A DNA stretch of 63,973 nucleotides, counting the filler. It is 6 parts of 6 records of this genome, joined end to end, with 100 filler letters (N's around TTAATTAATTAA, not from the genome) between each part and the next. Parts side by side here need not be neighbours in the genome. Positions count along the whole stretch, not along the records: positions 24,230 to 32,884 come from SRR20825006_1751; 5 more parts are not named here. The stretch is one strand, 5' to 3'. Both the position numbers and the translations under genes were made by a program. The notes beneath the pieces are model-generated. The model worked only from the letters and a program-made list of their open reading frames with translations, was not told the DNA's origin and made no database searches. This document shows positions 1-63,973 of this stretch, one piece after another; the first letter of the stretch is position 1, and each line of letters starts with the position of its first letter.

Positions 1-858
1 GCGCTTGGCGGCAACACAGGTTTCCCCGTTATTATAAATTCGTCCTTTAATACTCCATTCTACTGCGGTATCAACATCAGCGTCATCTAGTACTAAATAC
101 GCATCGTTAGATCCCAATTCCAGTACGGTTTTCTTTAAAGCTTTTCCGGCTTTTTCACCAACCACTTTTCCTGCTGCTCCACTACCGGTTAAGGTAACTC
201 CGCGCACTAAATCATTTTCAATGATAGCATCAGATTGATCGTGCGAAATTCTCAGCACCGTAAATATGTTTTCTGGCAATCCTGCCTCACTGATGATTTT
301 TTCGATCAACAATGCAGAACCAGTCACATTTTCGGCGTGCTTCAATAAAACCCCATTACCCGCCATTAAATTAGCGATGGTATAACGCATTACTTGATAG
401 GTAGGGAAATTCCAAGGTTGAATTCCGTAAATTACACCTAGTGGTGAATATGTGATGACACCTTTTCCGCCTTGCGGCAGGGTACGCTTTTCATCCTGTA
501 AAGCATTAGGTCCATTTTGCGCAGTATAATCGCAAATACCTACACACAAATCAACCTCTTGTTCCCCCTGACTGATGAGTTTACCCATTTCTTCAGTCAT
601 CAATTTAACCAATTGCTCTTTATGCTTAGCGAGACTTTTACCTATTTTCTGAATAAACGCTGCACGTTTTTCTAACGGAAAGGTTTTCCATTCTAAAAAA
701 GCATTGTGCGTAGCTTGAACGGCATCACTTGCTTCTTGATCGGTCATCATCTTATATCGATCAAGAGGCTTACCGGTAGAAGGATTTATAGTTTGAATGG
801 TATCTTTACTTGTAGCCTTTTGCGTGGCATTGGGCTTATCTAAAATGTCTGTACTCAT
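1..858 (-). CDS. NAD(P)-dependent succinate-semialdehyde/aldehyde dehydrogenase, 3' end beyond window edge
   Basis: Manual translation from ATG at 858: MSTDILDK...IQPWNFP...LLKHA...TLTGS...LELGSND...NNGETCVAAKR. These are ALDH motifs, including the catalytic Glu and Cys. Not in the ORF track. Confidence 0.9.
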   Translation of the reverse strand, partial: MSTDILDKPNATQKATSKDTIQTINPSTGKPLDRYKMMTDQEASDAVQATHNAFLEWKTFPLEKRAAFIQKIGKSLAKHKEQLVKLMTEEMGKLISQGEQEVDLCVGICDYTAQNGPNALQDEKRTLPQGGKGVITYSPLGVIYGIQPWNFPTYQVMRYTIANLMAGNGVLLKHAENVTGSALLIEKIISEAGLPENIFTVLRISHDQSDAIIENDLVRGVTLTGSGAAGKVVGEKAGKALKKTVLELGSNDAYLVLDDADVDTAVEWSIKGRIYNNGETCVAAKR

Positions 859-1027
859 AATAGTTCTTTTAAATAGTTTTCGGTATTACTTAAATAGTAA
901 GCAACCGCAATTTTTATTTTAAAGTTAATGAGTAGCCTAACTGAAACAAGGAGTTTTAATAAAGCCTTAAGCACATCTTATGGGGAATTTAGCATATGAT
1001 TCTTCAAATAAAGGCTGAAGTATGAAA

Positions 1028-2197
1028 TTAGCGTTTATGCTTCCATTGAAATAAAAGCTGAAGTATGATAATGAGTATGGAATATATTAACCCCAAAGTT
1101 GCCACGCCCGCCCACTGATATTGCTGCCAAGCGTAAGCTCCGGTAACCGTACCTAGGGCTCCGCCTATAAAATAAAGCACCATATAAATGGTATTCACCC
1201 TATTGCGCGCTTCTGGGTTTTGATTAAAAATGATATTCTGATTGGTTACGTGTAAACATTGCAATCCAAAATCAACCGACAAAACTCCTATTACCAGACC
1301 AAAAATAGAATTTCCGCTAAATTGAAAAACGATCCAAGAAACAACGAGAATAGCTGTAAAAATATAGATAAGCTTTTTGGGCGGATATTTATCATTCAAC
1401 TTACCCGAAATAGTAGCACCTAAAGCTCCTATCATTCCCAAAACGCCAAAGAGTCCGGCTGCACCACTACTGTAACCAAAATTGGTTTCCATCAAAAATA
1501 CTAGCGTGGTCCAGAATGCGCTAAATCCTGCAAAGCCCAATGCACCTCTTAAACCGGCAATACGCACTTCGGGCTTGGTTTTAAATAATTTCCAAAGCGA
1601 TTGCATGAGTTGGGAATACGTTCCTTTAAAATTGGTGGCGACATCCGGTAATTTAAAATAAAGCAGTGCTGCATAAACAAGCATAATCCCGGCAGCTACG
1701 TAATACATAAAACGCCAACCAAAATACTCTCCTACTAATCCGCTGAGAAAACGGCTTCCTAAAATCCCGATCAGCAAACCGCTCATCACGATCCCAATGG
1801 CTTTACCTCGGTTTTCTTCGGAAGCGAGTTGGGCAGCCATCGGCACAAACAGCTGAGGCACTACAGAAGAAAAACCCACGCAAAAACTAGAAATTGTAAG
1901 CACGGTAAGAGAAGGCGCCATTGCAGTCACCAACAGGGAAACGATGATCGCCACAAAATCGATCAAAATGATGGTTCTTCTAGAAAATTTATCCCCTAGC
2001 GGAATGATAAAAAGCAAACCAAACGCATATCCCAATTGCGTTGCCAGCGGAATATTGCTCACCTGCGCCTCGGTTACCGAGAAGGTTTTGGCCATTAAAT
2101 TTAGAAGCGGTTGATTGTAATAATTGTTGGCCACAACCAGACCTGCTCCTGCAGCCATCAAGTAGAGTAGCCCACGATCAAGTTGGGTAGCTTTCAT
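1028..2197 (-). CDS. MFS transporter
   Basis: About 12 hydrophobic segments. PLGDKFSRR (MFS motif A) and N-terminal ANNYYNQPLL are typical of YnfM-like MFS. Confidence 0.9.
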   Translation of the reverse strand: MKATQLDRGLLYLMAAGAGLVVANNYYNQPLLNLMAKTFSVTEAQVSNIPLATQLGYAFGLLFIIPLGDKFSRRTIILIDFVAIIVSLLVTAMAPSLTVLTISSFCVGFSSVVPQLFVPMAAQLASEENRGKAIGIVMSGLLIGILGSRFLSGLVGEYFGWRFMYYVAAGIMLVYAALLYFKLPDVATNFKGTYSQLMQSLWKLFKTKPEVRIAGLRGALGFAGFSAFWTTLVFLMETNFGYSSGAAGLFGVLGMIGALGATISGKLNDKYPPKKLIYIFTAILVVSWIVFQFSGNSIFGLVIGVLSVDFGLQCLHVTNQNIIFNQNPEARNRVNTIYMVLYFIGGALGTVTGAYAWQQYQWAGVATLGLIYSILIIILQLLFQWKHKR

Positions 2198-2217
2198 TAA
2201 AAAGGGATTTCAAAAGA

Positions 2218-2913
2218 TTAGCATCTGCCGTAGATACGGTCCTTTGCAAGTTGTAAAAGAATATGAAACTGATCTTCAATATTAGTATGCGTATTGTCTA
2301 GCAAAATCGCATCTTCTGCCTGCACAAGCGGAGAATCGGCTCTTGATGTATCAAGTTTATCACGCTTCTGAACATTCTCCAGAACCGCTTCATAACTTAC
2401 CGCATCGCCTTTAGCTTTAAGCTCTTCAAATCTACGGCGCGCACGCTCGTCTGCAGATGCGGTCATAAATACTTTCAACTCGGCGTCAGGGAAAACCACG
2501 GTACCAATGTCACGACCATCCATCACGATACCTTTTTCTTTTCCCATCTCGTGTTGCTTTTGCACGAGCAGTTTTCGTACTTCGGGAATCGCAGCGATCT
2601 GACTTACAAAGTTTGAAACTTCTAGTGTTCTAATCTCCCGTTCTACATTTTCGCCGTTAAGATAAACGTCGGCAATCCCGGTCTCTGCATTCATTTGAAA
2701 CTTTACTGAAACCATAAATAAATGCCTGATCAACGCTTCTTTATCAAAATGACCGGCTTTGATAAATAATTTACGCATCGCATACAGTGTTACGGCACGA
2801 TACATCGCACCGGTATCTACATATACATAGCCCAATTCTTTAGCCAGCATTTTGGCTACTGTACTTTTACCTGTAGAAGAATAGCCGTCTATGGCAATAG
2901 TTATTTTTTTCAA
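2218..2913 (-). CDS. cmk: (d)CMP kinase
   Basis: IAIDGYSSTGKST P-loop, DTGAMYRA, MDGRDIGTVVFPDA. TTG start. Confidence 0.97.
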   Translation of the reverse strand: MKKITIAIDGYSSTGKSTVAKMLAKELGYVYVDTGAMYRAVTLYAMRKLFIKAGHFDKEALIRHLFMVSVKFQMNAETGIADVYLNGENVEREIRTLEVSNFVSQIAAIPEVRKLLVQKQHEMGKEKGIVMDGRDIGTVVFPDAELKVFMTASADERARRRFEELKAKGDAVSYEAVLENVQKRDKLDTSRADSPLVQAEDAILLDNTHTNIEDQFHILLQLAKDRIYGRC

Positions 2914-2951
2914 AAGTTTATGCTTGAAGATTAAATAGTATCGTAATGACT

Positions 2952-3971
2952 TTAGTTCAAATCTATATTTAAACCAAAGAATCCTGAGCTGGCAGCAGTG
3001 TTGTAACGCGCGTAGCTGTAACTCAGGCGCAATTTATTAAACTTCACAGAGAAACCGGCACTTAGACCTGCAAAACTACGCTGATCGACGATGCGCAATT
3101 CTTCGGCTCTTCGCACACTATACCCCAACCGAATATTAAAGCCTTTATCTGGAAATAATTCTGCTGCAAAAATCATATGGCGAAGCGCTTCATCAAAGAA
3201 ATTGACATTTTCCGGGATAGAATTTCCATTTAGGTCTGAAGTTGCACGTGAGGGATTAGCAAAAGCTAAATTCCAATTTTGAAGATTCTCTAAAGTAAAA
3301 TGCCATCGCACAGGAACGTATTCTAACTTTTGAGAAATACCAAGATCAACTTCTAACGGAAGCCTTTCATACGTAACATCGTAAGCCGTAAACTGCGTAC
3401 CAATATTGCGCACCACTCCGGCGATATTGAGTTCGAGTTCATCATTAACGTAGATAAATCCCAGATCTACAGCGCCACCCAATGAAGTGTACTGCTCCAA
3501 TTTTGAAGAAATCAGTTTAACATTAGCTCCGACAAAAAAATCTGTTCGCGGTATATTATAAGCATACCCCGCAGAAAAGGCCACTTCGCCTCCACTAAAG
3601 TCTGCTGTGGCATTGCCGCGCTCATCATAGCCTTTAAAAGTGCCATAATTTACATACGTGACCCCGGCGTGAAAAATGCCGCTCCGCCGATCGTATTCAT
3701 AAGCATAGCCTACAGTCCCATAATTAACATCGGCCAGATAGTTGACATAGTTTAAAGAAAGTTGGTTATGCATTTCTGGGTTGATCGTCGCCGGATTGAA
3801 CAAACCACTCGTGGGATCGTAACTGTAATCAGTCAATAGTTTTCCGCCTAGCGCTGCTTGTTTTGGCGAAGAAACTAAGTTCAAGAATTGATATGTCGCG
3901 CGACCTCCCAATTGCGCCCAAAAACTGAAGCTCGTCAACAAGGCTAAAATTAAAAGTAGCTTTTTTATCAT
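2952..3971 (-). CDS. porQ: Type IX secretion system outer-membrane protein PorQ
   Basis: Signal peptide, YQFLNLVSSPKQAALGG N-terminus, beta-barrel-like alternating pattern. The lon-porQ-cmk order matches what I recall for Flavobacteria. Confidence 0.8.
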   Translation of the reverse strand: MIKKLLLILALLTSFSFWAQLGGRATYQFLNLVSSPKQAALGGKLLTDYSYDPTSGLFNPATINPEMHNQLSLNYVNYLADVNYGTVGYAYEYDRRSGIFHAGVTYVNYGTFKGYDERGNATADFSGGEVAFSAGYAYNIPRTDFFVGANVKLISSKLEQYTSLGGAVDLGFIYVNDELELNIAGVVRNIGTQFTAYDVTYERLPLEVDLGISQKLEYVPVRWHFTLENLQNWNLAFANPSRATSDLNGNSIPENVNFFDEALRHMIFAAELFPDKGFNIRLGYSVRRAEELRIVDQRSFAGLSAGFSVKFNKLRLSYSYARYNTAASSGFFGLNIDLN

Positions 3972-4034
3972 ATCAAATCATCAAACAACCCGTATCGCAA
4001 AACGTATACAAGTATACTTTATTTCTACCCCATT

Positions 4035-4064
4035 AAAAAACCCGCTAAGTGACTTAGCGGGTTT
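4035..4064 (-). terminator. Rho-independent terminator after lon
   Basis: AAACCCGCTAAG-tga-CTTAGCGGGTTT perfect stem, with a T-run on the minus strand. Confidence 0.85.
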
Positions 4065-4085
4065 GATTAAAATGTATCTAAGAGT

Positions 4086-6536
4086 TTAAAGTCGCTTAGC
4101 ACGTTTAACCTTTTCATTGGTCAAAGCAATGTCAAGTACTTCGCTCATATCATTCACGTAATGGAATGTAAGCCCTTTAAGGTAATCTTTATTGATCTCT
4201 TTAATATCACGCTCATTCTCTGCACACATAATGATTTCTTTAATGTGCGCGCGTTTTGCTGCAAGAATCTTCTCTTTAATACCGCCTACAGGCAATACTT
4301 TTCCACGCAGCGTGATCTCGCCGGTCATTGCGATGCTTTGTTTTACTTTTCGCTGTGTAAATAATGAAACTAACGAAGTCAACATCGTGATCCCTGCACT
4401 CGGCCCATCTTTTGGCGTAGCACCTTCAGGTACGTGAATGTGTACATTGTACTTTTCAAAAACGCTAGGATCTAGTTCCAGATATTCGGCGTTTGACTTG
4501 ATGTATTCCATTGCAAGGGTAGCGCTCTCTTTCATCACTTTCCCCAAGTTTCCGGTAACGCTTAGGTTTCCTTTTCCTTTAGAAAGTATAGATTCAATAA
4601 AGAGAATATCTCCGCCTACTTGCGTCCAAGCTAGTCCGGTTACTACACCGGCTACCTCATTATTTTCATATTTATTGCGCTCTAGTTTTGGAGAACCTAA
4701 GACATCAATAACCGTCTGGTTGTCTATTTTGATCTTATACTCTTCTTCCATCGCAATATTTTTAGCCGCATAACGCACCATTTTTGCGATTTGTTTCTCT
4801 AAGCCACGTACACCAGATTCACGCGTATAGCCCTCCACGATTTTCTCTAATTGAGGTTTCGCGATCTTCAGTTGATCTGCGGTTACGCCGTGTTCTTTCA
4901 ATTGCTTTGGAAGTAAGTGACGTTTCCCAATTTCTACTTTTTCTTCAATGGTATAACCAGTAACGTTAATGATCTCCATACGGTCACGCAATGCTGGCTG
5001 AATGCTACCCAAATTGTTAGCCGTAGCAATAAACATTACCTTAGAAAGGTCAAAACCAAGTTCTAAGAAATTATCGTGAAACTCTGCATTTTGTTCAGGA
5101 TCTAACACTTCAAGCAAAGCCGAAGAAGGATCTCCCTGATTACTGTTGCTCAACTTATCGATCTCATCTAAAACAAAAACCGGATTGCTGGTTCCTGCCT
5201 TTTTTAAATTCTGAAGAATTCTACCCGGCATCGCACCTATATAGGTTTTACGGTGTCCGCGGATTTCAGCCTCGTCACGCAAACCACCTAAACTCATACG
5301 CACATATTCACGTCCAAGCGCCTCAGCAACCGATTTTCCCAGAGAAGTTTTACCAACTCCTGGAGGTCCGTACAAACATAAGATAGGAGACTTCATATCA
5401 TTACGCAGTTTTAAAACCGCGAGGTATTCTATGATTCTCTTTTTTACATCGTCTAACCCGTAGTGATCGCGGTCTAGAATTTTCTTAGCACGCTTTAAAT
5501 CGAATTTATCTTTGCTGAATTTATTCCACGGAAGGTCTAAAAACAGATCCAGATAGTTACGCTGAATGCTGTACTCTGCAACCTGCGGATTCATTCGCTG
5601 CATTTTGGCAAGCTCTTTTTTGAATTGCTTACCCACTTTTTCATCCCATTTTTTCTTTTTCGCACGCTGACGCATTTCTTCAATCTCATCTTCCTGAGAA
5701 ACGCCACCCAATTCTTCTTGAATGGTTTTCATTTGCTGATGCAAAAAATACTCACGCTGCTGCTGACTCATATCGTTATGCACACGGCTCTGAATGTCAT
5801 TTTTCAGCTCCAGTTTTTGCATTTCGGTATTCATATAGCGCAACGTCTGCAACGCACGTTCTTGAAGGTCATTGATCTCCAAAAGGCCTTGTTTTTCCTC
5901 AACACTCAAGTTCATATTAGAACTCACAAAATTGATGAGAAACGATTCACTCTCAATATTTTTGATCGCAAAACCTGCTTCACTAGGAATATTAGGGGAT
6001 TGTTTAATGATCTGCAATGCCTGCTCTTTAATCGACTCGATAATCGCTTTAAATTCAGCAGAATCTTTTTCGGGTTTGGTCTCAGCAACTTCGCGTACCG
6101 TCGCCACCAAGTATGGTTTTTCGGTAATAACTTCAGCTATATTGAAGCGCTTTTTACCCTGAATGATCACGGTAACATTTCCGTCAGGCATTTTTAATAC
6201 ACGTAAGATACGCGCCACCACACCTGTAGTATTGATATCGTCTGCAGATGGATTTTCTACTTCGCCGTCCTTCTGAGAAACCACACCTATAATTTTTGAA
6301 CCTTTATTCGCCTCGTTGATCAAGTCGATAGACATATCACGCCCGGCAGTAATCGGGATCACAACACCGGGAAATAGCACGGTATTTCTTAAAGGAAGTA
6401 TAGGTAAGGTTTCAGGTAATTCTTCTCTATTGATCTCATCTTCATCCTCAGGAGTCATCAACGGAATTAACTCAGCATCACCTTCAAAGTCCTGCAATGA
6501 CAGATTGTCAAGATTTGTAAATTTTGTTCTAGCCAT
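4086..6536 (-). CDS. lon: ATP-dependent protease La
   Basis: LON N-domain ([11 protein letters not shown]), Walker A GPPGVGKT, catalytic PKDGPSAG and GGIKEK. ATG at 6536 preferred over GTG at 6551. Confidence 0.98.
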
Positions 6537-6763
6537 ATTATTTAACGCCACATTGTCACGATTTCAATTCTTTTGAAAACAATGCGATCTTTTTTATTTG
6601 ATTTAAACCCTTTAATAATGGGCTTTTAAGCTGTTTAGTATCTTTCTTTATTTCTATAATTCAATTCCTATGCCACCTTAACTTTTAGAGTTGATGGAAA
6701 AAAATTCCGCAGAACTGTAACAAACTGCTTACCGACGTATCTTTATACTGAAGCATTAACCTA

Positions 6764-7321
6764 TTGAACACAACTAACCATCATATTGATCTGCTTTTAG
6801 AGCAATGTAAAAACGGAAATCAGCACGCGCAGCTTACGGTTTACAAAAGGTATTATAAAGCTATGTACAATACTTCGCTACGTATTGTAAAAGATAGCGC
6901 CGAAGCCGAAGATGTAATGCAAGAGTCGTTTTTAAGTGCTTTTACAAAGCTTGATTCGTACAGCGGTGAAGCAACTTTTGGGAGTTGGTTAAAACGTATT
7001 GTCGTCAATAACAGCATTAGCAGTTATAACAAACGCAACCGACTGAAAGAAGATGATCTCGATGACACGCTTTACAAGCTAGAAGAAGATCAAGGCATTA
7101 CTGAATGCGACACTAACCATCTCGAAGTGCAACGCGTTTTACAAACGATGAATCATCTCAAAGAAAATTATAGAATGGCGCTTACCCTGAATTTGATCGA
7201 AGGTTACGATTATGAAGAAATGAGCGACATTCTGGGAATAAGTTATGCCAATTGCAGAACCACAGTTTCCCGAGCAAAAGAAAGTTTAAGAAAAAAATTG
7301 AGTGAGCTAATCACCGAATAA
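6764..7321 (+). CDS. ECF RNA polymerase sigma factor
   Basis: AEDVMQESF and FGSWLKRIVVN (region 2); region 4 HTH YEEMSDILGISYANCRTTVSRAK. Confidence 0.93.
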   Translation: MNTTNHHIDLLLEQCKNGNQHAQLTVYKRYYKAMYNTSLRIVKDSAEAEDVMQESFLSAFTKLDSYSGEATFGSWLKRIVVNNSISSYNKRNRLKEDDLDDTLYKLEEDQGITECDTNHLEVQRVLQTMNHLKENYRMALTLNLIEGYDYEEMSDILGISYANCRTTVSRAKESLRKKLSELITE

Positions 7322-7323
7322 TT

Positions 7324-7875
7324 ATGAAACCGAATTTAGAAAACTGGTTTGAAGAACAGCGCGACTGTTTTGACATTGCCGAGCCCGGCGATGGTCACGA
7401 ACTGCGCTTTTTAAACAAACTCAAAGAGACACAAGTAGAAGAAAAAACCGTCAAAAAGTTAGACTGGTGGAAACCCCTTGCTTCTGCCGCTGCAATTGTA
7501 CTGATTGTTTTTGCAGGTTACGCAACCCTTAAGCCTGCAAATAACGGCGCGGAGTTAGCTGCAGTTTCCCCTGAAATGGCTAAGACGCAGGATTTTTTTA
7601 CTAAAGCTATTGAAGAAGAGCTGTATAACATCAATGAGGCTCGAACTCCTGAAACGCAAGAACTGGTAGAGGATGCTCTTGTTCAGCTTGAAGCTTTAGA
7701 AAAGGATTACCAAGAGCTTACCGAAGATCTTGCTACTAGCGGTGAAGACAAGCGGGTGATTTATGCGATGATCGCCAACTTTCAGTCACGTATAGATCTG
7801 CTCAATACAGTTTTAGAAGAAATCGAATCAATCAAAAAAATTAAAAACGACGTATATGAAGACCAATTACTATAA
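7324..7875 (+). CDS. Putative single-pass anti-sigma factor
   Basis: Directly follows the ECF sigma. Short cytoplasmic N-terminus (GHELRF), one TM helix, helical C-terminus. Confidence 0.6.
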   Translation: MKPNLENWFEEQRDCFDIAEPGDGHELRFLNKLKETQVEEKTVKKLDWWKPLASAAAIVLIVFAGYATLKPANNGAELAAVSPEMAKTQDFFTKAIEEELYNINEARTPETQELVEDALVQLEALEKDYQELTEDLATSGEDKRVIYAMIANFQSRIDLLNTVLEEIESIKKIKNDVYEDQLL

Positions 7876-8959
7876 ATATCTTTTTCTTTTCCTAGTTACC
7901 AGCGCGGTAACTTTTGCAAACGGTAATGGTCCTGACCGCTTTAAAGGCAGGTATACCAAAGAAAAGAAGATTAACAAGCAATACAATGTGAATGCTAATG
8001 CGTTGCTTAAAATCAATAACAGCTACGGCAACGTTGATGTCATTTCTTGGGATCAAAACCAAGTGGTAATCGAGGTGCACATTAAAACCAACGGTAACGA
8101 CGAGGACAAGGTCATCAAAAAACTTAATCAGATCGAAGTAAGCTTTGAAGCCTCTGCAGATATGGTTGCTGCACGTACCGAAATTGAAAGCACAAGTAGT
8201 TCGTGGTGGAGCAGCTGGACTTCTGGAGGGAATAATGTAAATATGGAGATCAATTATAAGATCAAAGTTCCTGTTACAAACAAAGTTGATCTTAGCAACG
8301 ATTATGGTGGGATTTCAATAGACAAGATCAAAGGCCAGGCAAAAATATCTTGTGATTATGGACATTTAGATTTAGGCGAATTGCTTGCAGACAATAACCT
8401 GCTGAGTTTTGATTACACTAACAACTCCAATATTGCTTATATGAAGAGCGGAAAGATAAGAGCAGATTACAGTGCGTTTACGCTGGAAAAAGGAGGAAAT
8501 ATCGAACTCAACGCAGATTATACCAAGTCAAACTTCGGAAGCATAAAGAACTTGCAATATTCTTGCGATTATGGCGGTCTTAATCTAGATGCCGCAGAGG
8601 CCATTAAAGGAAGTTCAGACTATTTAAGCGTAAAGCTTGGCAAAATCAGCGGCCCTGTTGACCTCAATATGGATTATGGCTCGATACGCATTGACGAGCT
8701 TACCGCCAGCGCTGGTAACGTGAGAATCAACTCAGAATACGCCGGAGTAAAAATTGGTTACAATGCTGCTTATCAATTCAATTTTATTATAAAACTGGAT
8801 TATGCAGGGCTGAACGGCGAAGAAGATTTTGAGATCACCAAACGCCAGATCGAATCTTCAGATAAATACTACGAGGGCTACTACGGAAGCGCTTCAGCAA
8901 AAAATAACGTGAACATCAACTCTGAATACGGGGGTGTAAGTTTTTATAAAGTCAATTAA
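7856..8959 (+). CDS. Secreted beta-strand-repeat protein (DUF4097/adhesin-like)
   Basis: Signal peptide and repeated xDYG/SEYG beta-strand units. Confidence 0.65.
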   Translation: MKTNYYKYLFLFLVTSAVTFANGNGPDRFKGRYTKEKKINKQYNVNANALLKINNSYGNVDVISWDQNQVVIEVHIKTNGNDEDKVIKKLNQIEVSFEASADMVAARTEIESTSSSWWSSWTSGGNNVNMEINYKIKVPVTNKVDLSNDYGGISIDKIKGQAKISCDYGHLDLGELLADNNLLSFDYTNNSNIAYMKSGKIRADYSAFTLEKGGNIELNADYTKSNFGSIKNLQYSCDYGGLNLDAAEAIKGSSDYLSVKLGKISGPVDLNMDYGSIRIDELTASAGNVRINSEYAGVKIGYNAAYQFNFIIKLDYAGLNGEEDFEITKRQIESSDKYYEGYYGSASAKNNVNINSEYGGVSFYKVN

Positions 8960-8977
8960 TCACTAATCAATCAAAAA

Positions 8978-9706
8978 ATGAAAAAAATCATTCTAATCTT
9001 AGGTATCGCGCTCGTTTCTTCAACAGTTAACGCGCAATGGTGGGGCGGCAAAAAAGTAACCGGAAACGGAAATACCATTACTGACACCCGCAACGTAAGC
9101 GACTACGATGAAGTAGGCGTTGCAGGCTCATTTGATGTAATTCTTGTGGCAGGAGCCGAAGGACAAATCACTGTAGAGGCCGAAGAAAATCTTCAGGAAT
9201 ATATTATCACCGAAGTTAAAGGCGATAAGCTTAAAATCTATACCGAAGATGGCGTTAGCTTGAGAACCAGCCGCAATAAGGATATCATTATTACAGTTCC
9301 TTTTAAAGATCTTGAAGCGGTAAACCTAGCCGGAAGCGGTGACGTTACCTCTAAAGATGTCATCAATGCAAAGGATTTTAAATGTTCGGTTTCTGGTAGT
9401 GGCGATATGATTCTTGAAGTTAATGCGCAAGATGTAACCGCATCAGTAGCCGGAAGCGGAGATCTTTCGCTTAGCGGAAGCACGCAAAAATCTCATTTAA
9501 AAGTAGCAGGAAGCGGTGACTTACACGCTGCAGATTTAAAAAGTAATGATGCTGATGCCAGTATCGCAGGTTCTGGTGACATCAGCTTAAACTGTAATGG
9601 CGGAACCTTAAAGGCAGCCGTAGCAGGATCAGGAGATATCGTGTATACCGGTAAACCTGACAAAGTAGATTCTAAAGTTGTAGGCTCAGGAAGCGTGAGC
9701 AATTAA
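8978..9706 (+). CDS. Head GIN domain (DUF2807) protein
   Basis: Signal peptide and multiple (A/S)GSGD repeats. Confidence 0.85.
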   Translation: MKKIILILGIALVSSTVNAQWWGGKKVTGNGNTITDTRNVSDYDEVGVAGSFDVILVAGAEGQITVEAEENLQEYIITEVKGDKLKIYTEDGVSLRTSRNKDIIITVPFKDLEAVNLAGSGDVTSKDVINAKDFKCSVSGSGDMILEVNAQDVTASVAGSGDLSLSGSTQKSHLKVAGSGDLHAADLKSNDADASIAGSGDISLNCNGGTLKAAVAGSGDIVYTGKPDKVDSKVVGSGSVSN

Positions 9707-9730
9707 GAAAATTTTCATCAATCAAATCTG

Positions 9731-9763
9731 GAAAATGGCTGTCCCAAAAGGGCAGCCATTTTC
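9731..9763. terminator. Bidirectional terminator between convergent genes
   Basis: GAAAATGGCTGTCC-caaaa-GGGCAGCCATTTTC hairpin. Confidence 0.8.
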
Positions 9764-11095
9764 TTATTCTACTTGTTCTACAATACGCTTCCGCGGAACA
9801 AAGAACAATAGAATTACACCTACGATAAAGAACACAATAAAGAATAAAATAGCATTACGTATGTTATATTGGTCGGCTATAAATCCATAAGTAGACATCC
9901 CGATCACAATTCCTATTTTTTCTGAAACATCATAAAAACTGAAATACGAAGCGGTGTCCTTCTCTCCTTCCGGAATCAATTTAGAATACGTAGAACGCGA
10001 CAACGACTGAATCCCACCCATCACAAGACCGACAAAAGCAGCGATAAAATAAAACTGAAACGGAGAGGTTATCGTATAAGCATAAATACAAATTGCGATC
10101 CAGATGCAATTGATCACAATTAAGGTTTGAATATTTCCAAACTTCGCCGAAGCTTTTGAAGTAAGCCAAGCGCCAAGAACCGCAACCAACTGAATCAATA
10201 AAATACTTACGATAAGTCCGGTGGTGCTGTCTGTAGTTCCCCAATCGAGTTCTTCGATCCCAAAATAAGTGGCGATAAGCATTATCGTTTGAACCGCCAT
10301 ACTGTACACAAAAAATGCACTCAGGTAGGTACGCATCGGTTTATCTTCTTTCAGCTTTTTCCAAATTTTCCGAAGTTCTTTAAAACCGTTGAACATTACA
10401 TTTTTGGTCAGCTTCTCCTTCTTGTTTCCCTTCGGTAAATAATAGTAAGTGTACTGACTGAAGCCTATCCACCACAATCCCGTAAGCACAAAGGATAAGC
10501 GTGTTGGCAAGCCTTCATCTTCAAAACCAAAAGTCTCATACATCAAGATCATCGCTAAACAAACGATGAGTAAAATCACACTCCCTATGTAGCCTAAAGA
10601 ATAACCTTTTGCACTTATTTTATCCTGCTGGTCAGGAAAAGCGATATCGGGCAAATACGAATTGTAGAACACCAAACTAGCCCAAAATCCTATCAAGGCG
10701 AGAAAATAACACAACAGCCCAAACCAGAGATAGTCCATATTAAACCAAAAAAGACCTATACAAGAAAGCGCACCCAGATAGCAGAAAAACTTCATAAAGC
10801 TTTTTTTATTCCCTACATAATCTGCGATTCCGCTCAAAAACGGACTCAAAAAAGAAACGACCAAAAAAGCAGCCGCCGTGACGTAGCTGATGAGCGTATC
10901 GTTATTAAAATCGTATCCAAGAAAATTTACCGTGTCATCCAGTATTTTTCCATCTTCATCTTTTACAAGCGTGAGCGCTCCGTAAAAAATAGGAAAAACA
11001 GCAGAGGCGATCACCAAGCTGTACACCGAGTTTGCCCAGTCGTAAAACGCCCAGGCGTTCAAAAGTTTTTTACTTCCTTTAGGTAAAGCTTCCAT
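9764..11095 (-). CDS. MFS transporter, UMF1/Atg22-like
   Basis: AWAFYDWANS N-terminal motif, FYNSYLPDI, QSLSRSTYSKLIP; about 12 TM segments. Confidence 0.88.
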   Translation of the reverse strand: MEALPKGSKKLLNAWAFYDWANSVYSLVIASAVFPIFYGALTLVKDEDGKILDDTVNFLGYDFNNDTLISYVTAAAFLVVSFLSPFLSGIADYVGNKKSFMKFFCYLGALSCIGLFWFNMDYLWFGLLCYFLALIGFWASLVFYNSYLPDIAFPDQQDKISAKGYSLGYIGSVILLIVCLAMILMYETFGFEDEGLPTRLSFVLTGLWWIGFSQYTYYYLPKGNKKEKLTKNVMFNGFKELRKIWKKLKEDKPMRTYLSAFFVYSMAVQTIMLIATYFGIEELDWGTTDSTTGLIVSILLIQLVAVLGAWLTSKASAKFGNIQTLIVINCIWIAICIYAYTITSPFQFYFIAAFVGLVMGGIQSLSRSTYSKLIPEGEKDTASYFSFYDVSEKIGIVIGMSTYGFIADQYNIRNAILFFIVFFIVGVILLFFVPRKRIVEQVE

Positions 11096-11128
11096 AAACT
11101 TAGGTTGTTATTGAAGCGTCTAAAATAA

Positions 11129-11155
11129 GAAAGCCGCTTCAATAGAGCGGCTTTT
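11129..11155. terminator. Terminator hairpin after M48 peptidase gene
   Basis: AAAGCCGCT-tcaatag-AGCGGCTTT. Confidence 0.7.
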
Positions 11156-11176
11156 CATTTTTATTTTTGCGTTATC

Positions 11177-11989
11177 CTACTTAAAAGTAGTAACTCCGAA
11201 TTTTTTTGCTTCAGCTTCTGCGCGCGGCGCGATTTGCGTAAGCGCTGCAATACGCGTATCTGGCGAAGGGTGTGTACTTAGAATTTCTGGAGTACCTGAA
11301 CTTCCTTGAGCCTTCATACGCTCCCAAAGTTTTGGTGCTTCATAAGGGTCATAACCGGCGATTGCGGCAATGATGGTTCCGATCTCGTCTGCTTCACTTT
11401 CGTGGCTACGGCTAAAAGGTAAGATCGCGCCTACCGTACTTGCAGTACCATAATATTGATTGAACAATTGCCCAGCACGAGAATCTCCAAGTGCTACACC
11501 ACCAACAGCGCCCACAATTGATTGTCCTTGTTGTGCGGTCATACGCTGCGCACCGTGATTAGCCAATGCGTGTGCCAACTCGTGACCAAGAATCATCGCT
11601 AAACCGGTTTCATCTTGAGCTACCGGTAAAATCCCGGTGTAAACCACAATCTTACCTCCCGGCATACAAAAAGCATTGATCGCTTCATCTTGAACTAAAT
11701 TATACTCCCATTTATATTCATCTAGATAATTGGGATAACCTAAAGCTGTCATATAACGCTCAGCAGCCTTTGCAATCTTGTTTCCTACGCGTTGCACCAT
11801 TTGTGCTTCGGCGGTACCTTTTACTACCGTATTTTGCGCAAGAAATTCATTGTACTGCTGAAATGCCATCGGAAAAATGGTCTCATTGCTGTACGCATTA
11901 AGTGTTTTCTTTCCGGTAAACGGACTCGTTTTACAACTTATAATCAGAAATATAGTCGCTAGTGCGACGAGTATTTTTTTTGTTTTCAT
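11177..11989 (-). CDS. M48 family zinc metallopeptidase lipoprotein
   Basis: Lipobox IISC, NAFCMPGG, HELAH (HExxH), FSRSHESEAD, STHP. Confidence 0.93.
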   Translation of the reverse strand: MKTKKILVALATIFLIISCKTSPFTGKKTLNAYSNETIFPMAFQQYNEFLAQNTVVKGTAEAQMVQRVGNKIAKAAERYMTALGYPNYLDEYKWEYNLVQDEAINAFCMPGGKIVVYTGILPVAQDETGLAMILGHELAHALANHGAQRMTAQQGQSIVGAVGGVALGDSRAGQLFNQYYGTASTVGAILPFSRSHESEADEIGTIIAAIAGYDPYEAPKLWERMKAQGSSGTPEILSTHPSPDTRIAALTQIAPRAEAEAKKFGVTTFK

Positions 11990-12080
11990 ATTAAACTATT
12001 AAAGGTTAGCGGGTTGAAATTACAAATTCTGCCAAACTCTATTTTAACAATTAGCTTAACTTTAGTACAAGTTGTGAAAA

Positions 12081-14474
12081 TTATCCTATCATATGAACCA
12101 CTGAAAATTCTTTAGGCAGTTTTAAGTATTTTTCCCTTTTATCCAGATTATTTAAGTCATAAGCCACATTATCAACCGTGATCTTTTTGATACTGAAAGG
12201 CAGCCCGATAAGATTGAGTTTAATATACTCATATTCGGTTTCAAAGGTTCCTGTTTTAAATTGTTGAATACTTAAGTCCTTTGCCTTTCCGGTTAGTTTG
12301 AAGTTTCTTAAACTGTACCGCCCTTTTTTATAATCATAGCCGTCTCGCGCATCTTCATAAACACGAGATTCTATGGTATCTTCAGCATAATACACATCGA
12401 GCTTAAGCTCTTCAATTTTCTTTTCACCTACGTATTGCTGAACCGGATAACGCGGAATGATCGCACCTTCTTTTACAAAAATCGGGATGGTGTCAAAATC
12501 TGCATCCACCCAAAGTTCGCGCCCACCTTCAACTACTTCATTATTCCAGAAATCATACCAGCGACCACGCGCCAGGTACATACGACGTCCTTTAGAATTA
12601 GGCTCTAAAATAGGACACACCAGAATATGGTTTCCGAAGATAAATTCATCGGTACGATAATGCGTATGCACATCCTCTTGATCGAAATACACTAAAGGTT
12701 TCAGCATAGGAACACCCTCGGTTGCATACTCATAAAACGCGGTGTACAAATAAGGAAGTAAGGTATAACGTAATTCAATGAATTTTCGGGTAACGTTGGT
12801 AACCTCATCGTCAAAAGACCAAGGCTCCTGATCCCCGTGATGTCCGCTAGAATGCACTCTACAAAACGGATGAAAAACCCCGAGTTGAATCCAGCGCACA
12901 AAGAGTTCGCCTGTAGGTTGTTCAGCAAATCCGCCAATGTCTGTTCCTGTAAAAGACATCCCAGAAAGACACATGCGCTGCACTTGATTATTAGCAATCC
13001 ATAAGTGTTCCCAAGTCGCGACGTTATCGCCGGTCCAGGACGAAGTATAACGTTGCGCACCACTGTAGGCAGAACGGGTGATGACCAATGGACGTTTAGG
13101 GTACACGTAGCGTTTTACACCTTCATAGGTTGCACGTGCCATTTGAGTACCATAGATATTGTGAGCCTTTCGGTGGCTGCAAGGATGCCCGTCATAATCG
13201 TGACGTACATCATCAGGAAAGGTTTTTCCGGGGACTTCCATCACGGCGGGCTCGTTCATATCATTCCAAACCCCGCGCACACCAATGTCGTGCACCAGTT
13301 CTTTGAATAAATCTGCCCACCACTCCCGTACTTCCGGGTTGGTAAAATCAGGAAATGCACATTCTCCCGGCCATACCTTACCTACCATATCAGGACCATC
13401 GGCACGCTTACAGAAATAATCATTTTCTAAGGCTTCTTTATACACCCAGTATTCCGGATCGATCTTTATTCCCGGATCAATGATCACAATGGTTTTAAAC
13501 CCATCATCAAGAAGTTCTTTAACCATGCGTTTAGGGTCTGGAAAATATTCTTTATTCCATGTAAAGCATCGAAACCCATCCATATAATCAATGTCCAGGT
13601 AAATTCCGTCACACGGTATTTTTAGGTCTCTAAACTTTTTAGCGATTCCTTTGACTGTACTTTCCGGATAATAGCTCCATTTACACTGCTGAAAGCCTAA
13701 AGTCCATAGTGGCGGAAGCTCAGGTTTTCCGGTTAAATGCGTGTAATTTTCAACGACTTCGTTCATTCCAGGGCCATAAAGAAAATAGTAATTCATTTCC
13801 CCGCCCGGAGCCCAAAAACTGGTAACATCAAGGCGCTCGTGGCAAAAATCAAAACTTGATTTGAAGGTGTTGTCAAAGAAGATTCCATAGGCTTGTTTAT
13901 CTTTCAAACCAATGTAAAAAGGCACCGATTTATAAATAGGATCTGTATCTTTCCCAAAAGCATAGGAATCTGTTGCCCAATTAGAAACGCGTTTTCCGCG
14001 TAAATTGAGGTGCACCGGTTTATCGCCCATCCCGTAAAAAGCTTCCCCCGGATGCGAGCGCTTGCTCATTTTGACGATATTTCCGCCAAGGGTAAAACTT
14101 TCTTCATAATGAAAGCCTATTTCGTCTTCATTGATCAGGTTTCCTTCCCGGTCTAAGATCTTTGATTGCAAGCTGATCTTTTCGATCTTAATGATCAACT
14201 TAGAAGTGGTTACAATATAGAAATTCTTGTTTTCAGAAAGCTCTAAGTGGTTGTATCCTATGTGATTTTCGGAATCTATCGCATAGGAAAAATCATCCTC
14301 GAGAATCCCTCTCGTCCCATACCTAAACCGGATCACGCTATCACGCAATACGGTTAATTCTAAGATTACATTGTTTTGGGTGGTGAAGTATAATGTGTCG
14401 ACTTCTTGTCGAACGCTTTTGATCTCGTTTGGAAATTGATTCCCTTTTTGTTCTAACTCAGTATTAATAATCAT
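12081..14474 (-). CDS. Glycoside hydrolase family 31 alpha-glucosidase
   Basis: LDIDYMDG, WNDMNEP (nucleophile), WTGDN (acid/base), GTDIGGF. Confidence 0.95.
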   Translation of the reverse strand: MIINTELEQKGNQFPNEIKSVRQEVDTLYFTTQNNVILELTVLRDSVIRFRYGTRGILEDDFSYAIDSENHIGYNHLELSENKNFYIVTTSKLIIKIEKISLQSKILDREGNLINEDEIGFHYEESFTLGGNIVKMSKRSHPGEAFYGMGDKPVHLNLRGKRVSNWATDSYAFGKDTDPIYKSVPFYIGLKDKQAYGIFFDNTFKSSFDFCHERLDVTSFWAPGGEMNYYFLYGPGMNEVVENYTHLTGKPELPPLWTLGFQQCKWSYYPESTVKGIAKKFRDLKIPCDGIYLDIDYMDGFRCFTWNKEYFPDPKRMVKELLDDGFKTIVIIDPGIKIDPEYWVYKEALENDYFCKRADGPDMVGKVWPGECAFPDFTNPEVREWWADLFKELVHDIGVRGVWNDMNEPAVMEVPGKTFPDDVRHDYDGHPCSHRKAHNIYGTQMARATYEGVKRYVYPKRPLVITRSAYSGAQRYTSSWTGDNVATWEHLWIANNQVQRMCLSGMSFTGTDIGGFAEQPTGELFVRWIQLGVFHPFCRVHSSGHHGDQEPWSFDDEVTNVTRKFIELRYTLLPYLYTAFYEYATEGVPMLKPLVYFDQEDVHTHYRTDEFIFGNHILVCPILEPNSKGRRMYLARGRWYDFWNNEVVEGGRELWVDADFDTIPIFVKEGAIIPRYPVQQYVGEKKIEELKLDVYYAEDTIESRVYEDARDGYDYKKGRYSLRNFKLTGKAKDLSIQQFKTGTFETEYEYIKLNLIGLPFSIKKITVDNVAYDLNNLDKREKYLKLPKEFSVVHMIG

Positions 14475-14671
14475 AATAGCCTGTGTAAGGTGTTAGGATT
14501 ACTAAATTAAAGGTTTCCGAAGTTAATCTAGGGGTCAAAACTAAAAGATATCAACTACAACGTTAACACTGCGTGCTTTTTGTTGCTACTCGAAAACAGC
14601 ATACTTTTTCAAGCCGTGCCTAATGAAAATCTGTAAATACCTATACATTTAGCGAGATCGCAAAAAGTGCT

Positions 14672-16594
14672 CTATTTAAGACCGAAAACCATAACCGCAA
14701 GTGGTGCTAAGTCTAAAGTTATCGAGTGTTCGCGACCATTCCACGGAGTTGCTTCGACCTTGACTTTTTTGCTGATAAAATCACCGCTTCCGCCATATTT
14801 CTTTTCATTACTATTAAAGAGTTCTTTCACCTTGGCACCTGCCTTAGTAAACGCTTCCGGTACTCCTACTTTGTAGTTTTCGCGTGGCACCGGAGTAAAA
14901 TTACAAATCACCAAAACTGCGTTTTCGGCATCGTAACCCTTTCTAAGATAGCTCAAAACGCTATTTTCACCATCAGCCCATTCGATCCATTCAAAACCTT
15001 CAGGACGAAACTGTCGCTCATATAATGCCGGTTGCGACTTATAGAGTTTATTCAGGTCTTTTACACATTCTTGAATCCCTGTGTGAAAATCATATTGTAA
15101 TAAATGCCAGTCTAAACTTTCTTGAAAATTCCATTCAGCACTTTGACCGAATTCGCCTCCTTGAAAGATCAACTTGGTCCCAGGATGGGTGAACATATAC
15201 CCAAACATCAATCTTAGGTTGGCAAATCGTTCCCACTCCGGGCCAGGCATACGATCAAAAAGCGAGCGTTTTCCGTAAACCACCTCATCGTGCGAAAGCG
15301 GCAACATAAAGTTTTCTGAAAACGCATAGGTCATACTGAAGGTAATATCGTTTTGATGGTATTTACGATGTACCGGCTCCTTTTTAAAATACTCTAAGGT
15401 ATCGTGCATCCACCCCATCATCCATTTCATTCCAAACCCTAAACCGCCTAAGAATACCGGTTTAGAAACTCCGGTATAACTGGTAGATTCTTCAGCAATG
15501 GTTTGCACATCAGGATAATTTTTATAGACTATTTTATTCAGTTCTTCTAAAAACGAAATAGCGTCCAGATTTTCTCTACCTCCAAACTGGTTAGGCTCCC
15601 ACTCCCCGTCTTCTCTTGAATAATCAAGGTACAACATCGAAGCGACCGCATCTACCCGCAACCCGTCAATATGGTATTGATCTAGCCAGAATAAGGCGTT
15701 GCTAATTAGAAAAGCACGCACTTCATTACGGCCATAATTGAAGATGAGCGATTTCCAATCGGGATGCCACCCTTTACGCGGATCTGGATGCTCATATAAA
15801 TGAGACCCGTCAAAATTACCCAAACCGTGAGCGTCTTCAGGAAAATGTGAGGGTACCCAATCGAGGATAACACCTATGCCGGCTTGATGCAGTTTATCTA
15901 CCAGCAGCATAAATTCTTCGGGATATCCAAAGCGTGAAGTTGGTGCAAAATACCCGGTCAATTGATATCCCCAACTCGGGTCGTAAGGATATTCCATAAT
16001 GGGCATAAATTCCACGTGGGTAAATTCCATTTTTTTTACATAGGCTACGAGTTCGTCTGCGAGTTCTGTGTAGCTCAAGCTTCGGTTTTCCTCGCCTGTT
16101 TTTCTCCAGGAACCTAAATGCACCTCGTATACTGAAAAAGGGGTGTCAAGCGCATTGTATTTCGCCCGGCTAGACATCCATTTCTTGTCTTTCCATTTAT
16201 AATCTGCGGCATACACCACTGAAGCTGTCTTAGGCGGATGCTCAGCGCGACGTGCAAACGGATCGGCTTTTTCAGTCTTGACATCATTGTGATTAGACTG
16301 AATTTTATATTTATAAATAGCGCCCGGCATAACTCCCGGTATAAAACCTTCCCAGATTCCGCTGCCATCCCAACGTACATTTAATTTATGATCACCCTCT
16401 AACCAATAATTAAAATCACCCACCACAGAAACTGATTTTGCACTGGGCGCCCAAACAGCAAAGTATGTACCCTTCTCTCCTTCTAAAGTCATTGGGTGTG
16501 AACCTAACTTTTCATACAGTCGAAAGTGCTTTCCGGCTTTAAAAAGATCAATGTCAAATTCTGAAAATAAGCTGTGAACGTATACGCTACTCAT
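14672..16594 (-). CDS. glgB: 1,4-alpha-glucan branching enzyme
   Basis: SWGYQ, DWVPSHFP, GLRVDAVASM, IAEEST, LSHDEVV. Confidence 0.97.
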   Translation of the reverse strand: MSSVYVHSLFSEFDIDLFKAGKHFRLYEKLGSHPMTLEGEKGTYFAVWAPSAKSVSVVGDFNYWLEGDHKLNVRWDGSGIWEGFIPGVMPGAIYKYKIQSNHNDVKTEKADPFARRAEHPPKTASVVYAADYKWKDKKWMSSRAKYNALDTPFSVYEVHLGSWRKTGEENRSLSYTELADELVAYVKKMEFTHVEFMPIMEYPYDPSWGYQLTGYFAPTSRFGYPEEFMLLVDKLHQAGIGVILDWVPSHFPEDAHGLGNFDGSHLYEHPDPRKGWHPDWKSLIFNYGRNEVRAFLISNALFWLDQYHIDGLRVDAVASMLYLDYSREDGEWEPNQFGGRENLDAISFLEELNKIVYKNYPDVQTIAEESTSYTGVSKPVFLGGLGFGMKWMMGWMHDTLEYFKKEPVHRKYHQNDITFSMTYAFSENFMLPLSHDEVVYGKRSLFDRMPGPEWERFANLRLMFGYMFTHPGTKLIFQGGEFGQSAEWNFQESLDWHLLQYDFHTGIQECVKDLNKLYKSQPALYERQFRPEGFEWIEWADGENSVLSYLRKGYDAENAVLVICNFTPVPRENYKVGVPEAFTKAGAKVKELFNSNEKKYGGSGDFISKKVKVEATPWNGREHSITLDLAPLAVMVFGLK

Positions 16595-18224
16595 AATGTT
16601 GTTGGTTAAGGATGTTAGAGATGCCTTTTAATGGAATGATCGCCCATCGCGGACGCGCATTGAGTTCGTAACCCAACTCATAAACGGCTTTCTCCAGTAA
16701 GCAATATTGTAATAAAAATTCGATTTCTTTGATGTAGCCAATATTTAAATTGGCGGTTTGTACTTCGTTAATATAGGTTTTTAAAAACACACCAATGATG
16801 TGGCTGTAGAGCACATCTGCAACCTCAAAAAGCTCTTCAAGTTCAAAATCATAAGACTCGTGATTGTTAAAAACCGTTGCGTAAATCGCGTAATTAAATG
16901 ATCTAAAAATCCCGGCGATATCTTTAATTGGTGGTTGTTTGACTTTTCGGTCTCTGATGGTACTTTCCGGTTCTCCTTCAAAATCTATGATAAAGAAATC
17001 CCGGTCTTGCACCAGAACTTGACCTAAATGATAATCGCCGTGAATACGCAAACGCTCACTCTTGAGCATCGTTTCGTCAAAATCAAGAAATTGTTTACGT
17101 ATGATCTTTTTCTTACTCAATAACTCGTTTGCCAATTCAAGCTGAAGGCCGTCAAGCTTGTGTAAATTATTTTCGACCAAGTTGATTCTATTTTCAAATT
17201 GATAGATCAATCTGTTTTTTAACCATACCGAATAATCATTACTGAAAGCCTGCGGCGTAAACGCTGTATTGATGCGCTCTTGTCCTAATGCAATATGCAT
17301 TTGTGCGGTACGCAGCGCTAGCTGTGAAACATCTTCAAAAAACTCGATAGGACACCACGCCAAGATCGAAGCAGGCACATCGGTTATGGAGATTTGCTCC
17401 AAGTATTTAGTAGCTCTTAGTGTTTCTAATTTAGGTTGCTGACGCGAAAGTTCTTCAAACGTCAATTTTAGGTTATGCACAAAATATTCCCAGGCATCGC
17501 CTTGATTGGGTACTAATTCTTGCATCAGCCCTAAAGTGATCACATTTTTATCGCTAAACTTTAAAGTGATGCTTCCTAAATATTTTGGTGTATTGTTAAA
17601 AAGTGCTTTTGCCGTAAGATATTTACTGATCTCGTAATCGGGATTTTCATCTACATAAACCCTTCTGAAAATCTTTAGAATGTATTTATCGTTATAAATG
17701 ATAGACGTGTTGCTCTGTTCTACGCCCATCAGTCGGCTGCTTTTGTAGCCTTGAGATTGATTAGAGCGACCTCGACGATAGGCCACTTCTTTATAGCGGT
17801 ATTTTTCTCCCTCTAAAATTTTCTCAAAAATTTGCTTTCTGAAAGATTCCAAAAGCAAAGCATCTACAAGAAACCCTGAGGTTCCGTTGAGTTTTAAATG
17901 TGCAATAAATTTATCGCCAACCACTTCCTGATCAGTCACAAAAGCGATGGGCAAGAAATAATTGTGCACAAAAGCTTCCCTAAAATTCACTTCAAGTACG
18001 ATCCCATAAAAAGTATCTACCTCATCTTCTATCGGAAAGCTATCTATGACCTCAATATACTTTAATGCGCTGGCTTTACCACCGTACCAGCGTTGATTGA
18101 GAATATACGGTTCAAGAATATCCTCGCAAAGTTCTTTCTTAAAGCGATCTGATTCTAGCAACTCCTTCCAACCGGTATCATATTTAAAAACGATGCGTCC
18201 GTCAATTTCCTGCTCCTGATTCAT
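16587..18224 (-). CDS. Maltokinase (Pep2/Mak-like, TreS C-terminal-like)
   Basis: QRWYGGK N-cap, EQSNTS, RIHGDYHLGQVL, IDFEGEP. Lies between glgE and glgB. Confidence 0.88.
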   Translation of the reverse strand: MNQEQEIDGRIVFKYDTGWKELLESDRFKKELCEDILEPYILNQRWYGGKASALKYIEVIDSFPIEDEVDTFYGIVLEVNFREAFVHNYFLPIAFVTDQEVVGDKFIAHLKLNGTSGFLVDALLLESFRKQIFEKILEGEKYRYKEVAYRRGRSNQSQGYKSSRLMGVEQSNTSIIYNDKYILKIFRRVYVDENPDYEISKYLTAKALFNNTPKYLGSITLKFSDKNVITLGLMQELVPNQGDAWEYFVHNLKLTFEELSRQQPKLETLRATKYLEQISITDVPASILAWCPIEFFEDVSQLALRTAQMHIALGQERINTAFTPQAFSNDYSVWLKNRLIYQFENRINLVENNLHKLDGLQLELANELLSKKKIIRKQFLDFDETMLKSERLRIHGDYHLGQVLVQDRDFFIIDFEGEPESTIRDRKVKQPPIKDIAGIFRSFNYAIYATVFNNHESYDFELEELFEVADVLYSHIIGVFLKTYINEVQTANLNIGYIKEIEFLLQYCLLEKAVYELGYELNARPRWAIIPLKGISNILNQQHYE

Positions 18225-18259
18225 GGTTCGTTGTTTTTGAAGTTTAAGGTGGATTCTTG

Positions 18260-20194
18260 CTATTTATAGATCTGAAAAATATGCACCGGAAGTGCGGGAT
18301 GTAATTCTATGTAGTTCCATTCTTGATTCCAAGTATAGGTGCTGTCTGTGATGAGATCTTTTACGACAACTTGAGAACCCGGTGCGAGGTTCATTTTCTC
18401 ATAAGGGAGTCTCAAGTGCCCCGATTGTTTATAATAAGGGTCCAGACTTACCACGATAAGCAATTCGTTATTGCGATCCTGATCCCATTTATAGTAAGCC
18501 ATCAGTGCATCGTGGTGTAGCTCGCAAAACTCAATATTATTAGTCTGTTGCAAGGCAGGCTGCTGTTTGCGAATCATATTCATCTTGGTGATGAGGCGAC
18601 TCAACTTGTTCTCGTGCTTCCAATCCCAATGGCTGATTTGATATTTTTCAGAATTGAAATACTCCTCCTTACCCGGGACGGCATCGCTCACCATAAATTC
18701 ATAAACAGGCCCGTATAAACCAATGTTTGAACTCAAAGTTGCCGCAAGAGCATAGCGAATGATATGTTGTGCTTCATTTGCGCCTTGCAGATGGTACGGA
18801 TTAATATCTGGTGTATTCGGCCAAAAATTAGGTCTAAAATATTCGCGCATTTTAGTCTGAGTTAGCTCGGTCATATATTCAACCAACTCGTGCTTACTGG
18901 TGCGCCACGTAAAATAGGTGTAGGATTGAGAATATCCCTGTTTGGCTAACTGTTGCATCACTTTAGGTCGCGAAAAAGCTTCGGCTAAAAACAACACATC
19001 GGGATGTTTTTTCTTGATTTCGGAGATAAACCAATTCCAGAAATAATAGGGTTTGGTATGCGGATTGTCAACTCGAAAAACTTTTACTCCAAAATCAACC
19101 CATTGAAAGGCAATACTGAGTAATTCTTCCCAAAGTTTTTTATAATCTTCAGATTCCCAATAAAAATTGACAATATCCTGATATTTCTTCGGTGGATTTT
19201 CAGCATATTGCATCGTGCCATCCGGTCGTTTTCTAAACCACTCCGGATGCTCCTTTAAGTACGGATGGTCAGGAGCTGCTTGAAATGCTAGATCCATCGC
19301 AACTTCGATCCCCAGACTTTCGGCGTGTTTGATCAGGTTTCTAAAATCTTCTTCAGTGCCTAATTCCGGGTGAATACTTTTATGTCCGCCAAAACGCGAA
19401 CCAATTCCCCAAGGTACTCCGCTATCACCCTCTTCCGCATTGGTTGCATTATTCTTTCCTTTTCGGTTTACTTCCCCAATAGGATGAATGGGCGGAAAAT
19501 ACAACGTATCAAATCCCATCGAAGCTACACGTGGCAACAAACGTTCACAATCTTTAAACGTACCGTGTTGCCCGGGCTGCTCGCTAGCCGATCTTGGAAA
19601 AAACTCATACCATGTACTAAAACGTGCCTTCTCACGATCTACATAAACTTGTAGTGTTTTGCTCTCGTGTGCAAATTTCCGTTCCGGATGATCTTTAAAT
19701 ATGCGGTACAAATCGTGAGAAACAGCATACGCACAAGCCTCATCATAGCGCTTTTCATCCTGAAACAATTCCTTTAACGTATTAACGTATTGCTTGCCAT
19801 CATTGTCAAGCTTTTTTTCAACCGCCTCAAGATATTGCACCCCGTCAAGCAATTCACTCTTTATATATTGGCCGTCTTTTAATTTTGCTTCGGTACCGTG
19901 CTGCCAGTTTAATGCGTGATCAACCCACCCGCGCACTTTATACTCATAAAAGCCCTGCTGATCTACTCTAAATGTTGCCGCAAAATGATCATTGCCTAAA
20001 GGTTCTAGCCGAACGGTTTTCCACATCTTGTCGTGCTCGCTTTTGTAGCATACTTCGGCATCGATCACGTCGTGACCGTCTCCTAAAACATCTGCCGTAA
20101 CAGTAACGAGTTCGCCAACAACTCTTTTGATAAAAAAATCCCCACCTTGAAGCTGGGGCTCTACATTCTCTATAACAATACGTTCTCTAGTCAA
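18260..20194 (-). CDS. glgE: Alpha-1,4-glucan:maltose-1-phosphate maltosyltransferase
   Basis: WYEFFPRS, PPIHPIG, YAENPPKKYQDI, FRVDNPHTKP, FLAEAF, NTPDI. Confidence 0.95.
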   Translation of the reverse strand: MTRERIVIENVEPQLQGGDFFIKRVVGELVTVTADVLGDGHDVIDAEVCYKSEHDKMWKTVRLEPLGNDHFAATFRVDQQGFYEYKVRGWVDHALNWQHGTEAKLKDGQYIKSELLDGVQYLEAVEKKLDNDGKQYVNTLKELFQDEKRYDEACAYAVSHDLYRIFKDHPERKFAHESKTLQVYVDREKARFSTWYEFFPRSASEQPGQHGTFKDCERLLPRVASMGFDTLYFPPIHPIGEVNRKGKNNATNAEEGDSGVPWGIGSRFGGHKSIHPELGTEEDFRNLIKHAESLGIEVAMDLAFQAAPDHPYLKEHPEWFRKRPDGTMQYAENPPKKYQDIVNFYWESEDYKKLWEELLSIAFQWVDFGVKVFRVDNPHTKPYYFWNWFISEIKKKHPDVLFLAEAFSRPKVMQQLAKQGYSQSYTYFTWRTSKHELVEYMTELTQTKMREYFRPNFWPNTPDINPYHLQGANEAQHIIRYALAATLSSNIGLYGPVYEFMVSDAVPGKEEYFNSEKYQISHWDWKHENKLSRLITKMNMIRKQQPALQQTNNIEFCELHHDALMAYYKWDQDRNNELLIVVSLDPYYKQSGHLRLPYEKMNLAPGSQVVVKDLITDSTYTWNQEWNYIELHPALPVHIFQIYK

Positions 20195-20483
20195 GGGTGT
20201 TAGTTTTTATTGGCTCCGCCAAAGGGTTTAATACTCCGTCCTGAAAGCTTTCGGGATGCCTGAAAATTCAAAATTCGTTTCCGAGCAATGTCTCACAGAC
20301 TTGCCCTAAGGTAGTTTAAGTTCAAATGATTACCCTTAAAAATAATAATAATTAATTACAAGCCTAGCCGAAATAAGAATTTGACAAAGGCTTAACAGAA
20401 ATGTCACACGTTAGTCTTTTGTTAAAACCACGACTATTATAAACCATTGCTTAGCGCATTGCGTAATTTTAGAAAAAAGAACT

Positions 20484-20957
20484 ATGAAAAAACTATTGCT
20501 ACTTGGGCTACTCGTAAGCCTGTATGCCTGTAAAGGCACTGCTCAAAACGAGAAAAAAGAACAATTTCCGGTTTCTAAAACCGAAGCAGAATGGAAAGCC
20601 GAACTGACCGATGCAGAATTTCAGGTCTTGCGTAAAGAAGGGACTGAGCGCGCGTTTACCAGTGACCTTCTGAACGTTAAAGAAGAAGGAACTTACGTAT
20701 GTGCTGCGTGTCAAAACCCGGTTTTTAAAAGCAAAACAAAATTTGATAGCGGTACCGGCTGGCCCTCTTTTTACGATTATATAGAAGGAAATGTTGCTTT
20801 TTCTTCAGATAACAAATTAGGCTACACCCGTACTGAGGAGCACTGTGCCAATTGTGGCGGGCACTTAGGTCACGTATTTAATGATGGACCAAAGCCTACC
20901 GGTAAACGCCACTGCATTAATGGAGTCGCTTTAAATTTTGTGCCTACTAAAGGTTAA
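20484..20957 (+). CDS. msrB: Peptide-methionine (R)-S-oxide reductase, lipoprotein
   Basis: Lipobox LYAC, two CxxC, GTGWPSF, HLGHVF, RHCIN. Confidence 0.95.
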   Translation: MKKLLLLGLLVSLYACKGTAQNEKKEQFPVSKTEAEWKAELTDAEFQVLRKEGTERAFTSDLLNVKEEGTYVCAACQNPVFKSKTKFDSGTGWPSFYDYIEGNVAFSSDNKLGYTRTEEHCANCGGHLGHVFNDGPKPTGKRHCINGVALNFVPTKG

Positions 20958-21043
20958 CCCGAAAACCATAAGGTTTCAATCGAAGCCTATGCTGAATTGC
21001 TAACATAAGGTTTCCGTCGTAGCCTATATTTAATTTTTAAGAT

Positions 21044-21068
21044 GAGATTTCCGCTTTCGCGGAAATGA
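21044..21068. repeat. REP-like short palindrome
   Basis: GAGATTTCCGC-tttc-GCGGAAATGA intergenic hairpin. Confidence 0.5.
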
Positions 21069-21079
21069 TAAAAAATATT

Positions 21080-21478
21080 ATGAAAGAATACCCAATACAA
21101 AAAACCGAAGCGCAATGGAAAGAAGAACTCGGTCCTGAGCGTTACCATATTTTACGCGGTAAGGGCACTGAGCGCCCGCATACCGGTAAATACAATTTGC
21201 ATTTTGAAAAAGATGGCACTTATCACTGTGGCGCTTGTGATGCAAAACTTTTTGAAGCCAATAGTAAATTTGAGAGTGGTTGTGGCTGGCCCAGTTTTGA
21301 TGAATCTATACCCGGAGCTGTAGAATATATACGCGATACTACTTTTGGAATGATTCGCACCGAAATTCTCTGCGCTAATTGCGGCAGCCACTTAGGTCAC
21401 GTTTTTGATGATGGGCCTACGGAGACCGGTCATCGCTATTGTGTTAACTCAGCCTCAATAGATTACGACAAAAACTAA
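21080..21478 (+). CDS. msrB: Peptide-methionine (R)-S-oxide reductase, cytoplasmic
   Basis: Two CxxC, GCGWPSF, HLGHVF, RYCVN; no signal peptide. Confidence 0.95.
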   Translation: MKEYPIQKTEAQWKEELGPERYHILRGKGTERPHTGKYNLHFEKDGTYHCGACDAKLFEANSKFESGCGWPSFDESIPGAVEYIRDTTFGMIRTEILCANCGSHLGHVFDDGPTETGHRYCVNSASIDYDKN

Positions 21479-21610
21479 AACTATATGCCAAGAGGCATCA
21501 AGATTTCATTGGCGTTAATGTTTTATTAAAACTAAAGCTTTAGCATAGTTTTAAAAGTTTCGGAATGACTCTTGATTTACTTTTAGCAATAAACATAAAG
21601 ACAAAAGACG

Positions 21611-22141
21611 ATGAAAAAATTATTTACAATACTTAGTATCGTAGCCTTAGGATTTACAGCTTGTGAAGGAGACCCAGGACCACAAGGCCCACCGGGATTA
21701 GATGGGCTCGATGCTGAATACTCTAAAGTTGTAGAAGTGGAAACCACCTTATCTTACAATTCTGATTCTGGAATTTGGGAATCTCCTATCATCGAATTCC
21801 CAAGCAATGTTGAAGTTTTAGATGGTGATGCTGTTATTGCTTATAGATTGGAATATATTGATAACGGACTAGATGTATGGACTCAGCTTCCTCATAACTT
21901 TTTCTTTTCAGAAGGTACGATGCAATATGTTTTTACACATACAATAGGCGATGTTCAATTCTTGATTGATGGAAATTATGACTTATCTAACATCTCTACC
22001 GATTACACAGATAATCAAATATTTAGATATGTTTTGATTCCTACCGAATTTGCTGAGCAATTCAATGGTGACTTCTCTAACTATAATGAAGTTATGAGTG
22101 CTTTAGAATTAAACGAAACTGATGTTCAAACGCTTCAATAA
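21611..22141 (+). CDS. Acidic lipoprotein with short collagen-like repeat
   Basis: Lipobox FTAC followed by GDPGPQGPPGLDGLD (Gly-X-Y). Confidence 0.75.
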   Translation: MKKLFTILSIVALGFTACEGDPGPQGPPGLDGLDAEYSKVVEVETTLSYNSDSGIWESPIIEFPSNVEVLDGDAVIAYRLEYIDNGLDVWTQLPHNFFFSEGTMQYVFTHTIGDVQFLIDGNYDLSNISTDYTDNQIFRYVLIPTEFAEQFNGDFSNYNEVMSALELNETDVQTLQ

Positions 22142-22159
22142 GCACTTAGCATTAAATTT

Positions 22160-22726
22160 ATGAAAGGCTTACTCACGGAAATACGACAATGTTCCGTTTG
22201 TAAGCCTTTTTTGCCTTTAGGCGCTAACCCTATTATTTCGGCTTCACCAAAAAGCAAAATTGTTTTAGCCAGCCAGGCGCCCGGGAAAATTGCCCATGAG
22301 AAATCAATCGCTTGGGATGATCCTAGCGGCCGTCGATTGCGAGATTGGCTCGGCGTTGATGAAGACACCTTTTACAATTCTGAAAATTTTGCCATATTAC
22401 CTCTGGGATTTTGCTTTCCGGGGAAAGGCAAAACCGGTGATCTTCCACCCCGCCCGGAATGTGCTCCGCTTTGGCACAAAAAAGTAACCGATCATTTTGA
22501 AGCAGATCCGTTGTATATCTTAATCGGCAATCACTCACAGCGGTATTATTTAAACGATAATCTAACGCTTACCGCACGTATCAAAGCTTTTGAAAGCTAT
22601 CTCCCACAGCATTTTGTACTTCCACATCCTTCGCCTGTTAATCGCTTTTGGATGGCTAAAAATAAATGGTTTGAAACCGATGTGCTTCCGGTTTTAAAAC
22701 GTGTAGTTCAACAACGCCTAGCATAG
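22160..22726 (+). CDS. Uracil-DNA glycosylase family protein
   Basis: SQAPG, DPSGRRLRDWLG, CFPGKG..GDLPPRPECAP, LPHPSP. Confidence 0.9.
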   Translation: MKGLLTEIRQCSVCKPFLPLGANPIISASPKSKIVLASQAPGKIAHEKSIAWDDPSGRRLRDWLGVDEDTFYNSENFAILPLGFCFPGKGKTGDLPPRPECAPLWHKKVTDHFEADPLYILIGNHSQRYYLNDNLTLTARIKAFESYLPQHFVLPHPSPVNRFWMAKNKWFETDVLPVLKRVVQQRLA

Positions 22727-22908
22727 GGAAACCCGCTAAACAAATTGTTGGCCAATCGATACGACCTTCTTTAAAAACGAGCCTTCAATTTAACGGCAAG
22801 ATTTAGGCTATAAAACGGTTGACGGCGGCTACAAATCTGTACAACTTCTGCGTTCGTTTTTTAGACTTTTAATGCGTAAATTCGTGCCTTCAAATTTCAC
22901 TGAAAACT

Positions 22909-24129
22909 ATGAGTAAATACGATATTATTGTCTTAGGAAGTGGACCCGGTGGTTATGTAACGGCTATCAGAGCTTCACAATTAGGTTTTAAAACCGCTAT
23001 TGTAGAAAAAGAAAGCCTTGGAGGCGTTTGTTTAAATTGGGGGTGTATTCCTACCAAAGCGCTTTTAAAAAGTGCGCAGGTTTTTGAATACCTCAAGCAC
23101 GCCGAAGATTACGGTCTTAAAGTAGAAGGTGCAGATAAAGATTTTGATGCGGTTGTTAAGCGTAGCCGTGGAGTTGCAGAAGGAATGAGCAAAGGTGTTC
23201 AATTCTTGATGAAGAAAAACAAGATCGACGTTATTGAAGGTTTTGGTAAACTAAAACCAGGTAAAAAAGTTGACGTCGATGGTACCGAATATAGTGCAGA
23301 CAACATTATCATCGCGACCGGTGCGCGTTCACGTGAGTTACCAAGCTTACCACAAGATGGTAAGAAAATCATTGGCTATCGTGAGGCGATGACTTTAAAA
23401 GAGCAGCCTAAGAAAATGATCGTTGTAGGATCTGGTGCGATAGGGTGTGAATTTGGTAGTTTTTACAACGCGATGGGTACAGAAGTTACCATCGTAGAAT
23501 ATATGCCAAACATCGTTCCTGTAGAGGATGAAGAAGTTTCTAAACAGTTTGAGCGTAGCTTGAAAAAAGCGGGGATCAACATTATGACCGGTTCATCTGT
23601 AGAGTCTGTAGATACTTCTGGTGAAGGCGTTGTTGCTACTGTAAAAACTAAAAAAGGCGAAGAAAAATTAGAAGCTGACATTGTACTTTCGGCGGTAGGT
23701 ATCAAAACCAACATTGAAGGCATTGGTCTTGAAGACGTAGGTATCATTACCGATAAAGATAAAGTGATTGTAAACGATTGGTATCAAACCAATATGCCGG
23801 GCTACTACGCGATCGGCGACGTAACTCCTGGTCCTGCATTGGCGCACGTTGCTTCTGCTGAAGGAATTATTTGTGTTGAAAAACTTGCCGGAATGCACGT
23901 AGAGAAATTAGACTATGGCAATATTCCTGGCTGTACTTATGCGTCTCCTGAGATCGCTTCAGTAGGAATGACTGAAAAGCAAGCGAAAGAAGCAGGATAC
24001 GAACTCAAAATCGGAAAGTTCCCATTCTCAGCTTCTGGTAAAGCAAGTGCTGCCGGAAACAAAGATGGTTTTGTAAAAGTTATTTTTGATGCGAAATATG
24101 GTGAGTGGTTAGGTTGCCATATGATTGGT
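22909..24129 (+). CDS. lpdA: Dihydrolipoyl dehydrogenase, truncated by contig end
   Basis: GSGPGG Rossmann motif, GGVCLNWGCIPTK redox disulfide, GSGAIG. Confidence 0.96.
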
Positions 24130-24229
24130 NNNNNNNNNNNNNNNNNNNNNNNNNNNNNNNNNNNNNNNNNNNNTTAATTAATTAANNNNNNNNNNNNNNN
24201 NNNNNNNNNNNNNNNNNNNNNNNNNNNNN
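24130..24229. other. Artificial contig linker
   Basis: N44-TTAATTAATTAA-N44, with stops in all frames. The same linker occurs five times in the window. Confidence 0.98.
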
Positions 24230-24257
24230 GTCCTTGGTTCGAGCCCAAGAGGGGGAG
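24230..24257 (+). tRNA. tRNA 3' fragment, probably tRNA-Asn (real gene end or att duplication)
   Basis: T-arm CTTGG-TTCGAGC-CCAAG, acceptor strand AGGGGGA and discriminator G. The anticodon is not in the window, so the identity is inferred. Confidence 0.75.
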
Positions 24258-24267
24258 CAGAGACAGC

Positions 24268-24303
24268 AAGGCTTCAGAGAAATTCACACTCTGGAGCCTT
24301 TTT
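24268..24303 (+). terminator. Terminator after tRNA fragment
   Basis: AAGGCTTCAGAG...CTCTGGAGCCTT stem followed by T's. Confidence 0.7.
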
Positions 24304-24304
24304 C

Positions 24305-24325
24305 ATTTGCACGCAATTTGCACGC
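24305..24325 (+). repeat. 10-bp direct repeat, candidate integrase arm-type site
   Basis: ATTTGCACGC-a-ATTTGCACGC about 50 bp from the tRNA end. Confidence 0.5.
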
Positions 24326-24626
24326 GGATTGAAAAAAATAAAGTTTGGGACCAAACTTTAACATTTAAGATTAAATTTTTCCAAAATAATTTGCCATTTG
24401 TCCCAAATACTTACCCTTAACTTTTGCACTGGATCCTATTTCAATTTTATAGTGTTCAGGAAGAAAAGCGTGTATTAAAATTGGAATAGGGTGGGACCTT
24501 TTTAAGGAAGGCTTCAATAAAATGTAAATTGTTTTCATTTATTTTTCAAATTATCGCTTATGTTTTGTGCATTACGGACAATGGCAATTGCAAGATTCGC
24601 GTAATAAGGAACAGAAATTCTGGAGC

Positions 24627-27362
24627 CTATTTTAGTGCTTTCGAAATTCTATAGTATCGCCTGTCTAATGCGTCTTTTCCACCTTCCATTACCGCACAAA
24701 CTGCAGAACGGATAGCTCTGTCCTGCAAAGCATTGTTTCCTGCTACAACAATTTGCCCTGTTTGAAAATTCATGTGGACAATGTTGTCGGAGTTGGCATT
24801 CACTGCAATATTTGGGTTATGAGTTACAAGCAATAATTGTCTATTATTCTTGAGGGTCTTAAATCCGGGAACTACGAAGCTTGAAATCAGCCTTGTGTCC
24901 AAGTCATCTTCCGGTTGGTCTATTATTAAAGGAATGTTATTGAGGGCAAGTAGCAGTCCTAGCATTCCAGCTGTGCGTTCTCCGGCAGAACCTGTTTGTA
25001 TATCCTCTTCTTTTCCTTGTTTTTTAAATTTTAATACGAGTTTATCTTCAGGTACCCAAACATGCAATCTATCTATGTCTTCTGGAGTATTTTGTTTTAG
25101 CCAGTCTATGTGTCTAGCCAACCTAATGTCAAGTCCTTTTGGTTCAGCTTCTGTAACGGAAACAAAGTTTTTTAATTCGTCTTTTCTTTTATCCCATCGA
25201 GTAGTTTCGTTTTCATTGATAATGTTGGCTATCAGTCCGGAACTAGATTCAGTTTCTTCATCATAATTGTAAATATATCCTGAAAATTCATTTCCCTCCT
25301 TGCGTAACAGTTTCCTAAAACTAGTATTAGCTTGCTCAGCATCAGCCATTGGTTGTAACTCAATTATTAAAAAAGGGTTTTCAGAAGTATCCACTTCTTT
25401 CCATCTGTCAATAATCTCTCTACGCTTTACCCTCAGCTCTTTCTCCTTTTCGACAATTAAATTGTATGTTTCCTCTAAAACTTGGTTAAGACTCTCCAGT
25501 CGCTGTTTTTGGGTGTTTATTAAAGCCAATTTATCATTTAAAGAACTTCTGCGTTGGATTAAAACTTCATATGATTCACTTCCAAACTCCTTAATTTTAT
25601 CAACGATTCCATCATACGCATTTTTAGATTTCTGATATTCATTATGCCAGGGAAGAGCATTAATCTGTCCAATTAGATTTTCCTTGTATGGGTTAAGGAT
25701 TAATAGTGCTTCAGAAATTTTTGCGTTGGCCGATTTTAAGGCTTCCTCCATTTTCTGTATAAATTCTGAAGATTCTTCAACAATTACCTCAGAACTGGTT
25801 TCAGGAATTAGGATATTAGGAATATTCTTTTGTGTTTCTTCTAATTCAATAAGCCATTTAGAAAATGATTTTTCAGTGTCAATAAAGAACTTATTAGCAC
25901 TATTTAATTTATTGAACTTGTCAAGGGTTTCCTTGTATTCAGAACTCTCATATAGCTTAATTTTATTGTTAGTCGCTTCAACTTGAGCTTTTAAATTCTT
26001 TTCCTCAGAAATTGCGGATTTTAATTCTCTGGCAGAAGCCCTATCTGCAAGCCATTTCTTTAAAAGGTTATTCCGCTCTTCTATCCAATTTTGCTTATCG
26101 AATTGTGAATCAATTAACTCGATAAGTTTGGAAGGATCCCCTGTAAGAGCATAAAGTTCCTTTTGATTGAAAATTTGAATGGGAAAGAGTTCACTAATAT
26201 TCGTTACAATATTTTCTTCTTTCCATTCAGTGTTAAGATCATCCCAAATTTGTAAACTATGGGTTTTATTTTTCCAAGTTATCTTTTGTAATTGGCCATC
26301 TTTAATGATTTCAACGGTTATTATGGTATTTTCCCGTAACATTCCCGGGATGTGTTTTTTCCCTATTTGATTAAACTTATTGAATTCGATTTGTACTTCA
26401 TCTGGCATTTCATCAATTCTGTGGAGAGCAATTCTCAAATAGTTGACAATGGTAGATTTTCCAGATCCTCTTCCTCCGATTACAGAGGAAAGCCAAGGAC
26501 TGAATTTGGCATATAAGGGATTTCCGTTACCTGATTTATATCCATTTGAAACCGAAATGGATTTTATGAAGTATCTGTTGTTTATTAAGTTAGGATTTCC
26601 TGATGCATTGTCATTCCTGATTATACCATCTTCTCCATCATGTAAAGCAAGCTTCAAGGCGTCCAATGAAGGAGAGCTCATTTTAACCCATGTGTAATTG
26701 GTTCCCACTTCACTTCTTATGTGACTGTCAGAACCAATTACTTGTGCCAAAGATAGCTTTGCTTGCTTGTATATCTCAGGTAGCTCGTACGAGCTATTTA
26801 CTAATTCAATTGCCAGTAAATTGTCTCGATTATTCTTAAGTGCCTGATTTAGCGTGTTTCCTGAACATTTATCGAATAAACCTGCTCCTTTGTCTACATG
26901 TGCTGGAATTGCGATTCCCCCTCGTTTTACTATTTTGTCAATCGCCACTTCAAGGGTAATGTCCGTCACACCATCACTATCGCCATAAGTACCACGATAT
27001 CCACAATCGCCAAGTAATCCTGCAATGTCTTCACTTGTTGCTTCTATATCTAGAATCGCTAATAAGTGAATCCCTTGATTCACAGAAATTTCCACCCCAG
27101 GAAAAATATATAACTCTCGAAAACCATCTACTTGGTTTTCCTTCATTTCTAAATATTTGGTTTTGAGTTCATCTATCCATCCGCCTGTATTGTGGTCGGT
27201 AACTGCTACACAGTCAATTTCTTTTCTCATATACTCAAACAACCAGACCTCACAGGAAATGTTCCTTTCGGTCTCATCTCCTTTACCATAGTCAGTTGAT
27301 TTTGGAGTATGGTTATGGAAGTCAAATTTCCACCATTTTGCCCCGTGGATATATTCTAACAT
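24627..27362 (-). CDS. PHP phosphoesterase-ABC/SMC-like ATPase fusion (Ppl/TrlF-like, probable anti-phage)
   Basis: PHP motifs DFHNHT, VTDHN, GVEI, AHVD, GSDSH; Walker A GGRGSGKST; coiled coil; signature SAGER; Walker B IIDQPEDDLD; VTHNPN. Confidence 0.88.
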   Translation of the reverse strand: MLEYIHGAKWWKFDFHNHTPKSTDYGKGDETERNISCEVWLFEYMRKEIDCVAVTDHNTGGWIDELKTKYLEMKENQVDGFRELYIFPGVEISVNQGIHLLAILDIEATSEDIAGLLGDCGYRGTYGDSDGVTDITLEVAIDKIVKRGGIAIPAHVDKGAGLFDKCSGNTLNQALKNNRDNLLAIELVNSSYELPEIYKQAKLSLAQVIGSDSHIRSEVGTNYTWVKMSSPSLDALKLALHDGEDGIIRNDNASGNPNLINNRYFIKSISVSNGYKSGNGNPLYAKFSPWLSSVIGGRGSGKSTIVNYLRIALHRIDEMPDEVQIEFNKFNQIGKKHIPGMLRENTIITVEIIKDGQLQKITWKNKTHSLQIWDDLNTEWKEENIVTNISELFPIQIFNQKELYALTGDPSKLIELIDSQFDKQNWIEERNNLLKKWLADRASARELKSAISEEKNLKAQVEATNNKIKLYESSEYKETLDKFNKLNSANKFFIDTEKSFSKWLIELEETQKNIPNILIPETSSEVIVEESSEFIQKMEEALKSANAKISEALLILNPYKENLIGQINALPWHNEYQKSKNAYDGIVDKIKEFGSESYEVLIQRRSSLNDKLALINTQKQRLESLNQVLEETYNLIVEKEKELRVKRREIIDRWKEVDTSENPFLIIELQPMADAEQANTSFRKLLRKEGNEFSGYIYNYDEETESSSGLIANIINENETTRWDKRKDELKNFVSVTEAEPKGLDIRLARHIDWLKQNTPEDIDRLHVWVPEDKLVLKFKKQGKEEDIQTGSAGERTAGMLGLLLALNNIPLIIDQPEDDLDTRLISSFVVPGFKTLKNNRQLLLVTHNPNIAVNANSDNIVHMNFQTGQIVVAGNNALQDRAIRSAVCAVMEGGKDALDRRYYRISKALK

Positions 27363-27628
27363 CAGTATTTATTTTAAGCTTTTTCTCAAAGGTTTGACAA
27401 TACGCATTATTCCGAAGAGTGTTGTAGTATAGATGCTATTCAGAAAGGGCATTTCAAATTTCCTCATTAATATGTTCTTTATGTTTAAAAGGCTTGATTT
27501 TCAAGTCTAGTTATGTTAAAATTCAATTTACCAGTCTGCTTTGGTTGCTTATCACTGAAAGCAATTTGACTGTGCCATTCTCAAGTCTGTTAAACCAGTT
27601 ATCGTTATCTTACAAGCGTTGTTTTGAA

Positions 27629-28555
27629 TCAAAACGGGGTATGGCTTTTTCCCTTTTCTCTTTTAAACTCTTTTCGATATGTTGTCGACAAATTACCTTG
27701 CGGAATCTCTTTAGCTATATTTTTGGAGATTAACCTTTCCGTTAATATATCTGCAAGACTTTGTGCTATTTCAATATCTATATTTTCCTCAAAACCAAGA
27801 GTTTTATTCGTAAATTTTGTTATCCTGTCCTTAAATTTCCTATTGAAATAATAAACACGCTCAAGTTTCCCTATATCCAAATCTGTAAAATATTCTACAA
27901 TGTCGTCTTTAGTGAATATTATATATTCTTCCTTATTTTTCTCGGCATAATACTCTTTACTTTTAAGAAATTTATTTAATAAATTGTTTTGCACAGTTTC
28001 GATATTCAGCCGCTTAGTGCCATATTCAATCATTTTTTCTTTTCTCCATGCTACAATCCAGACCAATCCGGTTATTAAAATTGACATAATCCAAATAGTT
28101 GTGAAAACCCAATCAGTCGGATTAATCAAATTTCCTAAAATTGGATGTTCAATTGCTTTTGACGGGAAAAACCAAATGAAGGATATTAAAATAGTTACTG
28201 CTGAGGCACTTATTTTGGGTGCCAAACTCGCTTTTTTTAAGTTCTTAATTTCTGATTTTAATTGCTTGTCAAGTTTTGCAATTTTTTTCTTGTGTGATTT
28301 AGCAGGAATTGTTTCTCGTATTACTTCGATTAATTCGGCTCTATTTGAAGGAAACGTCTCAGATTTGATAAATTCTAATGCAGCCATAATTTTTGGGTAC
28401 AACAATTCATATGCTTTATTACTGAATTGACCATCGGAATTCTTTCCTGAGTGAACTACTTTTAGAAGATTTTGAAGTTCTTTTTTAATTTCAGAAACTT
28501 CATTTGACTTTAAATCAAATTCGTTAATAATGTCTTCTAGTTTTACAAACTTCAT
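27629..28555 (-). CDS. Hypothetical 2-TM protein with degenerate J-domain-like N-terminus
   Basis: EIKKELQNLLKVVHSGKN...KIMAALEFI resembles J-domain helices II-III with HPD replaced by HSG. Two hydrophobic helices in the middle. Confidence 0.6.
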   Translation of the reverse strand: MKFVKLEDIINEFDLKSNEVSEIKKELQNLLKVVHSGKNSDGQFSNKAYELLYPKIMAALEFIKSETFPSNRAELIEVIRETIPAKSHKKKIAKLDKQLKSEIKNLKKASLAPKISASAVTILISFIWFFPSKAIEHPILGNLINPTDWVFTTIWIMSILITGLVWIVAWRKEKMIEYGTKRLNIETVQNNLLNKFLKSKEYYAEKNKEEYIIFTKDDIVEYFTDLDIGKLERVYYFNRKFKDRITKFTNKTLGFEENIDIEIAQSLADILTERLISKNIAKEIPQGNLSTTYRKEFKREKGKSHTPF

Positions 28556-28653
28556 TTCTATTCAAATTGATTAAAGGATCTAGTCTATTAGTAGTAGCGG
28601 ATTTCGATTCAAAAGCCTTTAAATCAATTTTTTTAAACCGCTAATACCTAGAC

Positions 28654-29601
28654 TCAATTGTCATTAATTTTTTCTTGTTTCAAACCAAGTAAATTCTCTA
28701 ATAGTTTTTCATGTTTGGCGTATGATGAACGACCAAGCTGAATCATCTTTTTTAATTTATTTAAATCCGATTCCAACATATTTGTTCCGTGTTTTGGCTC
28801 TGGAAATGAATCGCTAATTCGTACCATATTCAAGTTTGGAAATAAAAGTTTTGATATGATTGTATTACTGTTTGTATTGGCTGTCAGGACCTTTTCAATG
28901 AAATTATAAATGCCAATTAGTTTTAAAAGCTTGTGCTTTAGTCCAGAGGAATTTTCTACGTAATGTCCTACTCCGACATTTAACAAATTAATATTGGATT
29001 CATCATAGTTTAAGGCCTTATAGGCATCGATCATAGAATATAGAGTTGAATTATTTGCAATAAATCCACCATCTACAACTTCAATTTCTCCATGATTTTC
29101 CGTCTTGATTTTTACTTTTTCAAAAAAGGGATATGCAGCACTTGAACATCTCAGCGCAGTCTCAATGGTACAATCAAAACCAGGTTTAAATGACTGCTTC
29201 ATTCCATGTGCTTGTTGAATATCTGTTTTAAAAACTAAAGGCATTTGAGTTTCAAAGTTTAAAGCTACAATTCCAATATTTGTTTTGAACGCATCAAATT
29301 TTTGTGAACCGAAGATTTTGAGTGCTTCTTCCTTTAAGGCTTTACTTCTCCCACTTTTAGAATTCTTATTCATGATTTTTGGGATTATGGATAAATAGAG
29401 CTCTTCTATTTTCGAAACCTCGAAGCCAAGCGCAATTAATGCTGCTATTATAGATCCTGTGCTTGTTCCAAACACTAAACCAAAATGCTCGTAAAGGGGG
29501 CTTCCTAATCTTAATTCAAGTTCTTTTAAAACTCCAATAGTGTAAACGCCTTTAGACCCTCCACCGTCTAAAACAAGTATGTTTAATTTTTTATCACTCA
29601 T
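28654..29601 (-). CDS. CBASS patatin-like phospholipase effector (CapV/CapE-like)
   Basis: DGGGSKG, GTSTG nucleophile, DGG catalytic Asp. Start overlaps the CD-NTase stop (TAATG). Confidence 0.92.
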   Translation of the reverse strand: MSDKKLNILVLDGGGSKGVYTIGVLKELELRLGSPLYEHFGLVFGTSTGSIIAALIALGFEVSKIEELYLSIIPKIMNKNSKSGRSKALKEEALKIFGSQKFDAFKTNIGIVALNFETQMPLVFKTDIQQAHGMKQSFKPGFDCTIETALRCSSAAYPFFEKVKIKTENHGEIEVVDGGFIANNSTLYSMIDAYKALNYDESNINLLNVGVGHYVENSSGLKHKLLKLIGIYNFIEKVLTANTNSNTIISKLLFPNLNMVRISDSFPEPKHGTNMLESDLNKLKKMIQLGRSSYAKHEKLLENLLGLKQEKINDN

Positions 29602-30518
29602 TAATATTCATTCCAGAATTTAATTAATTGGGAGACAAAAGTTGTTGCATCAGTTTTATTCCATTGCTGGTCTTCGCTACCAAATAGGTTTCTTTGCTCA
29701 TTTTGAACTAAATATTCTGTCATAGTTCCATCATTATTGTCATTATAAAATTGATTTATGATGGCAACCATAATATCACAATAAGTATTTTTCCTGTAAT
29801 TCGAGTTTTTAGCGTTATACATTAAGCACTCAATGAAATAGGACGGTGCTAATTCTTTTGTTATATAACCTCTGTTTACCATCGCAGCCTTTATGTTTTT
29901 TAGTACTCTGACTGAAGGCTTAAAATTTTCATGTGTATTCTCTTGGCGATTTTTTATACTACCATTTTTTAAGTGAATCTTTGGATAGTTAATAACCGTT
30001 TTCTGAGGTACATCATGTTCTGTTTTGAAAATGATACCTTCAATATAATCTGTTTTATTAAATGATGAATATGAGTTGTATTTTCTGTAAGGATTGCATA
30101 CAACAACATCACAATCAAGCCTACTGCCATCTCCCTTTACAACAATAGCTTTGTTACCAACATCCACATTGTTGTTACCATAGCACTTTTGTAATTGCTC
30201 AATTACTGCTGTTTTAAAAGCGGCTAATGAATATTTTGCATCGTCATAGTCAGAATCAAACTGCCTTTTTTGTTCTTGTGTAAGTGCGGATAAGTTCTTT
30301 GAAAATATAGAACGAAACTCAACCACCAAATCTACATCACTATTGCCGTAAATATTAGTATAGTTTGGATAGGAGCCTTGTAAATATGTAACATAGTTTA
30401 CATCGTTATTCCAGTTCATTTTTTTAATACAATTTTCAACACTTTTATGGGTAGCTGCCGAAGATTGAACTGCACCTTGATTTGACCATGTTTGTAATTG
30501 TCTTTCAGGTATCGCCAT
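29601..30518 (-). CDS. cdnE: CBASS cGAS/DncV-like nucleotidyltransferase (CdnE-like)
   Basis: MAIPERQLQTWSNQGA N-terminus, YLQGSY..YTNI...SDVDLV, GNKAI, DCDVV, INYPKIH..NG..KN, APSYFIECLMYN. Confidence 0.9.
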   Translation of the reverse strand: MAIPERQLQTWSNQGAVQSSAATHKSVENCIKKMNWNNDVNYVTYLQGSYPNYTNIYGNSDVDLVVEFRSIFSKNLSALTQEQKRQFDSDYDDAKYSLAAFKTAVIEQLQKCYGNNNVDVGNKAIVVKGDGSRLDCDVVVCNPYRKYNSYSSFNKTDYIEGIIFKTEHDVPQKTVINYPKIHLKNGSIKNRQENTHENFKPSVRVLKNIKAAMVNRGYITKELAPSYFIECLMYNAKNSNYRKNTYCDIMVAIINQFYNDNNDGTMTEYLVQNEQRNLFGSEDQQWNKTDATTFVSQLIKFWNEY

Positions 30519-30627
30519 GTTGGTATTTAATTGTTCCTAACTTGATTATAAACAAAGCTGTTGTCGTCATGGACTGCCAATATGGTTGACTTTGCCTAAG
30601 ATTTAAAAAAAGCATGGTTTTTACCAC

Positions 30628-30965
30628 GCTCACTGAAAATTTGAGGGGGATAGAGTTAAATGTAAGAAATTTCAATTAATTGTTAAACGTGGAATTCTGT
30701 AAGGCTTTTAAATAATGTCATGAAATGAAAGATTTAGCTTCCAATGCTGAATCGCTTTCTTTTTTGTTTTGCTTCGCAAAAGAAAAAGGGTAAAGCAAGA
30801 GGGTAACAGGCTAACGCCATGTTACAGGCATTCATTTTTTCGCAAAACATTTATTTTCAATTAATTAAATGGTTTTTGAAAATTATTTAAAAGAAGATGT
30901 TTGAAATTTTTCACGGAAAAATACCGACAGCCCAATAAACTCGACAAATTTTTCACGAAAAAATG
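30628..30965. repeat. Structured non-coding element, copy 1 (upstream of CBASS)
   Basis: Collinear with 32467-32782. Shared blocks: GCTCACTG.AAAT, TAAATGTAAGAA.TTTCAAT, TTTTTGTTTTGC...GCAAAAGAAAAA, GTAAAGCAAGAGG, CAGCCCA.TAAA.TC. Confidence 0.85.
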
Positions 30966-31212
30966 TATGGACCAGATAAATTAAGACCCATCGATTTATT
31001 TAAGAGAGTAGCTTGATAATTATATTCGTTTTGTTGAGAAACTGTCCTAAAGATTGGGGTATCTACACGGAGACGGCCATTAGTGTTACGTAGTTTAGCG
31101 ATTAAATTAATAGGCCGGCCTACGGATAAACACCAAACCGAAAATCCTTGTGGATTTTCAGAAGTAGGTAAGAGGAAGCTATTACTTATCATTCTTTGTT
31201 GCCAACCGTTTT

Positions 31213-32415
31213 TTATTCTAATTTTAAAAATGTTTCGGTATAAGGTTTGGGTTCACCTTCTTTCAAAATTATATCTCCTACTAAATAGTCCAATACTGTT
31301 CCTAAAAGGAGTAGTATTCCATTTGACACTTCCGATGCTAAATTTGATTTTTTATGATTATTTAAAATACTATTATGGTACCATTTTAATGGTATTTGAT
31401 GACTAATTATTTGTCCATAGTCCGTTGAACCAAAATAATTTGTTAGGAAGAAACCTTCACCACGATGGGTTTTCATTTCTGTTAATTTCAGTTTTTTTAA
31501 TTCAGCCGTATCCTTTACCTTATATTTCACTTCTTTTTCAATTGATTTAAAATAATCAAGCCATACAAGTCCAATTTCCTGATTTCTTCTATATTTTAAT
31601 TCGGGTATTTTATTTTCAATGTGTTCAATGTTCTTTTCTAGTTGCTCTAGGTACAAATCATTATCATCGGTAGAGCCTGTAGACTTCTTATCAGAAATTA
31701 GTTCCTGAACTCCAAATGTTGTTTCAATCTTATTATTGAAATTAGTAACAAATCGGTAAGTTGGTATCATTTCTTTATTTTTTAAAGGCTCAACTAGTCT
31801 ATAATACTCTTGATAAATTGGGTCTTTTTCTGAAAATTGACTTGAACTATATGGGTCAACATTAATTCTCAAAAAGGTGAAATAAAAAAGGTTCAAAATC
31901 AAGTATGCGATTCCTGTAATTTTTAGAGATTTAATATTGTTATTTTCAATTGCAAATCCCGATACTAGAATTAAATATATTCCCGAAATCCCAGATAAGA
32001 AATCAGCAACGTACTTGTAAGTATAGTTTTCTGTAGTCAGGAATAATGTGAAAATTATGATTATGATCGGCATTAAAACAAATTGAAAACCTGTCACATA
32101 AATCATTATTTTACCCAAATAGTCTTTTTTTCCTAAAATACGTGTCGAGATAACAAACAAAATTATTACTGGAATTACGGAAAAGAGATTTAAAATGGCA
32201 GGTTTAATCCAATCGGATATGCTCGTACCAATAGAAAGAAAAATAAATGATGCGGTATAAATTGTAAAATGAAAAAAGAACTGTCTTAACTTTTCGTTTT
32301 TATCCTTTCCTACTATTTTATCTATTATTTTTCGTGGTTTGATTAAGAAAAAAAGGAACTCATTAATCCATTCCGAGATTTCTTCACTTTTATAATCCTT
32401 AAAGAAATCTAACAT
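31213..32415 (-). CDS. Hypothetical membrane protein (about 5 N-terminal TM helices, soluble domain, C-terminal hydrophobic segment)
   Basis: 400-aa ORF in AT-rich DNA. Topology from hydrophobicity; no motif recognised. Confidence 0.7.
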   Translation of the reverse strand: MLDFFKDYKSEEISEWINEFLFFLIKPRKIIDKIVGKDKNEKLRQFFFHFTIYTASFIFLSIGTSISDWIKPAILNLFSVIPVIILFVISTRILGKKDYLGKIMIYVTGFQFVLMPIIIIIFTLFLTTENYTYKYVADFLSGISGIYLILVSGFAIENNNIKSLKITGIAYLILNLFYFTFLRINVDPYSSSQFSEKDPIYQEYYRLVEPLKNKEMIPTYRFVTNFNNKIETTFGVQELISDKKSTGSTDDNDLYLEQLEKNIEHIENKIPELKYRRNQEIGLVWLDYFKSIEKEVKYKVKDTAELKKLKLTEMKTHRGEGFFLTNYFGSTDYGQIISHQIPLKWYHNSILNNHKKSNLASEVSNGILLLLGTVLDYLVGDIILKEGEPKPYTETFLKLE

Positions 32416-32466
32416 TTCATTTTTTATTTAAATTGTTGGTCTCGGTCTCGGCTCATTGTAGTTGCG

Positions 32467-32782
32467 GCTCACTGTAAATTTTTTGGGGATGGTGATAAAT
32501 GTAAGAATTTTCAATAAATAAGAAAATGTGGAATCCCGTAAAGAGTTGAAATAATTTCATCCTATTCGAACATTGGAATGCTTTCGTTTTTGTTTTGCTG
32601 CGCAAAAGAAAAATGTAAAGCAAGAGGATAGCACGCTGGCGCGATGCTATTGATTTATTTTCCTTCGGAAAAGCCCATTTTTAAAGAGATTTTTGAAAAT
32701 ATTAATTAATTGGAATTAAAGAGTTTTTCATGGAAAAGTACTCTCAGCCCAGTAAAATCAATGAATTTTTCATGGAAAAATG
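32467..32782. repeat. Structured non-coding element, copy 2 (upstream of 400-aa membrane gene)
   Basis: Diverged collinear copy of 30628-30965. Confidence 0.85.
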
Positions 32783-32884
32783 CTTTTTTGAGGTTTATTC
32801 AAGGATATCTATAGCCGAATCTCTATGGGAAATACATATTAGCGACCAATTTTCCATTTTTGGTGAAAAAATGCTCTCAGCCCA

Positions 32885-32984
32885 NNNNNNNNNNNNNNNN
32901 NNNNNNNNNNNNNNNNNNNNNNNNNNNNTTAATTAATTAANNNNNNNNNNNNNNNNNNNNNNNNNNNNNNNNNNNNNNNNNNNN
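32885..32984. other. Artificial contig linker
   Basis: N44-TTAATTAATTAA-N44. Confidence 0.98.
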
Positions 32985-33224
32985 CCAGAACGACAAAAAT
33001 CAACACGCTGTTAGCCGCCCGTAAAGGAGCGTAGGACGAAATTAAGCCATTTTTCGAGACTAACAGCTTTAAAGTGCAAGGGTTTCGACTACGCTAAGCT
33101 CTGATTAGGCTGCTAAGTGCAAAAATTTTATTCAGCCATGGATGTTCCCTGAAAGTCGCATGAGCTGCGAAGACTAATCCTTTTCGTCAGGGTGATTTTC
33201 TACCATCGACCGACAGTAGAGCAA

Positions 33225-34496
33225 ATGAAAATCGTAATTTTGGGTCTTGGTTATGTCGGATTGACTGCCTCGGCCTGTGCGGTAAAAGAGGGGCATTATG
33301 TTCACGGCGTGGACACTAACGAATCGAAGGTGAGAGACCTGAATCAAGGAAGCTGCCCAATCTTTGAGCCTGGTCTCGAAGATCTACTTCGAGGCGGAAT
33401 CAACGTTGGGAACTTTAGCGCATCCACTGAAATTGGTAGCGAGATTTCGGATGCCGATATTGCGATCGTCTGTGTCGGAACACCAAGTTTATCCAATGGC
33501 GCCCATAACATGGCGTACATTGCCTCATGTACGCGAGATTTGTCTACATCGTTGTTACTGCACGGCCGCAGCGTAAAAACGCCACTTGTCGTTGCGTATC
33601 GGTCGACCGTTCGACCCGGGACCATGGAGGAGCTCGTCCAGCCGATTATGAGACATGTACTTGGATCGGACACTGCGCTATGCGAAATTGTTTATAATCC
33701 AGAGTTTTTACGCGAATCGACTGCGATAAACGACTACTTCTCACCCCCGAAGATAGTGGTGGGCACACACGACGGAGCTGAAAATGCCGTTATCGCTAGC
33801 TTGTACAAAAATATCACTGCGCCGACCTTTTATGTTCCATTCAAGGTAGCGGAGGTAACTAAGTTTGTCGATAACACGTTCCATGCTTTGAAAGTGGCTT
33901 ATGCTAACGAAGTAGGTCGCATATGTTACAAACTGGGGATTTCTGCCGCCAAAACGCATGAAATATTCGTTTCTGACACAAAGTTGAATATATCCCCCTA
34001 TTACACTCGTCCTGGGGGGGCGTTCGGGGGGTCGTGTCTGCCGAAAGACGTTCGTGCTTTTGCAACTATTTCGTCAGATATTGGGGGCAGTACCCATTTG
34101 ATAGATTGCCTAATTCGAAGCAACGCAGATCACAAAAGATTTCTGTTCGAGGAAGGTACGAAAGGCCTTTTGCCGGGAGCGAAGGTTTTGTTGAATGGCA
34201 TTGCGTTCAAGGCGAATTCAGATGATCTACGTGAAAGTCCACTTGTTGAAATTGCTGAAATGATCCTGCGGAGTGGATTTAACCTGGAAATCCACGACCC
34301 CAACGTAATGCCTGAGCGTTTGGTCGGAGCAAACTTGGGGTACCAGTTGGCAAGCATACCTACCTTGGGGAGCTTGTTAGTGACTGAGAGGCACGCAAAG
34401 ACAACTACCTACGATCTTGTCTTTGACGCGAGAGGTACAGCTCGCCGTCTCGGAATTCGATCCGATAAAGTGTTTCGGATCGACACGTTGGCATAG
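33225..34496 (+). CDS. Nucleotide-sugar dehydrogenase, GDP-mannose 6-dehydrogenase (AlgD)-like
   Basis: GLGYVG, CVGTP, NPEFLRE, KLNISPYYTRPGGAFGGSCLPKD, FKANSDDLRESP. ATG at 33225. Confidence 0.9.
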   Translation: MKIVILGLGYVGLTASACAVKEGHYVHGVDTNESKVRDLNQGSCPIFEPGLEDLLRGGINVGNFSASTEIGSEISDADIAIVCVGTPSLSNGAHNMAYIASCTRDLSTSLLLHGRSVKTPLVVAYRSTVRPGTMEELVQPIMRHVLGSDTALCEIVYNPEFLRESTAINDYFSPPKIVVGTHDGAENAVIASLYKNITAPTFYVPFKVAEVTKFVDNTFHALKVAYANEVGRICYKLGISAAKTHEIFVSDTKLNISPYYTRPGGAFGGSCLPKDVRAFATISSDIGGSTHLIDCLIRSNADHKRFLFEEGTKGLLPGAKVLLNGIAFKANSDDLRESPLVEIAEMILRSGFNLEIHDPNVMPERLVGANLGYQLASIPTLGSLLVTERHAKTTTYDLVFDARGTARRLGIRSDKVFRIDTLA

Positions 34497-34601
34497 ACCT
34501 GAGCAAAGAGCACAAAGAACTTTGCAATGGTAGGTGCTGGCGTTTAGTCTATTAAGAAGCCTTAGTTTTGAAGACGAGTTTTATTCAACGGAGACAGAAA
34601 C

Positions 34602-35732
34602 GTGTTGTTTCTTCTTGTAGCTGTACTGTGCGCCCTTTTGCTGGTCTACCCGTATATCCTGTACCCACTCACTCTGTCCTTCTTCAAAAAAGTCCCAATC
34701 GCGTGCAGGGGATCTCGACGCAGGGCTGTCACGTCCGCGCTTGTCTTCTGTGCATACAATGAGCAGAAGTCGCTTCCGGAAAAAATCAACAACATCAGAG
34801 AGATCAAAAAAAATAATCCGACACTTGATGTTGTGGCGTACTCTGATAATTCTTCTGACCTAACCGACGAAATGCTCACCGAAGCATCGGATGTCATCCG
34901 TCTTATTCGGGGGACTTCCCGGGTTGGCAAGGCTACAGGCATGAAACGGATCGTCGCTACACTCACGGCCGATGTCATAATATTTACTGATGCAAATGTC
35001 ATTTTAGAGCCAGGGGCAGTGCCACGCCTGTTGAGCTACTTTGAAGACAGCGAAATTGCCTGTGTTGCAGGGCACTTGCACTACGTAAACTCAGGTGACA
35101 GTGTTACCTCAGGTATTGGTTCGTTATACTGGAGGCTGGAGGAGTGGATTAAACAAAGAGAATCGACGACAGGGTCAACTCTTGGCGCAGACGGTTCGAT
35201 ATTTGCAACACGAAGAGCGTACTATCCAGATGTCCCTTGTAATTTACTTGATGACATGTGTGTTTCCATGAACCCTTTGTTCCTAGGCAAACGCGTGGTT
35301 TCGGCAACAGATGTTGTCGCCTTCGAACGAGCAGCGACCAGTGCTCGCGACGAATTCAATCGCAAGAGGCGAATTGCTTGTCGGGCATTTAGGACCCACA
35401 TGCACCTCAGGAAAGAAATCAGATCGCTAAATGCTTTGATGCGATATAAGTACTACTCGCATAAGTTTCTGCGGTGGTTTGGTATCGTTCCTCTTTTTAT
35501 AGGCAGTCTATCCTTTCTGGCATCTGTTTTTCTCTTGTGTGGGGTGAGCTGGTTTTTCTTCGTTGTCGTTGTTGTTTTGGCGTTGGTAGCAATCGGGAAG
35601 GTAGCATGTGTTCCGGTAGTTTCTCAAATCGTAGAAATTTTGTCGAGTGTTGTAGCGACAGGCATTGGGGTGTTTGAAGGAATCGGCGGGAAAGACTATA
35701 CGACATGGCAACCTGCTGAAAGCAGGGGGTAG
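34602..35732 (+). CDS. Glycosyltransferase family 2
   Basis: AYNE, DNSSD, FTDAN, GADGSIFA, DD, RKRRI; N- and C-terminal TM helices. Confidence 0.9.
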   Translation: MLFLLVAVLCALLLVYPYILYPLTLSFFKKVPIACRGSRRRAVTSALVFCAYNEQKSLPEKINNIREIKKNNPTLDVVAYSDNSSDLTDEMLTEASDVIRLIRGTSRVGKATGMKRIVATLTADVIIFTDANVILEPGAVPRLLSYFEDSEIACVAGHLHYVNSGDSVTSGIGSLYWRLEEWIKQRESTTGSTLGADGSIFATRRAYYPDVPCNLLDDMCVSMNPLFLGKRVVSATDVVAFERAATSARDEFNRKRRIACRAFRTHMHLRKEIRSLNALMRYKYYSHKFLRWFGIVPLFIGSLSFLASVFLLCGVSWFFFVVVVVLALVAIGKVACVPVVSQIVEILSSVVATGIGVFEGIGGKDYTTWQPAESRG

Positions 35733-35781
35733 TATCATGTTATTGAATTCATTCGCCCTCCATGGGTAAACGGTATACCTA

Positions 35782-37023
35782 ATGGCCAAGTCACCGACTC
35801 AGTTTCTCTCAAAACCTCTTTATCAGCCGAAGACGCTGGACATGGCCTTACCGTGGGCCGGAGTTGCTTTAGTTGAATATCTTTTGCTCTACGCAGTTTA
35901 TCCGTCGGTGCACGAGCATTTCAGGTATATGAGTTTCGAAATGACCGGGTACAACCATGGCCTGCATTTGGCAAGCTTGTTCCTGTTGGTGATTTTTGGA
36001 GTACTGAGCGTTGGGGTATTCGCTCGTGTAAACCTATTGATTACCGCTGTACCAACTGGTGTGATGTCTGGGTTTGGGGCAGTCTCAACGGAGCTGGGGA
36101 TCCTAAGCATGTTCCTGCAGGCATATCTGGTCTTGCTAGATAGAAATTGGAGCATTTTCCCTTCGCTGCCAGATGTTGGACCGAGGCATAGATATATAGT
36201 TCTTGGCGTTTCCGCAGTGTTCTCCCTGGGTGTGCTTATTGTATTTCGCGACCTAGTCAAATTTTCCAATTTAACAGACGTTTATGGAAATCGCTCGCTT
36301 TATGCGGATCGTGTCACTGATGGTGGAGGGTTGTTGACTTATTCAAAACTCGCTATTAAGGTGCTGCTCATAGCGTTAGTCGGGCTTGCTTATGAGAAGC
36401 GGTATATTAGCGTGGCAGCAATCGTGACTGCGTTTGTTTTTTATACAATCTTCAGTTCGAAATTTATGCTTTTTTTGCCCTTTGTGGCATGGGCCTTTCC
36501 AGTCATGATGAGAAAGGCCAGATGGGTGCTTATTGCATTGCTGCTGATAGGAGGAATGTATTTTGCTGCCAAGGAAACTGCGTATGAAATTAACGTCGTT
36601 GGGCTAATGCGTCGAGCGTTTCTTTTGCCTTGTCTGCTGAATGATATTTACTTGACGATGATGCATGAGTTGGGGCCTCAGTACTTTACAACATCTGCAC
36701 TGTCACCATTTTTCGACAGTCAGGGAGTTGTGCTTGCACGAGAAGCTAATGTGCATCTTTTGGGCGACGACACCTCAAACGCAAATACAGGCATAATTGG
36801 ATCAGGTGTCATTCAGCTTGGTTTTGCCGGCCCATTTATCTACGCGACGATTTACGTTTTCTTGGCCAACTTGAACAGTGGATACCGAAAAAAGGACCCC
36901 GTCACGCTAAGTGTGTTATGCGTATTTATCCTCACAGCTCTTGGCATATCGGACATCACAACCACATTGTTTCTTCACGGAGGAATTGTGTTTTGCTTGC
37001 TGATGCGTTACTCGCGCCCCTAG
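35782..37023 (+). CDS. Putative Wzy-type polysaccharide polymerase
   Basis: About 10-11 TM helices with a large loop (NANTGIIGSG..LGF.G), inside a glycan locus. Confidence 0.65.
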   Translation: MAKSPTQFLSKPLYQPKTLDMALPWAGVALVEYLLLYAVYPSVHEHFRYMSFEMTGYNHGLHLASLFLLVIFGVLSVGVFARVNLLITAVPTGVMSGFGAVSTELGILSMFLQAYLVLLDRNWSIFPSLPDVGPRHRYIVLGVSAVFSLGVLIVFRDLVKFSNLTDVYGNRSLYADRVTDGGGLLTYSKLAIKVLLIALVGLAYEKRYISVAAIVTAFVFYTIFSSKFMLFLPFVAWAFPVMMRKARWVLIALLLIGGMYFAAKETAYEINVVGLMRRAFLLPCLLNDIYLTMMHELGPQYFTTSALSPFFDSQGVVLAREANVHLLGDDTSNANTGIIGSGVIQLGFAGPFIYATIYVFLANLNSGYRKKDPVTLSVLCVFILTALGISDITTTLFLHGGIVFCLLMRYSRP

Positions 37024-37520
37024 TTTGGTTGGTTGCCAAGATTCTAGTTGTGCAGCGTTTTTTTCTGTATAGTGATTTTATGAATCGAGCAAGGATTCTG
37101 TCGTGTCGGTTTCTTGGAGCTCAAATCGGAAAAGGCGTTACGATTCGGCCGGGAGTATTGATGAAGGGGGTTGGGAATATCAGGATCGGCGACAACGTGT
37201 TTATTGGGGAGCAGTCTTGCCTTGTTGCCTACGGCGGAACAATTGAGATAGGCGATGACACACTCATTGCGGATCAGGTCTATATATCGACGCGAAACCA
37301 TCGCTTCCGTTCCGCATGTAAGACGATTCGATCGCAGGGCTACAAGGGAGGTGATGTTTGGATTGGACCAGACGTATGGCTTGCTCATGGGGTGGTTGTT
37401 TTGGCTGGCACCCGCCTTTCTAAAGGCACTGTCGTAGGTTCTGCCCTCGTTGCCCCGAAAGCCAGCAAAGAATACCAGGCTTTCACGTTAGCAGGCGAGT
37501 TTTTGAGAGAGTCTGAATGA
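36918..37520 (+). CDS. Hexapeptide-repeat acyltransferase (true start probably further downstream)
   Basis: IGKGVTI, IGDNVFIG, IGDDTLI, IGPDVWL left-handed beta-helix repeats. Confidence 0.8.
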   Translation: MRIYPHSSWHIGHHNHIVSSRRNCVLLADALLAPLVWLVAKILVVQRFFLYSDFMNRARILSCRFLGAQIGKGVTIRPGVLMKGVGNIRIGDNVFIGEQSCLVAYGGTIEIGDDTLIADQVYISTRNHRFRSACKTIRSQGYKGGDVWIGPDVWLAHGVVVLAGTRLSKGTVVGSALVAPKASKEYQAFTLAGEFLRESE

Positions 37521-38494
37521 TCGTATTGGCCAAACCAATTTCGAATCCGAACCCACGCAATTCACAGCTCTATGAATTCATGCAAGCTAACGAGGCTGTT
37601 GATGTGCTCGAGTTTTCTGCATTTCGTCTGCTATTTAAAAGATTTGACGTGCTTCACATTCACTGGCCGGATAGAATTTTTTATTGGAAGATTCCAGCGG
37701 TGGCTGCTCTTGGGGTCCTTGGAACGCTCTTTCTTATTGCAAAAGTTAAAGGTGGCAAGATTGTGTATACGTGCCACAATTTTTTCCCGAAGAACCGTGT
37801 GTCGCGTTGCTGGCTGCGACTTTACTTCAGTATACTGCGATGGGGGGTGGATGGGGTAATATGCCCGCGTGGGGATTTTGTCGGGCGTGTTAGTCGCATT
37901 TTCCCTAAAGCCAGAATCTCATTTGTGCCGCTTGGCTTATTGAACGCACCTGAGCAGTCGGATGATTCTATCTTGAGTGATCTATTTGATTCAAGCCGAC
38001 ACCGTGGCTACCTGCTTATACCAGGTATCCAAGAGCCAACCAAGAAAACCGAGCTGGCAATTGACAAAATCCTTCAATGGTCTCCTGGTAGGAGTGTTCT
38101 GGTTGTTGGGAAATTTACAGAGCCTACTTACCTTGCGTTTCTTTTGGCCCGTTATTCAACGAGCAAAAACGTCGAGATTCGGGACAGGTACCTTAGTGAC
38201 GTTCAGCTTGCAACACTGATACGAAGGGCGGACGCGGTCGTTGCATCGCAACACAAAGGTTCAAATTCTGGAATTGCTTTACTTTCGATCGCTCTGGGGA
38301 AGCCATGCTTTTGCGCAACAGCTTCTCTTGCTTCAGCAGTCCGCCGAGATTATACCACTTCGCTCGCGATGTCGCTAAAGGACTTGGAATCCTGGGGAGA
38401 TCTTCCGCGTGAAAGACAACGTTGCCTATACACGATGGACTATGTAGCATCGCGAACCAACGAGTTCTATAACGATGTTCTAGGGTACGCTTAG
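37517..38494 (+). CDS. Glycosyltransferase (GT4/GT-B-like)
   Basis: LHIHWP, YTCHN, ADAVV...NSGIALL..ALGKP. ATGA overlap with the previous gene. Confidence 0.75.
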   Translation: MIVLAKPISNPNPRNSQLYEFMQANEAVDVLEFSAFRLLFKRFDVLHIHWPDRIFYWKIPAVAALGVLGTLFLIAKVKGGKIVYTCHNFFPKNRVSRCWLRLYFSILRWGVDGVICPRGDFVGRVSRIFPKARISFVPLGLLNAPEQSDDSILSDLFDSSRHRGYLLIPGIQEPTKKTELAIDKILQWSPGRSVLVVGKFTEPTYLAFLLARYSTSKNVEIRDRYLSDVQLATLIRRADAVVASQHKGSNSGIALLSIALGKPCFCATASLASAVRRDYTTSLAMSLKDLESWGDLPRERQRCLYTMDYVASRTNEFYNDVLGYA

Positions 38495-38496
38495 GC

Positions 38497-39237
38497 ATGA
38501 TTGTATCGCATTCTAATAAATATATTTTTATTGCTATCCATCACACAGGTAGCACCGTGATAGAAGAAGAGCTTTGCGAGCATTATGGGGGCAAGAAAGT
38601 GCGACATAAGCACTCGTTACCTGCATTGTTGCCGCGTTCGGTTCGTGGCTACAAGCTCATAGGAGGAGTGCGCAACCCAGCCTCTGACCTGTGTGCTCAG
38701 TATCAAAAATACCTCACTGATCATAGAGGCATCTATTCAGATCAGATTTCTGGGAATGCTGAGCAAAGATTCATGACTAAAAAGGCGGTTCGGCTGTTCC
38801 GAGGGATTCAGGCTGGCGAGATTTCGTTCGAGAAATTTGTTGATATTAGCACGCGTGTTCCGTACGTTGCAAGAATTGCACTGTTGCGTTCTCGATACAC
38901 GTATGTGTATCGAGTTGAGGAATTAGAAGAAGAGTTTCCCAAGATTTTGATGCACTGTGGGATCACCCCTGTTCGGTCACTTCCCGTGAGAAATCGAACG
39001 ACTTACGCAGGTGAGCGAGCGGATCTGAGCAGCCTGCTACTCCATCCTGGTCTTCGTGCTGCTGCGGTTGAACTGAATTATTTGGACGCTCCTATTTCCA
39101 GAGTTGATGGGTTCGCTTATAGGATGGCCAAACGTTTGAAAACGACCGCTTGGTTCGCACGTGAGTTCAAATCTGTCATGCGACACCCGGGTTTTTTGGA
39201 ATTGGAATCCGCTTTGATAAACGAAACACCCCGCTGA
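38497..39237 (+). CDS. Sulfotransferase family 2-like protein
   Basis: MIVSHSNKYIFIAIHHTGST (PAPS-loop-like), HKH, VRNP, YRVEEL. Confidence 0.6.
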   Translation: MIVSHSNKYIFIAIHHTGSTVIEEELCEHYGGKKVRHKHSLPALLPRSVRGYKLIGGVRNPASDLCAQYQKYLTDHRGIYSDQISGNAEQRFMTKKAVRLFRGIQAGEISFEKFVDISTRVPYVARIALLRSRYTYVYRVEELEEEFPKILMHCGITPVRSLPVRNRTTYAGERADLSSLLLHPGLRAAAVELNYLDAPISRVDGFAYRMAKRLKTTAWFAREFKSVMRHPGFLELESALINETPR

Positions 39238-39264
39238 GTAGAGTAACTGTTCGGTGAAGCGGTG

Positions 39265-40800
39265 TTATTTCTGCTTGCCGTGGTCGGTGAGTTTTGCTTC
39301 GGGGTGAGCTTGCAGCCAGCGGTCGGGAAGGAATTCTTCCAGGTGGTCGGTTTGGCGACGTGGCAGTTCTGTCAGCAGAACACGAAGGTACCGATAGGGA
39401 TCCACACCAAGCAGCTTGCAAGTCGCGATCAAGCTCATTAGCGTCGCGGCGGTTTGTCCACCTCGGTCGCTCCCGGCAAACATCCAGTTCTTACGACCGA
39501 TCGCAACACATCGAATCGTTCGCTCGGACAAGTTGTTGTCGATCGATAGCTCTCCGTCTTCGGTGTAACGACACAACGCCGTCCATTGATTACGAGCGTA
39601 GTTGATCGCCTTGCCAAGCGGGCTCTTGGGCAAGATTTCGACCGACTGTTGATCCAGCCATGATGCAAACGCCTCCAACTTTCCCACCGCATGTTTTTGA
39701 CGAAGCTGCCGTCACGCCGCAGCATCCAGCTTGGAAGCCTTGCGTTCGAGACCATACAGCTGACCAATCAGGTTGAGCGCGTGCGTAGCACCGACCCGCG
39801 CCGAGTCTTTCGCTTCGTGGAACTTGCGACGTGCGTGTGCCCAGCAAGCCACCTCGGTCATGTTGCCATGATCGCACAGTTGGTCGTAGCCCGAGTACGC
39901 GTCGGCTTGCAGGTAACCGGAGTACTCACCCAAGAACTCTCGCGGCCTAGCCCCTTTCCGATCCGGCGTGTAATCGAACACCGCATAACGATGGCGAAGA
40001 TCGCCAATGTAGACCCATATTCGGCCTGTTTTGGTTTTGCTTTGAGTCGGATCGAGCACCGGAACGGTCGTGTCATCGGTCCAGATCACACGGCTGACCA
40101 GAATCTCCGACTTCATCCGTGACACGACTGGATCGACCAGCTCAGCGATCCGACGCATCCAATCGCACTGCGTGCTCCGCGAGACCGACAAGCCACTGCG
40201 GCAGAGGATTTCTTCCATTCGGTACAGTGGCAAGTGATCGCCGTACTTGCCCACCGCGATCGCCGCCAACAGTCCCGGGGCGACCAGGCCTTTGTCGATT
40301 GGCTGAGCCGGCTTGGGAGTAGTCACGACTTTCTCTTCGCAATCGCCACAGGCATACTTGGCCCGAGCGTGCTCGATGACATAGAGCTTGGCTGGTTCGT
40401 ATTCGACCTGTTCGCTGGTCTCCCAGCCAATCCGCTTTCGGGGTTTTCCACAGCAGGGGCAAAGTCGATCGCCTTCGGGCAGTTCATGCTCCACGCGAGT
40501 GCGAGGCAAATCGGTGGGAAGTCGACGACGCCCGTGACCACGACGTGGTGGTCTTGGTTTACCATCCTCTTCGGCCGGTTCGTCGCCGGTATCGTCCACA
40601 TCCTCACGACCGAGGTCAAAGAGTTCCAACTGGTCAGGATCAAGCTTCTCGCTGCGAGGACCATACTTACTTCGCAGTAGCATCGCCAAGCGATGCTCGA
40701 GCTGTTCTTTGTCGAGTTGATGTTCACGGATCAATTGCTTCATCATTGACTTCAGCTGAGCTGCGTTATCGGGAAGCGATTCGACGTCCATGTCCGTCAT
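39265..40800 (-). pseudogene. tnpC: IS66 transposase TnpC with in-frame TGA at 39712-39714
   Basis: Zn-finger CPCCG, DDT, QADAYSGY, CWAHARRKF, then stop. The same frame continues RQLRQKH...IDNNLSERTIR..AIGRKNW. Confidence 0.9.
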
Positions 40801-40880
40801 GGTTTCGGCGCTGACGAGAGAATGAAGTGAACGATGACATTATAACGAATTGCCATTTCACCTCGATGGCGGATCTCCAA

Positions 40881-41234
40881 TCACGCAGCCCGTTTGTATC
40901 GCTTCCGTCGCTTGACCGATGTCAGGTCGATGCCATCGAGCAGCATCGCCAGTTCACCTTGCGAGATGATGACGCTCGACTGCAGTGCTTTGGCTTGTGG
41001 GATTTGAAACGTGCCTGCTTCGAGTCGCTTGTACCAAAGTGCGTATCCGTCGCCGTCCCAAACCAACAGCTTGATGCGGTCACGCCGACGATTGGCAAAC
41101 AGGAAGAGGGCTCCCGAAAGCGGATCTTGGCCTAACGAGTCGGTGACCAGTCCGCAGAGCCCATCGAAGCTCTTCCGCATATCAGTCGGCTCACTGCAAA
41201 CGAAGATCCGAGTGTTTGCGGCAATACTCAGCAT
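40881..41234 (-). CDS. tnpB: IS66 accessory protein TnpB
   Basis: TDMRKSFDGL, LFLFANRRRDRIKLLVWDGDG, KRLE.G.F. Confidence 0.95.
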   Translation of the reverse strand: MLSIAANTRIFVCSEPTDMRKSFDGLCGLVTDSLGQDPLSGALFLFANRRRDRIKLLVWDGDGYALWYKRLEAGTFQIPQAKALQSSVIISQGELAMLLDGIDLTSVKRRKRYKRAA

Positions 41235-41556
41235 GACGCCTGTTCCAGGCATCGCAGCACGGTTTGAAGGTTGTCCGCATCTACAACGCCGGTCAACCGA
41301 AGACGCTCGCCACCGGACAGTTCGATCTCAATGGAACTTGATTCAGCTGCACGCTCGACAACGAGCTCGGTGAACTTCGGCTGGCCCTGGGCCCCAATCC
41401 TCTTCCGCCAAGCGTAGAAAGTTGGCACGGAGCAACCCTCGACTTCGCAGAACTCCGCCACCGTCAAGCCTGACCGCTCGAACCGATCAAAAGCCTCTTC
41501 CCAAAAATCACGCCCAAAAATCACGCCCAAAACTCGCGGCCAAAACTCGCGGCCAT
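41228..41556 (-). pseudogene. tnpA: IS66 accessory TnpA, 5' end frameshifted by tandem 13-bp duplications
   Basis: SGLTVAEFC..EG....TFYAWRKR HTH. ATG at 41556 is out of frame unless 26 bp of duplicated sequence are removed. Confidence 0.7.
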
Positions 41557-41714
41557 CGAATCACCTTGCTGAAGCGAAACAAAATCAATCCACCCAAGCT
41601 AAACCACCACGCAAGATGCACTTCACCGAACGGTTACTTCTAGGAAACCTTCATAACGCGCGCATCAGGAGTTGGTGAGCACTCCGCATATCCACAGTGC
41701 GTGGCCGACCGCCC

Positions 41715-41814
41715 NNNNNNNNNNNNNNNNNNNNNNNNNNNNNNNNNNNNNNNNNNNNTTAATTAATTAANNNNNNNNNNNNNNNNNNNNNNNNNNNNNN
41801 NNNNNNNNNNNNNN
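41715..41814. other. Artificial contig linker
   Basis: N44-TTAATTAATTAA-N44. Confidence 0.98.
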
Positions 41815-41815
41815 G

Positions 41816-41935
41816 ATGCTGAAATACGGCATCCCCGATTTGCGGGCGTTTTTTGACTCAGACCTGCGCTGGTTGCGTCACTATGGGTTCAGTCCGCTGG
41901 GGGTTCCGACGCTGGCTGGGGGGATTCACGGGTGA
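41816..41935 (+). CDS. pheS: Phenylalanine-tRNA ligase alpha subunit, 3' end
   Basis: Manual translation [25 protein letters not shown]...* matches the alphaproteobacterial PheS C-terminus. Confidence 0.93.
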
Positions 41936-42489
41936 GTGATACTTTCAACTATGTTGGCGTGAAGTTTGGCATGGCAGGCGAATACCCCCAATTTCTGGCT
42001 GCTGAGCTTGAAAAAGTGCGCGCGCAAGGACAGAAAATGTGCTTGGCAGTTGTCGCAGTGCTTTCTGGAGCTGCGACAGTTGTTAGCTGGCTTATTTCAC
42101 TAGAAAAACCAGCTAGGGCTGGCATCATTTCAATGGTTTCAGAGGCGTCAATTGGGACACTGCCATTGTTGTTGTGGGTGTTGCTTAGCCTTGTTGCAGG
42201 TTTTTGTTGTCTATTTTACTTGGTCTTTGCTTTGCTACTCGCCTTTTCCGCGAACCCTATATTCGCACCAATTGAGAAGCGTGGGTGCTTTCCTCCTCGT
42301 TGGCTCCGCAAACTGGATGAAGCAAAATTCTCAGAATCTTCTCCGGACACATGGAAGACAAACTTGGAAAACATTCTGCAAAAAAGACTGGCTCTTCGAG
42401 ATGCCGCGGACTTTATAGCGTACATGCTGTTAGGGACGTGTGGTGCCTTGGCGATTTTCGTCATTCTACAGGCGTGGAAGTGGGTATAA
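41932..42489 (+). CDS. Hypothetical 3-TM membrane protein, lower GC than flanks
   Basis: GTGA overlap with the pheS stop; three hydrophobic stretches. Confidence 0.6.
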
Positions 42490-42498
42490 GAGGCTAAG

Positions 42499-42612
42499 AT
42501 GAGATTCACACTCTCCGGGCTCAAAGAGCATCTGGATACCGCCGCGAGCCTCGACAGTATCCTTAACACGCTGGCCATCCGAGCTTCTAAGGCGAAAGAC
42601 CCGAAAAAATGA
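42499..42612 (+). pseudogene. Duplicated pheT 5' fragment (37-aa mini-ORF)
   Basis: MRFTLSGLKEHLDTAASLDSIL vs PheT MKFTLSWLKEHLETDASLDDIL. Shares GGCTCAAAGAGCATCTGGA with the pheT 5' end. Confidence 0.85.
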
Positions 42613-43040
42613 CCGACCATAACGACAACATGGAAGACCTCCAAGTCACCTATCCGGGGGCGGGGACGTTTAAATTGGCCGACACGAAAGGCCGGGTTGA
42701 GCATCTCAACAGGTTGGTCGCGGCCAAACAAAAAACCGCCACTTGCCTGCCGTGGTCGGAGTTTGAGAACGACCAAGGTGCCCTGCCGCAAAAGGGCCGG
42801 TGCGACATCATCGCCAACTGGGACGGCAGCCCCGCCATGGTCGTGCGCACGCTCACCGTTGAAAAGATCAAGTTCCGCCACGTGACGCCTCAACTGGCCC
42901 TGGCCGAGGGCGAGGACAAGGACATCGAGGCCTGGCGTAAACGCACCGCCAAGGCCTTTGGCACGAAAGGCGTGTTGGACCGCGACACGTTATTGGTGTT
43001 TGAAACATTTGAACTGGTCGAGGATTTGAGCGTCCGCTGA
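42609..43040 (+). CDS. ASCH domain protein
   Basis: KTATC, F..VT...A.AEGE.....WR, LVFETF. Confidence 0.85.
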   Translation: MTDHNDNMEDLQVTYPGAGTFKLADTKGRVEHLNRLVAAKQKTATCLPWSEFENDQGALPQKGRCDIIANWDGSPAMVVRTLTVEKIKFRHVTPQLALAEGEDKDIEAWRKRTAKAFGTKGVLDRDTLLVFETFELVEDLSVR

Positions 43041-43099
43041 CGCCCCCTCCCATCGCAGGACACGCCCGCCAAAAGACAGCAGGCAAAGGAGATGACGAC

Positions 43100-45493
43100 A
43101 TGAAATTCACCCTCTCTTGGCTCAAAGAGCATCTGGAAACGGACGCCTCCCTTGATGACATCCTCTATGCGCTCACCGATTTGGGGCTTGAGGTCGAAGG
43201 CGTTGAAAACCCCCGCGATGCGTTGAAGGGGTTTAAATTGGTCAAGGTCCAAGAGGCCGAGCCACACCCGGACGCCGACAAGTTGCGCGTGTGCAAGGTC
43301 GAGACCGATGAGGGCATGACCCAGATTGTGTGCGGCGCGCCGAACGCGCGGGCGGGGATCACCGCAGTGCTCGCCAAACCAGGCATGTATATCCCCGGCC
43401 TCGACATCACCATTTCGGTTGGCAAAATTCGCGGCGTCGAAAGCCACGGCATGATGGCCTCGATGCGCGAGCTGAACCTGGGCGAAGATCACGATGGGAT
43501 CATCGAGTTGGAAGGCGGCGAGATCGGCATGGAATTCGCGGATTATCTGGCCCAGACCGATCCGTCGAAAGTCGATCCGGTGATCGAGATTGCGATCACG
43601 CCGAACCGCCCCGACGCGCTTGGCGTGCATGGCATCGCCCGCGATCTGGCCGCACGGGGTCTTGGCACGTTGAAGCCGCTCAAGGTTGAGACCGTCGAGT
43701 CCACATTCGCCAATCCGATCTCGGTTGAGATCACGGAGGCGGCCAAGGATGGCTGTTACCTCTTTGGCGGACGCTATATTCGCGGCGTGAAGAACGGCCC
43801 CTCGCCGATGTGGTTGCAGGACCGTTTGACCGCCATCGGTCTGCGTCCGATTTCCATTCTGGTCGATGTAACCAACTTCTTCACCTATGACCGCAACCGC
43901 CCGCTGCACGTGTTTGACGCGGCAACGGTCAAAGACGGTTTGGTGATTGATCGCGCCAAAGGCGGCGAGGAATTGTTGGCCTTGGATGAGAAGACCTACA
44001 CAATGCCCGAGGGCGCGATGTGTATTTTCTCAGGCGGCAAAGTCGAGAGCATCGGCGGCATCATGGGGGGCGAAGAGACCGGATGTTCCGACGACACCGT
44101 GGATGTGTTTGTCGAAGCCGCGGTGTGGAACACGCTCGACATCGCCAAGGCGGGACGTGCGTTGAAAGTCAATTCGGACGCGCGCTATCGCAACGAACGT
44201 GGCATTGATCCGGCCTACAATATGCAGGCCTTGGATGATGCCACCGCGATGATCCTTGCGCTTTGTGGCGGTGAGGCCTCTGACGTGGTGATGGCCGGTG
44301 CCGTGCCTGATGTGTCTCGCGCTTATCGCCTTGATACCGACCGGGTGCAGAGCCTTGTTGGCATGGACATCGCCCCCGCGCGTCAGGTTGCCATTTTGGA
44401 AAGCCTCGGCTTTGTCATGGATGGCGATATGGCGCAGGTGCCAAGCTGGCGTCCCGACGTATTGGGCGAGGCCGATTTGGTCGAAGAGGTGGCGCGTGTT
44501 GAAAGCCTCACCCACCTTGCGCCGAAGGCCATGACCCGGCCCGCAGGCGTCGCCAAACCGATCCTGACGCCGATGCAGGTCCGCGAAAGTGCCGCGCGCC
44601 ATCAAGCGGCGGCCTTGGGGTATAACGAATGCGTCACCTATTCTTTCGTGGACGAAAAATCTGCCAAACTCTTTGGCGGTGGGACGGATGCAGTGAAATT
44701 GGAAAACCCGATTTCCTCCGAGATGAGCCACATGCGCCCCGATCTTTTGATCGGTCTGTTGCAAGCCGCTGCACGGAATCAGGCGCGTGGCTTTGCCGAT
44801 CTGTCACTGTTTGAATGCGGCCCTGCCTTTCATGGCGGTGAGCCGGGCGAACAGCATTTGCAAGTGGCGGGGCTTTTGGTCGGGGCCTCTGGTCCAAAAG
44901 ACGTCCATGGCGCACGCCGGGTGATGGATCTTTATGATGCGAAAGCCGATGCCGAGGCGGTTTTGGCCGCCATCGGTGCGCCCGCAAAGGCGCAAATCCT
45001 GCGCGACACCTCGCCGTGGTTCCACCCTGGTCGGTCGGGCAAAATCTGCCTCGGTCCGAAAAAGGTCTTGGCGCAGTTTGGTGAATTGCACCCGAAAGTG
45101 CTCAAGGAAATGGGCGTCAAAGGCACGGCAATGGCCTTTACCGTCTATCTGGAAGAGGCACCTTTGCCGCGTGGCAGCAAAGTGGCGCGCTCGGCGTTTT
45201 TCACCAATGACCTGCAAGCGGTCGAACGCGATTTCGCCTTTGTCGTCGATAAATCCGTCAACGCGTTGGATTTGGTCAATGCGGCCGCAGGCGTCGACAA
45301 AGTGCTGATCGAAGAGGTCCGCGTGTTTGACGAATTCATCGGTGGCTCTTTGGGCGAAGACAAAAAATCGCTGGCGATCACTGTGCGCCTTCAGCCTGTG
45401 GATGCGACGTTGAAAGACAAAGATCTCGAAGAGATTTCGGCCAAGATCGTTGCGAAAGTCGAAAAGGCCACCGGCGGCGCGTTGCGCGGCTGA
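43100..45493 (+). CDS. pheT: Phenylalanine-tRNA ligase beta subunit
   Basis: HPDADKL, IVCGAPN, ITPNRPD, RPLHVFD, PSWRPD, FHPGRS, VERDFAF. Confidence 0.98.
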   Translation: MKFTLSWLKEHLETDASLDDILYALTDLGLEVEGVENPRDALKGFKLVKVQEAEPHPDADKLRVCKVETDEGMTQIVCGAPNARAGITAVLAKPGMYIPGLDITISVGKIRGVESHGMMASMRELNLGEDHDGIIELEGGEIGMEFADYLAQTDPSKVDPVIEIAITPNRPDALGVHGIARDLAARGLGTLKPLKVETVESTFANPISVEITEAAKDGCYLFGGRYIRGVKNGPSPMWLQDRLTAIGLRPISILVDVTNFFTYDRNRPLHVFDAATVKDGLVIDRAKGGEELLALDEKTYTMPEGAMCIFSGGKVESIGGIMGGEETGCSDDTVDVFVEAAVWNTLDIAKAGRALKVNSDARYRNERGIDPAYNMQALDDATAMILALCGGEASDVVMAGAVPDVSRAYRLDTDRVQSLVGMDIAPARQVAILESLGFVMDGDMAQVPSWRPDVLGEADLVEEVARVESLTHLAPKAMTRPAGVAKPILTPMQVRESAARHQAAALGYNECVTYSFVDEKSAKLFGGGTDAVKLENPISSEMSHMRPDLLIGLLQAAARNQARGFADLSLFECGPAFHGGEPGEQHLQVAGLLVGASGPKDVHGARRVMDLYDAKADAEAVLAAIGAPAKAQILRDTSPWFHPGRSGKICLGPKKVLAQFGELHPKVLKEMGVKGTAMAFTVYLEEAPLPRGSKVARSAFFTNDLQAVERDFAFVVDKSVNALDLVNAAAGVDKVLIEEVRVFDEFIGGSLGEDKKSLAITVRLQPVDATLKDKDLEEISAKIVAKVEKATGGALRG

Positions 45494-45522
45494 TCGGTCT
45501 TGAAATGTGAGGAAAGCGGCGT

Positions 45523-46968
45523 CTATTCGGCGCCGTTTTTCAATTCGACTATCGCGTAGGGCACGTCGATGGTTTTCACGTCCTCGAACCGATAAGGCAG
45601 GGTGGCGCTGTGTTGTATCACCTTGGCGATCGCGTCTGGTTTGATGCCGTGCTCGGCCAAAACCGCCTCAGACCGCGCGACCATGTCGCCACCGACAAGC
45701 ACCACCGCAACCGTGCCCGGCGCGGGGACGCGGTTGGGCAGCGGGGCGAGGGCTTGCCAGTCTGGGCGGTGATATTTCAGGTTGCCGGCGAAGTAGTAAT
45801 TGCCACTGATCACTGCGACAGGACCCCCGGGCAGGTCTGCGGCAATGGCCTGGGCCAGGACATCCACCCGCATCGAATCTGATCCGGCACCGCGCAGCCT
45901 TGTGTCGGCCATGGCGGCCAAGATCAGGACGGCCAAGGCGGCACAAACGCCCAAAATCGCGCGTTTCGTGCGCGGGCCGAGGCTTTGTGTGACCCAGATC
46001 ATCAGACCGATGGAAAGTGGCACCAACATCGGCAACAGCCAACGCGGTTGAACATCGGTGACGCCAAATCCAACAACGGCTACTGCGCCCAATCCCAACC
46101 CGATCATCCCGGCCCGCATCAACCAAAGCGCCATAGGCATCGCGGGACCAAAGCGCAGAGCGGCGCGGCCTTGCGCCAAACGCGCGCCAATGAGGACCAT
46201 AAGCAACAATGCCAGCGCCGCGAGCGTTTGAACGCCGTATTCGACCAGCCCCGCAAGCCATGTGGGCAGGGTCTCATATTTCGGCGGATAGTAGAATTTA
46301 TAGGCCGAGGCCATGGTTTGATCCGAATGCAGGACCATCCACGCCATCGGTGCGATGAGGATCAGGGCTGCGACAAGCCCCGATTGCCAAAGGGTGCGCC
46401 ACATTAGTCGAGCCCTGATCTCTGGCACAGTGAGGGCAGATAGGAACAGCGTCAGAGGGAAGAGCCAAAAGTTAAACTTGGCGAGCCCGCCTAAGCCTAG
46501 AGCCAGACCAAGCGCGATAGGGTGCCACGGCTTTGGCACCTCTGTCTGACGTGCCATCACCCAAAAAGTTGCGGCCATCGTGGCCAGCATGGCGATGCTA
46601 TGCGATCCGGCGCGCTGCCCTTCCCAAGACACATTGGGCAAAAGCAACAGCGCAAGCGTGCCAAGCACCGCCGTTTGACACGGGAGAACCCGCCGCAAAC
46701 CATCAAAAAACAGCGCATAGGTGATAAAGAGCAAGAGGTTTTTGGCCGCGGCGACGGCGAACGTATTGGCCCCAAACAGCGCAAACGCACCGGCTTGAAT
46801 CCAATTATAAAGCGGCGCTTGTGGCCCGTAACCCAAGTGGACCTCTTGCGCCATGACGAACATTTCGGCCTCATCGACCTCGAACGACCCGCCCAGGACC
46901 GTTCGAAGTACAGTGTGGGTCGCGAAATAGGCAGCGATGATCCAAATGAAGAGCCGATCTTGCCGCAT
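45523..46968 (-). CDS. ArnT/PMT-like membrane glycosyltransferase (GT-C)
   Basis: DEAE, GYGPQAPLYNW, GLAKFN; many TM helices. Confidence 0.8.
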   Translation of the reverse strand: MRQDRLFIWIIAAYFATHTVLRTVLGGSFEVDEAEMFVMAQEVHLGYGPQAPLYNWIQAGAFALFGANTFAVAAAKNLLLFITYALFFDGLRRVLPCQTAVLGTLALLLLPNVSWEGQRAGSHSIAMLATMAATFWVMARQTEVPKPWHPIALGLALGLGGLAKFNFWLFPLTLFLSALTVPEIRARLMWRTLWQSGLVAALILIAPMAWMVLHSDQTMASAYKFYYPPKYETLPTWLAGLVEYGVQTLAALALLLMVLIGARLAQGRAALRFGPAMPMALWLMRAGMIGLGLGAVAVVGFGVTDVQPRWLLPMLVPLSIGLMIWVTQSLGPRTKRAILGVCAALAVLILAAMADTRLRGAGSDSMRVDVLAQAIAADLPGGPVAVISGNYYFAGNLKYHRPDWQALAPLPNRVPAPGTVAVVLVGGDMVARSEAVLAEHGIKPDAIAKVIQHSATLPYRFEDVKTIDVPYAIVELKNGAE

Positions 46969-47002
46969 GGGTCCTCTGTCTCAGCGCCTGAAGGTGCGCC
47001 GG

Positions 47003-47704
47003 TTACTCCGGCCGCGCCGGGATGTTTTTCGCCCGATCAACCGCAGGACGGGCATAAAAGCGGGCGACATAGGCGGGCACGTTTTTCAAATCGTTATAGC
47101 CTGTCACCTCTTTTGCGCCATAGAAATCAAGCGCATTCAGCCAGGGCGCGATGGCCATATCGGCAATCGAATAGTCTCCCACAATCCAATCACGTCCCTC
47201 AAGTTGGGCGTCCACCACGGCCAAAAGGCGCTTGGCCTCACCGATGTAACGCTCGCGGGCAGTTGGGTCCTCCATCTTGGCGCCTGCGAATTTATAAAAG
47301 AACCCAAGTTGACCAAACATCGGGCCAAGGCCGCCCATTTGGAACATCAGCCATTGGAGCGTCTCATAGCGCGTCTTTGGGTCTTTGGAGAGGAATTTGC
47401 CAGATTTTTCAGCCAGATAAATCAGAATTGCACCGGATTCGAACAATTCGATTTGCGCCCCATTCGGGCCGTTCGGATCAATGATGGCGGGGATTTTGTT
47501 GTTTGGGTTGAGCGCCAAAAATTCGGGACTTTTGACATCCGCATCGGCCAGGGTGACCAAATGCGGCTCATAGGCCAGCCCCATTTCCTCAAGCGCGATG
47601 GAGATTTTGACTCCGTTTGGTGTGGGAAACGAATAGAGCTGAATTTTTTCAGGCTCGGTTGCGGGCCAGCGGGCGGAAATCGGGTGATTGACAGTCTGGG
47701 TCAT
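47003..47704 (-). CDS. Glutathione S-transferase (YfcG-like)
   Basis: TPNG, NPNNKIPAI, FESGAILIYLAEK, QMGGLGPMFGQ, YSIADMA. ATG at 47704. Confidence 0.93.
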   Translation of the reverse strand: MTQTVNHPISARWPATEPEKIQLYSFPTPNGVKISIALEEMGLAYEPHLVTLADADVKSPEFLALNPNNKIPAIIDPNGPNGAQIELFESGAILIYLAEKSGKFLSKDPKTRYETLQWLMFQMGGLGPMFGQLGFFYKFAGAKMEDPTARERYIGEAKRLLAVVDAQLEGRDWIVGDYSIADMAIAPWLNALDFYGAKEVTGYNDLKNVPAYVARFYARPAVDRAKNIPARPE

Positions 47705-47857
47705 CGAGGCTCCTGCGGTGAAGGGCTGGTTAATCTCCCCTAAGGTATTGCTGGAATGCCGAAAGAAAACCATTAAAGGATGTGCGTCAATGTGCTACGC
47801 AATGTGCGTCACTGCGTCGTTTGGACACGGCGGAATTGGTAAGAACGGGGACAGAGA

Positions 47858-48286
47858 ATGTTCAAAGAATTTAAAGATTTCATCGCCAAAGGCAACGTCA
47901 TGGACATGGCGGTTGGTATTATCGTTGGTGCCGCCTTTACTGCGATCGTCAGCTCCATGGTCGCCGACCTGATCAATCCGTTCATCGGGCTGTTCACCGG
48001 CGGTTTGGATTTCACCAACAACTATCTGGTGCTGTCCGGCGAGGTGCCCGCGGGCGCGTCTTTGGACGCGGCCCGCGAAGCGGGTGCGGCGGTGTTTGCC
48101 TATGGGGCATTCCTCATGGCGGTCATCAATTTCCTGATCATCGCCTTCGTGGTGTTCATGTTGGTGCGCTACGTCAACAAACTCAAAGCCGCAGCCTTGC
48201 CTCCGAAAGAGGTTACCCCGGCCGCTCCGGCAGGCCCGTCCGAGCTCGATATTCTGATCGAAATTCGCGATTCTTTGAAAAAGTAA
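47858..48286 (+). CDS. mscL: Large-conductance mechanosensitive channel
   Basis: [24 protein letters not shown]...[10 protein letters not shown]. Confidence 0.97.
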
Positions 48287-48320
48287 CAACCCGAGTGCTC
48301 GCAAGGCATGGAAGACATCA

Positions 48321-48354
48321 AAAAGGCCCGTTGGATCGCACCAACGGGCCTTTT
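48321..48354 (+). terminator. Terminator after mscL
   Basis: AAAAGGCCCGTTGG-atcgca-CCAACGGGCCTTTT. Confidence 0.85.
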
Positions 48355-48496
48355 CGCGTGATGCTATAAGGCATCACGTCTCGGGGACACATCTTTCATA
48401 CGCAACAGGCGGCCATATCCGTCGCGGCTTGCCGAAAAAAATAAACTGTGGGAGATTGGGACGAATTATCTGGAAAAACCGGGAGAGGCTGCCGAG

Positions 48497-48955
48497 ATGA
48501 TCAAAATTGACGAAACGGATCAGCGGATTTTACGAATTTTACAGCGCAAGGGACGCATTTCAAACGCCGATCTTGCGCAAGAGGCGAATGTGTCCAGCTC
48601 CGCCTGTCATCGTCGGGTGCAGCGGCTTGAAGCCGAAGGGTTGATCCGCGACTATGTGGCACTTTTGGACCCGCGCCATTTGGATCGTCGCTCCACTGTT
48701 TTTGTCGAGGTCACGCTCACCAGCCAAGCCGACGATATTTTGCACGCTTTTGAAAAGGCGGTGCGCAATGTGCCTGACGTTTTGGAATGTCACCTGATGG
48801 CGGGCAAGGCGGATTACATCCTCAAAGTCGTCGCCGCCGACACCGATCACTTTGCCCAAATTCACCGCCGCCTCGTCGCGCTGCCCGGCGTGCAAACCAT
48901 GCAATCGTCTTTCGCCATGCGCACCGTGTTCAAAACCACGGCATTACCTGTCTAA
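48497..48955 (+). CDS. Lrp/AsnC transcriptional regulator
   Basis: IDETDQRILRILQ..GRISNADLA...SSSACHRRVQRLE; ECHLMAG. Confidence 0.95.
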   Translation: MIKIDETDQRILRILQRKGRISNADLAQEANVSSSACHRRVQRLEAEGLIRDYVALLDPRHLDRRSTVFVEVTLTSQADDILHAFEKAVRNVPDVLECHLMAGKADYILKVVAADTDHFAQIHRRLVALPGVQTMQSSFAMRTVFKTTALPV

Positions 48956-49027
48956 AGGTCTGGGTTTGGTGATTGACCGACCCTGTGGTAAGTCTACGAC
49001 CTGTCGCATTTGGGAGGAGGCGGCATC

Positions 49028-49987
49028 ATGGCACGCATAAACCACGCAGAACACGTCATTTCTACCGTCGAATCGGGGTCCGTTGGCACGCGTTTGACGG
49101 CCAGTTGGCGGCGGTCTCTGAAAAAGCATGGGCTTGATCCCGAACGCCCGGTGACGCCGCGACGGTTCTCGGAGGCGGAAATCTCGGAGCGTCGCGAGCG
49201 GCTTGGCGGTTTTATGAATCTTGCCTCGCCAAAACTCGACCAACTGTTTCAAATGGTAGGTAACACCGGCTGTTCGGTGATGATGACAGATCGGGACGGG
49301 GTGGTCTTGGATCAGCGCTCCAAAGATGCTGATTCTGACACGTTTCAATCTTGGGGGCTTTGGACCGGGGCCGATTGGTCGGAGGAATCCGAGGGCACCA
49401 ATGGCATCGGCACCTGTATCGCCGAGGCACGTCAGATCACGATCCACCGCGACGAACATTTTCTAAGCCGCAACACGGTGATGTCCTGCATGGATGCGCC
49501 GATTTTTGGCCCCGATGGCGAATTGATTGCCGCCCTTGATGTGTCGTCCTGCCGCGCCGATCAGACCGAAGCCTATGCGCGGTTGATTTCCAATGTTGTG
49601 GCCCAAACCGCCAAGCAAATAGAAACAGATGCCTTCCGCGCCGCGTTCCCGAAAGCCCGGATCATCACCGCCCCTGAAGATCGCCCGGATGGGGCGGTGC
49701 TTTTGGCGGTGGATCATGACGATTTGATCATCGGTGCCACCCGTGCGGCGCGCCGTGCGTTTGGACTGGGGCAGGGGGCGCATATCGTGCCCACACCGGC
49801 GTCGGATATTCTGGGGCGGGATAGCACCGTGTCTGCCTTGGAGCGGGCCGAGCGAGCGGCGTTGAAACGGGCGATTGCGCGGGCGGGTGGCAATGTGTCT
49901 GCGGCGGCGCGTGAACTTGGAATCGGTCGTGCCACGCTCTATCGCCGGATGAAACGGCTCGGGATTGGCGAGAACGGTGAAAACTGA
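49028..49987 (+). CDS. GAF + Fis-HTH regulator (AcoR-like N-terminus, no AAA+ domain)
   Basis: SWRRS, WSEESEGTNGIGTC, EHF, GNVSAAARELGIGRATLYRRM. No Walker A or GAFTGA. Confidence 0.88.
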   Translation: MARINHAEHVISTVESGSVGTRLTASWRRSLKKHGLDPERPVTPRRFSEAEISERRERLGGFMNLASPKLDQLFQMVGNTGCSVMMTDRDGVVLDQRSKDADSDTFQSWGLWTGADWSEESEGTNGIGTCIAEARQITIHRDEHFLSRNTVMSCMDAPIFGPDGELIAALDVSSCRADQTEAYARLISNVVAQTAKQIETDAFRAAFPKARIITAPEDRPDGAVLLAVDHDDLIIGATRAARRAFGLGQGAHIVPTPASDILGRDSTVSALERAERAALKRAIARAGGNVSAAARELGIGRATLYRRMKRLGIGENGEN

Positions 49988-49995
49988 TCCGTACC

Positions 49996-50013
49996 TGTCT
50001 CACCCCTGAGACA
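49996..50013. promoter_or_regulatory. Palindromic operator upstream of aldehyde dehydrogenase
   Basis: TGTCTCA-cccc-TGAGACA perfect inverted repeat. Confidence 0.65.
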
Positions 50014-50121
50014 TTGCCGCGCTGCGGCGTGGGAAACAGGGGGTGACCGCAGCTTAAGGTCGCGTTCACACTCTCTTCATATGTTGGCGTGGGAGACGTC
50101 AACACCCTGAGGAGGAAAACA

Positions 50122-51447
50122 ATGAACGTTCAAGCTGACGCGAGCGCACAGTACGCATCGCCTTTCAAAGCCCGTTATGACAACTTTATCGGTGGTAAAT
50201 TTACCCCGCCTGTCCACGGCAAATATTTCGACAACACCACGCCGATCACCGGCCAGAAAGTGTGTGAAGTGGCCCGCTCTGACGCGGCCGATGTCGAGTT
50301 GGCCCTGGATGCCGCTCATGCCGCCAAAGACGCATGGGGCCAGACCAGCGCTACGGAGCGCGCCAACATCCTGTTGAAAATCGCCGACCGGATCGAAGAG
50401 CACCTCGAAGCCATCGCAACGGCAGAAACCTGGGACAACGGTAAGCCGATCCGTGAAACCATGGCTGCCGATATTCCGCTTTCCGCCGACCACTTCCGCT
50501 ACTTTGCGGGTGTTCTGCGCGGCCAGGAAGGTTCCATGTCGGAAATCGACTCGGACACCATCGCCTATCACTTCCATGAGCCTCTGGGCGTTGTCGGCCA
50601 GATCATTCCGTGGAACTTCTCCATCCTGATGGCCGCTTGGAAAATCGCGCCTGCTCTGGCCGCTGGCAACTGTATCGTGCTGAAACCGGCAGAACAGACC
50701 CCGGCTGCGATCATGGTGTTCATGGAACTCATCGCCGATCTTCTGCCGGCTGGCACGCTCAACATCGTCAACGGCTATGGTGCCGAAGTCGGTGCGCCGC
50801 TTGCGCGCTCGCCGCGCATTGCTAAAATCGCTTTCACCGGTTCGACCGCAACCGGCCGGATGATCATGCAATATGCCACCGAGAACCTGATCCCGGTGAC
50901 CTTGGAGTTGGGTGGCAAATCGCCGAACATCTTCTTCTCCGATGTGATGCGCGAAGATGACGCCTTCCTCGACAAAGCTGTCGAAGGCTTTGTTCTCTTT
51001 GCCTTCAACCAAGGCGAAGTCTGCACCTGCCCGTCGCGTGCTTTGATCCAGGAAGACATCTACGAAGAGTTCATCGAACGGTGTATTGCTCGTGTGAAAG
51101 CCATCAAACAAGGCGATCCGCGCGACATCAACACCATGGTTGGGGCTCAGGCGTCTGCCGAGCAGCAGGAAAAAATCCTGTCCTACCTGACCATCGGTCG
51201 CGAAGAAGGTGCCGAAGTTCTTGTCGGCGGCGATGCTGCGCGCTTTGGTGGCGATCTCAAAGACGGCTATTACATCCAGCCGACCATCCTCAAAGGCCAC
51301 AACAAAATGCGTGTGTTCCAAGAGGAAATCTTTGGCCCGGTCGTCTCCGTGACCACCTTTAAAACCGAAGAAGAAGCGCTTCAAATCGCCAATGACACGA
51401 TGTACGGCCTCGGCGCTGGCGTCTGGTCGCGTGACATGAACACCTGC
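50122..51447 (+). CDS. Aldehyde dehydrogenase (AldB/ExaC type), truncated by contig end
   Basis: [53 protein letters not shown]. Confidence 0.95.
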
Positions 51448-51547
51448 NNNNNNNNNNNNNNNNNNNNNNNNNNNNNNNNNNNNNNNNNNNNTTAATTAAT
51501 TAANNNNNNNNNNNNNNNNNNNNNNNNNNNNNNNNNNNNNNNNNNNN
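51448..51547. other. Artificial contig linker
   Basis: N44-TTAATTAATTAA-N44. Confidence 0.98.
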
Positions 51548-51548
51548 C

Positions 51549-52388
51549 ATCCTGATCCCGCCTTCGGTCATTCTGGTCTTTTACGGCATCATGACCCAGC
51601 AGAATATCGGCAAACTGTTCATGGCCGGGATCATACCCGGCCTGGTCGGCATTCTCGGTTATGCGATTGCGGTGATGATTTCCGTCCGGCTTTCCGGCAA
51701 TAACCTGCCGTCGGAAGAAAAGTTGCCACTGATCGAGCGGTTTCGTGCGTTGAAAGGCACTGCGGGCGCTATCGTGCTGTTCATCTTCGTCATGGGTGGT
51801 ATTTATCTCGGCGTGTTCACGCCGACCGAAAGTGCGGGGATGGGCGCCTTCGGTGCATTTTTGCTGACGCTCCTTTCCGGCAAGTTCACATGGTCCGATT
51901 TCGGCAATATCGTCTATTCGACAGTCAAGACCACCGCAATGATGTTCTTCATCCTGTTCGGGGCACTGACCTTCACCAATTACGTCAACCTTTCCGGCAT
52001 GACGGCAGATATTCAGACGGGCCTTTCGGTCTTTGGCGACGGCCCTCTGCCAACCATTCTGGCAATTCTCGTGATTTACCTTCTGCTCGGCTGCGTCCTG
52101 GAAGGCCTTTCGATGATCACGCTGACCGTACCGATCTTCTACCCGATCGTCGCAGCGCAGGGCTTCGATCTGATCTGGTTCGGCATTTTCGTCGTCGTGA
52201 TCACCGAAGTCAGCTACATCACGCCACCGGTCGGCATGAACGCCTTTGTGCTCAATACCGTGGTGCGCGATGTCAGCCTCAGAACCATTTTTTCAGGCCT
52301 GTTGCCATTCGTGGCGATGGATATTGTGCGCATTGCCCTTCTCATTGCCATTCCGGGCATCGCGCTTTTCATTCCGTCGATGATGTAA
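51549..52388 (+). CDS. TRAP transporter large permease (DctM), 5'-truncated
   Basis: ILIPPS, LFMAGIIPG, GVFTPTE, ITPPVG. Confidence 0.93.
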   Translation: MLIPPSVILVFYGIMTQQNIGKLFMAGIIPGLVGILGYAIAVMISVRLSGNNLPSEEKLPLIERFRALKGTAGAIVLFIFVMGGIYLGVFTPTESAGMGAFGAFLLTLLSGKFTWSDFGNIVYSTVKTTAMMFFILFGALTFTNYVNLSGMTADIQTGLSVFGDGPLPTILAILVIYLLLGCVLEGLSMITLTVPIFYPIVAAQGFDLIWFGIFVVVITEVSYITPPVGMNAFVLNTVVRDVSLRTIFSGLLPFVAMDIVRIALLIAIPGIALFIPSMM

Positions 52389-52395
52389 ACCGCTG

Positions 52396-53619
52396 TCAGG
52401 CGGCAGCGCGTCCCCAGGTCGGGAACGGATCGGGCAGACCAGCATAGGCGGCGGCATCAAACGGCGTCTCAGTGTCAGCATCGACGAGGCAGGCATCAAG
52501 GGAAGCGCGGATCAGCTTTTCGTCCATATTGGTGCCGATGAACACGATCTCCTGACGGCGATCACCAAAGGCCGGATCCCAGTTATCCTCGATCAGCTTC
52601 ATGAGTTCGGGGTGATCGGGCCAGCGGCTTTGCGGTACGGCTGCCCACCAACGACCCAGTGGCACGGAGCGGGCAATGGCACCGGCAAGCGAAAACTCTC
52701 CGGCAAAATCCGGGCGCGTTGCCAGCCAGAAATGCCCCTTCGCACGGATCAGGCCCGGCCATGTAGCCCGGCTGAAAAGCGCGAACTTTTCCGGATGAAA
52801 GGGTTGGCGGGCACGGTAAACGAAGCTTGAAATGCCGTACTCCTCGGTTTCCGGCACATGATCAGCAAAGCCGTAAAGTTCCTTGGCCCAGAGCGGATGC
52901 TGGCTGGCCTTGTCTTCAGAAAACAGGCCGGTATCCAGAACCGCGTCGAGATCCACCTTGCCGAAATCGGTTTCGATGATCCTGGCATCAACGTTCAGTG
53001 CACGCACCACTTTCACAACATCTTCGCGCTCTTTTGCCGAAACATCGGAGATTTTGTTGATCACCACGACGTCGGCAAACTCAATCTGTTCGACATGAAG
53101 ATCGACCAGCGTGCGGTCATCGCTATCGCCAGCCACTTCGCCCCGGTCACTTAAAAATTCGTGGCTGCTATATTCGCGCAGGAGATTGATCGCATCGACA
53201 ACGGTGACCATCGTATCGAGACGCGCAAGATCGGACAGGCTGAAGTCGTCTTCATCGCGCCATGAGAATGTCGCGGCCACCGGAAGCGGCTCGGCAATGC
53301 CGGTTCCTTCAATGAGGAGATATTCGAAGCGGCCGTCTTCACTTAACCGCCGGACCTCGCTCAAAAGATCGTCACGCAGTGTGCAACAGATGCAGCCATT
53401 GGTCATTTCAACGAGCTTTTCATCCGCGCGCGAAAGGTCAGCGCCACCGTCCCGAACGAGATCGGCATCAATATTGACCTCACTCATATCGTTGACGATC
53501 ACAGCGACTTTTCGCCCCTCGCGATTGTTGAGGATGTGGTTCAGAAGCGTGGTTTTACCGGCGCCCAGAAAGCCGGACAGAACGGTGACGGGCAGACGGC
53601 GGTCATTGTCTTGCAGCAT
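52396..53619 (-). CDS. COG0523 metallochaperone GTPase (ZigA/YciC-like)
   Basis: [48 protein letters not shown]. Confidence 0.93.
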
Positions 53620-53643
53620 ATCAGCCTCATTTGATCTTCAATA

Positions 53644-53666
53644 GTAATGTTATATCATAACTATTT
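53644..53666. promoter_or_regulatory. Zur-box-like operator
   Basis: GTAATGTTATA-T-CATAACTATTT resembles the proteobacterial Zur palindrome; 25 bp upstream of the COG0523 start. Confidence 0.7.
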
Positions 53667-53778
53667 GAGGCATTTTTCCACGTCAATAGTAAAAGCGCGG
53701 CAGCACTTCAGCTCAGTCGCGCAATCGGCCGTGCTGTTTCAATGTGGCAAAACCTGTCAGCTTGCTGGTTAGGCCTGC

Positions 53779-54459
53779 TCACCGCATCCGCGCAAGACTC
53801 ATCGAAATATGGGCGCGACGCATATGGCCGACAGCATCAAGATTGTTCTGCTCCAGAGCCGTCACAATATCCGCGCTCTCGCGGCAATAGACCTCGGCTT
53901 CCTTTTCCAGATCAATGGAAGATGCCGTGATCTTTTCCAGCCATATCCTGGCCGTGCGGAAATAGAGCCGTTCGCTGACCTTGCGCAAAGGCAGGTTCTG
54001 CGTCAGCGTCAAAAGCAGCAGAAACATGTCACGGTCCAGCGCTGCGAAATCACGCGCGGAGGGATTGGCGCGGAGCGCTTCGGCACGGGCATTCATCGTG
54101 CGGAAGGCGGCAATCAGTGGTGCGGTGACCGGCACCGGATCAAGGCCTGTGACCAGCACCATCAGCTCCATGCGCAACTGATAGACCTGCGCCAGTTCTG
54201 TGATATCAACATCGGTTACCAGCGTGCCGACACCATGGACAGAGGAGACCAGCCCCTCATCCTCCAGCTTGGCCAGAACCCGGCGCAGCGGTGTGCGCGA
54301 TGTGCCGAACTCATGCGCCAGCGCGGCTTCTGAAAGGCGCATCCCCGGCGGGTATTCAAGCATACAGATGCGCTCACGAATGATGTCGTGAATTTGTGTA
54401 TAGCGATTGCGCGCCGTTGGCGCATTGTCATCGTCTGGCGTGGTGTTGGTCATGTCCAT
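53779..54459 (-). CDS. GntR (FCD) transcriptional regulator
   Basis: PGMRLSEAALAHEFGTSRTPLRRVLAKLEDEGLV....GVGT; C-terminal MRRAHI. Confidence 0.93.
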   Translation of the reverse strand: MDMTNTTPDDDNAPTARNRYTQIHDIIRERICMLEYPPGMRLSEAALAHEFGTSRTPLRRVLAKLEDEGLVSSVHGVGTLVTDVDITELAQVYQLRMELMVLVTGLDPVPVTAPLIAAFRTMNARAEALRANPSARDFAALDRDMFLLLLTLTQNLPLRKVSERLYFRTARIWLEKITASSIDLEKEAEVYCRESADIVTALEQNNLDAVGHMRRAHISMSLARMR

Positions 54460-55607
54460 TGTTCCGCCAGCTTATCGAGCATGTTCAGACATTTCTCAAG
54501 TTCGCTGACGGCGATAAATTCATCCGGTGTGTGCGCCTGGTCAATCGAGCCGGGACCGCAGACAACGACATCCATGCCGATCTCCTGAAAAAATCCCGCT
54601 TCCGTGCCGAATGGCACCAGATGTGCCGCATTCTGCCTGGTCAGGGCAAAAACCAGATCGCGAGCGGCATTGTCTTTGCGCGGCACAAGCGCTGCGGCCT
54701 CACCGATTATTTCGGTTTCAATCATCGACTCCGAAGCGACAGACCGCATCAGCGGCAATAGTTCCGCGTCGCAATATTTTGCAATTTCCTGTTTCACGTA
54801 AGCCAGATCATCCGACACGACGGGCCGTGTTTCCCATTTCAGCACAGCACGCGGAGCAATCACATTATGCGACATACCGCCTTCCAGCCCACCGATATTG
54901 AGCGTCGAATAAGGTGGCTCATAGTCAGAACTGTCAGGCGTGCGCTCCATCAGGCCGGTGCGCAGTTCAATCAGCCGGGTGATGTAACGTGCCGCATACT
55001 CCACAGCGTTGATCCCCAGTTCCGGTGCAGATGAATGCCCCGAACGGCCGGTAAAGGTGACGGTATATTCGCAGCAGCCCTTATGCCCCTCGATCACCTG
55101 CATCATCGTCGGTTCACCGACGATCGCCAACGCCGGACGGATTTCACGCTCTTTCAAGTGAGCGACCAGCGACTGCGCGCCGATACACCCTACTTCCTCA
55201 TCATGGGTGAATGCAAAATGGATCGGTGTGTTTCTGGCGGCAGCGGCAAGCACATCAAGCTTCGACAGACACGCCGCGATGAAGCCTTTCATGTCGCAGC
55301 TACCGCGTCCGTAAAGACGGCCATCCCGCTCGACCAACCTAAATGGATCATCCGTCCAGAGCTGATCGTCCACCGGAACAACGTCCGTATGGCCGGAAAG
55401 CACAAGGCCGCCCGGCTTTTCCGGCCCAAGCGTAGCAAACAGATTGGCCTTGGTGCCGGTTTCATCGGTTATAAAATCCACCCGTGCACCGGCATCGGAA
55501 AGCCGCTCGGCAATGTGGGCGACAATCGGTAGATTGCTTTCCGATGAAACTGACGGAAAGGCAACCAGATCGGCCAGAATATCGCGGCAGAGTTCAATAT
55601 CACGCAT
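54450..55607 (-). CDS. argE: Acetylornithine deacetylase-like M20 amidohydrolase
   Basis: LSGHTDVVP, GRGSCDMKG, DEEVG, GEPT, GHSS, FGTEAG, QAHTPDE. Confidence 0.85.
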   Translation of the reverse strand: MRDIELCRDILADLVAFPSVSSESNLPIVAHIAERLSDAGARVDFITDETGTKANLFATLGPEKPGGLVLSGHTDVVPVDDQLWTDDPFRLVERDGRLYGRGSCDMKGFIAACLSKLDVLAAAARNTPIHFAFTHDEEVGCIGAQSLVAHLKEREIRPALAIVGEPTMMQVIEGHKGCCEYTVTFTGRSGHSSAPELGINAVEYAARYITRLIELRTGLMERTPDSSDYEPPYSTLNIGGLEGGMSHNVIAPRAVLKWETRPVVSDDLAYVKQEIAKYCDAELLPLMRSVASESMIETEIIGEAAALVPRKDNAARDLVFALTRQNAAHLVPFGTEAGFFQEIGMDVVVCGPGSIDQAHTPDEFIAVSELEKCLNMLDKLAEQWT

Positions 55608-56803
55608 CAGTCTTTGACATAGAGTTTGCGCGGCACAGTGCAGAGTGCTTCTGCCGGGCCGCTGTCCTTGATCAGAATGGTTTCGGTCATTTCCAGCCCC
55701 CAGTCATCCATCCAGATGCCGGGCATGAAATGGATGGTCATGCCGGGTTGCAGAACCGTATCGTCGCTGAACCGAATGCTGACGGTATGTTCTCCCCAGT
55801 CCGGTGGGTAGGCAAGTCCAGTGGCATAACCTGCACGATTTGGCCGCGTAATCCCGACTTTTTTCAGCGCGGCCTCCAGCGCCTTGGCGATATCGCTGGC
55901 GCGGCTTCCTGCTCTTGCCGCCTCGATACCCGCATTCAACCCATCCATCTGCGCTTCTGCCGCATCGCGCATGAACTGCGGCGGGCGGCCGAAGAAGATG
56001 GTACGCGAAAGCGGCGCATGGTAGCGACGATAGCACCCGGCCTGCTCGATAAAGGTTGCCTCACCGGTCTTGAAGGTTTCACCGCTCCAGGTCAGATGCG
56101 GAGCCGATGCATCCGCCCCGGACGGCAGGAGCGGCATGATTGCCGGATAGTCGCCCCAGTCATCGTCAACACCGTCAATTGCGGCTTTCATCAATTCACC
56201 GACAAGATGGTTCTTCTTCATGCCCGGTTCGGCAAGCGCGAGCGCGTGGGTCATCACCTTGTCGGAAATCTTGGCCGCTTTGCGCATGAATGCGATCTCG
56301 ACATCGGATTTGATCACCCGCTGCCAGTCAAGAAGACCGGAGGCATCAACCAGCCGCGCATTCGGAAGGCCGGCCTGCAGCGCAATATGCCCGGCGGCGG
56401 AATAATAATAGACCCGCATCTCAACACCGATCCGCGCATGCTCAAAACCGAGCATTTTAAGCTTCTCGGCAAGATCATCCATCGGATGGCAGTCATCGGC
56501 CTGAATGTAGTGATCGGCATAAAACAGAATGTGATCTTCCGGCAAATCCGTCGTGCGCCGGGCGCCGTTGGCATCCATCAGCCGCCCCCACCAGTAGGGA
56601 TCGCCCTGCGCCGTCACGATCAGACCCTGATCGACATAAAATGACCAGCCGTCATAACCGGTCAGCCAGTTCATCCCGGCCGGTGTCGTTACGAACAGAA
56701 CATCAATGCCCTGTCGTTCCATTGCCTGCCGCGTCAGCGCCAGACGCCGCAGATACTCCTTTGCCTCAAAGGGCGCTTGCTGTGCTGCCATGCCATTCCC
56801 CAT
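55607..56803 (-). CDS. M24 family hydrolase, ectoine hydrolase DoeA/EutD-like
   Basis: NWLTGYDGWSFY, GDYPAIMPLLPSGADASAPHLTW, YHAPLSRT, YPPDWGEHTVS, HFMPGIW. Confidence 0.85.
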   Translation of the reverse strand: MGNGMAAQQAPFEAKEYLRRLALTRQAMERQGIDVLFVTTPAGMNWLTGYDGWSFYVDQGLIVTAQGDPYWWGRLMDANGARRTTDLPEDHILFYADHYIQADDCHPMDDLAEKLKMLGFEHARIGVEMRVYYYSAAGHIALQAGLPNARLVDASGLLDWQRVIKSDVEIAFMRKAAKISDKVMTHALALAEPGMKKNHLVGELMKAAIDGVDDDWGDYPAIMPLLPSGADASAPHLTWSGETFKTGEATFIEQAGCYRRYHAPLSRTIFFGRPPQFMRDAAEAQMDGLNAGIEAARAGSRASDIAKALEAALKKVGITRPNRAGYATGLAYPPDWGEHTVSIRFSDDTVLQPGMTIHFMPGIWMDDWGLEMTETILIKDSGPAEALCTVPRKLYVKD

Positions 56804-56807
56804 TTAT

Positions 56808-56922
56808 TTGTGCACAACACAATTATTATTCTCCAGAGAAGCTATGAACGCGGCGCAACTTTCTCTCTCTTTGGGATTATTTCGCTTGACTTTCGATGAA
56901 TGCATCTCTGTTGTACACAACA
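56808..56922. promoter_or_regulatory. Two GntR-type palindromes in a divergent promoter region
   Basis: TTGTGCACAA (56808-56817) and TGTTGTACACAACA (56909-56922); TTGACT at 56886. Confidence 0.6.
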
Positions 56923-57042
56923 TTAGTGCGCTTTTTGAAGCCGGTGCAATCGATTTCTTTCAAAGGCGCAAAACACTGTCCGGTATCTGGTTTCAGGGCA
57001 TATCGGACAGGCCTGATCCGACTTTGTCTCATGAGGAACGCC

Positions 57043-58026
57043 ATGCTCACCAACGATCAGCTCGACCGCTTTGACCGCGAAAACTTCTTCCACCCGTCAA
57101 CCCATCTGGCTCAACACGCCCGCGGTGAAAGTCCGAGCCGGATCGTGAAGACTGCCAAGGGCGTCTTCATCGAAGATCGCGACGGCAAAAAACTTCTGGA
57201 TGGCTTTGGCGGGCTTTACTGCGTCAATGTCGGCTATGGCCGCGAAAGCATCATCGAGGCGATTGCCGAACAGGCAAAGGAACTTGCCTATTACCATGCT
57301 TATGCAGGACACGGCACGGAAGCTTCGATCAACCTTGCCAAGATGGTAATGGACCGTGCACCGGACCATATGTCGAAGGTCTATTTCGGCTTGTCCGGTT
57401 CGGATGCCAATGAAACCAACATCAAGCTGGTGTGGTACTACAACAACATTCTCGACCGACCGGAGAAGAAGAAAATCATCTCGCGCTGGCGTGGCTATCA
57501 CGGCTCCGGGCTGATGACCGGTTCGCTGACCGGCCTGCCGGGTTTCCAGAGAAAGTTCGATCTGCCGCTGGAGCGAGTCTTCCACACGACAGCGCCCTAT
57601 TACTACCGCCGCCCCGATCTTGCCATGAGCGAAGCCGATTTCGTTGATCATTGCGTCGCCGAGCTCGAAATGCGGATCGAGCGCGAGGGGGCCGATACGA
57701 TTGCCGCCTTCATCGCCGAGCCGGTCCTCGGTACGGGCGGTATCGTGCCGCCGCCGGAAGGCTATTGGCCGGCGATTTCGGCTGTACTTGAAAAGCACGA
57801 TATCCTGCTGATCGCCGACGAAGTCGTGACCGGTTTCGGGCGCCTCGGCTCGATGTTCGGATCTGATCACTACGGTCTGAAGCCAGATCTGATCACCATC
57901 GCCAAGGGTCTGACTTCGGCTTATGCACCGCTTTCCGGTTCCATCGTTTCGGAGAAAATGTGGAAGGTTCTGGAACAAGGCACCGACGAGAATGGACCGA
58001 TCGGCCATGGCTGGACCTATTCCGCC
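57043..58026 (+). CDS. Class III PLP aminotransferase (DoeD-like), truncated
   Basis: FFHPSTHL, GLYCVNVGYG, SGSDANET, YHG, ADEVVTGFGR, AKGLTS, HGWTYS. Confidence 0.9.
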
Positions 58027-58126
58027 NNNNNNNNNNNNNNNNNNNNNNNNNNNNNNNNNNNNNNNNNNNNTTAATTAATTAANNNNNNNNNNNNNNNNNN
58101 NNNNNNNNNNNNNNNNNNNNNNNNNN
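58027..58126. other. Artificial contig linker
   Basis: N44-TTAATTAATTAA-N44. Confidence 0.98.
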
Positions 58127-58156
58127 CGTAACTCGTAACTCGTAACTCGTAACTCG
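58127..58156 (+). repeat. Heptamer tandem repeat (CGTAACT)x4+
   Basis: Directly visible at the contig start. Confidence 0.9.
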
Positions 58157-58212
58157 CCTGCGCCACCTGCAGGATCGCTTGCAGGCAAGCTCCTGCGGTG
58201 GTGGCGCTAGGC

Positions 58213-60888
58213 TCAGCCCGCCCTCAGTTTCGGTTTGACGGTGATTAGCAGTGCCGGCAGCAGGGTCAGGTTACTGAGCAGGGCCACCAGCATGGCGAGG
58301 CCAGTGAGCAGCCCAAAGTAGACGGTGGGGTTGAAACTGGACAACGCCAGGATGGAGAAGCCTGCGATGATGGTGAGCGAGGTGTAGTACATCGCTTTGC
58401 CGATGGAGCCATGGCAGCGCTTCATGGTAGCCACGTAGTCGTTGTCCTTGGGCAGCTCTTCATGGAAGCGGTGGATGTAGTGAATGGTGTCATCCACGGC
58501 GATACCGATGGTGATGGCGGTGATGGTGATGGTCATCAGGTCCAGAGGCAGGCCGATCCAGCCCATCAGGCCCAGTACCAGTGATGCGGAGATCAGGCTG
58601 GGCACCATGCTGATCAGTGCCACCGGGATGCTGCGGAACAGGATCAGCAGCATGAACAGGATGGCAGCAAAGACGTAGCCCAGGGTTTTGATCTGGGAGT
58701 CGAACAGACTCTGCAACATGTTGTTGTAGAGCACCATGGCGCCGGTGAGGTGCACCTGTTCCGGTTGCAGGCCGAAATCGTTTTGCAGGTCGGTGCGAAT
58801 TTTGGCGAGCAGTTCGTTGCGGTTCAGGTTCTTGTCGGAATCGATCACCCGCACGCTGATGCGCACCTGGTTACCGTCGTCAGACAGGTAGGGTTTCACC
58901 AGCTGTTTGCGCAAATCATCGGGAATGAAACTGGCCAACAGCATCAGCTGCACATAGCTGAGCGGGCGGCCGTTGAGTTTTTCCGCTACCTCGTAGGTGG
59001 TGGCGATGGACAGCACCTTGCCGGTTTCCGGCAGGGCTTCCAGGTAGTCCTGAATGTCCACGAGCTGGCCCAGTCGAGCCGGGGTGAACCAGTAGGATCC
59101 CTTGAGCGGGTTGGGCTCGGCTTTCTTGGGTGTGGACGCGAACGGGTCGGCACCGGCGTCGCTTGCAAAGGGGGCGCTATCGACAAAAGGATCGGCGCTG
59201 TCTGAGGCGAAAGGGTCGCTATCAGCAAATGGATCAGCGCTGCCGGCGTCTTCGTCAGTGCTGTCGGTCATGGCATCAGAAGCAAAGGGGTCACTGGGGC
59301 TGTCGTCCACGCTGTCCCCGTCCCAGCCAGTGGCGGGTTGGTTTAGGGCAGCTTTCTGCGCGGTTGTGGCCTTGGGCGCATCGATGACGATATCCAGCGG
59401 GGTGGTGCCGCCCAGTTTACGGTCGATCTGCACCATGCCTTGATAGATTTCCGTGTCTTTCTGGAAGTAATCAATAAACCGGTTTTCTACGGTGAGGCGG
59501 CTGACACCCCACAGGGAGGCAATGATCACGGCCAGCGCGACGAACAGAAGAATCGGTCGATGGCGTTCGGTGAAACCGGCAAAGGCCAGAGTCAGCTCCC
59601 GGCTGATGTCGCGGCCTTGCCGGGGGGCGCCGGCAGACAGCGGGGCAAGCAGGGCGGGGAACACCAGAAAACAGACGATCAACGACACGCCCAGACCCAG
59701 GGTCATCATCCAGCCAAAATCGATCACCGGGCGAATGCCGCTGATTACCAGTGAGGAAAAGCCGACCATGGTGGTGAGGATCATGTAGATGCTGGGGCGC
59801 ATCATGTGGGCGGCGGTCTCGCGGATCAGCCATGTCTGGCTGGCGTCCGGGTTCTCTTCGTGCAATTCGCGAAAGCGCACGGTGAGGTGGATGGTAATGG
59901 ACATGGTGATGATCAGCAGCAAGGAAATATAGTTGCTGCTGATGACTGATACTTTCCAGTCCATCCAGCCCAGCCAGCCGGTCACCGCCAGTACGGTGAC
60001 GCCACAGCAGGCCAGTGGCACGATCACCCAGCGGGGGCGGCGGAAAATCACGAACAGGGTGAGAATCAGGAAGACCAGCACGCCAACACCGAACACTTTC
60101 AGGTCCGAGCGAATGAAGCGCACCAGGTCAGTAGTGATCATCGGTACACCGCCCAGGAACAGGTTGGCGTCGTCCCGGTAGCTGTCCATGATTTCACGCA
60201 CCTGGTCGATTTCCCCGGCGGTGCGCTGCTGGATCTGGCTGCTGTAGTCACTGAAAGCGCGGGTGGCCTCTTCCAGGGCCTGCTGGCCTTGTTCGTCCAG
60301 CTCGCCGTTGCGCTCCAGGTCGCGCAGGTCATTACGCTTGTAGAGCAGGTCGTAATATTTCTGGTCGCGCTCGAAGCTCACCAGCAGGGCGGTGGTGTTG
60401 CCGTCGTCACTGACCAACAGGTCTTCGTACAGTGGGTTCTCGTCGGTGAACTCTTTCTCGGCCAGGGACAGGTCTACTCCTTCGCTGGTGAGAGTACGGT
60501 ATTCATTGGCCAGATCACTGAATTCCACCTGGGGGCTGAACAGCAGGGGCACGTCCAGCATGCTGTACACCGAGCTGACTCGGTCCACGTCCTTGAGGGA
60601 TTGCTGCAGGGACTGCAGGTGGTCCAGGCTGCTCTGTTGAAACAGGGGTTTGTCTTTGGGGCTGTAGGTGATGATCAGGAAATCACTGCCGCCGTACTGT
60701 TTGGAGACCTTGCGGTAGTACTCCAGCGCTTTGTCGTTCTCCAAGACCATGGAATCCGCTGACGCATCGATTTTGAAATTGCGGGCCTGGGTGGCGGCGA
60801 CACCACAAATGAGCACCAGCAGCACCAGCCACAAAACAGGATGTGCCAGTACAGCCCGGCAATAGGCGTTAAACAATCGATGGGTCAT
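58213..60888 (-). CDS. MMPL/RND-family transporter
   Basis: Two TM blocks with periplasmic domains; LGGTTPLDI, GIAVDDTIH, LLPALL. Confidence 0.92.
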   Translation of the reverse strand: MTHRLFNAYCRAVLAHPVLWLVLLVLICGVAATQARNFKIDASADSMVLENDKALEYYRKVSKQYGGSDFLIITYSPKDKPLFQQSSLDHLQSLQQSLKDVDRVSSVYSMLDVPLLFSPQVEFSDLANEYRTLTSEGVDLSLAEKEFTDENPLYEDLLVSDDGNTTALLVSFERDQKYYDLLYKRNDLRDLERNGELDEQGQQALEEATRAFSDYSSQIQQRTAGEIDQVREIMDSYRDDANLFLGGVPMITTDLVRFIRSDLKVFGVGVLVFLILTLFVIFRRPRWVIVPLACCGVTVLAVTGWLGWMDWKVSVISSNYISLLLIITMSITIHLTVRFRELHEENPDASQTWLIRETAAHMMRPSIYMILTTMVGFSSLVISGIRPVIDFGWMMTLGLGVSLIVCFLVFPALLAPLSAGAPRQGRDISRELTLAFAGFTERHRPILLFVALAVIIASLWGVSRLTVENRFIDYFQKDTEIYQGMVQIDRKLGGTTPLDIVIDAPKATTAQKAALNQPATGWDGDSVDDSPSDPFASDAMTDSTDEDAGSADPFADSDPFASDSADPFVDSAPFASDAGADPFASTPKKAEPNPLKGSYWFTPARLGQLVDIQDYLEALPETGKVLSIATTYEVAEKLNGRPLSYVQLMLLASFIPDDLRKQLVKPYLSDDGNQVRISVRVIDSDKNLNRNELLAKIRTDLQNDFGLQPEQVHLTGAMVLYNNMLQSLFDSQIKTLGYVFAAILFMLLILFRSIPVALISMVPSLISASLVLGLMGWIGLPLDLMTITITAITIGIAVDDTIHYIHRFHEELPKDNDYVATMKRCHGSIGKAMYYTSLTIIAGFSILALSSFNPTVYFGLLTGLAMLVALLSNLTLLPALLITVKPKLRAG

Positions 60889-60953
60889 GAGTTATCCGAT
60901 TTACGTTACAGGAGGTCTGCGATTGTGCTGTGTATGCAGGCAACAGACCGGTT

Positions 60954-61385
60954 TCAGAACATGGCTGCGTATTCTGCCGCGAACCGCGTATCGAAACGGT
61001 GAATCAGTTTGCCTGCGGGCCAGGTCAATAGTGTTAACAGGCCTTCGGTCCACTCTTCCTGGTGTACCCGGCAGCCGCCCTGGCCATCGTCGATAAAGGT
61101 GAAGCGATGGATAATGCGGGCGAAGGGCAGTTGCAGACCCCAGGTGATGCGTTCGTTTTCCTGGTACTCCAGCACTTTCACGACTACCGGCGCCGGCGGC
61201 AGTCGGGGCAGGTCTGCCACAAACAATAGCAGGGCGCCGGGGCGCCAGCCGCCATTGAGGAGCCGGGCGTGGCGGACTACGGAGCACCAGCTGGCCCAGT
61301 TGTCAGCGTCGGCAAACAGTTTGAAGGCCTGTTTGCGGGAGGCGCGGGTGTCAGTGACTTCGTCGACCAGATAACGTTTTAGCAT
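60954..61385 (-). CDS. SRPBCC/polyketide cyclase-like protein
   Basis: AF.LFAD..NWASW, ITW, HRFTF, VHQEEW. Confidence 0.75.
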   Translation of the reverse strand: MLKRYLVDEVTDTRASRKQAFKLFADADNWASWCSVVRHARLLNGGWRPGALLLFVADLPRLPPAPVVVKVLEYQENERITWGLQLPFARIIHRFTFIDDGQGGCRVHQEEWTEGLLTLLTWPAGKLIHRFDTRFAAEYAAMF

Positions 61386-61575
61386 GCTGCGTCCGTATTT
61401 TTATTGGCAGAAGGCGCTTGCGGAAAGCACAAACGCAGGCCATTGCACTATTCAAGGCTCCCTAGATTACGCACAGTAAGGGGCAACCTCCAGTCGGTAA
61501 AACGGGCCAATTCGGCGGGCGTTGTTGACCTGTTAGAGGGCTTTGCCTAGTTTCGGGTGATTGCGAGGAGTCAGC

Positions 61576-62646
61576 ATGACAACAACACTGTTACCGGCGT
61601 CAATATTGCCGGGGCTTCTTGAAGTCTCGTTACGTAACCAGCTGGATGTGCAGGCCCTGTTCGAGCAGGTTGGGATTGATGCGGATATTGTCGGCCGCAG
61701 CGACCGTTTCATCAGCCTCGCCCAACTGGATGCACTGCTTTATGCCGCCTTTACGGAAAGTGATGATCCGCTGTTTGGATTGCACGTGGGGGCGGATAAT
61801 CACTATGGCAACCTGGATCTGCTGGGAAACCTGATGGCCACCGCCAATAGCCTGGAGCAGGGCATTGGTATGCTGTTTCGCTATAAGGATCTGGTGGTGC
61901 CTTACCTGGATTTCTCTCTGGATCTTTACGGCAAGAGTGTCCAGTTGTCGGTGATCAGCAAAGACCCAACCTTGCGCTTCACGGCAACGCGAACCCATAA
62001 CGAAGTGGTGGTCGCGACGATGCTGTCCATTGGGCGCTCCTTGTTGGGCGCAGACATGCCATTGACCGGGGCCTGTTTTCTGCATGCTGAGCCCTGTGCC
62101 GAGCAACTGGAAAGCTATGGGGCATTTTTCCAGTGCCCCATGTCGTTTTCTGCTGGGCAGAATGCCATTCGCTTCAGCGCTGAGTTACTTGGTGCACCGT
62201 TGCCCCGTGCCTACCCGAAATACAACGAGCGGTTGCGTAAATCCGCGGATCAGGTGCTGGCCGGGCTATCCCGGGCTGGCGGGATAACCGGGCAAGTGGT
62301 CAAGCAGCTGGAGCGCCTGCTCGGTGAGCATACGGTGACCATGGAGGCGGTTGCCGATGCGTTGGCCATGACCCCGCGAACGCTTCAGCGCCGTCTTCAG
62401 GAAGAAGGGGCGCGGTTTGCGCAATTGCGTGATCAGGTACGTCATCAGCATGCCTGCAAGGCGCTGCGCCAGCCTCGCTGCGACATGCAAAGTCTTGCGG
62501 TGGAATTGGGCTTTTCCGATACCGCCAATTTTTATCATGCCTTTAAGCGCTGGCAGGGTTGCGCTCCGGGCCAGTACCGTAAGGAATATCAGAGCGCGTT
62601 TAACAAGGGGGCGGGCAAACCGAACATCCGCGGCGCCCACGTCTGA
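61576..62646 (+). CDS. AraC family regulator
   Basis: VADALAMTPRTLQRRL, LGFSDTANFYHAFKRWQG..PGQYR. RBS GAGGAG before ATG at 61576. Confidence 0.95.
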   Translation: MTTTLLPASILPGLLEVSLRNQLDVQALFEQVGIDADIVGRSDRFISLAQLDALLYAAFTESDDPLFGLHVGADNHYGNLDLLGNLMATANSLEQGIGMLFRYKDLVVPYLDFSLDLYGKSVQLSVISKDPTLRFTATRTHNEVVVATMLSIGRSLLGADMPLTGACFLHAEPCAEQLESYGAFFQCPMSFSAGQNAIRFSAELLGAPLPRAYPKYNERLRKSADQVLAGLSRAGGITGQVVKQLERLLGEHTVTMEAVADALAMTPRTLQRRLQEEGARFAQLRDQVRHQHACKALRQPRCDMQSLAVELGFSDTANFYHAFKRWQGCAPGQYRKEYQSAFNKGAGKPNIRGAHV

Positions 62647-62727
62647 GTGGTGTGACATTTTGCCACATTGGTATTTCCCCTCGGGTCCGTATCCTTGCGG
62701 GCGAATAGTCAATACCGGGGAAATGTC

Positions 62728-63795
62728 ATGTCTCGTTCCGTTTTGTCCACTGCTATATCGCTTTCGCTGCTTACTGCCAGTCCTGCTGTGCTTGCCCACT
62801 ATGATGGCGGGCGCGCTGACAGTCATGCGCCGATTTCCGTGATGGGGGACCATACTCATAGCAAGGGTGAGTGGATGCTTTCCTACCGGTATATGGGGAT
62901 GGGCATGAGCGGGGCGAAATCGGGGAGTGAATCGCTCAGCACGGATGAGGCATTTGCCGAGATCCCGGGCATGGGCATGATGAATATGAAGGCCTTGCCG
63001 TACGACATGACCATGGAGATGCACATGCTTGGCGCCATGTACGCGCCCACGGACAATCTCACCCTGATGGCCATGTTGCCCTACAGCACCAACGAAATGA
63101 CCACCAAGACCCGTATGACCATGATGGGTAATACCACCCAGGGCGAGTTTGATACGGAAACCTCCGGCATTGGGGATGTCAGCGTCGGTGGCCTCTACAA
63201 GTTCTACGACGAAAACGGCTACCGCTTGCACCTGAATATGGTGTTTGGGCTGCCCACAGGTTCTATCGAAGAAGAAGACTACATCCCCATGGCGGGCCAG
63301 GAGCTGCAACTGCCTTACCCCATGCAGCTGGGGTCCGGTAGCTATGAATTGCGCCCGGGGCTGACCTTGAACAAGCAATACGACAGCTGGAGCTGGGGCG
63401 CGCAGGTAAGCGCCAAAATTCCTCTGGATGAGAATGATCAGGGTTATGAGTTGGGTTCGAGCAAGTACCTGACTGCCTGGGCGGCCAAGCCTGTTTCCCC
63501 GTGGGCATCGGTGTCCGTGGCAGCGTATAAGAGCTGGTGGACCAGTATTAACGGCTCTGCTGAAGACCTGACCATCTCACCGATGATGAACCCGGCGGCG
63601 GATCCGGATGCCAAGGGTGGCCAGCGCCTGGATATTGGTGTGGGCCTGAACCTGCTGGGTAAGAACGGTGCGCTCAAAGGTCACCGACTGGCCATGGAAT
63701 ACAAGGCCCCAGTGCAGGAATCCCTGCACGGTATCCAGATGGAAACCGATTACACCTTTACGGTGGGGTGGCAGAAAGCCTTCGGCGGGAAATAG
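62728..63795 (+). CDS. Met/His-rich putative outer-membrane beta-barrel transporter
   Basis: Signal peptide, HAPISVMGDHTH, MTMEMHMLGAMYAP, SGIGD, LPTG, MQLGSGS; aromatic C-terminal strand. Confidence 0.7.
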   Translation: MSRSVLSTAISLSLLTASPAVLAHYDGGRADSHAPISVMGDHTHSKGEWMLSYRYMGMGMSGAKSGSESLSTDEAFAEIPGMGMMNMKALPYDMTMEMHMLGAMYAPTDNLTLMAMLPYSTNEMTTKTRMTMMGNTTQGEFDTETSGIGDVSVGGLYKFYDENGYRLHLNMVFGLPTGSIEEEDYIPMAGQELQLPYPMQLGSGSYELRPGLTLNKQYDSWSWGAQVSAKIPLDENDQGYELGSSKYLTAWAAKPVSPWASVSVAAYKSWWTSINGSAEDLTISPMMNPAADPDAKGGQRLDIGVGLNLLGKNGALKGHRLAMEYKAPVQESLHGIQMETDYTFTVGWQKAFGGK

Positions 63796-63801
63796 CCCTG
63801 T

Positions 63802-63868
63802 CGTAGGAGCGTCGCTGGCGGCGCGATAATCCAGCGTCTGAAATCGCGCCGCCAGCGACGCTCCTACG
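63802..63868. repeat. GTAG-type REP doublet (inverted pair)
   Basis: CGTAGGAGCGTCGCTGGCGGCGCGAT and its exact reverse complement. Confidence 0.8.
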
Positions 63869-63889
63869 GATAGTTGTGGCGATTTGTCG

Positions 63890-63936
63890 CCCACAAAAAA
63901 GCCGCGCTTGATCATCAGGCGCGGCTTTTTTGTGGG
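63890..63936. terminator. Bidirectional terminator downstream of tRNA
   Basis: CCCACAAAAAAGCCGCGC...GCGCGGCTTTTTTGTGGG. Confidence 0.85.
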
Positions 63937-63944
63937 ATTCGACA

Positions 63945-63973
63945 TGGTGCCGGAACGCGGAATCGAACCGCGG
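63945..63973 (-). tRNA. tRNA 3' end (possibly tRNA-Phe), truncated by window edge
   Basis: Reverse complement CCGCGG-TTCGATT-CCGCG-TTCCGGC-A-CCA: T-arm, acceptor strand, encoded CCA. Anticodon not visible. Confidence 0.85.

Follow-up and report, generated by a model that had tools for sequence, protein, structure and literature searches.

What is the repeated non-coding element that stands ahead of each module of the defence island analysed here, and could it let these modules move? Outside phage satellites, integrons and transposons, little is known about how defence islands move and swap their content. The window, i.e., the whole stretch of DNA analysed (63,973 nucleotides), consists of six contigs of 33–58% G+C, joined by artificial N44-TTAATTAATTAA-N44 linkers. 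A first-pass annotation had described a defence island in it. The gene content agrees with this description (PADLOC: CBASS, Ppl); the island amounts to no more than a single 8655-bp contig (24230–32884). The same contig was recovered in a comparison of contigs across four runs. Sequence comparison points to a composite repeat, the invariant centre of which is likely a copy of the oriT of Bacteroidota MobB/BtgB (MOB_B) elements, so that islands devoid of a relaxase would be mobilised in trans. The features of the contig are as follows.

24627–27362, minus strand: Ppl (PHP + ATPase) defence gene, last on the contig (PADLOC Ppl, 1.4e-119).
28654–29601, minus strand: CBASS patatin-like phospholipase effector (Pfam Patatin, 1.3e-24; PADLOC effector, 6.3e-113).
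29601–30518, minus strand: CBASS CD-NTase, first gene of the module of copy 1 (PADLOC Cyclase, E = 2.3e-99).
30537–31066, minus strand: copy 1 (type A), full composite element (from alignments with 28 copies).
30566–30598, no strand: imperfect palindrome with the consensus GGCATAGTCAACCAAATTGGTAGTATATGCC, separating block L from the cyclase start.
30628–30753, minus strand: block L and hairpin 0 of copy 1, promoter-like (GGAATTC, ATTTC..GAAAT, TTACATTTAAC, CCCCC).
30754–30796, no strand: hairpin 1 of copy 1; its stem is long and A/T-rich (TTTTTTGTTTTGC-TTC-GCAAAAGAAAAA) and is enclosed by GCTTTC/GTAAAGC (from folding).
30794–30802, plus strand: 9-nt core AGCAAGAGG of copy 1 (minus strand: CCTCTTGCT), unpaired between hairpins 1 and 2; candidate nic region.
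30803–30825, no strand: hairpin 2 of copy 1, with 9 bp, a bulged A and a 4-nt loop.
30826–30965, no strand: right block of copy 1, with weak hairpin 3 and one double box (repeat family D6, alignment).
31213–32415, minus strand: predicted membrane protein of 400 aa without family match, module of copy 2.
32467–32884, minus strand: copy 2 (type B), truncated where the contig ends (from sequence, alignment and repeat families).
Parts of copy 2: block L, 32467–32579; hairpin 1, 32580–32621; core, 32619–32627; hairpin 2, 32628–32650; hairpin 3, 32658–32672; double boxes, 32722–32782 and 32855–32884 (partial).
32885–32984, no strand: artificial contig linker, N44-TTAATTAATTAA-N44; a second linker is at 24130–24229.

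Both copies lie where the first-pass annotation had put them, copy 1 at 30628–30965 and copy 2 at 32467–32782, with the sequences given there. They are collinear (mean column identity in the alignment, 75%) and form the repeat families D2, D6 and D8 of the window. The genes ahead of which they stand are on the minus strand and start 110 nt from copy 1 (cyclase, start at 30518) and 52 nt from copy 2 (400-aa gene, start at 32415), as described. The gene below copy 1 is indeed a CBASS cyclase: PADLOC finds it together with the patatin effector, and finds the Ppl gene as well. The length of about 330 bp was too short. In the alignment with 28 copies conservation extends over approximately 530–750 nt. 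The true extent of copy 1 is approximately 30537–31066; copy 2 is cut at 32884, and the last 30 bases of its contig continue, in another contig of the same runs, into a further copy. A joint 30808>32608 in contigs of four runs was rejected as a deletion form; it has only 24 letters on one side and probably reflects cross-matching of the repeated core.

The element is modular: protein-site-like double boxes come first, then hairpins 3 and 2, the 9-nt AGCAAGAGG, hairpin 1 and finally a promoter-like block. On the cargo strand, copy 1 begins with a 5' extension, one double box (TTTTTCACGGAAAAA-N-CAGCCCAATAAA-N-TTTTTCACGAAAAAA, ~30906–30965), a hairpin 3-like structure, hairpin 2 and the core, and continues with hairpin 1, hairpin 0, block L, the palindrome and an AAGTT box. 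Block L and hairpin 0 are kept in 23 of 28 copies. The palindrome is missing from copy 2; a cargo ATG lies within it in few loci only, and a general arrangement of this kind was rejected. With regard to a MITE or other small non-autonomous transposon (terminal inverted repeats, target duplications, dispersed insertion), the element ends have an imperfect inverted 14–15-mer in common (GATACCCCAATCTTT, AAAAGTTGGGTATAT), but copies are confined to islands or mob regions.

The centre of the element is strongly conserved. In the window, GTAAAGCAAGAGG, reported as invariant, is present at 30790 and at 32615 and nowhere else (chance expectation, 0.07; none of 100 shuffles gave two). Among 75 distinct core copies collected from Flavobacteriaceae genomes, the 9-nt AGCAAGAGG is unvarying except in one, which has AGCGAGAGG. 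The hairpins at 30803–30825 and 32628–32650 differ by the three compensatory pair changes that the annotation had named, and its proposal that the fold is under selection was borne out in 65 distinct copies of hairpin 2. Covariation was tested by counting paired cells and double changes against shuffles and slid controls. Paired cells amount to 94.5% (83.0% in shuffles; equalled in 0 of 500), with pairing of 11–47% in the slid controls. Double changes affect six of nine pairs and 84 cells, compared with 26.6 expected (0 of 500 shuffles). Of 72 distinct hairpin 1 segments, 62 fold with z below −2, and the central stem takes 32 different forms. AGCAAGAGG is unpaired between the two hairpins. An invariant 9-mer between two covarying hairpins is an oriT-like arrangement, i.e., a nic region beside an inverted repeat. 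The putative oriT centre comprises hairpin 1, single-stranded AGCAAGAGG/CCTCTTGCT and the bulged hairpin 2; past the latter lie protein-site-like boxes.

The same core is found in front of mobilisation genes. At three loci (L020, L088, L089) it lies ~230 nt upstream of a BfmA/BtgA-like gene, followed by a MobB relaxase gene (NF041495; 368–405 bits with a cut-off of 200) and one for a MobC-like coupling protein. In four Flagellimonas genomes (G001–G004) a match of model R1 is present 664–776 nt upstream of 15 of 15 MobB genes, eight of these 15 sequences having belonged to the model seed; CCTCTTGCT is on the strand opposite to the mob genes in all 15. On plasmids of Bacteroidota the exact motif with a hairpin occurs 149–175 nt upstream of bfmA/btgA at four of seven assessable loci, and one-mismatch variants with a hairpin occur at the other three. 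Hosts of motif-bearing plasmids are Parabacteroides, Bacteroides, Chryseobacterium and Flavobacterium. Three of eight plasmids examined are typed "non-mobilizable" by PLSDB though mob genes are present, and all three have the motif or a one-mismatch variant. The annotation had offered an oriT as one form of a single-stranded DNA signal, and homology and position (15 of 15 MobB loci of the four genomes; Bacteroidota plasmids) support this option. Its statement that the element belongs to no named family is correct for Rfam (0 matches) but fails biologically, because the element in all likelihood corresponds to the oriT region of MOB_B (BtgB/MobB) relaxases. Since the core matches the oriT ahead of Bacteroidota MobB genes, the defence modules probably travel between cells by conjugation machinery borrowed from another element. 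Alternatively, the conserved core may serve the regulation of the mob operons. An oriT function leaves block L, the palindrome and the double boxes unexplained.

Most copies are away from mob genes. The exact 25–27-nt core pattern was found in 28 stretches of ~19 Flavobacteriaceae genomes; BLAST matches were obtained in 54 of 101 Flagellimonas genomes and in 13 of 401 genomes of a family-wide sample, just two of the latter being full length. In Flagellimonas and relatives, defence islands linked to tRNA or tmRNA genes (tRNA-Asn, Asp, Arg, Val or tmRNA adjoining) carry one to three direct copies of the element, with an integrase and without a relaxase. A relaxase was beside the element at only one of 21 island loci (L020, within ~6 kb). 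Truncated "short" copies, lone right blocks and lone left blocks also exist. The element and MobB co-occur: 49 genomes have both, five the element only, 30 MobB only and 17 neither (odds ratio 5.6, p = 0.0015), i.e., MobB is present in 49 of 54 element-positive and 30 of 47 element-negative genomes; both the shared core and the relatedness of the genomes confound this association. Five element-positive genomes are without a MobB match (three counting strong matches only).

The lack of a relaxase at 20 of 21 island loci, the truncated copies and lone blocks, and breakpoints that in some cases fall outside the core would all suit relic oriTs, that is, leftovers of decayed conjugative or mobilisable elements, transfer-dead and serving only as homology for recombination between islands. 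Relics would decay, and the unvarying 9-nt core and the two hairpins kept by compensatory changes in 65–75 distinct copies, mostly orphans, therefore speak against this explanation. Moreover, R1 matches away from a MobB gene exceed those beside one in the four genomes (21 vs 15). We consider relics unlikely.

Tyrosine integrases are frequent neighbours. They occur within 6 kb of the element at five loci (L006, L008, L010, L011, L017) and directly adjoin right-block copies at others (L078–L083). Together with the bulged base, reminiscent of the extrahelical bases of attC, and with the arrays of two to three direct copies, they raise an integron-like alternative, in which the hairpins would be attC-like or att sites where the adjacent integrases insert or excise cassettes. 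The integrases are of the ordinary arm-binding, tRNA-/tmRNA-linked type (domains Arm-DNA-bind_5, SAM_5, Phage_integrase) and not IntI; scores of integron-integrase models on the element-associated integrases were far below cut-offs. An attC site measures ~60–140 bp and lies at the cassette 3' end, whereas the element has 530–750 nt and precedes each module on the 5' side. Mob operons of integrase-free plasmids have the core just as well. No 14-mer of the tRNA 3' half or of the downstream 40 nt recurs in six tRNA-Asn loci, which speaks against tRNA-end repeats between modules; tandem accretion at the tRNA site was rejected on this ground. Integrase-driven cassettes are thus highly improbable, the least probable of the explanations considered.

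The cargo is always on the side of the element opposite to that of the mob genes in complete elements. On this leading side the promoter-like block comes after each copy, and then an anti-phage module, which varies. Of 27 copies, 23 have a cargo-strand ORF (100 aa or more) beginning 123–300 nt from the core, and PADLOC (E ≤ 1e-12) recognises 28 of 83 cargo-side proteins and has matches at 14 of 20 loci, in addition to CBASS and Ppl of the window. The systems include DarTG, Gabija, SIR2-HerA, retron, PD-Lambda-5 and Shosha. The view that the element heads variable defence cargo is confirmed by these counts. A HEPN-like protein is also encoded among the element neighbours.

The regular distance to the cargo ORFs invites a regulatory explanation: a shared promoter with a structured 5' leader RNA on the cargo strand would co-activate all defence modules, and the palindrome would be the operator of an XRE repressor encoded by the island. 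Block L contains a −33/−7 pair (TTTTC...TACATTTA) close to the Bacteroidetes promoter consensus. Block L and the palindrome also stand alone upstream of other genes, after XRE-like ORFs. G.T (in RNA, G.U) counts lean to the cargo strand (10 cells vs ~3); RNA and DNA folding parameters contradict each other as to the strand. The core does not fit this scheme: it likewise precedes mob operons, whose coding strand is the opposite one, it is found on small plasmids without such cargo, and it occurs separately from block L. No covariance model of Rfam 15 matched the element at E ≤ 1, and related loci yielded nothing beyond tRNA and tmRNA genes and chance-level matches. A small RNA transcribed on the plus strand from TAAATTTG was rejected because this box is less conserved than its surroundings, being perfect in only ~8 of 23 full copies. 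A leader for the whole element is quite unlikely, slightly more so than relic oriTs. The leader-RNA option of the annotation may be retained for block L alone, which is promoter-like and occurs separately, and fails for the core.

The two flanks of the core vary independently. Left- and right-flank identities are uncorrelated (r = 0.05; 231 pairs of 22 full-length copies). Loci L020 and L025 are 93% identical on the left and 53% on the right; for L017 and L023 the values are 60 and 100%. The core behaves as a reassortment point, or putative recombination hotspot. In the comparison of L010 with L013 neither breakpoint is in the core; they map to the leader end and the boxes, and therefore not all exchange occurs at the core.

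A mechanism for the favoured oriT function can be proposed. A co-resident conjugative element would supply the MobB relaxase and the BfmA/BtgA accessory protein, which together would bind hairpin 2 and the boxes. MobB would nick the CCTCTTGCT strand just 3' of hairpin 2; the assignment of the strand is weak. The nicked strand would then be piloted into the recipient, cargo first. From the arrangement of copies as direct repeats we infer that transfer could start at one copy and terminate at the next, so that single modules would be moved or deleted. Alternatively, relaxase-catalysed or homologous exchange in the invariant core would have the same outcome. Either exchange in the core or module-wise initiation and termination would explain the free reassortment of core flanks.

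A further step is conceivable, though we regard it as doubtful: the oriT copies may be the recombination sites of a relaxase-driven cassette system, integron-like but without an integron integrase. A visiting MobB relaxase would start at one copy and end at the next, or join two. Single modules with their own promoter block would be excised, passed to another cell and inserted at the oriT of an island already resident there, so that defence islands would grow module by module through conjugation.

The favoured reading offers a candidate route for defence genes in a marine flavobacterial lineage, where relaxase-less islands bear the oriT of resident MobB elements ahead of each defence module. 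It also provides a compact signature (hairpin, AGCAAGAGG, bulged hairpin) by which MOB_B transfer origins could be recognised across Bacteroidota, and with them mobilisable islands and plasmids overlooked by relaxase-based typing. Should the copies mediate exchange module by module, conjugation would shuffle immunity genes in the manner of cassettes.

Several known systems resemble this arrangement in part. In integron arrays (attI/attC), cargo units are likewise unrelated, the structured site has a conserved unpaired base and flanks reassort. Unlike integrons, the islands have no IntI, the site is 5–10 times longer than attC and lies at the head of the unit and not at its tail, the units carry their own promoter-like block, and the core belongs to a relaxase system.

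Relaxase-catalysed recombination between two oriTs is exemplified by TrwC, NikB, MobA of R1162 and Mob02281; we know of no such activity of MobB relaxases. As far as the available text of one report describes it, the reaction deletes the intervening DNA (PMC4902927). The present arrangement likewise has a DNA segment between direct oriT repeats; a crossover would be expected within the invariant nic region, which matches the uncorrelated flank identities. For the element described here such a reaction is hypothetical.

The MOB_B oriT systems themselves (btgA-btgB of the pBFTM10 type; mobA-mobB-mobC of CTn341/CTnDOT) have, like the element, the 9-nt motif and a hairpin upstream of the mob genes. 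According to the accessible parts of the respective reports, MobA and MobB nick the oriT of CTn341 (PMC3809561), and the oriT of pBFTM10 is bound by BtgA (PMC10865816). In contrast to these systems, most copies described here have no adjoining mob genes; one to three of them occur in an island, joined to a promoter-like block and to defence cargo.

In the available part of a preprint by Ares-Arroyo et al. (10.64898/2026.01.13.699239), the leading region of a conjugative element is defined as the side of oriT away from the genes for relaxase and accessory proteins, and the cargo described here likewise occupies that side. Unlike the gene sets of leading regions, the cargo comprises defence systems and not anti-defence genes. 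Its genes point away from oriT and so, were the cargo strand transferred, they would remain unread on the single strand entering the recipient.

A further likeness is with iOriTs, i.e., integrative elements with an oriT and without a relaxase, for which the same part of the preprint describes defence genes near oriT in six clinically relevant species of Pseudomonadota. As far as described there, these have in common with the present islands the tRNA linkage, the integrase, the oriT-like site, the absence of a relaxase, the defence genes beside oriT and, probably, helpers of the same oriT type in the genome. A single oriT is given for 85% of oriT-bearing islands; by that account several oriTs per island are unusual. 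Relative to the iOriT islands so described, those presented here are distinguished by the marine flavobacterial host, the MOB_B relaxase family and the repetition of the copies ahead of each module.

The element-bearing contig occupies positions 24230–32884 of the window (8655 bp, G+C content 0.33), with every gene on the minus strand. Linkers of the window are N44-TTAATTAATTAA-N44 at 24130–24229, 32885–32984, 41715–41814, 51448–51547 and 58027–58126. The G+C contents of the six joined contigs are, in order, 0.41, 0.33, 0.50, 0.57, 0.56 and 0.58, so adjoining segments are not necessarily from the same organism. Features of the 8655-bp contig:

24627–27362, minus strand: Ppl.
27629–28555, minus strand: gene of a 308-aa protein between Ppl and the CBASS operon, without Pfam or PADLOC match.
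28654–30518, minus strand: CBASS patatin effector and CD-NTase; copy 1 of the element comes next.
31213–32415, minus strand: 400-aa membrane protein, between copies 1 and 2.
32467–32884, minus strand: copy 2 of the element, continuing to the end of the contig.

All features described in the first-pass annotation, which had reported two diverged copies of a non-coding element with a covarying hairpin, are present. The two copies align with 75% identity, GTAAAGCAAGAGG is repeated in the window (2 occurrences against 0.07 expected), and three compensatory pairs distinguish the hairpin of copy 1 from that of copy 2. A 79-aa ORF at window 30953–31192 (minus strand) is probably not a real gene; it overlaps a terminator-like hairpin (about 31150–31170) as well as the 5′ extension of copy 1, which is conserved and non-coding. 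At the contig start, downstream of Ppl (window 24265–24310), Rfam gives a weak ctRNA_p42d match (31.1 bits against a gathering score of 50, E = 0.00097).

The full element, read on the cargo strand (the strand of the downstream cargo genes), is about 530–750 nt in length and consists of:

Part 1: one to three "double boxes", TTTTTnnnnAAAAA, CTCAGCCCAGTAAAATCAAT, TTTTTnnnnAAAAA.
Part 2: hairpin 3.
Part 3: hairpin 2, 9 bp with a bulged base.
Part 4: invariant CCTCTTGCT.
Parts 5 and 6: long hairpin 1, then hairpin 0.
Part 7: conserved block L.
Part 8: often an imperfect 31-bp palindrome and two AAGTTG boxes, with the cargo start codon next.

Exact search for the core pattern (hairpin 1, invariant 9-mer, hairpin 2) matched 28 stretches, from about 19 genomes of Flavobacteriaceae, chiefly Flagellimonas, Muricauda and Allomuricauda. 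Distinct copies number 28, including the two of the window; among the retrieved related loci (L-numbers), L003 was dropped as a duplicate of L002. Two or three direct copies, 1.8–6 kb apart, occur in many loci. BLAST with copy 2 as the query matched 54 of 101 genomes within that genus and 13 of 401 in an even family sample; full length was covered in only 2 of these 13, and the remaining 11 matches cover only hairpin 2 and CCTCTTGC.

Parts of the element are separable. Similarity ends just beyond hairpin 1 in five "short" copies, and a lone right block and a lone block L are found elsewhere in the same genomes. Block L, palindrome and AAGTTG boxes occur without the oriT core at L045:429–700 and L046:1501–1800 and in L048, L049 and L051; this combination looks like a portable promoter/operator module. 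Lone block L with palindrome usually directly follows an XRE-like ORF, upstream of, e.g., a ParA-like ATPase or TIR-like gene. In sequencing runs X1–X3 (comparison region, window 32496–32884), a second contig begins with the final 30 bases of the 8655-bp contig and carries a right block with 6 differences and, after another 2.4 kb, a block L with 10; thus, at least one further copy or module follows in that organism.

Full type A elements bear an imperfect inverted 14–15-mer at both ends, GATACCCCAATCTTT and AAAAGTTGGGTATAT, at window 31043–31066 and 30537–30560 and at the same positions in L004, L007, L010, L013, L014 and L026; each of the two adjoins a TATAAT..ATCAAG stretch. Copies that lie directly against the 3′ end of a convergent integrase have an "X block" in place of block L (L078:17850–18010, L080:17680–17900, L091:4100–4320; also L079, L081, L082 and L083). 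The long helices of the X block covary between loci, e.g., CCTATTTCAATTTTA/TAAAATTGAAACAGG versus CCTATCAGCTTTTTG/CAAAAACCCGATAGG, the tail GGTAAGATTGGGAC is conserved, and the block terminates in AAAAGTTGGGGTA, similar to the type A end. Rfam gave no match to the X block.

Position, architecture and conservation mark the core as the predicted oriT region of the MOB_B family. In L020, L088 and L089, a small ORF, a DUF5712 gene and a coupling-protein gene follow the core at a distance of about 230 nt, on the AGCAAGAGG-reading strand; NCBIfam names their products BfmA/BtgA mobilisation protein, MobB family relaxase (368–405 bits, cut-off 200) and MobC-like protein. The hairpin-motif-hairpin arrangement is upstream of MobB in 9 of 10 retrieved MobB loci (five genomes). 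In four Flagellimonas genomes, matches of R1 (covariance model of motif and hairpin 2) are found 664–776 nt upstream of 15/15 MobB genes, in one constant orientation. The R1 seed contains eight of these 15 sequences, which leaves seven independent ones; among the seven is a locus overlooked by the regular expression. Relaxase homologues, btgB among them, are present on 128 plasmids, including 53 Bacteroides and 20 Hymenobacter records. Eight plasmid loci were retrieved and seven were assessable. Exact motif and hairpin lie 149–175 nt upstream of bfmA/btgA in four of the seven (a Flavobacterium, a Chryseobacterium, a Parabacteroides btgAB plasmid and a B. fragilis btgA plasmid); in the other three the motif differs at one position (AGCAAGAAG in two, AGCAAGCAG in one) and a hairpin follows directly. 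The CTn341 oriT is nicked by MobA and MobB (PMC3809561) and the pBFTM10 oriT is bound by BtgA (PMC10865816). Plasmids NZ_CP092371.1 (L103), NZ_MN657149.1 (L105) and NZ_CP060787.1 (L109) are "non-mobilizable" in PLSDB, yet carry genes for both a coupling protein and a MobB/DUF5712 relaxase. A BfmA/BtgA gene is annotated in L103 and L109, and an unannotated 187-aa ORF is at that place in L105; a AGCAAGAGG-type motif or one-mismatch variant is upstream in all three.

Structure of the core is conserved. Sites matching AGC[AG]AGAGG were collected from the retrieved loci: 117 occurrences, 83 distinct sequences, 76 passing a simple hairpin filter and 75 distinct core copies after removal of a chance match at window 46729. 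Hairpin 2 (65 distinct 40-nt windows, two plasmid loci excluded) has 94.5% paired cells versus 83.0% in shuffles, and both-sided changes at 6 of 9 pairs (84 cells, 26.6 expected); neither value was reached in 500 shuffles. Slid controls gave 11–47% pairing. RNAalifold on 28 copies found compensatory changes at 8 of 9 pairs. Hairpin 1 has 32 different central stems, with fold z < −2 in 62 of 72 distinct windows. Its stem extends to the 9-mer, so that AGCAAGAGG forms a short invariant stretch that stays unpaired between two hairpins of variable sequence.

Copies occur both with and without a relaxase. R1 matches in the four genomes comprise 15 adjoining a MobB gene and 21 away from one. Among 21 island loci, the window counted, a relaxase is beside the element in L020 only. 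Islands neighbour tRNA-Asn (next to rseP, six loci), tRNA-Asp, tRNA-Arg, tRNA-Val or tmRNA genes; several contain arm-binding tyrosine integrases. On the hairpin-2 side, most islands encode a protein of about 400 aa, then one to three small (115–145 aa) paralogues of its C-terminal domain (L023:6496–8823; equivalents in L006, L007, L012–L015, L017, L019, L021–L025 and L078). These have no Pfam or NCBIfam match; the large protein has a HEPN-like middle and is placed among HEPN-domain proteins by the protein atlas. Cargo on the CCTCTTGCT strand is always present on the hairpin-1 side. Of 27 copies, 23 have an ORF of ≥100 aa whose start is 123–300 nt from the core, three have one at 416–486 nt, and one has none. 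By sequence matches, the cargo is mostly defence genes:

Window: CBASS, Ppl.
Other loci, named systems: DarTG, Gabija, SIR2-HerA, type II-A retron, PD-Lambda-5, Shosha, AbiH, AbiGi, AbiU2, GTPase-associated system.
Other loci, further: TIR, Mrr, OLD and PLD proteins; several PADLOC candidate systems.

PADLOC matches (E <= 1e-12) cover 28 of 83 cargo-side proteins and 14 of 20 loci. A non-defence module, a mercury-resistance operon (ArsR-like regulator, MerT, HMA proteins, MerA), lies between two copies at L026:8465–11500.

Flanks of the core are reassorted. Identities of the cargo side (150 nt) and the other side (120 nt) are uncorrelated (r = 0.05; 22 full-length copies, 231 pairs, short copies and copies near locus ends excluded). 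L020 and L025 are 93% identical on the cargo side and 53% on the other; L017 and L023, 60% and 100%. Window copy 1, L025 and mob-linked L020 have a single common cargo-side variant with three different other-side types. Exchange thus recurs in or near the invariant core of about 55 nt. Some exchange happens away from the core: a 2.4-kb segment common to L010 and L013 (94% identity, two whole copies and AbiH) ends at the leader end and in the boxes. Simple integrase-driven tandem accretion is disfavoured, since no tRNA-end repeats were found between the modules of six tRNA-Asn loci.

The best-supported reading is that the copies are orphan oriTs, and the relaxase-less islands would be mobilised in trans by MobB elements of the same genomes. 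MobB is present in 49/54 element-positive versus 30/47 element-negative genomes (odds ratio 5.6, p = 0.0015); when the count is restricted to strong matches, both are present in 39 genomes, the element alone in 3, MobB alone in 40 and neither in 19, both comparisons being confounded by the shared core and genome relatedness. By the customary rule, applied also in preprint 10.64898/2026.01.13.699239, the leading side is the one opposite the relaxase genes; cargo lies on this side and would therefore enter the recipient first. On the cargo strand, hairpin 2 immediately precedes CCTCTTGCT. In a common oriT layout, the transferred strand has an inverted repeat on the 5′ side of the nick, and the placement of hairpin 2 fits this layout with the cargo strand as the putative transferred strand. 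G.T counts lean to the same strand; folding energies leave the choice unsettled. With direct oriT repeats, transfer could start at one copy and end at the following one. Recombination between two oriTs, with loss of the intervening DNA, is catalysed by several relaxases (PMC4902927). Either process would move single modules and yield the observed mosaic. Probable roles of block L, the palindrome and the boxes are in cargo transcription and relaxosome assembly.

Neither MOB_B oriTs in flavobacterial defence islands nor oriT copies heading each module were found reported in the full-text literature searched, in which few subscription journals are covered. Relaxase-less oriT islands (iOriTs) with defence genes near oriT were described in 2026 for six species selected for clinical relevance, and 85% of oriT-bearing islands there have a single oriT copy (preprint 10.64898/2026.01.13.699239). 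The orphan-oriT case is solid and testable; it would amount to a new principle only if single defence modules are swapped between oriT copies by the MobB relaxase, integron-like and without an integron integrase.
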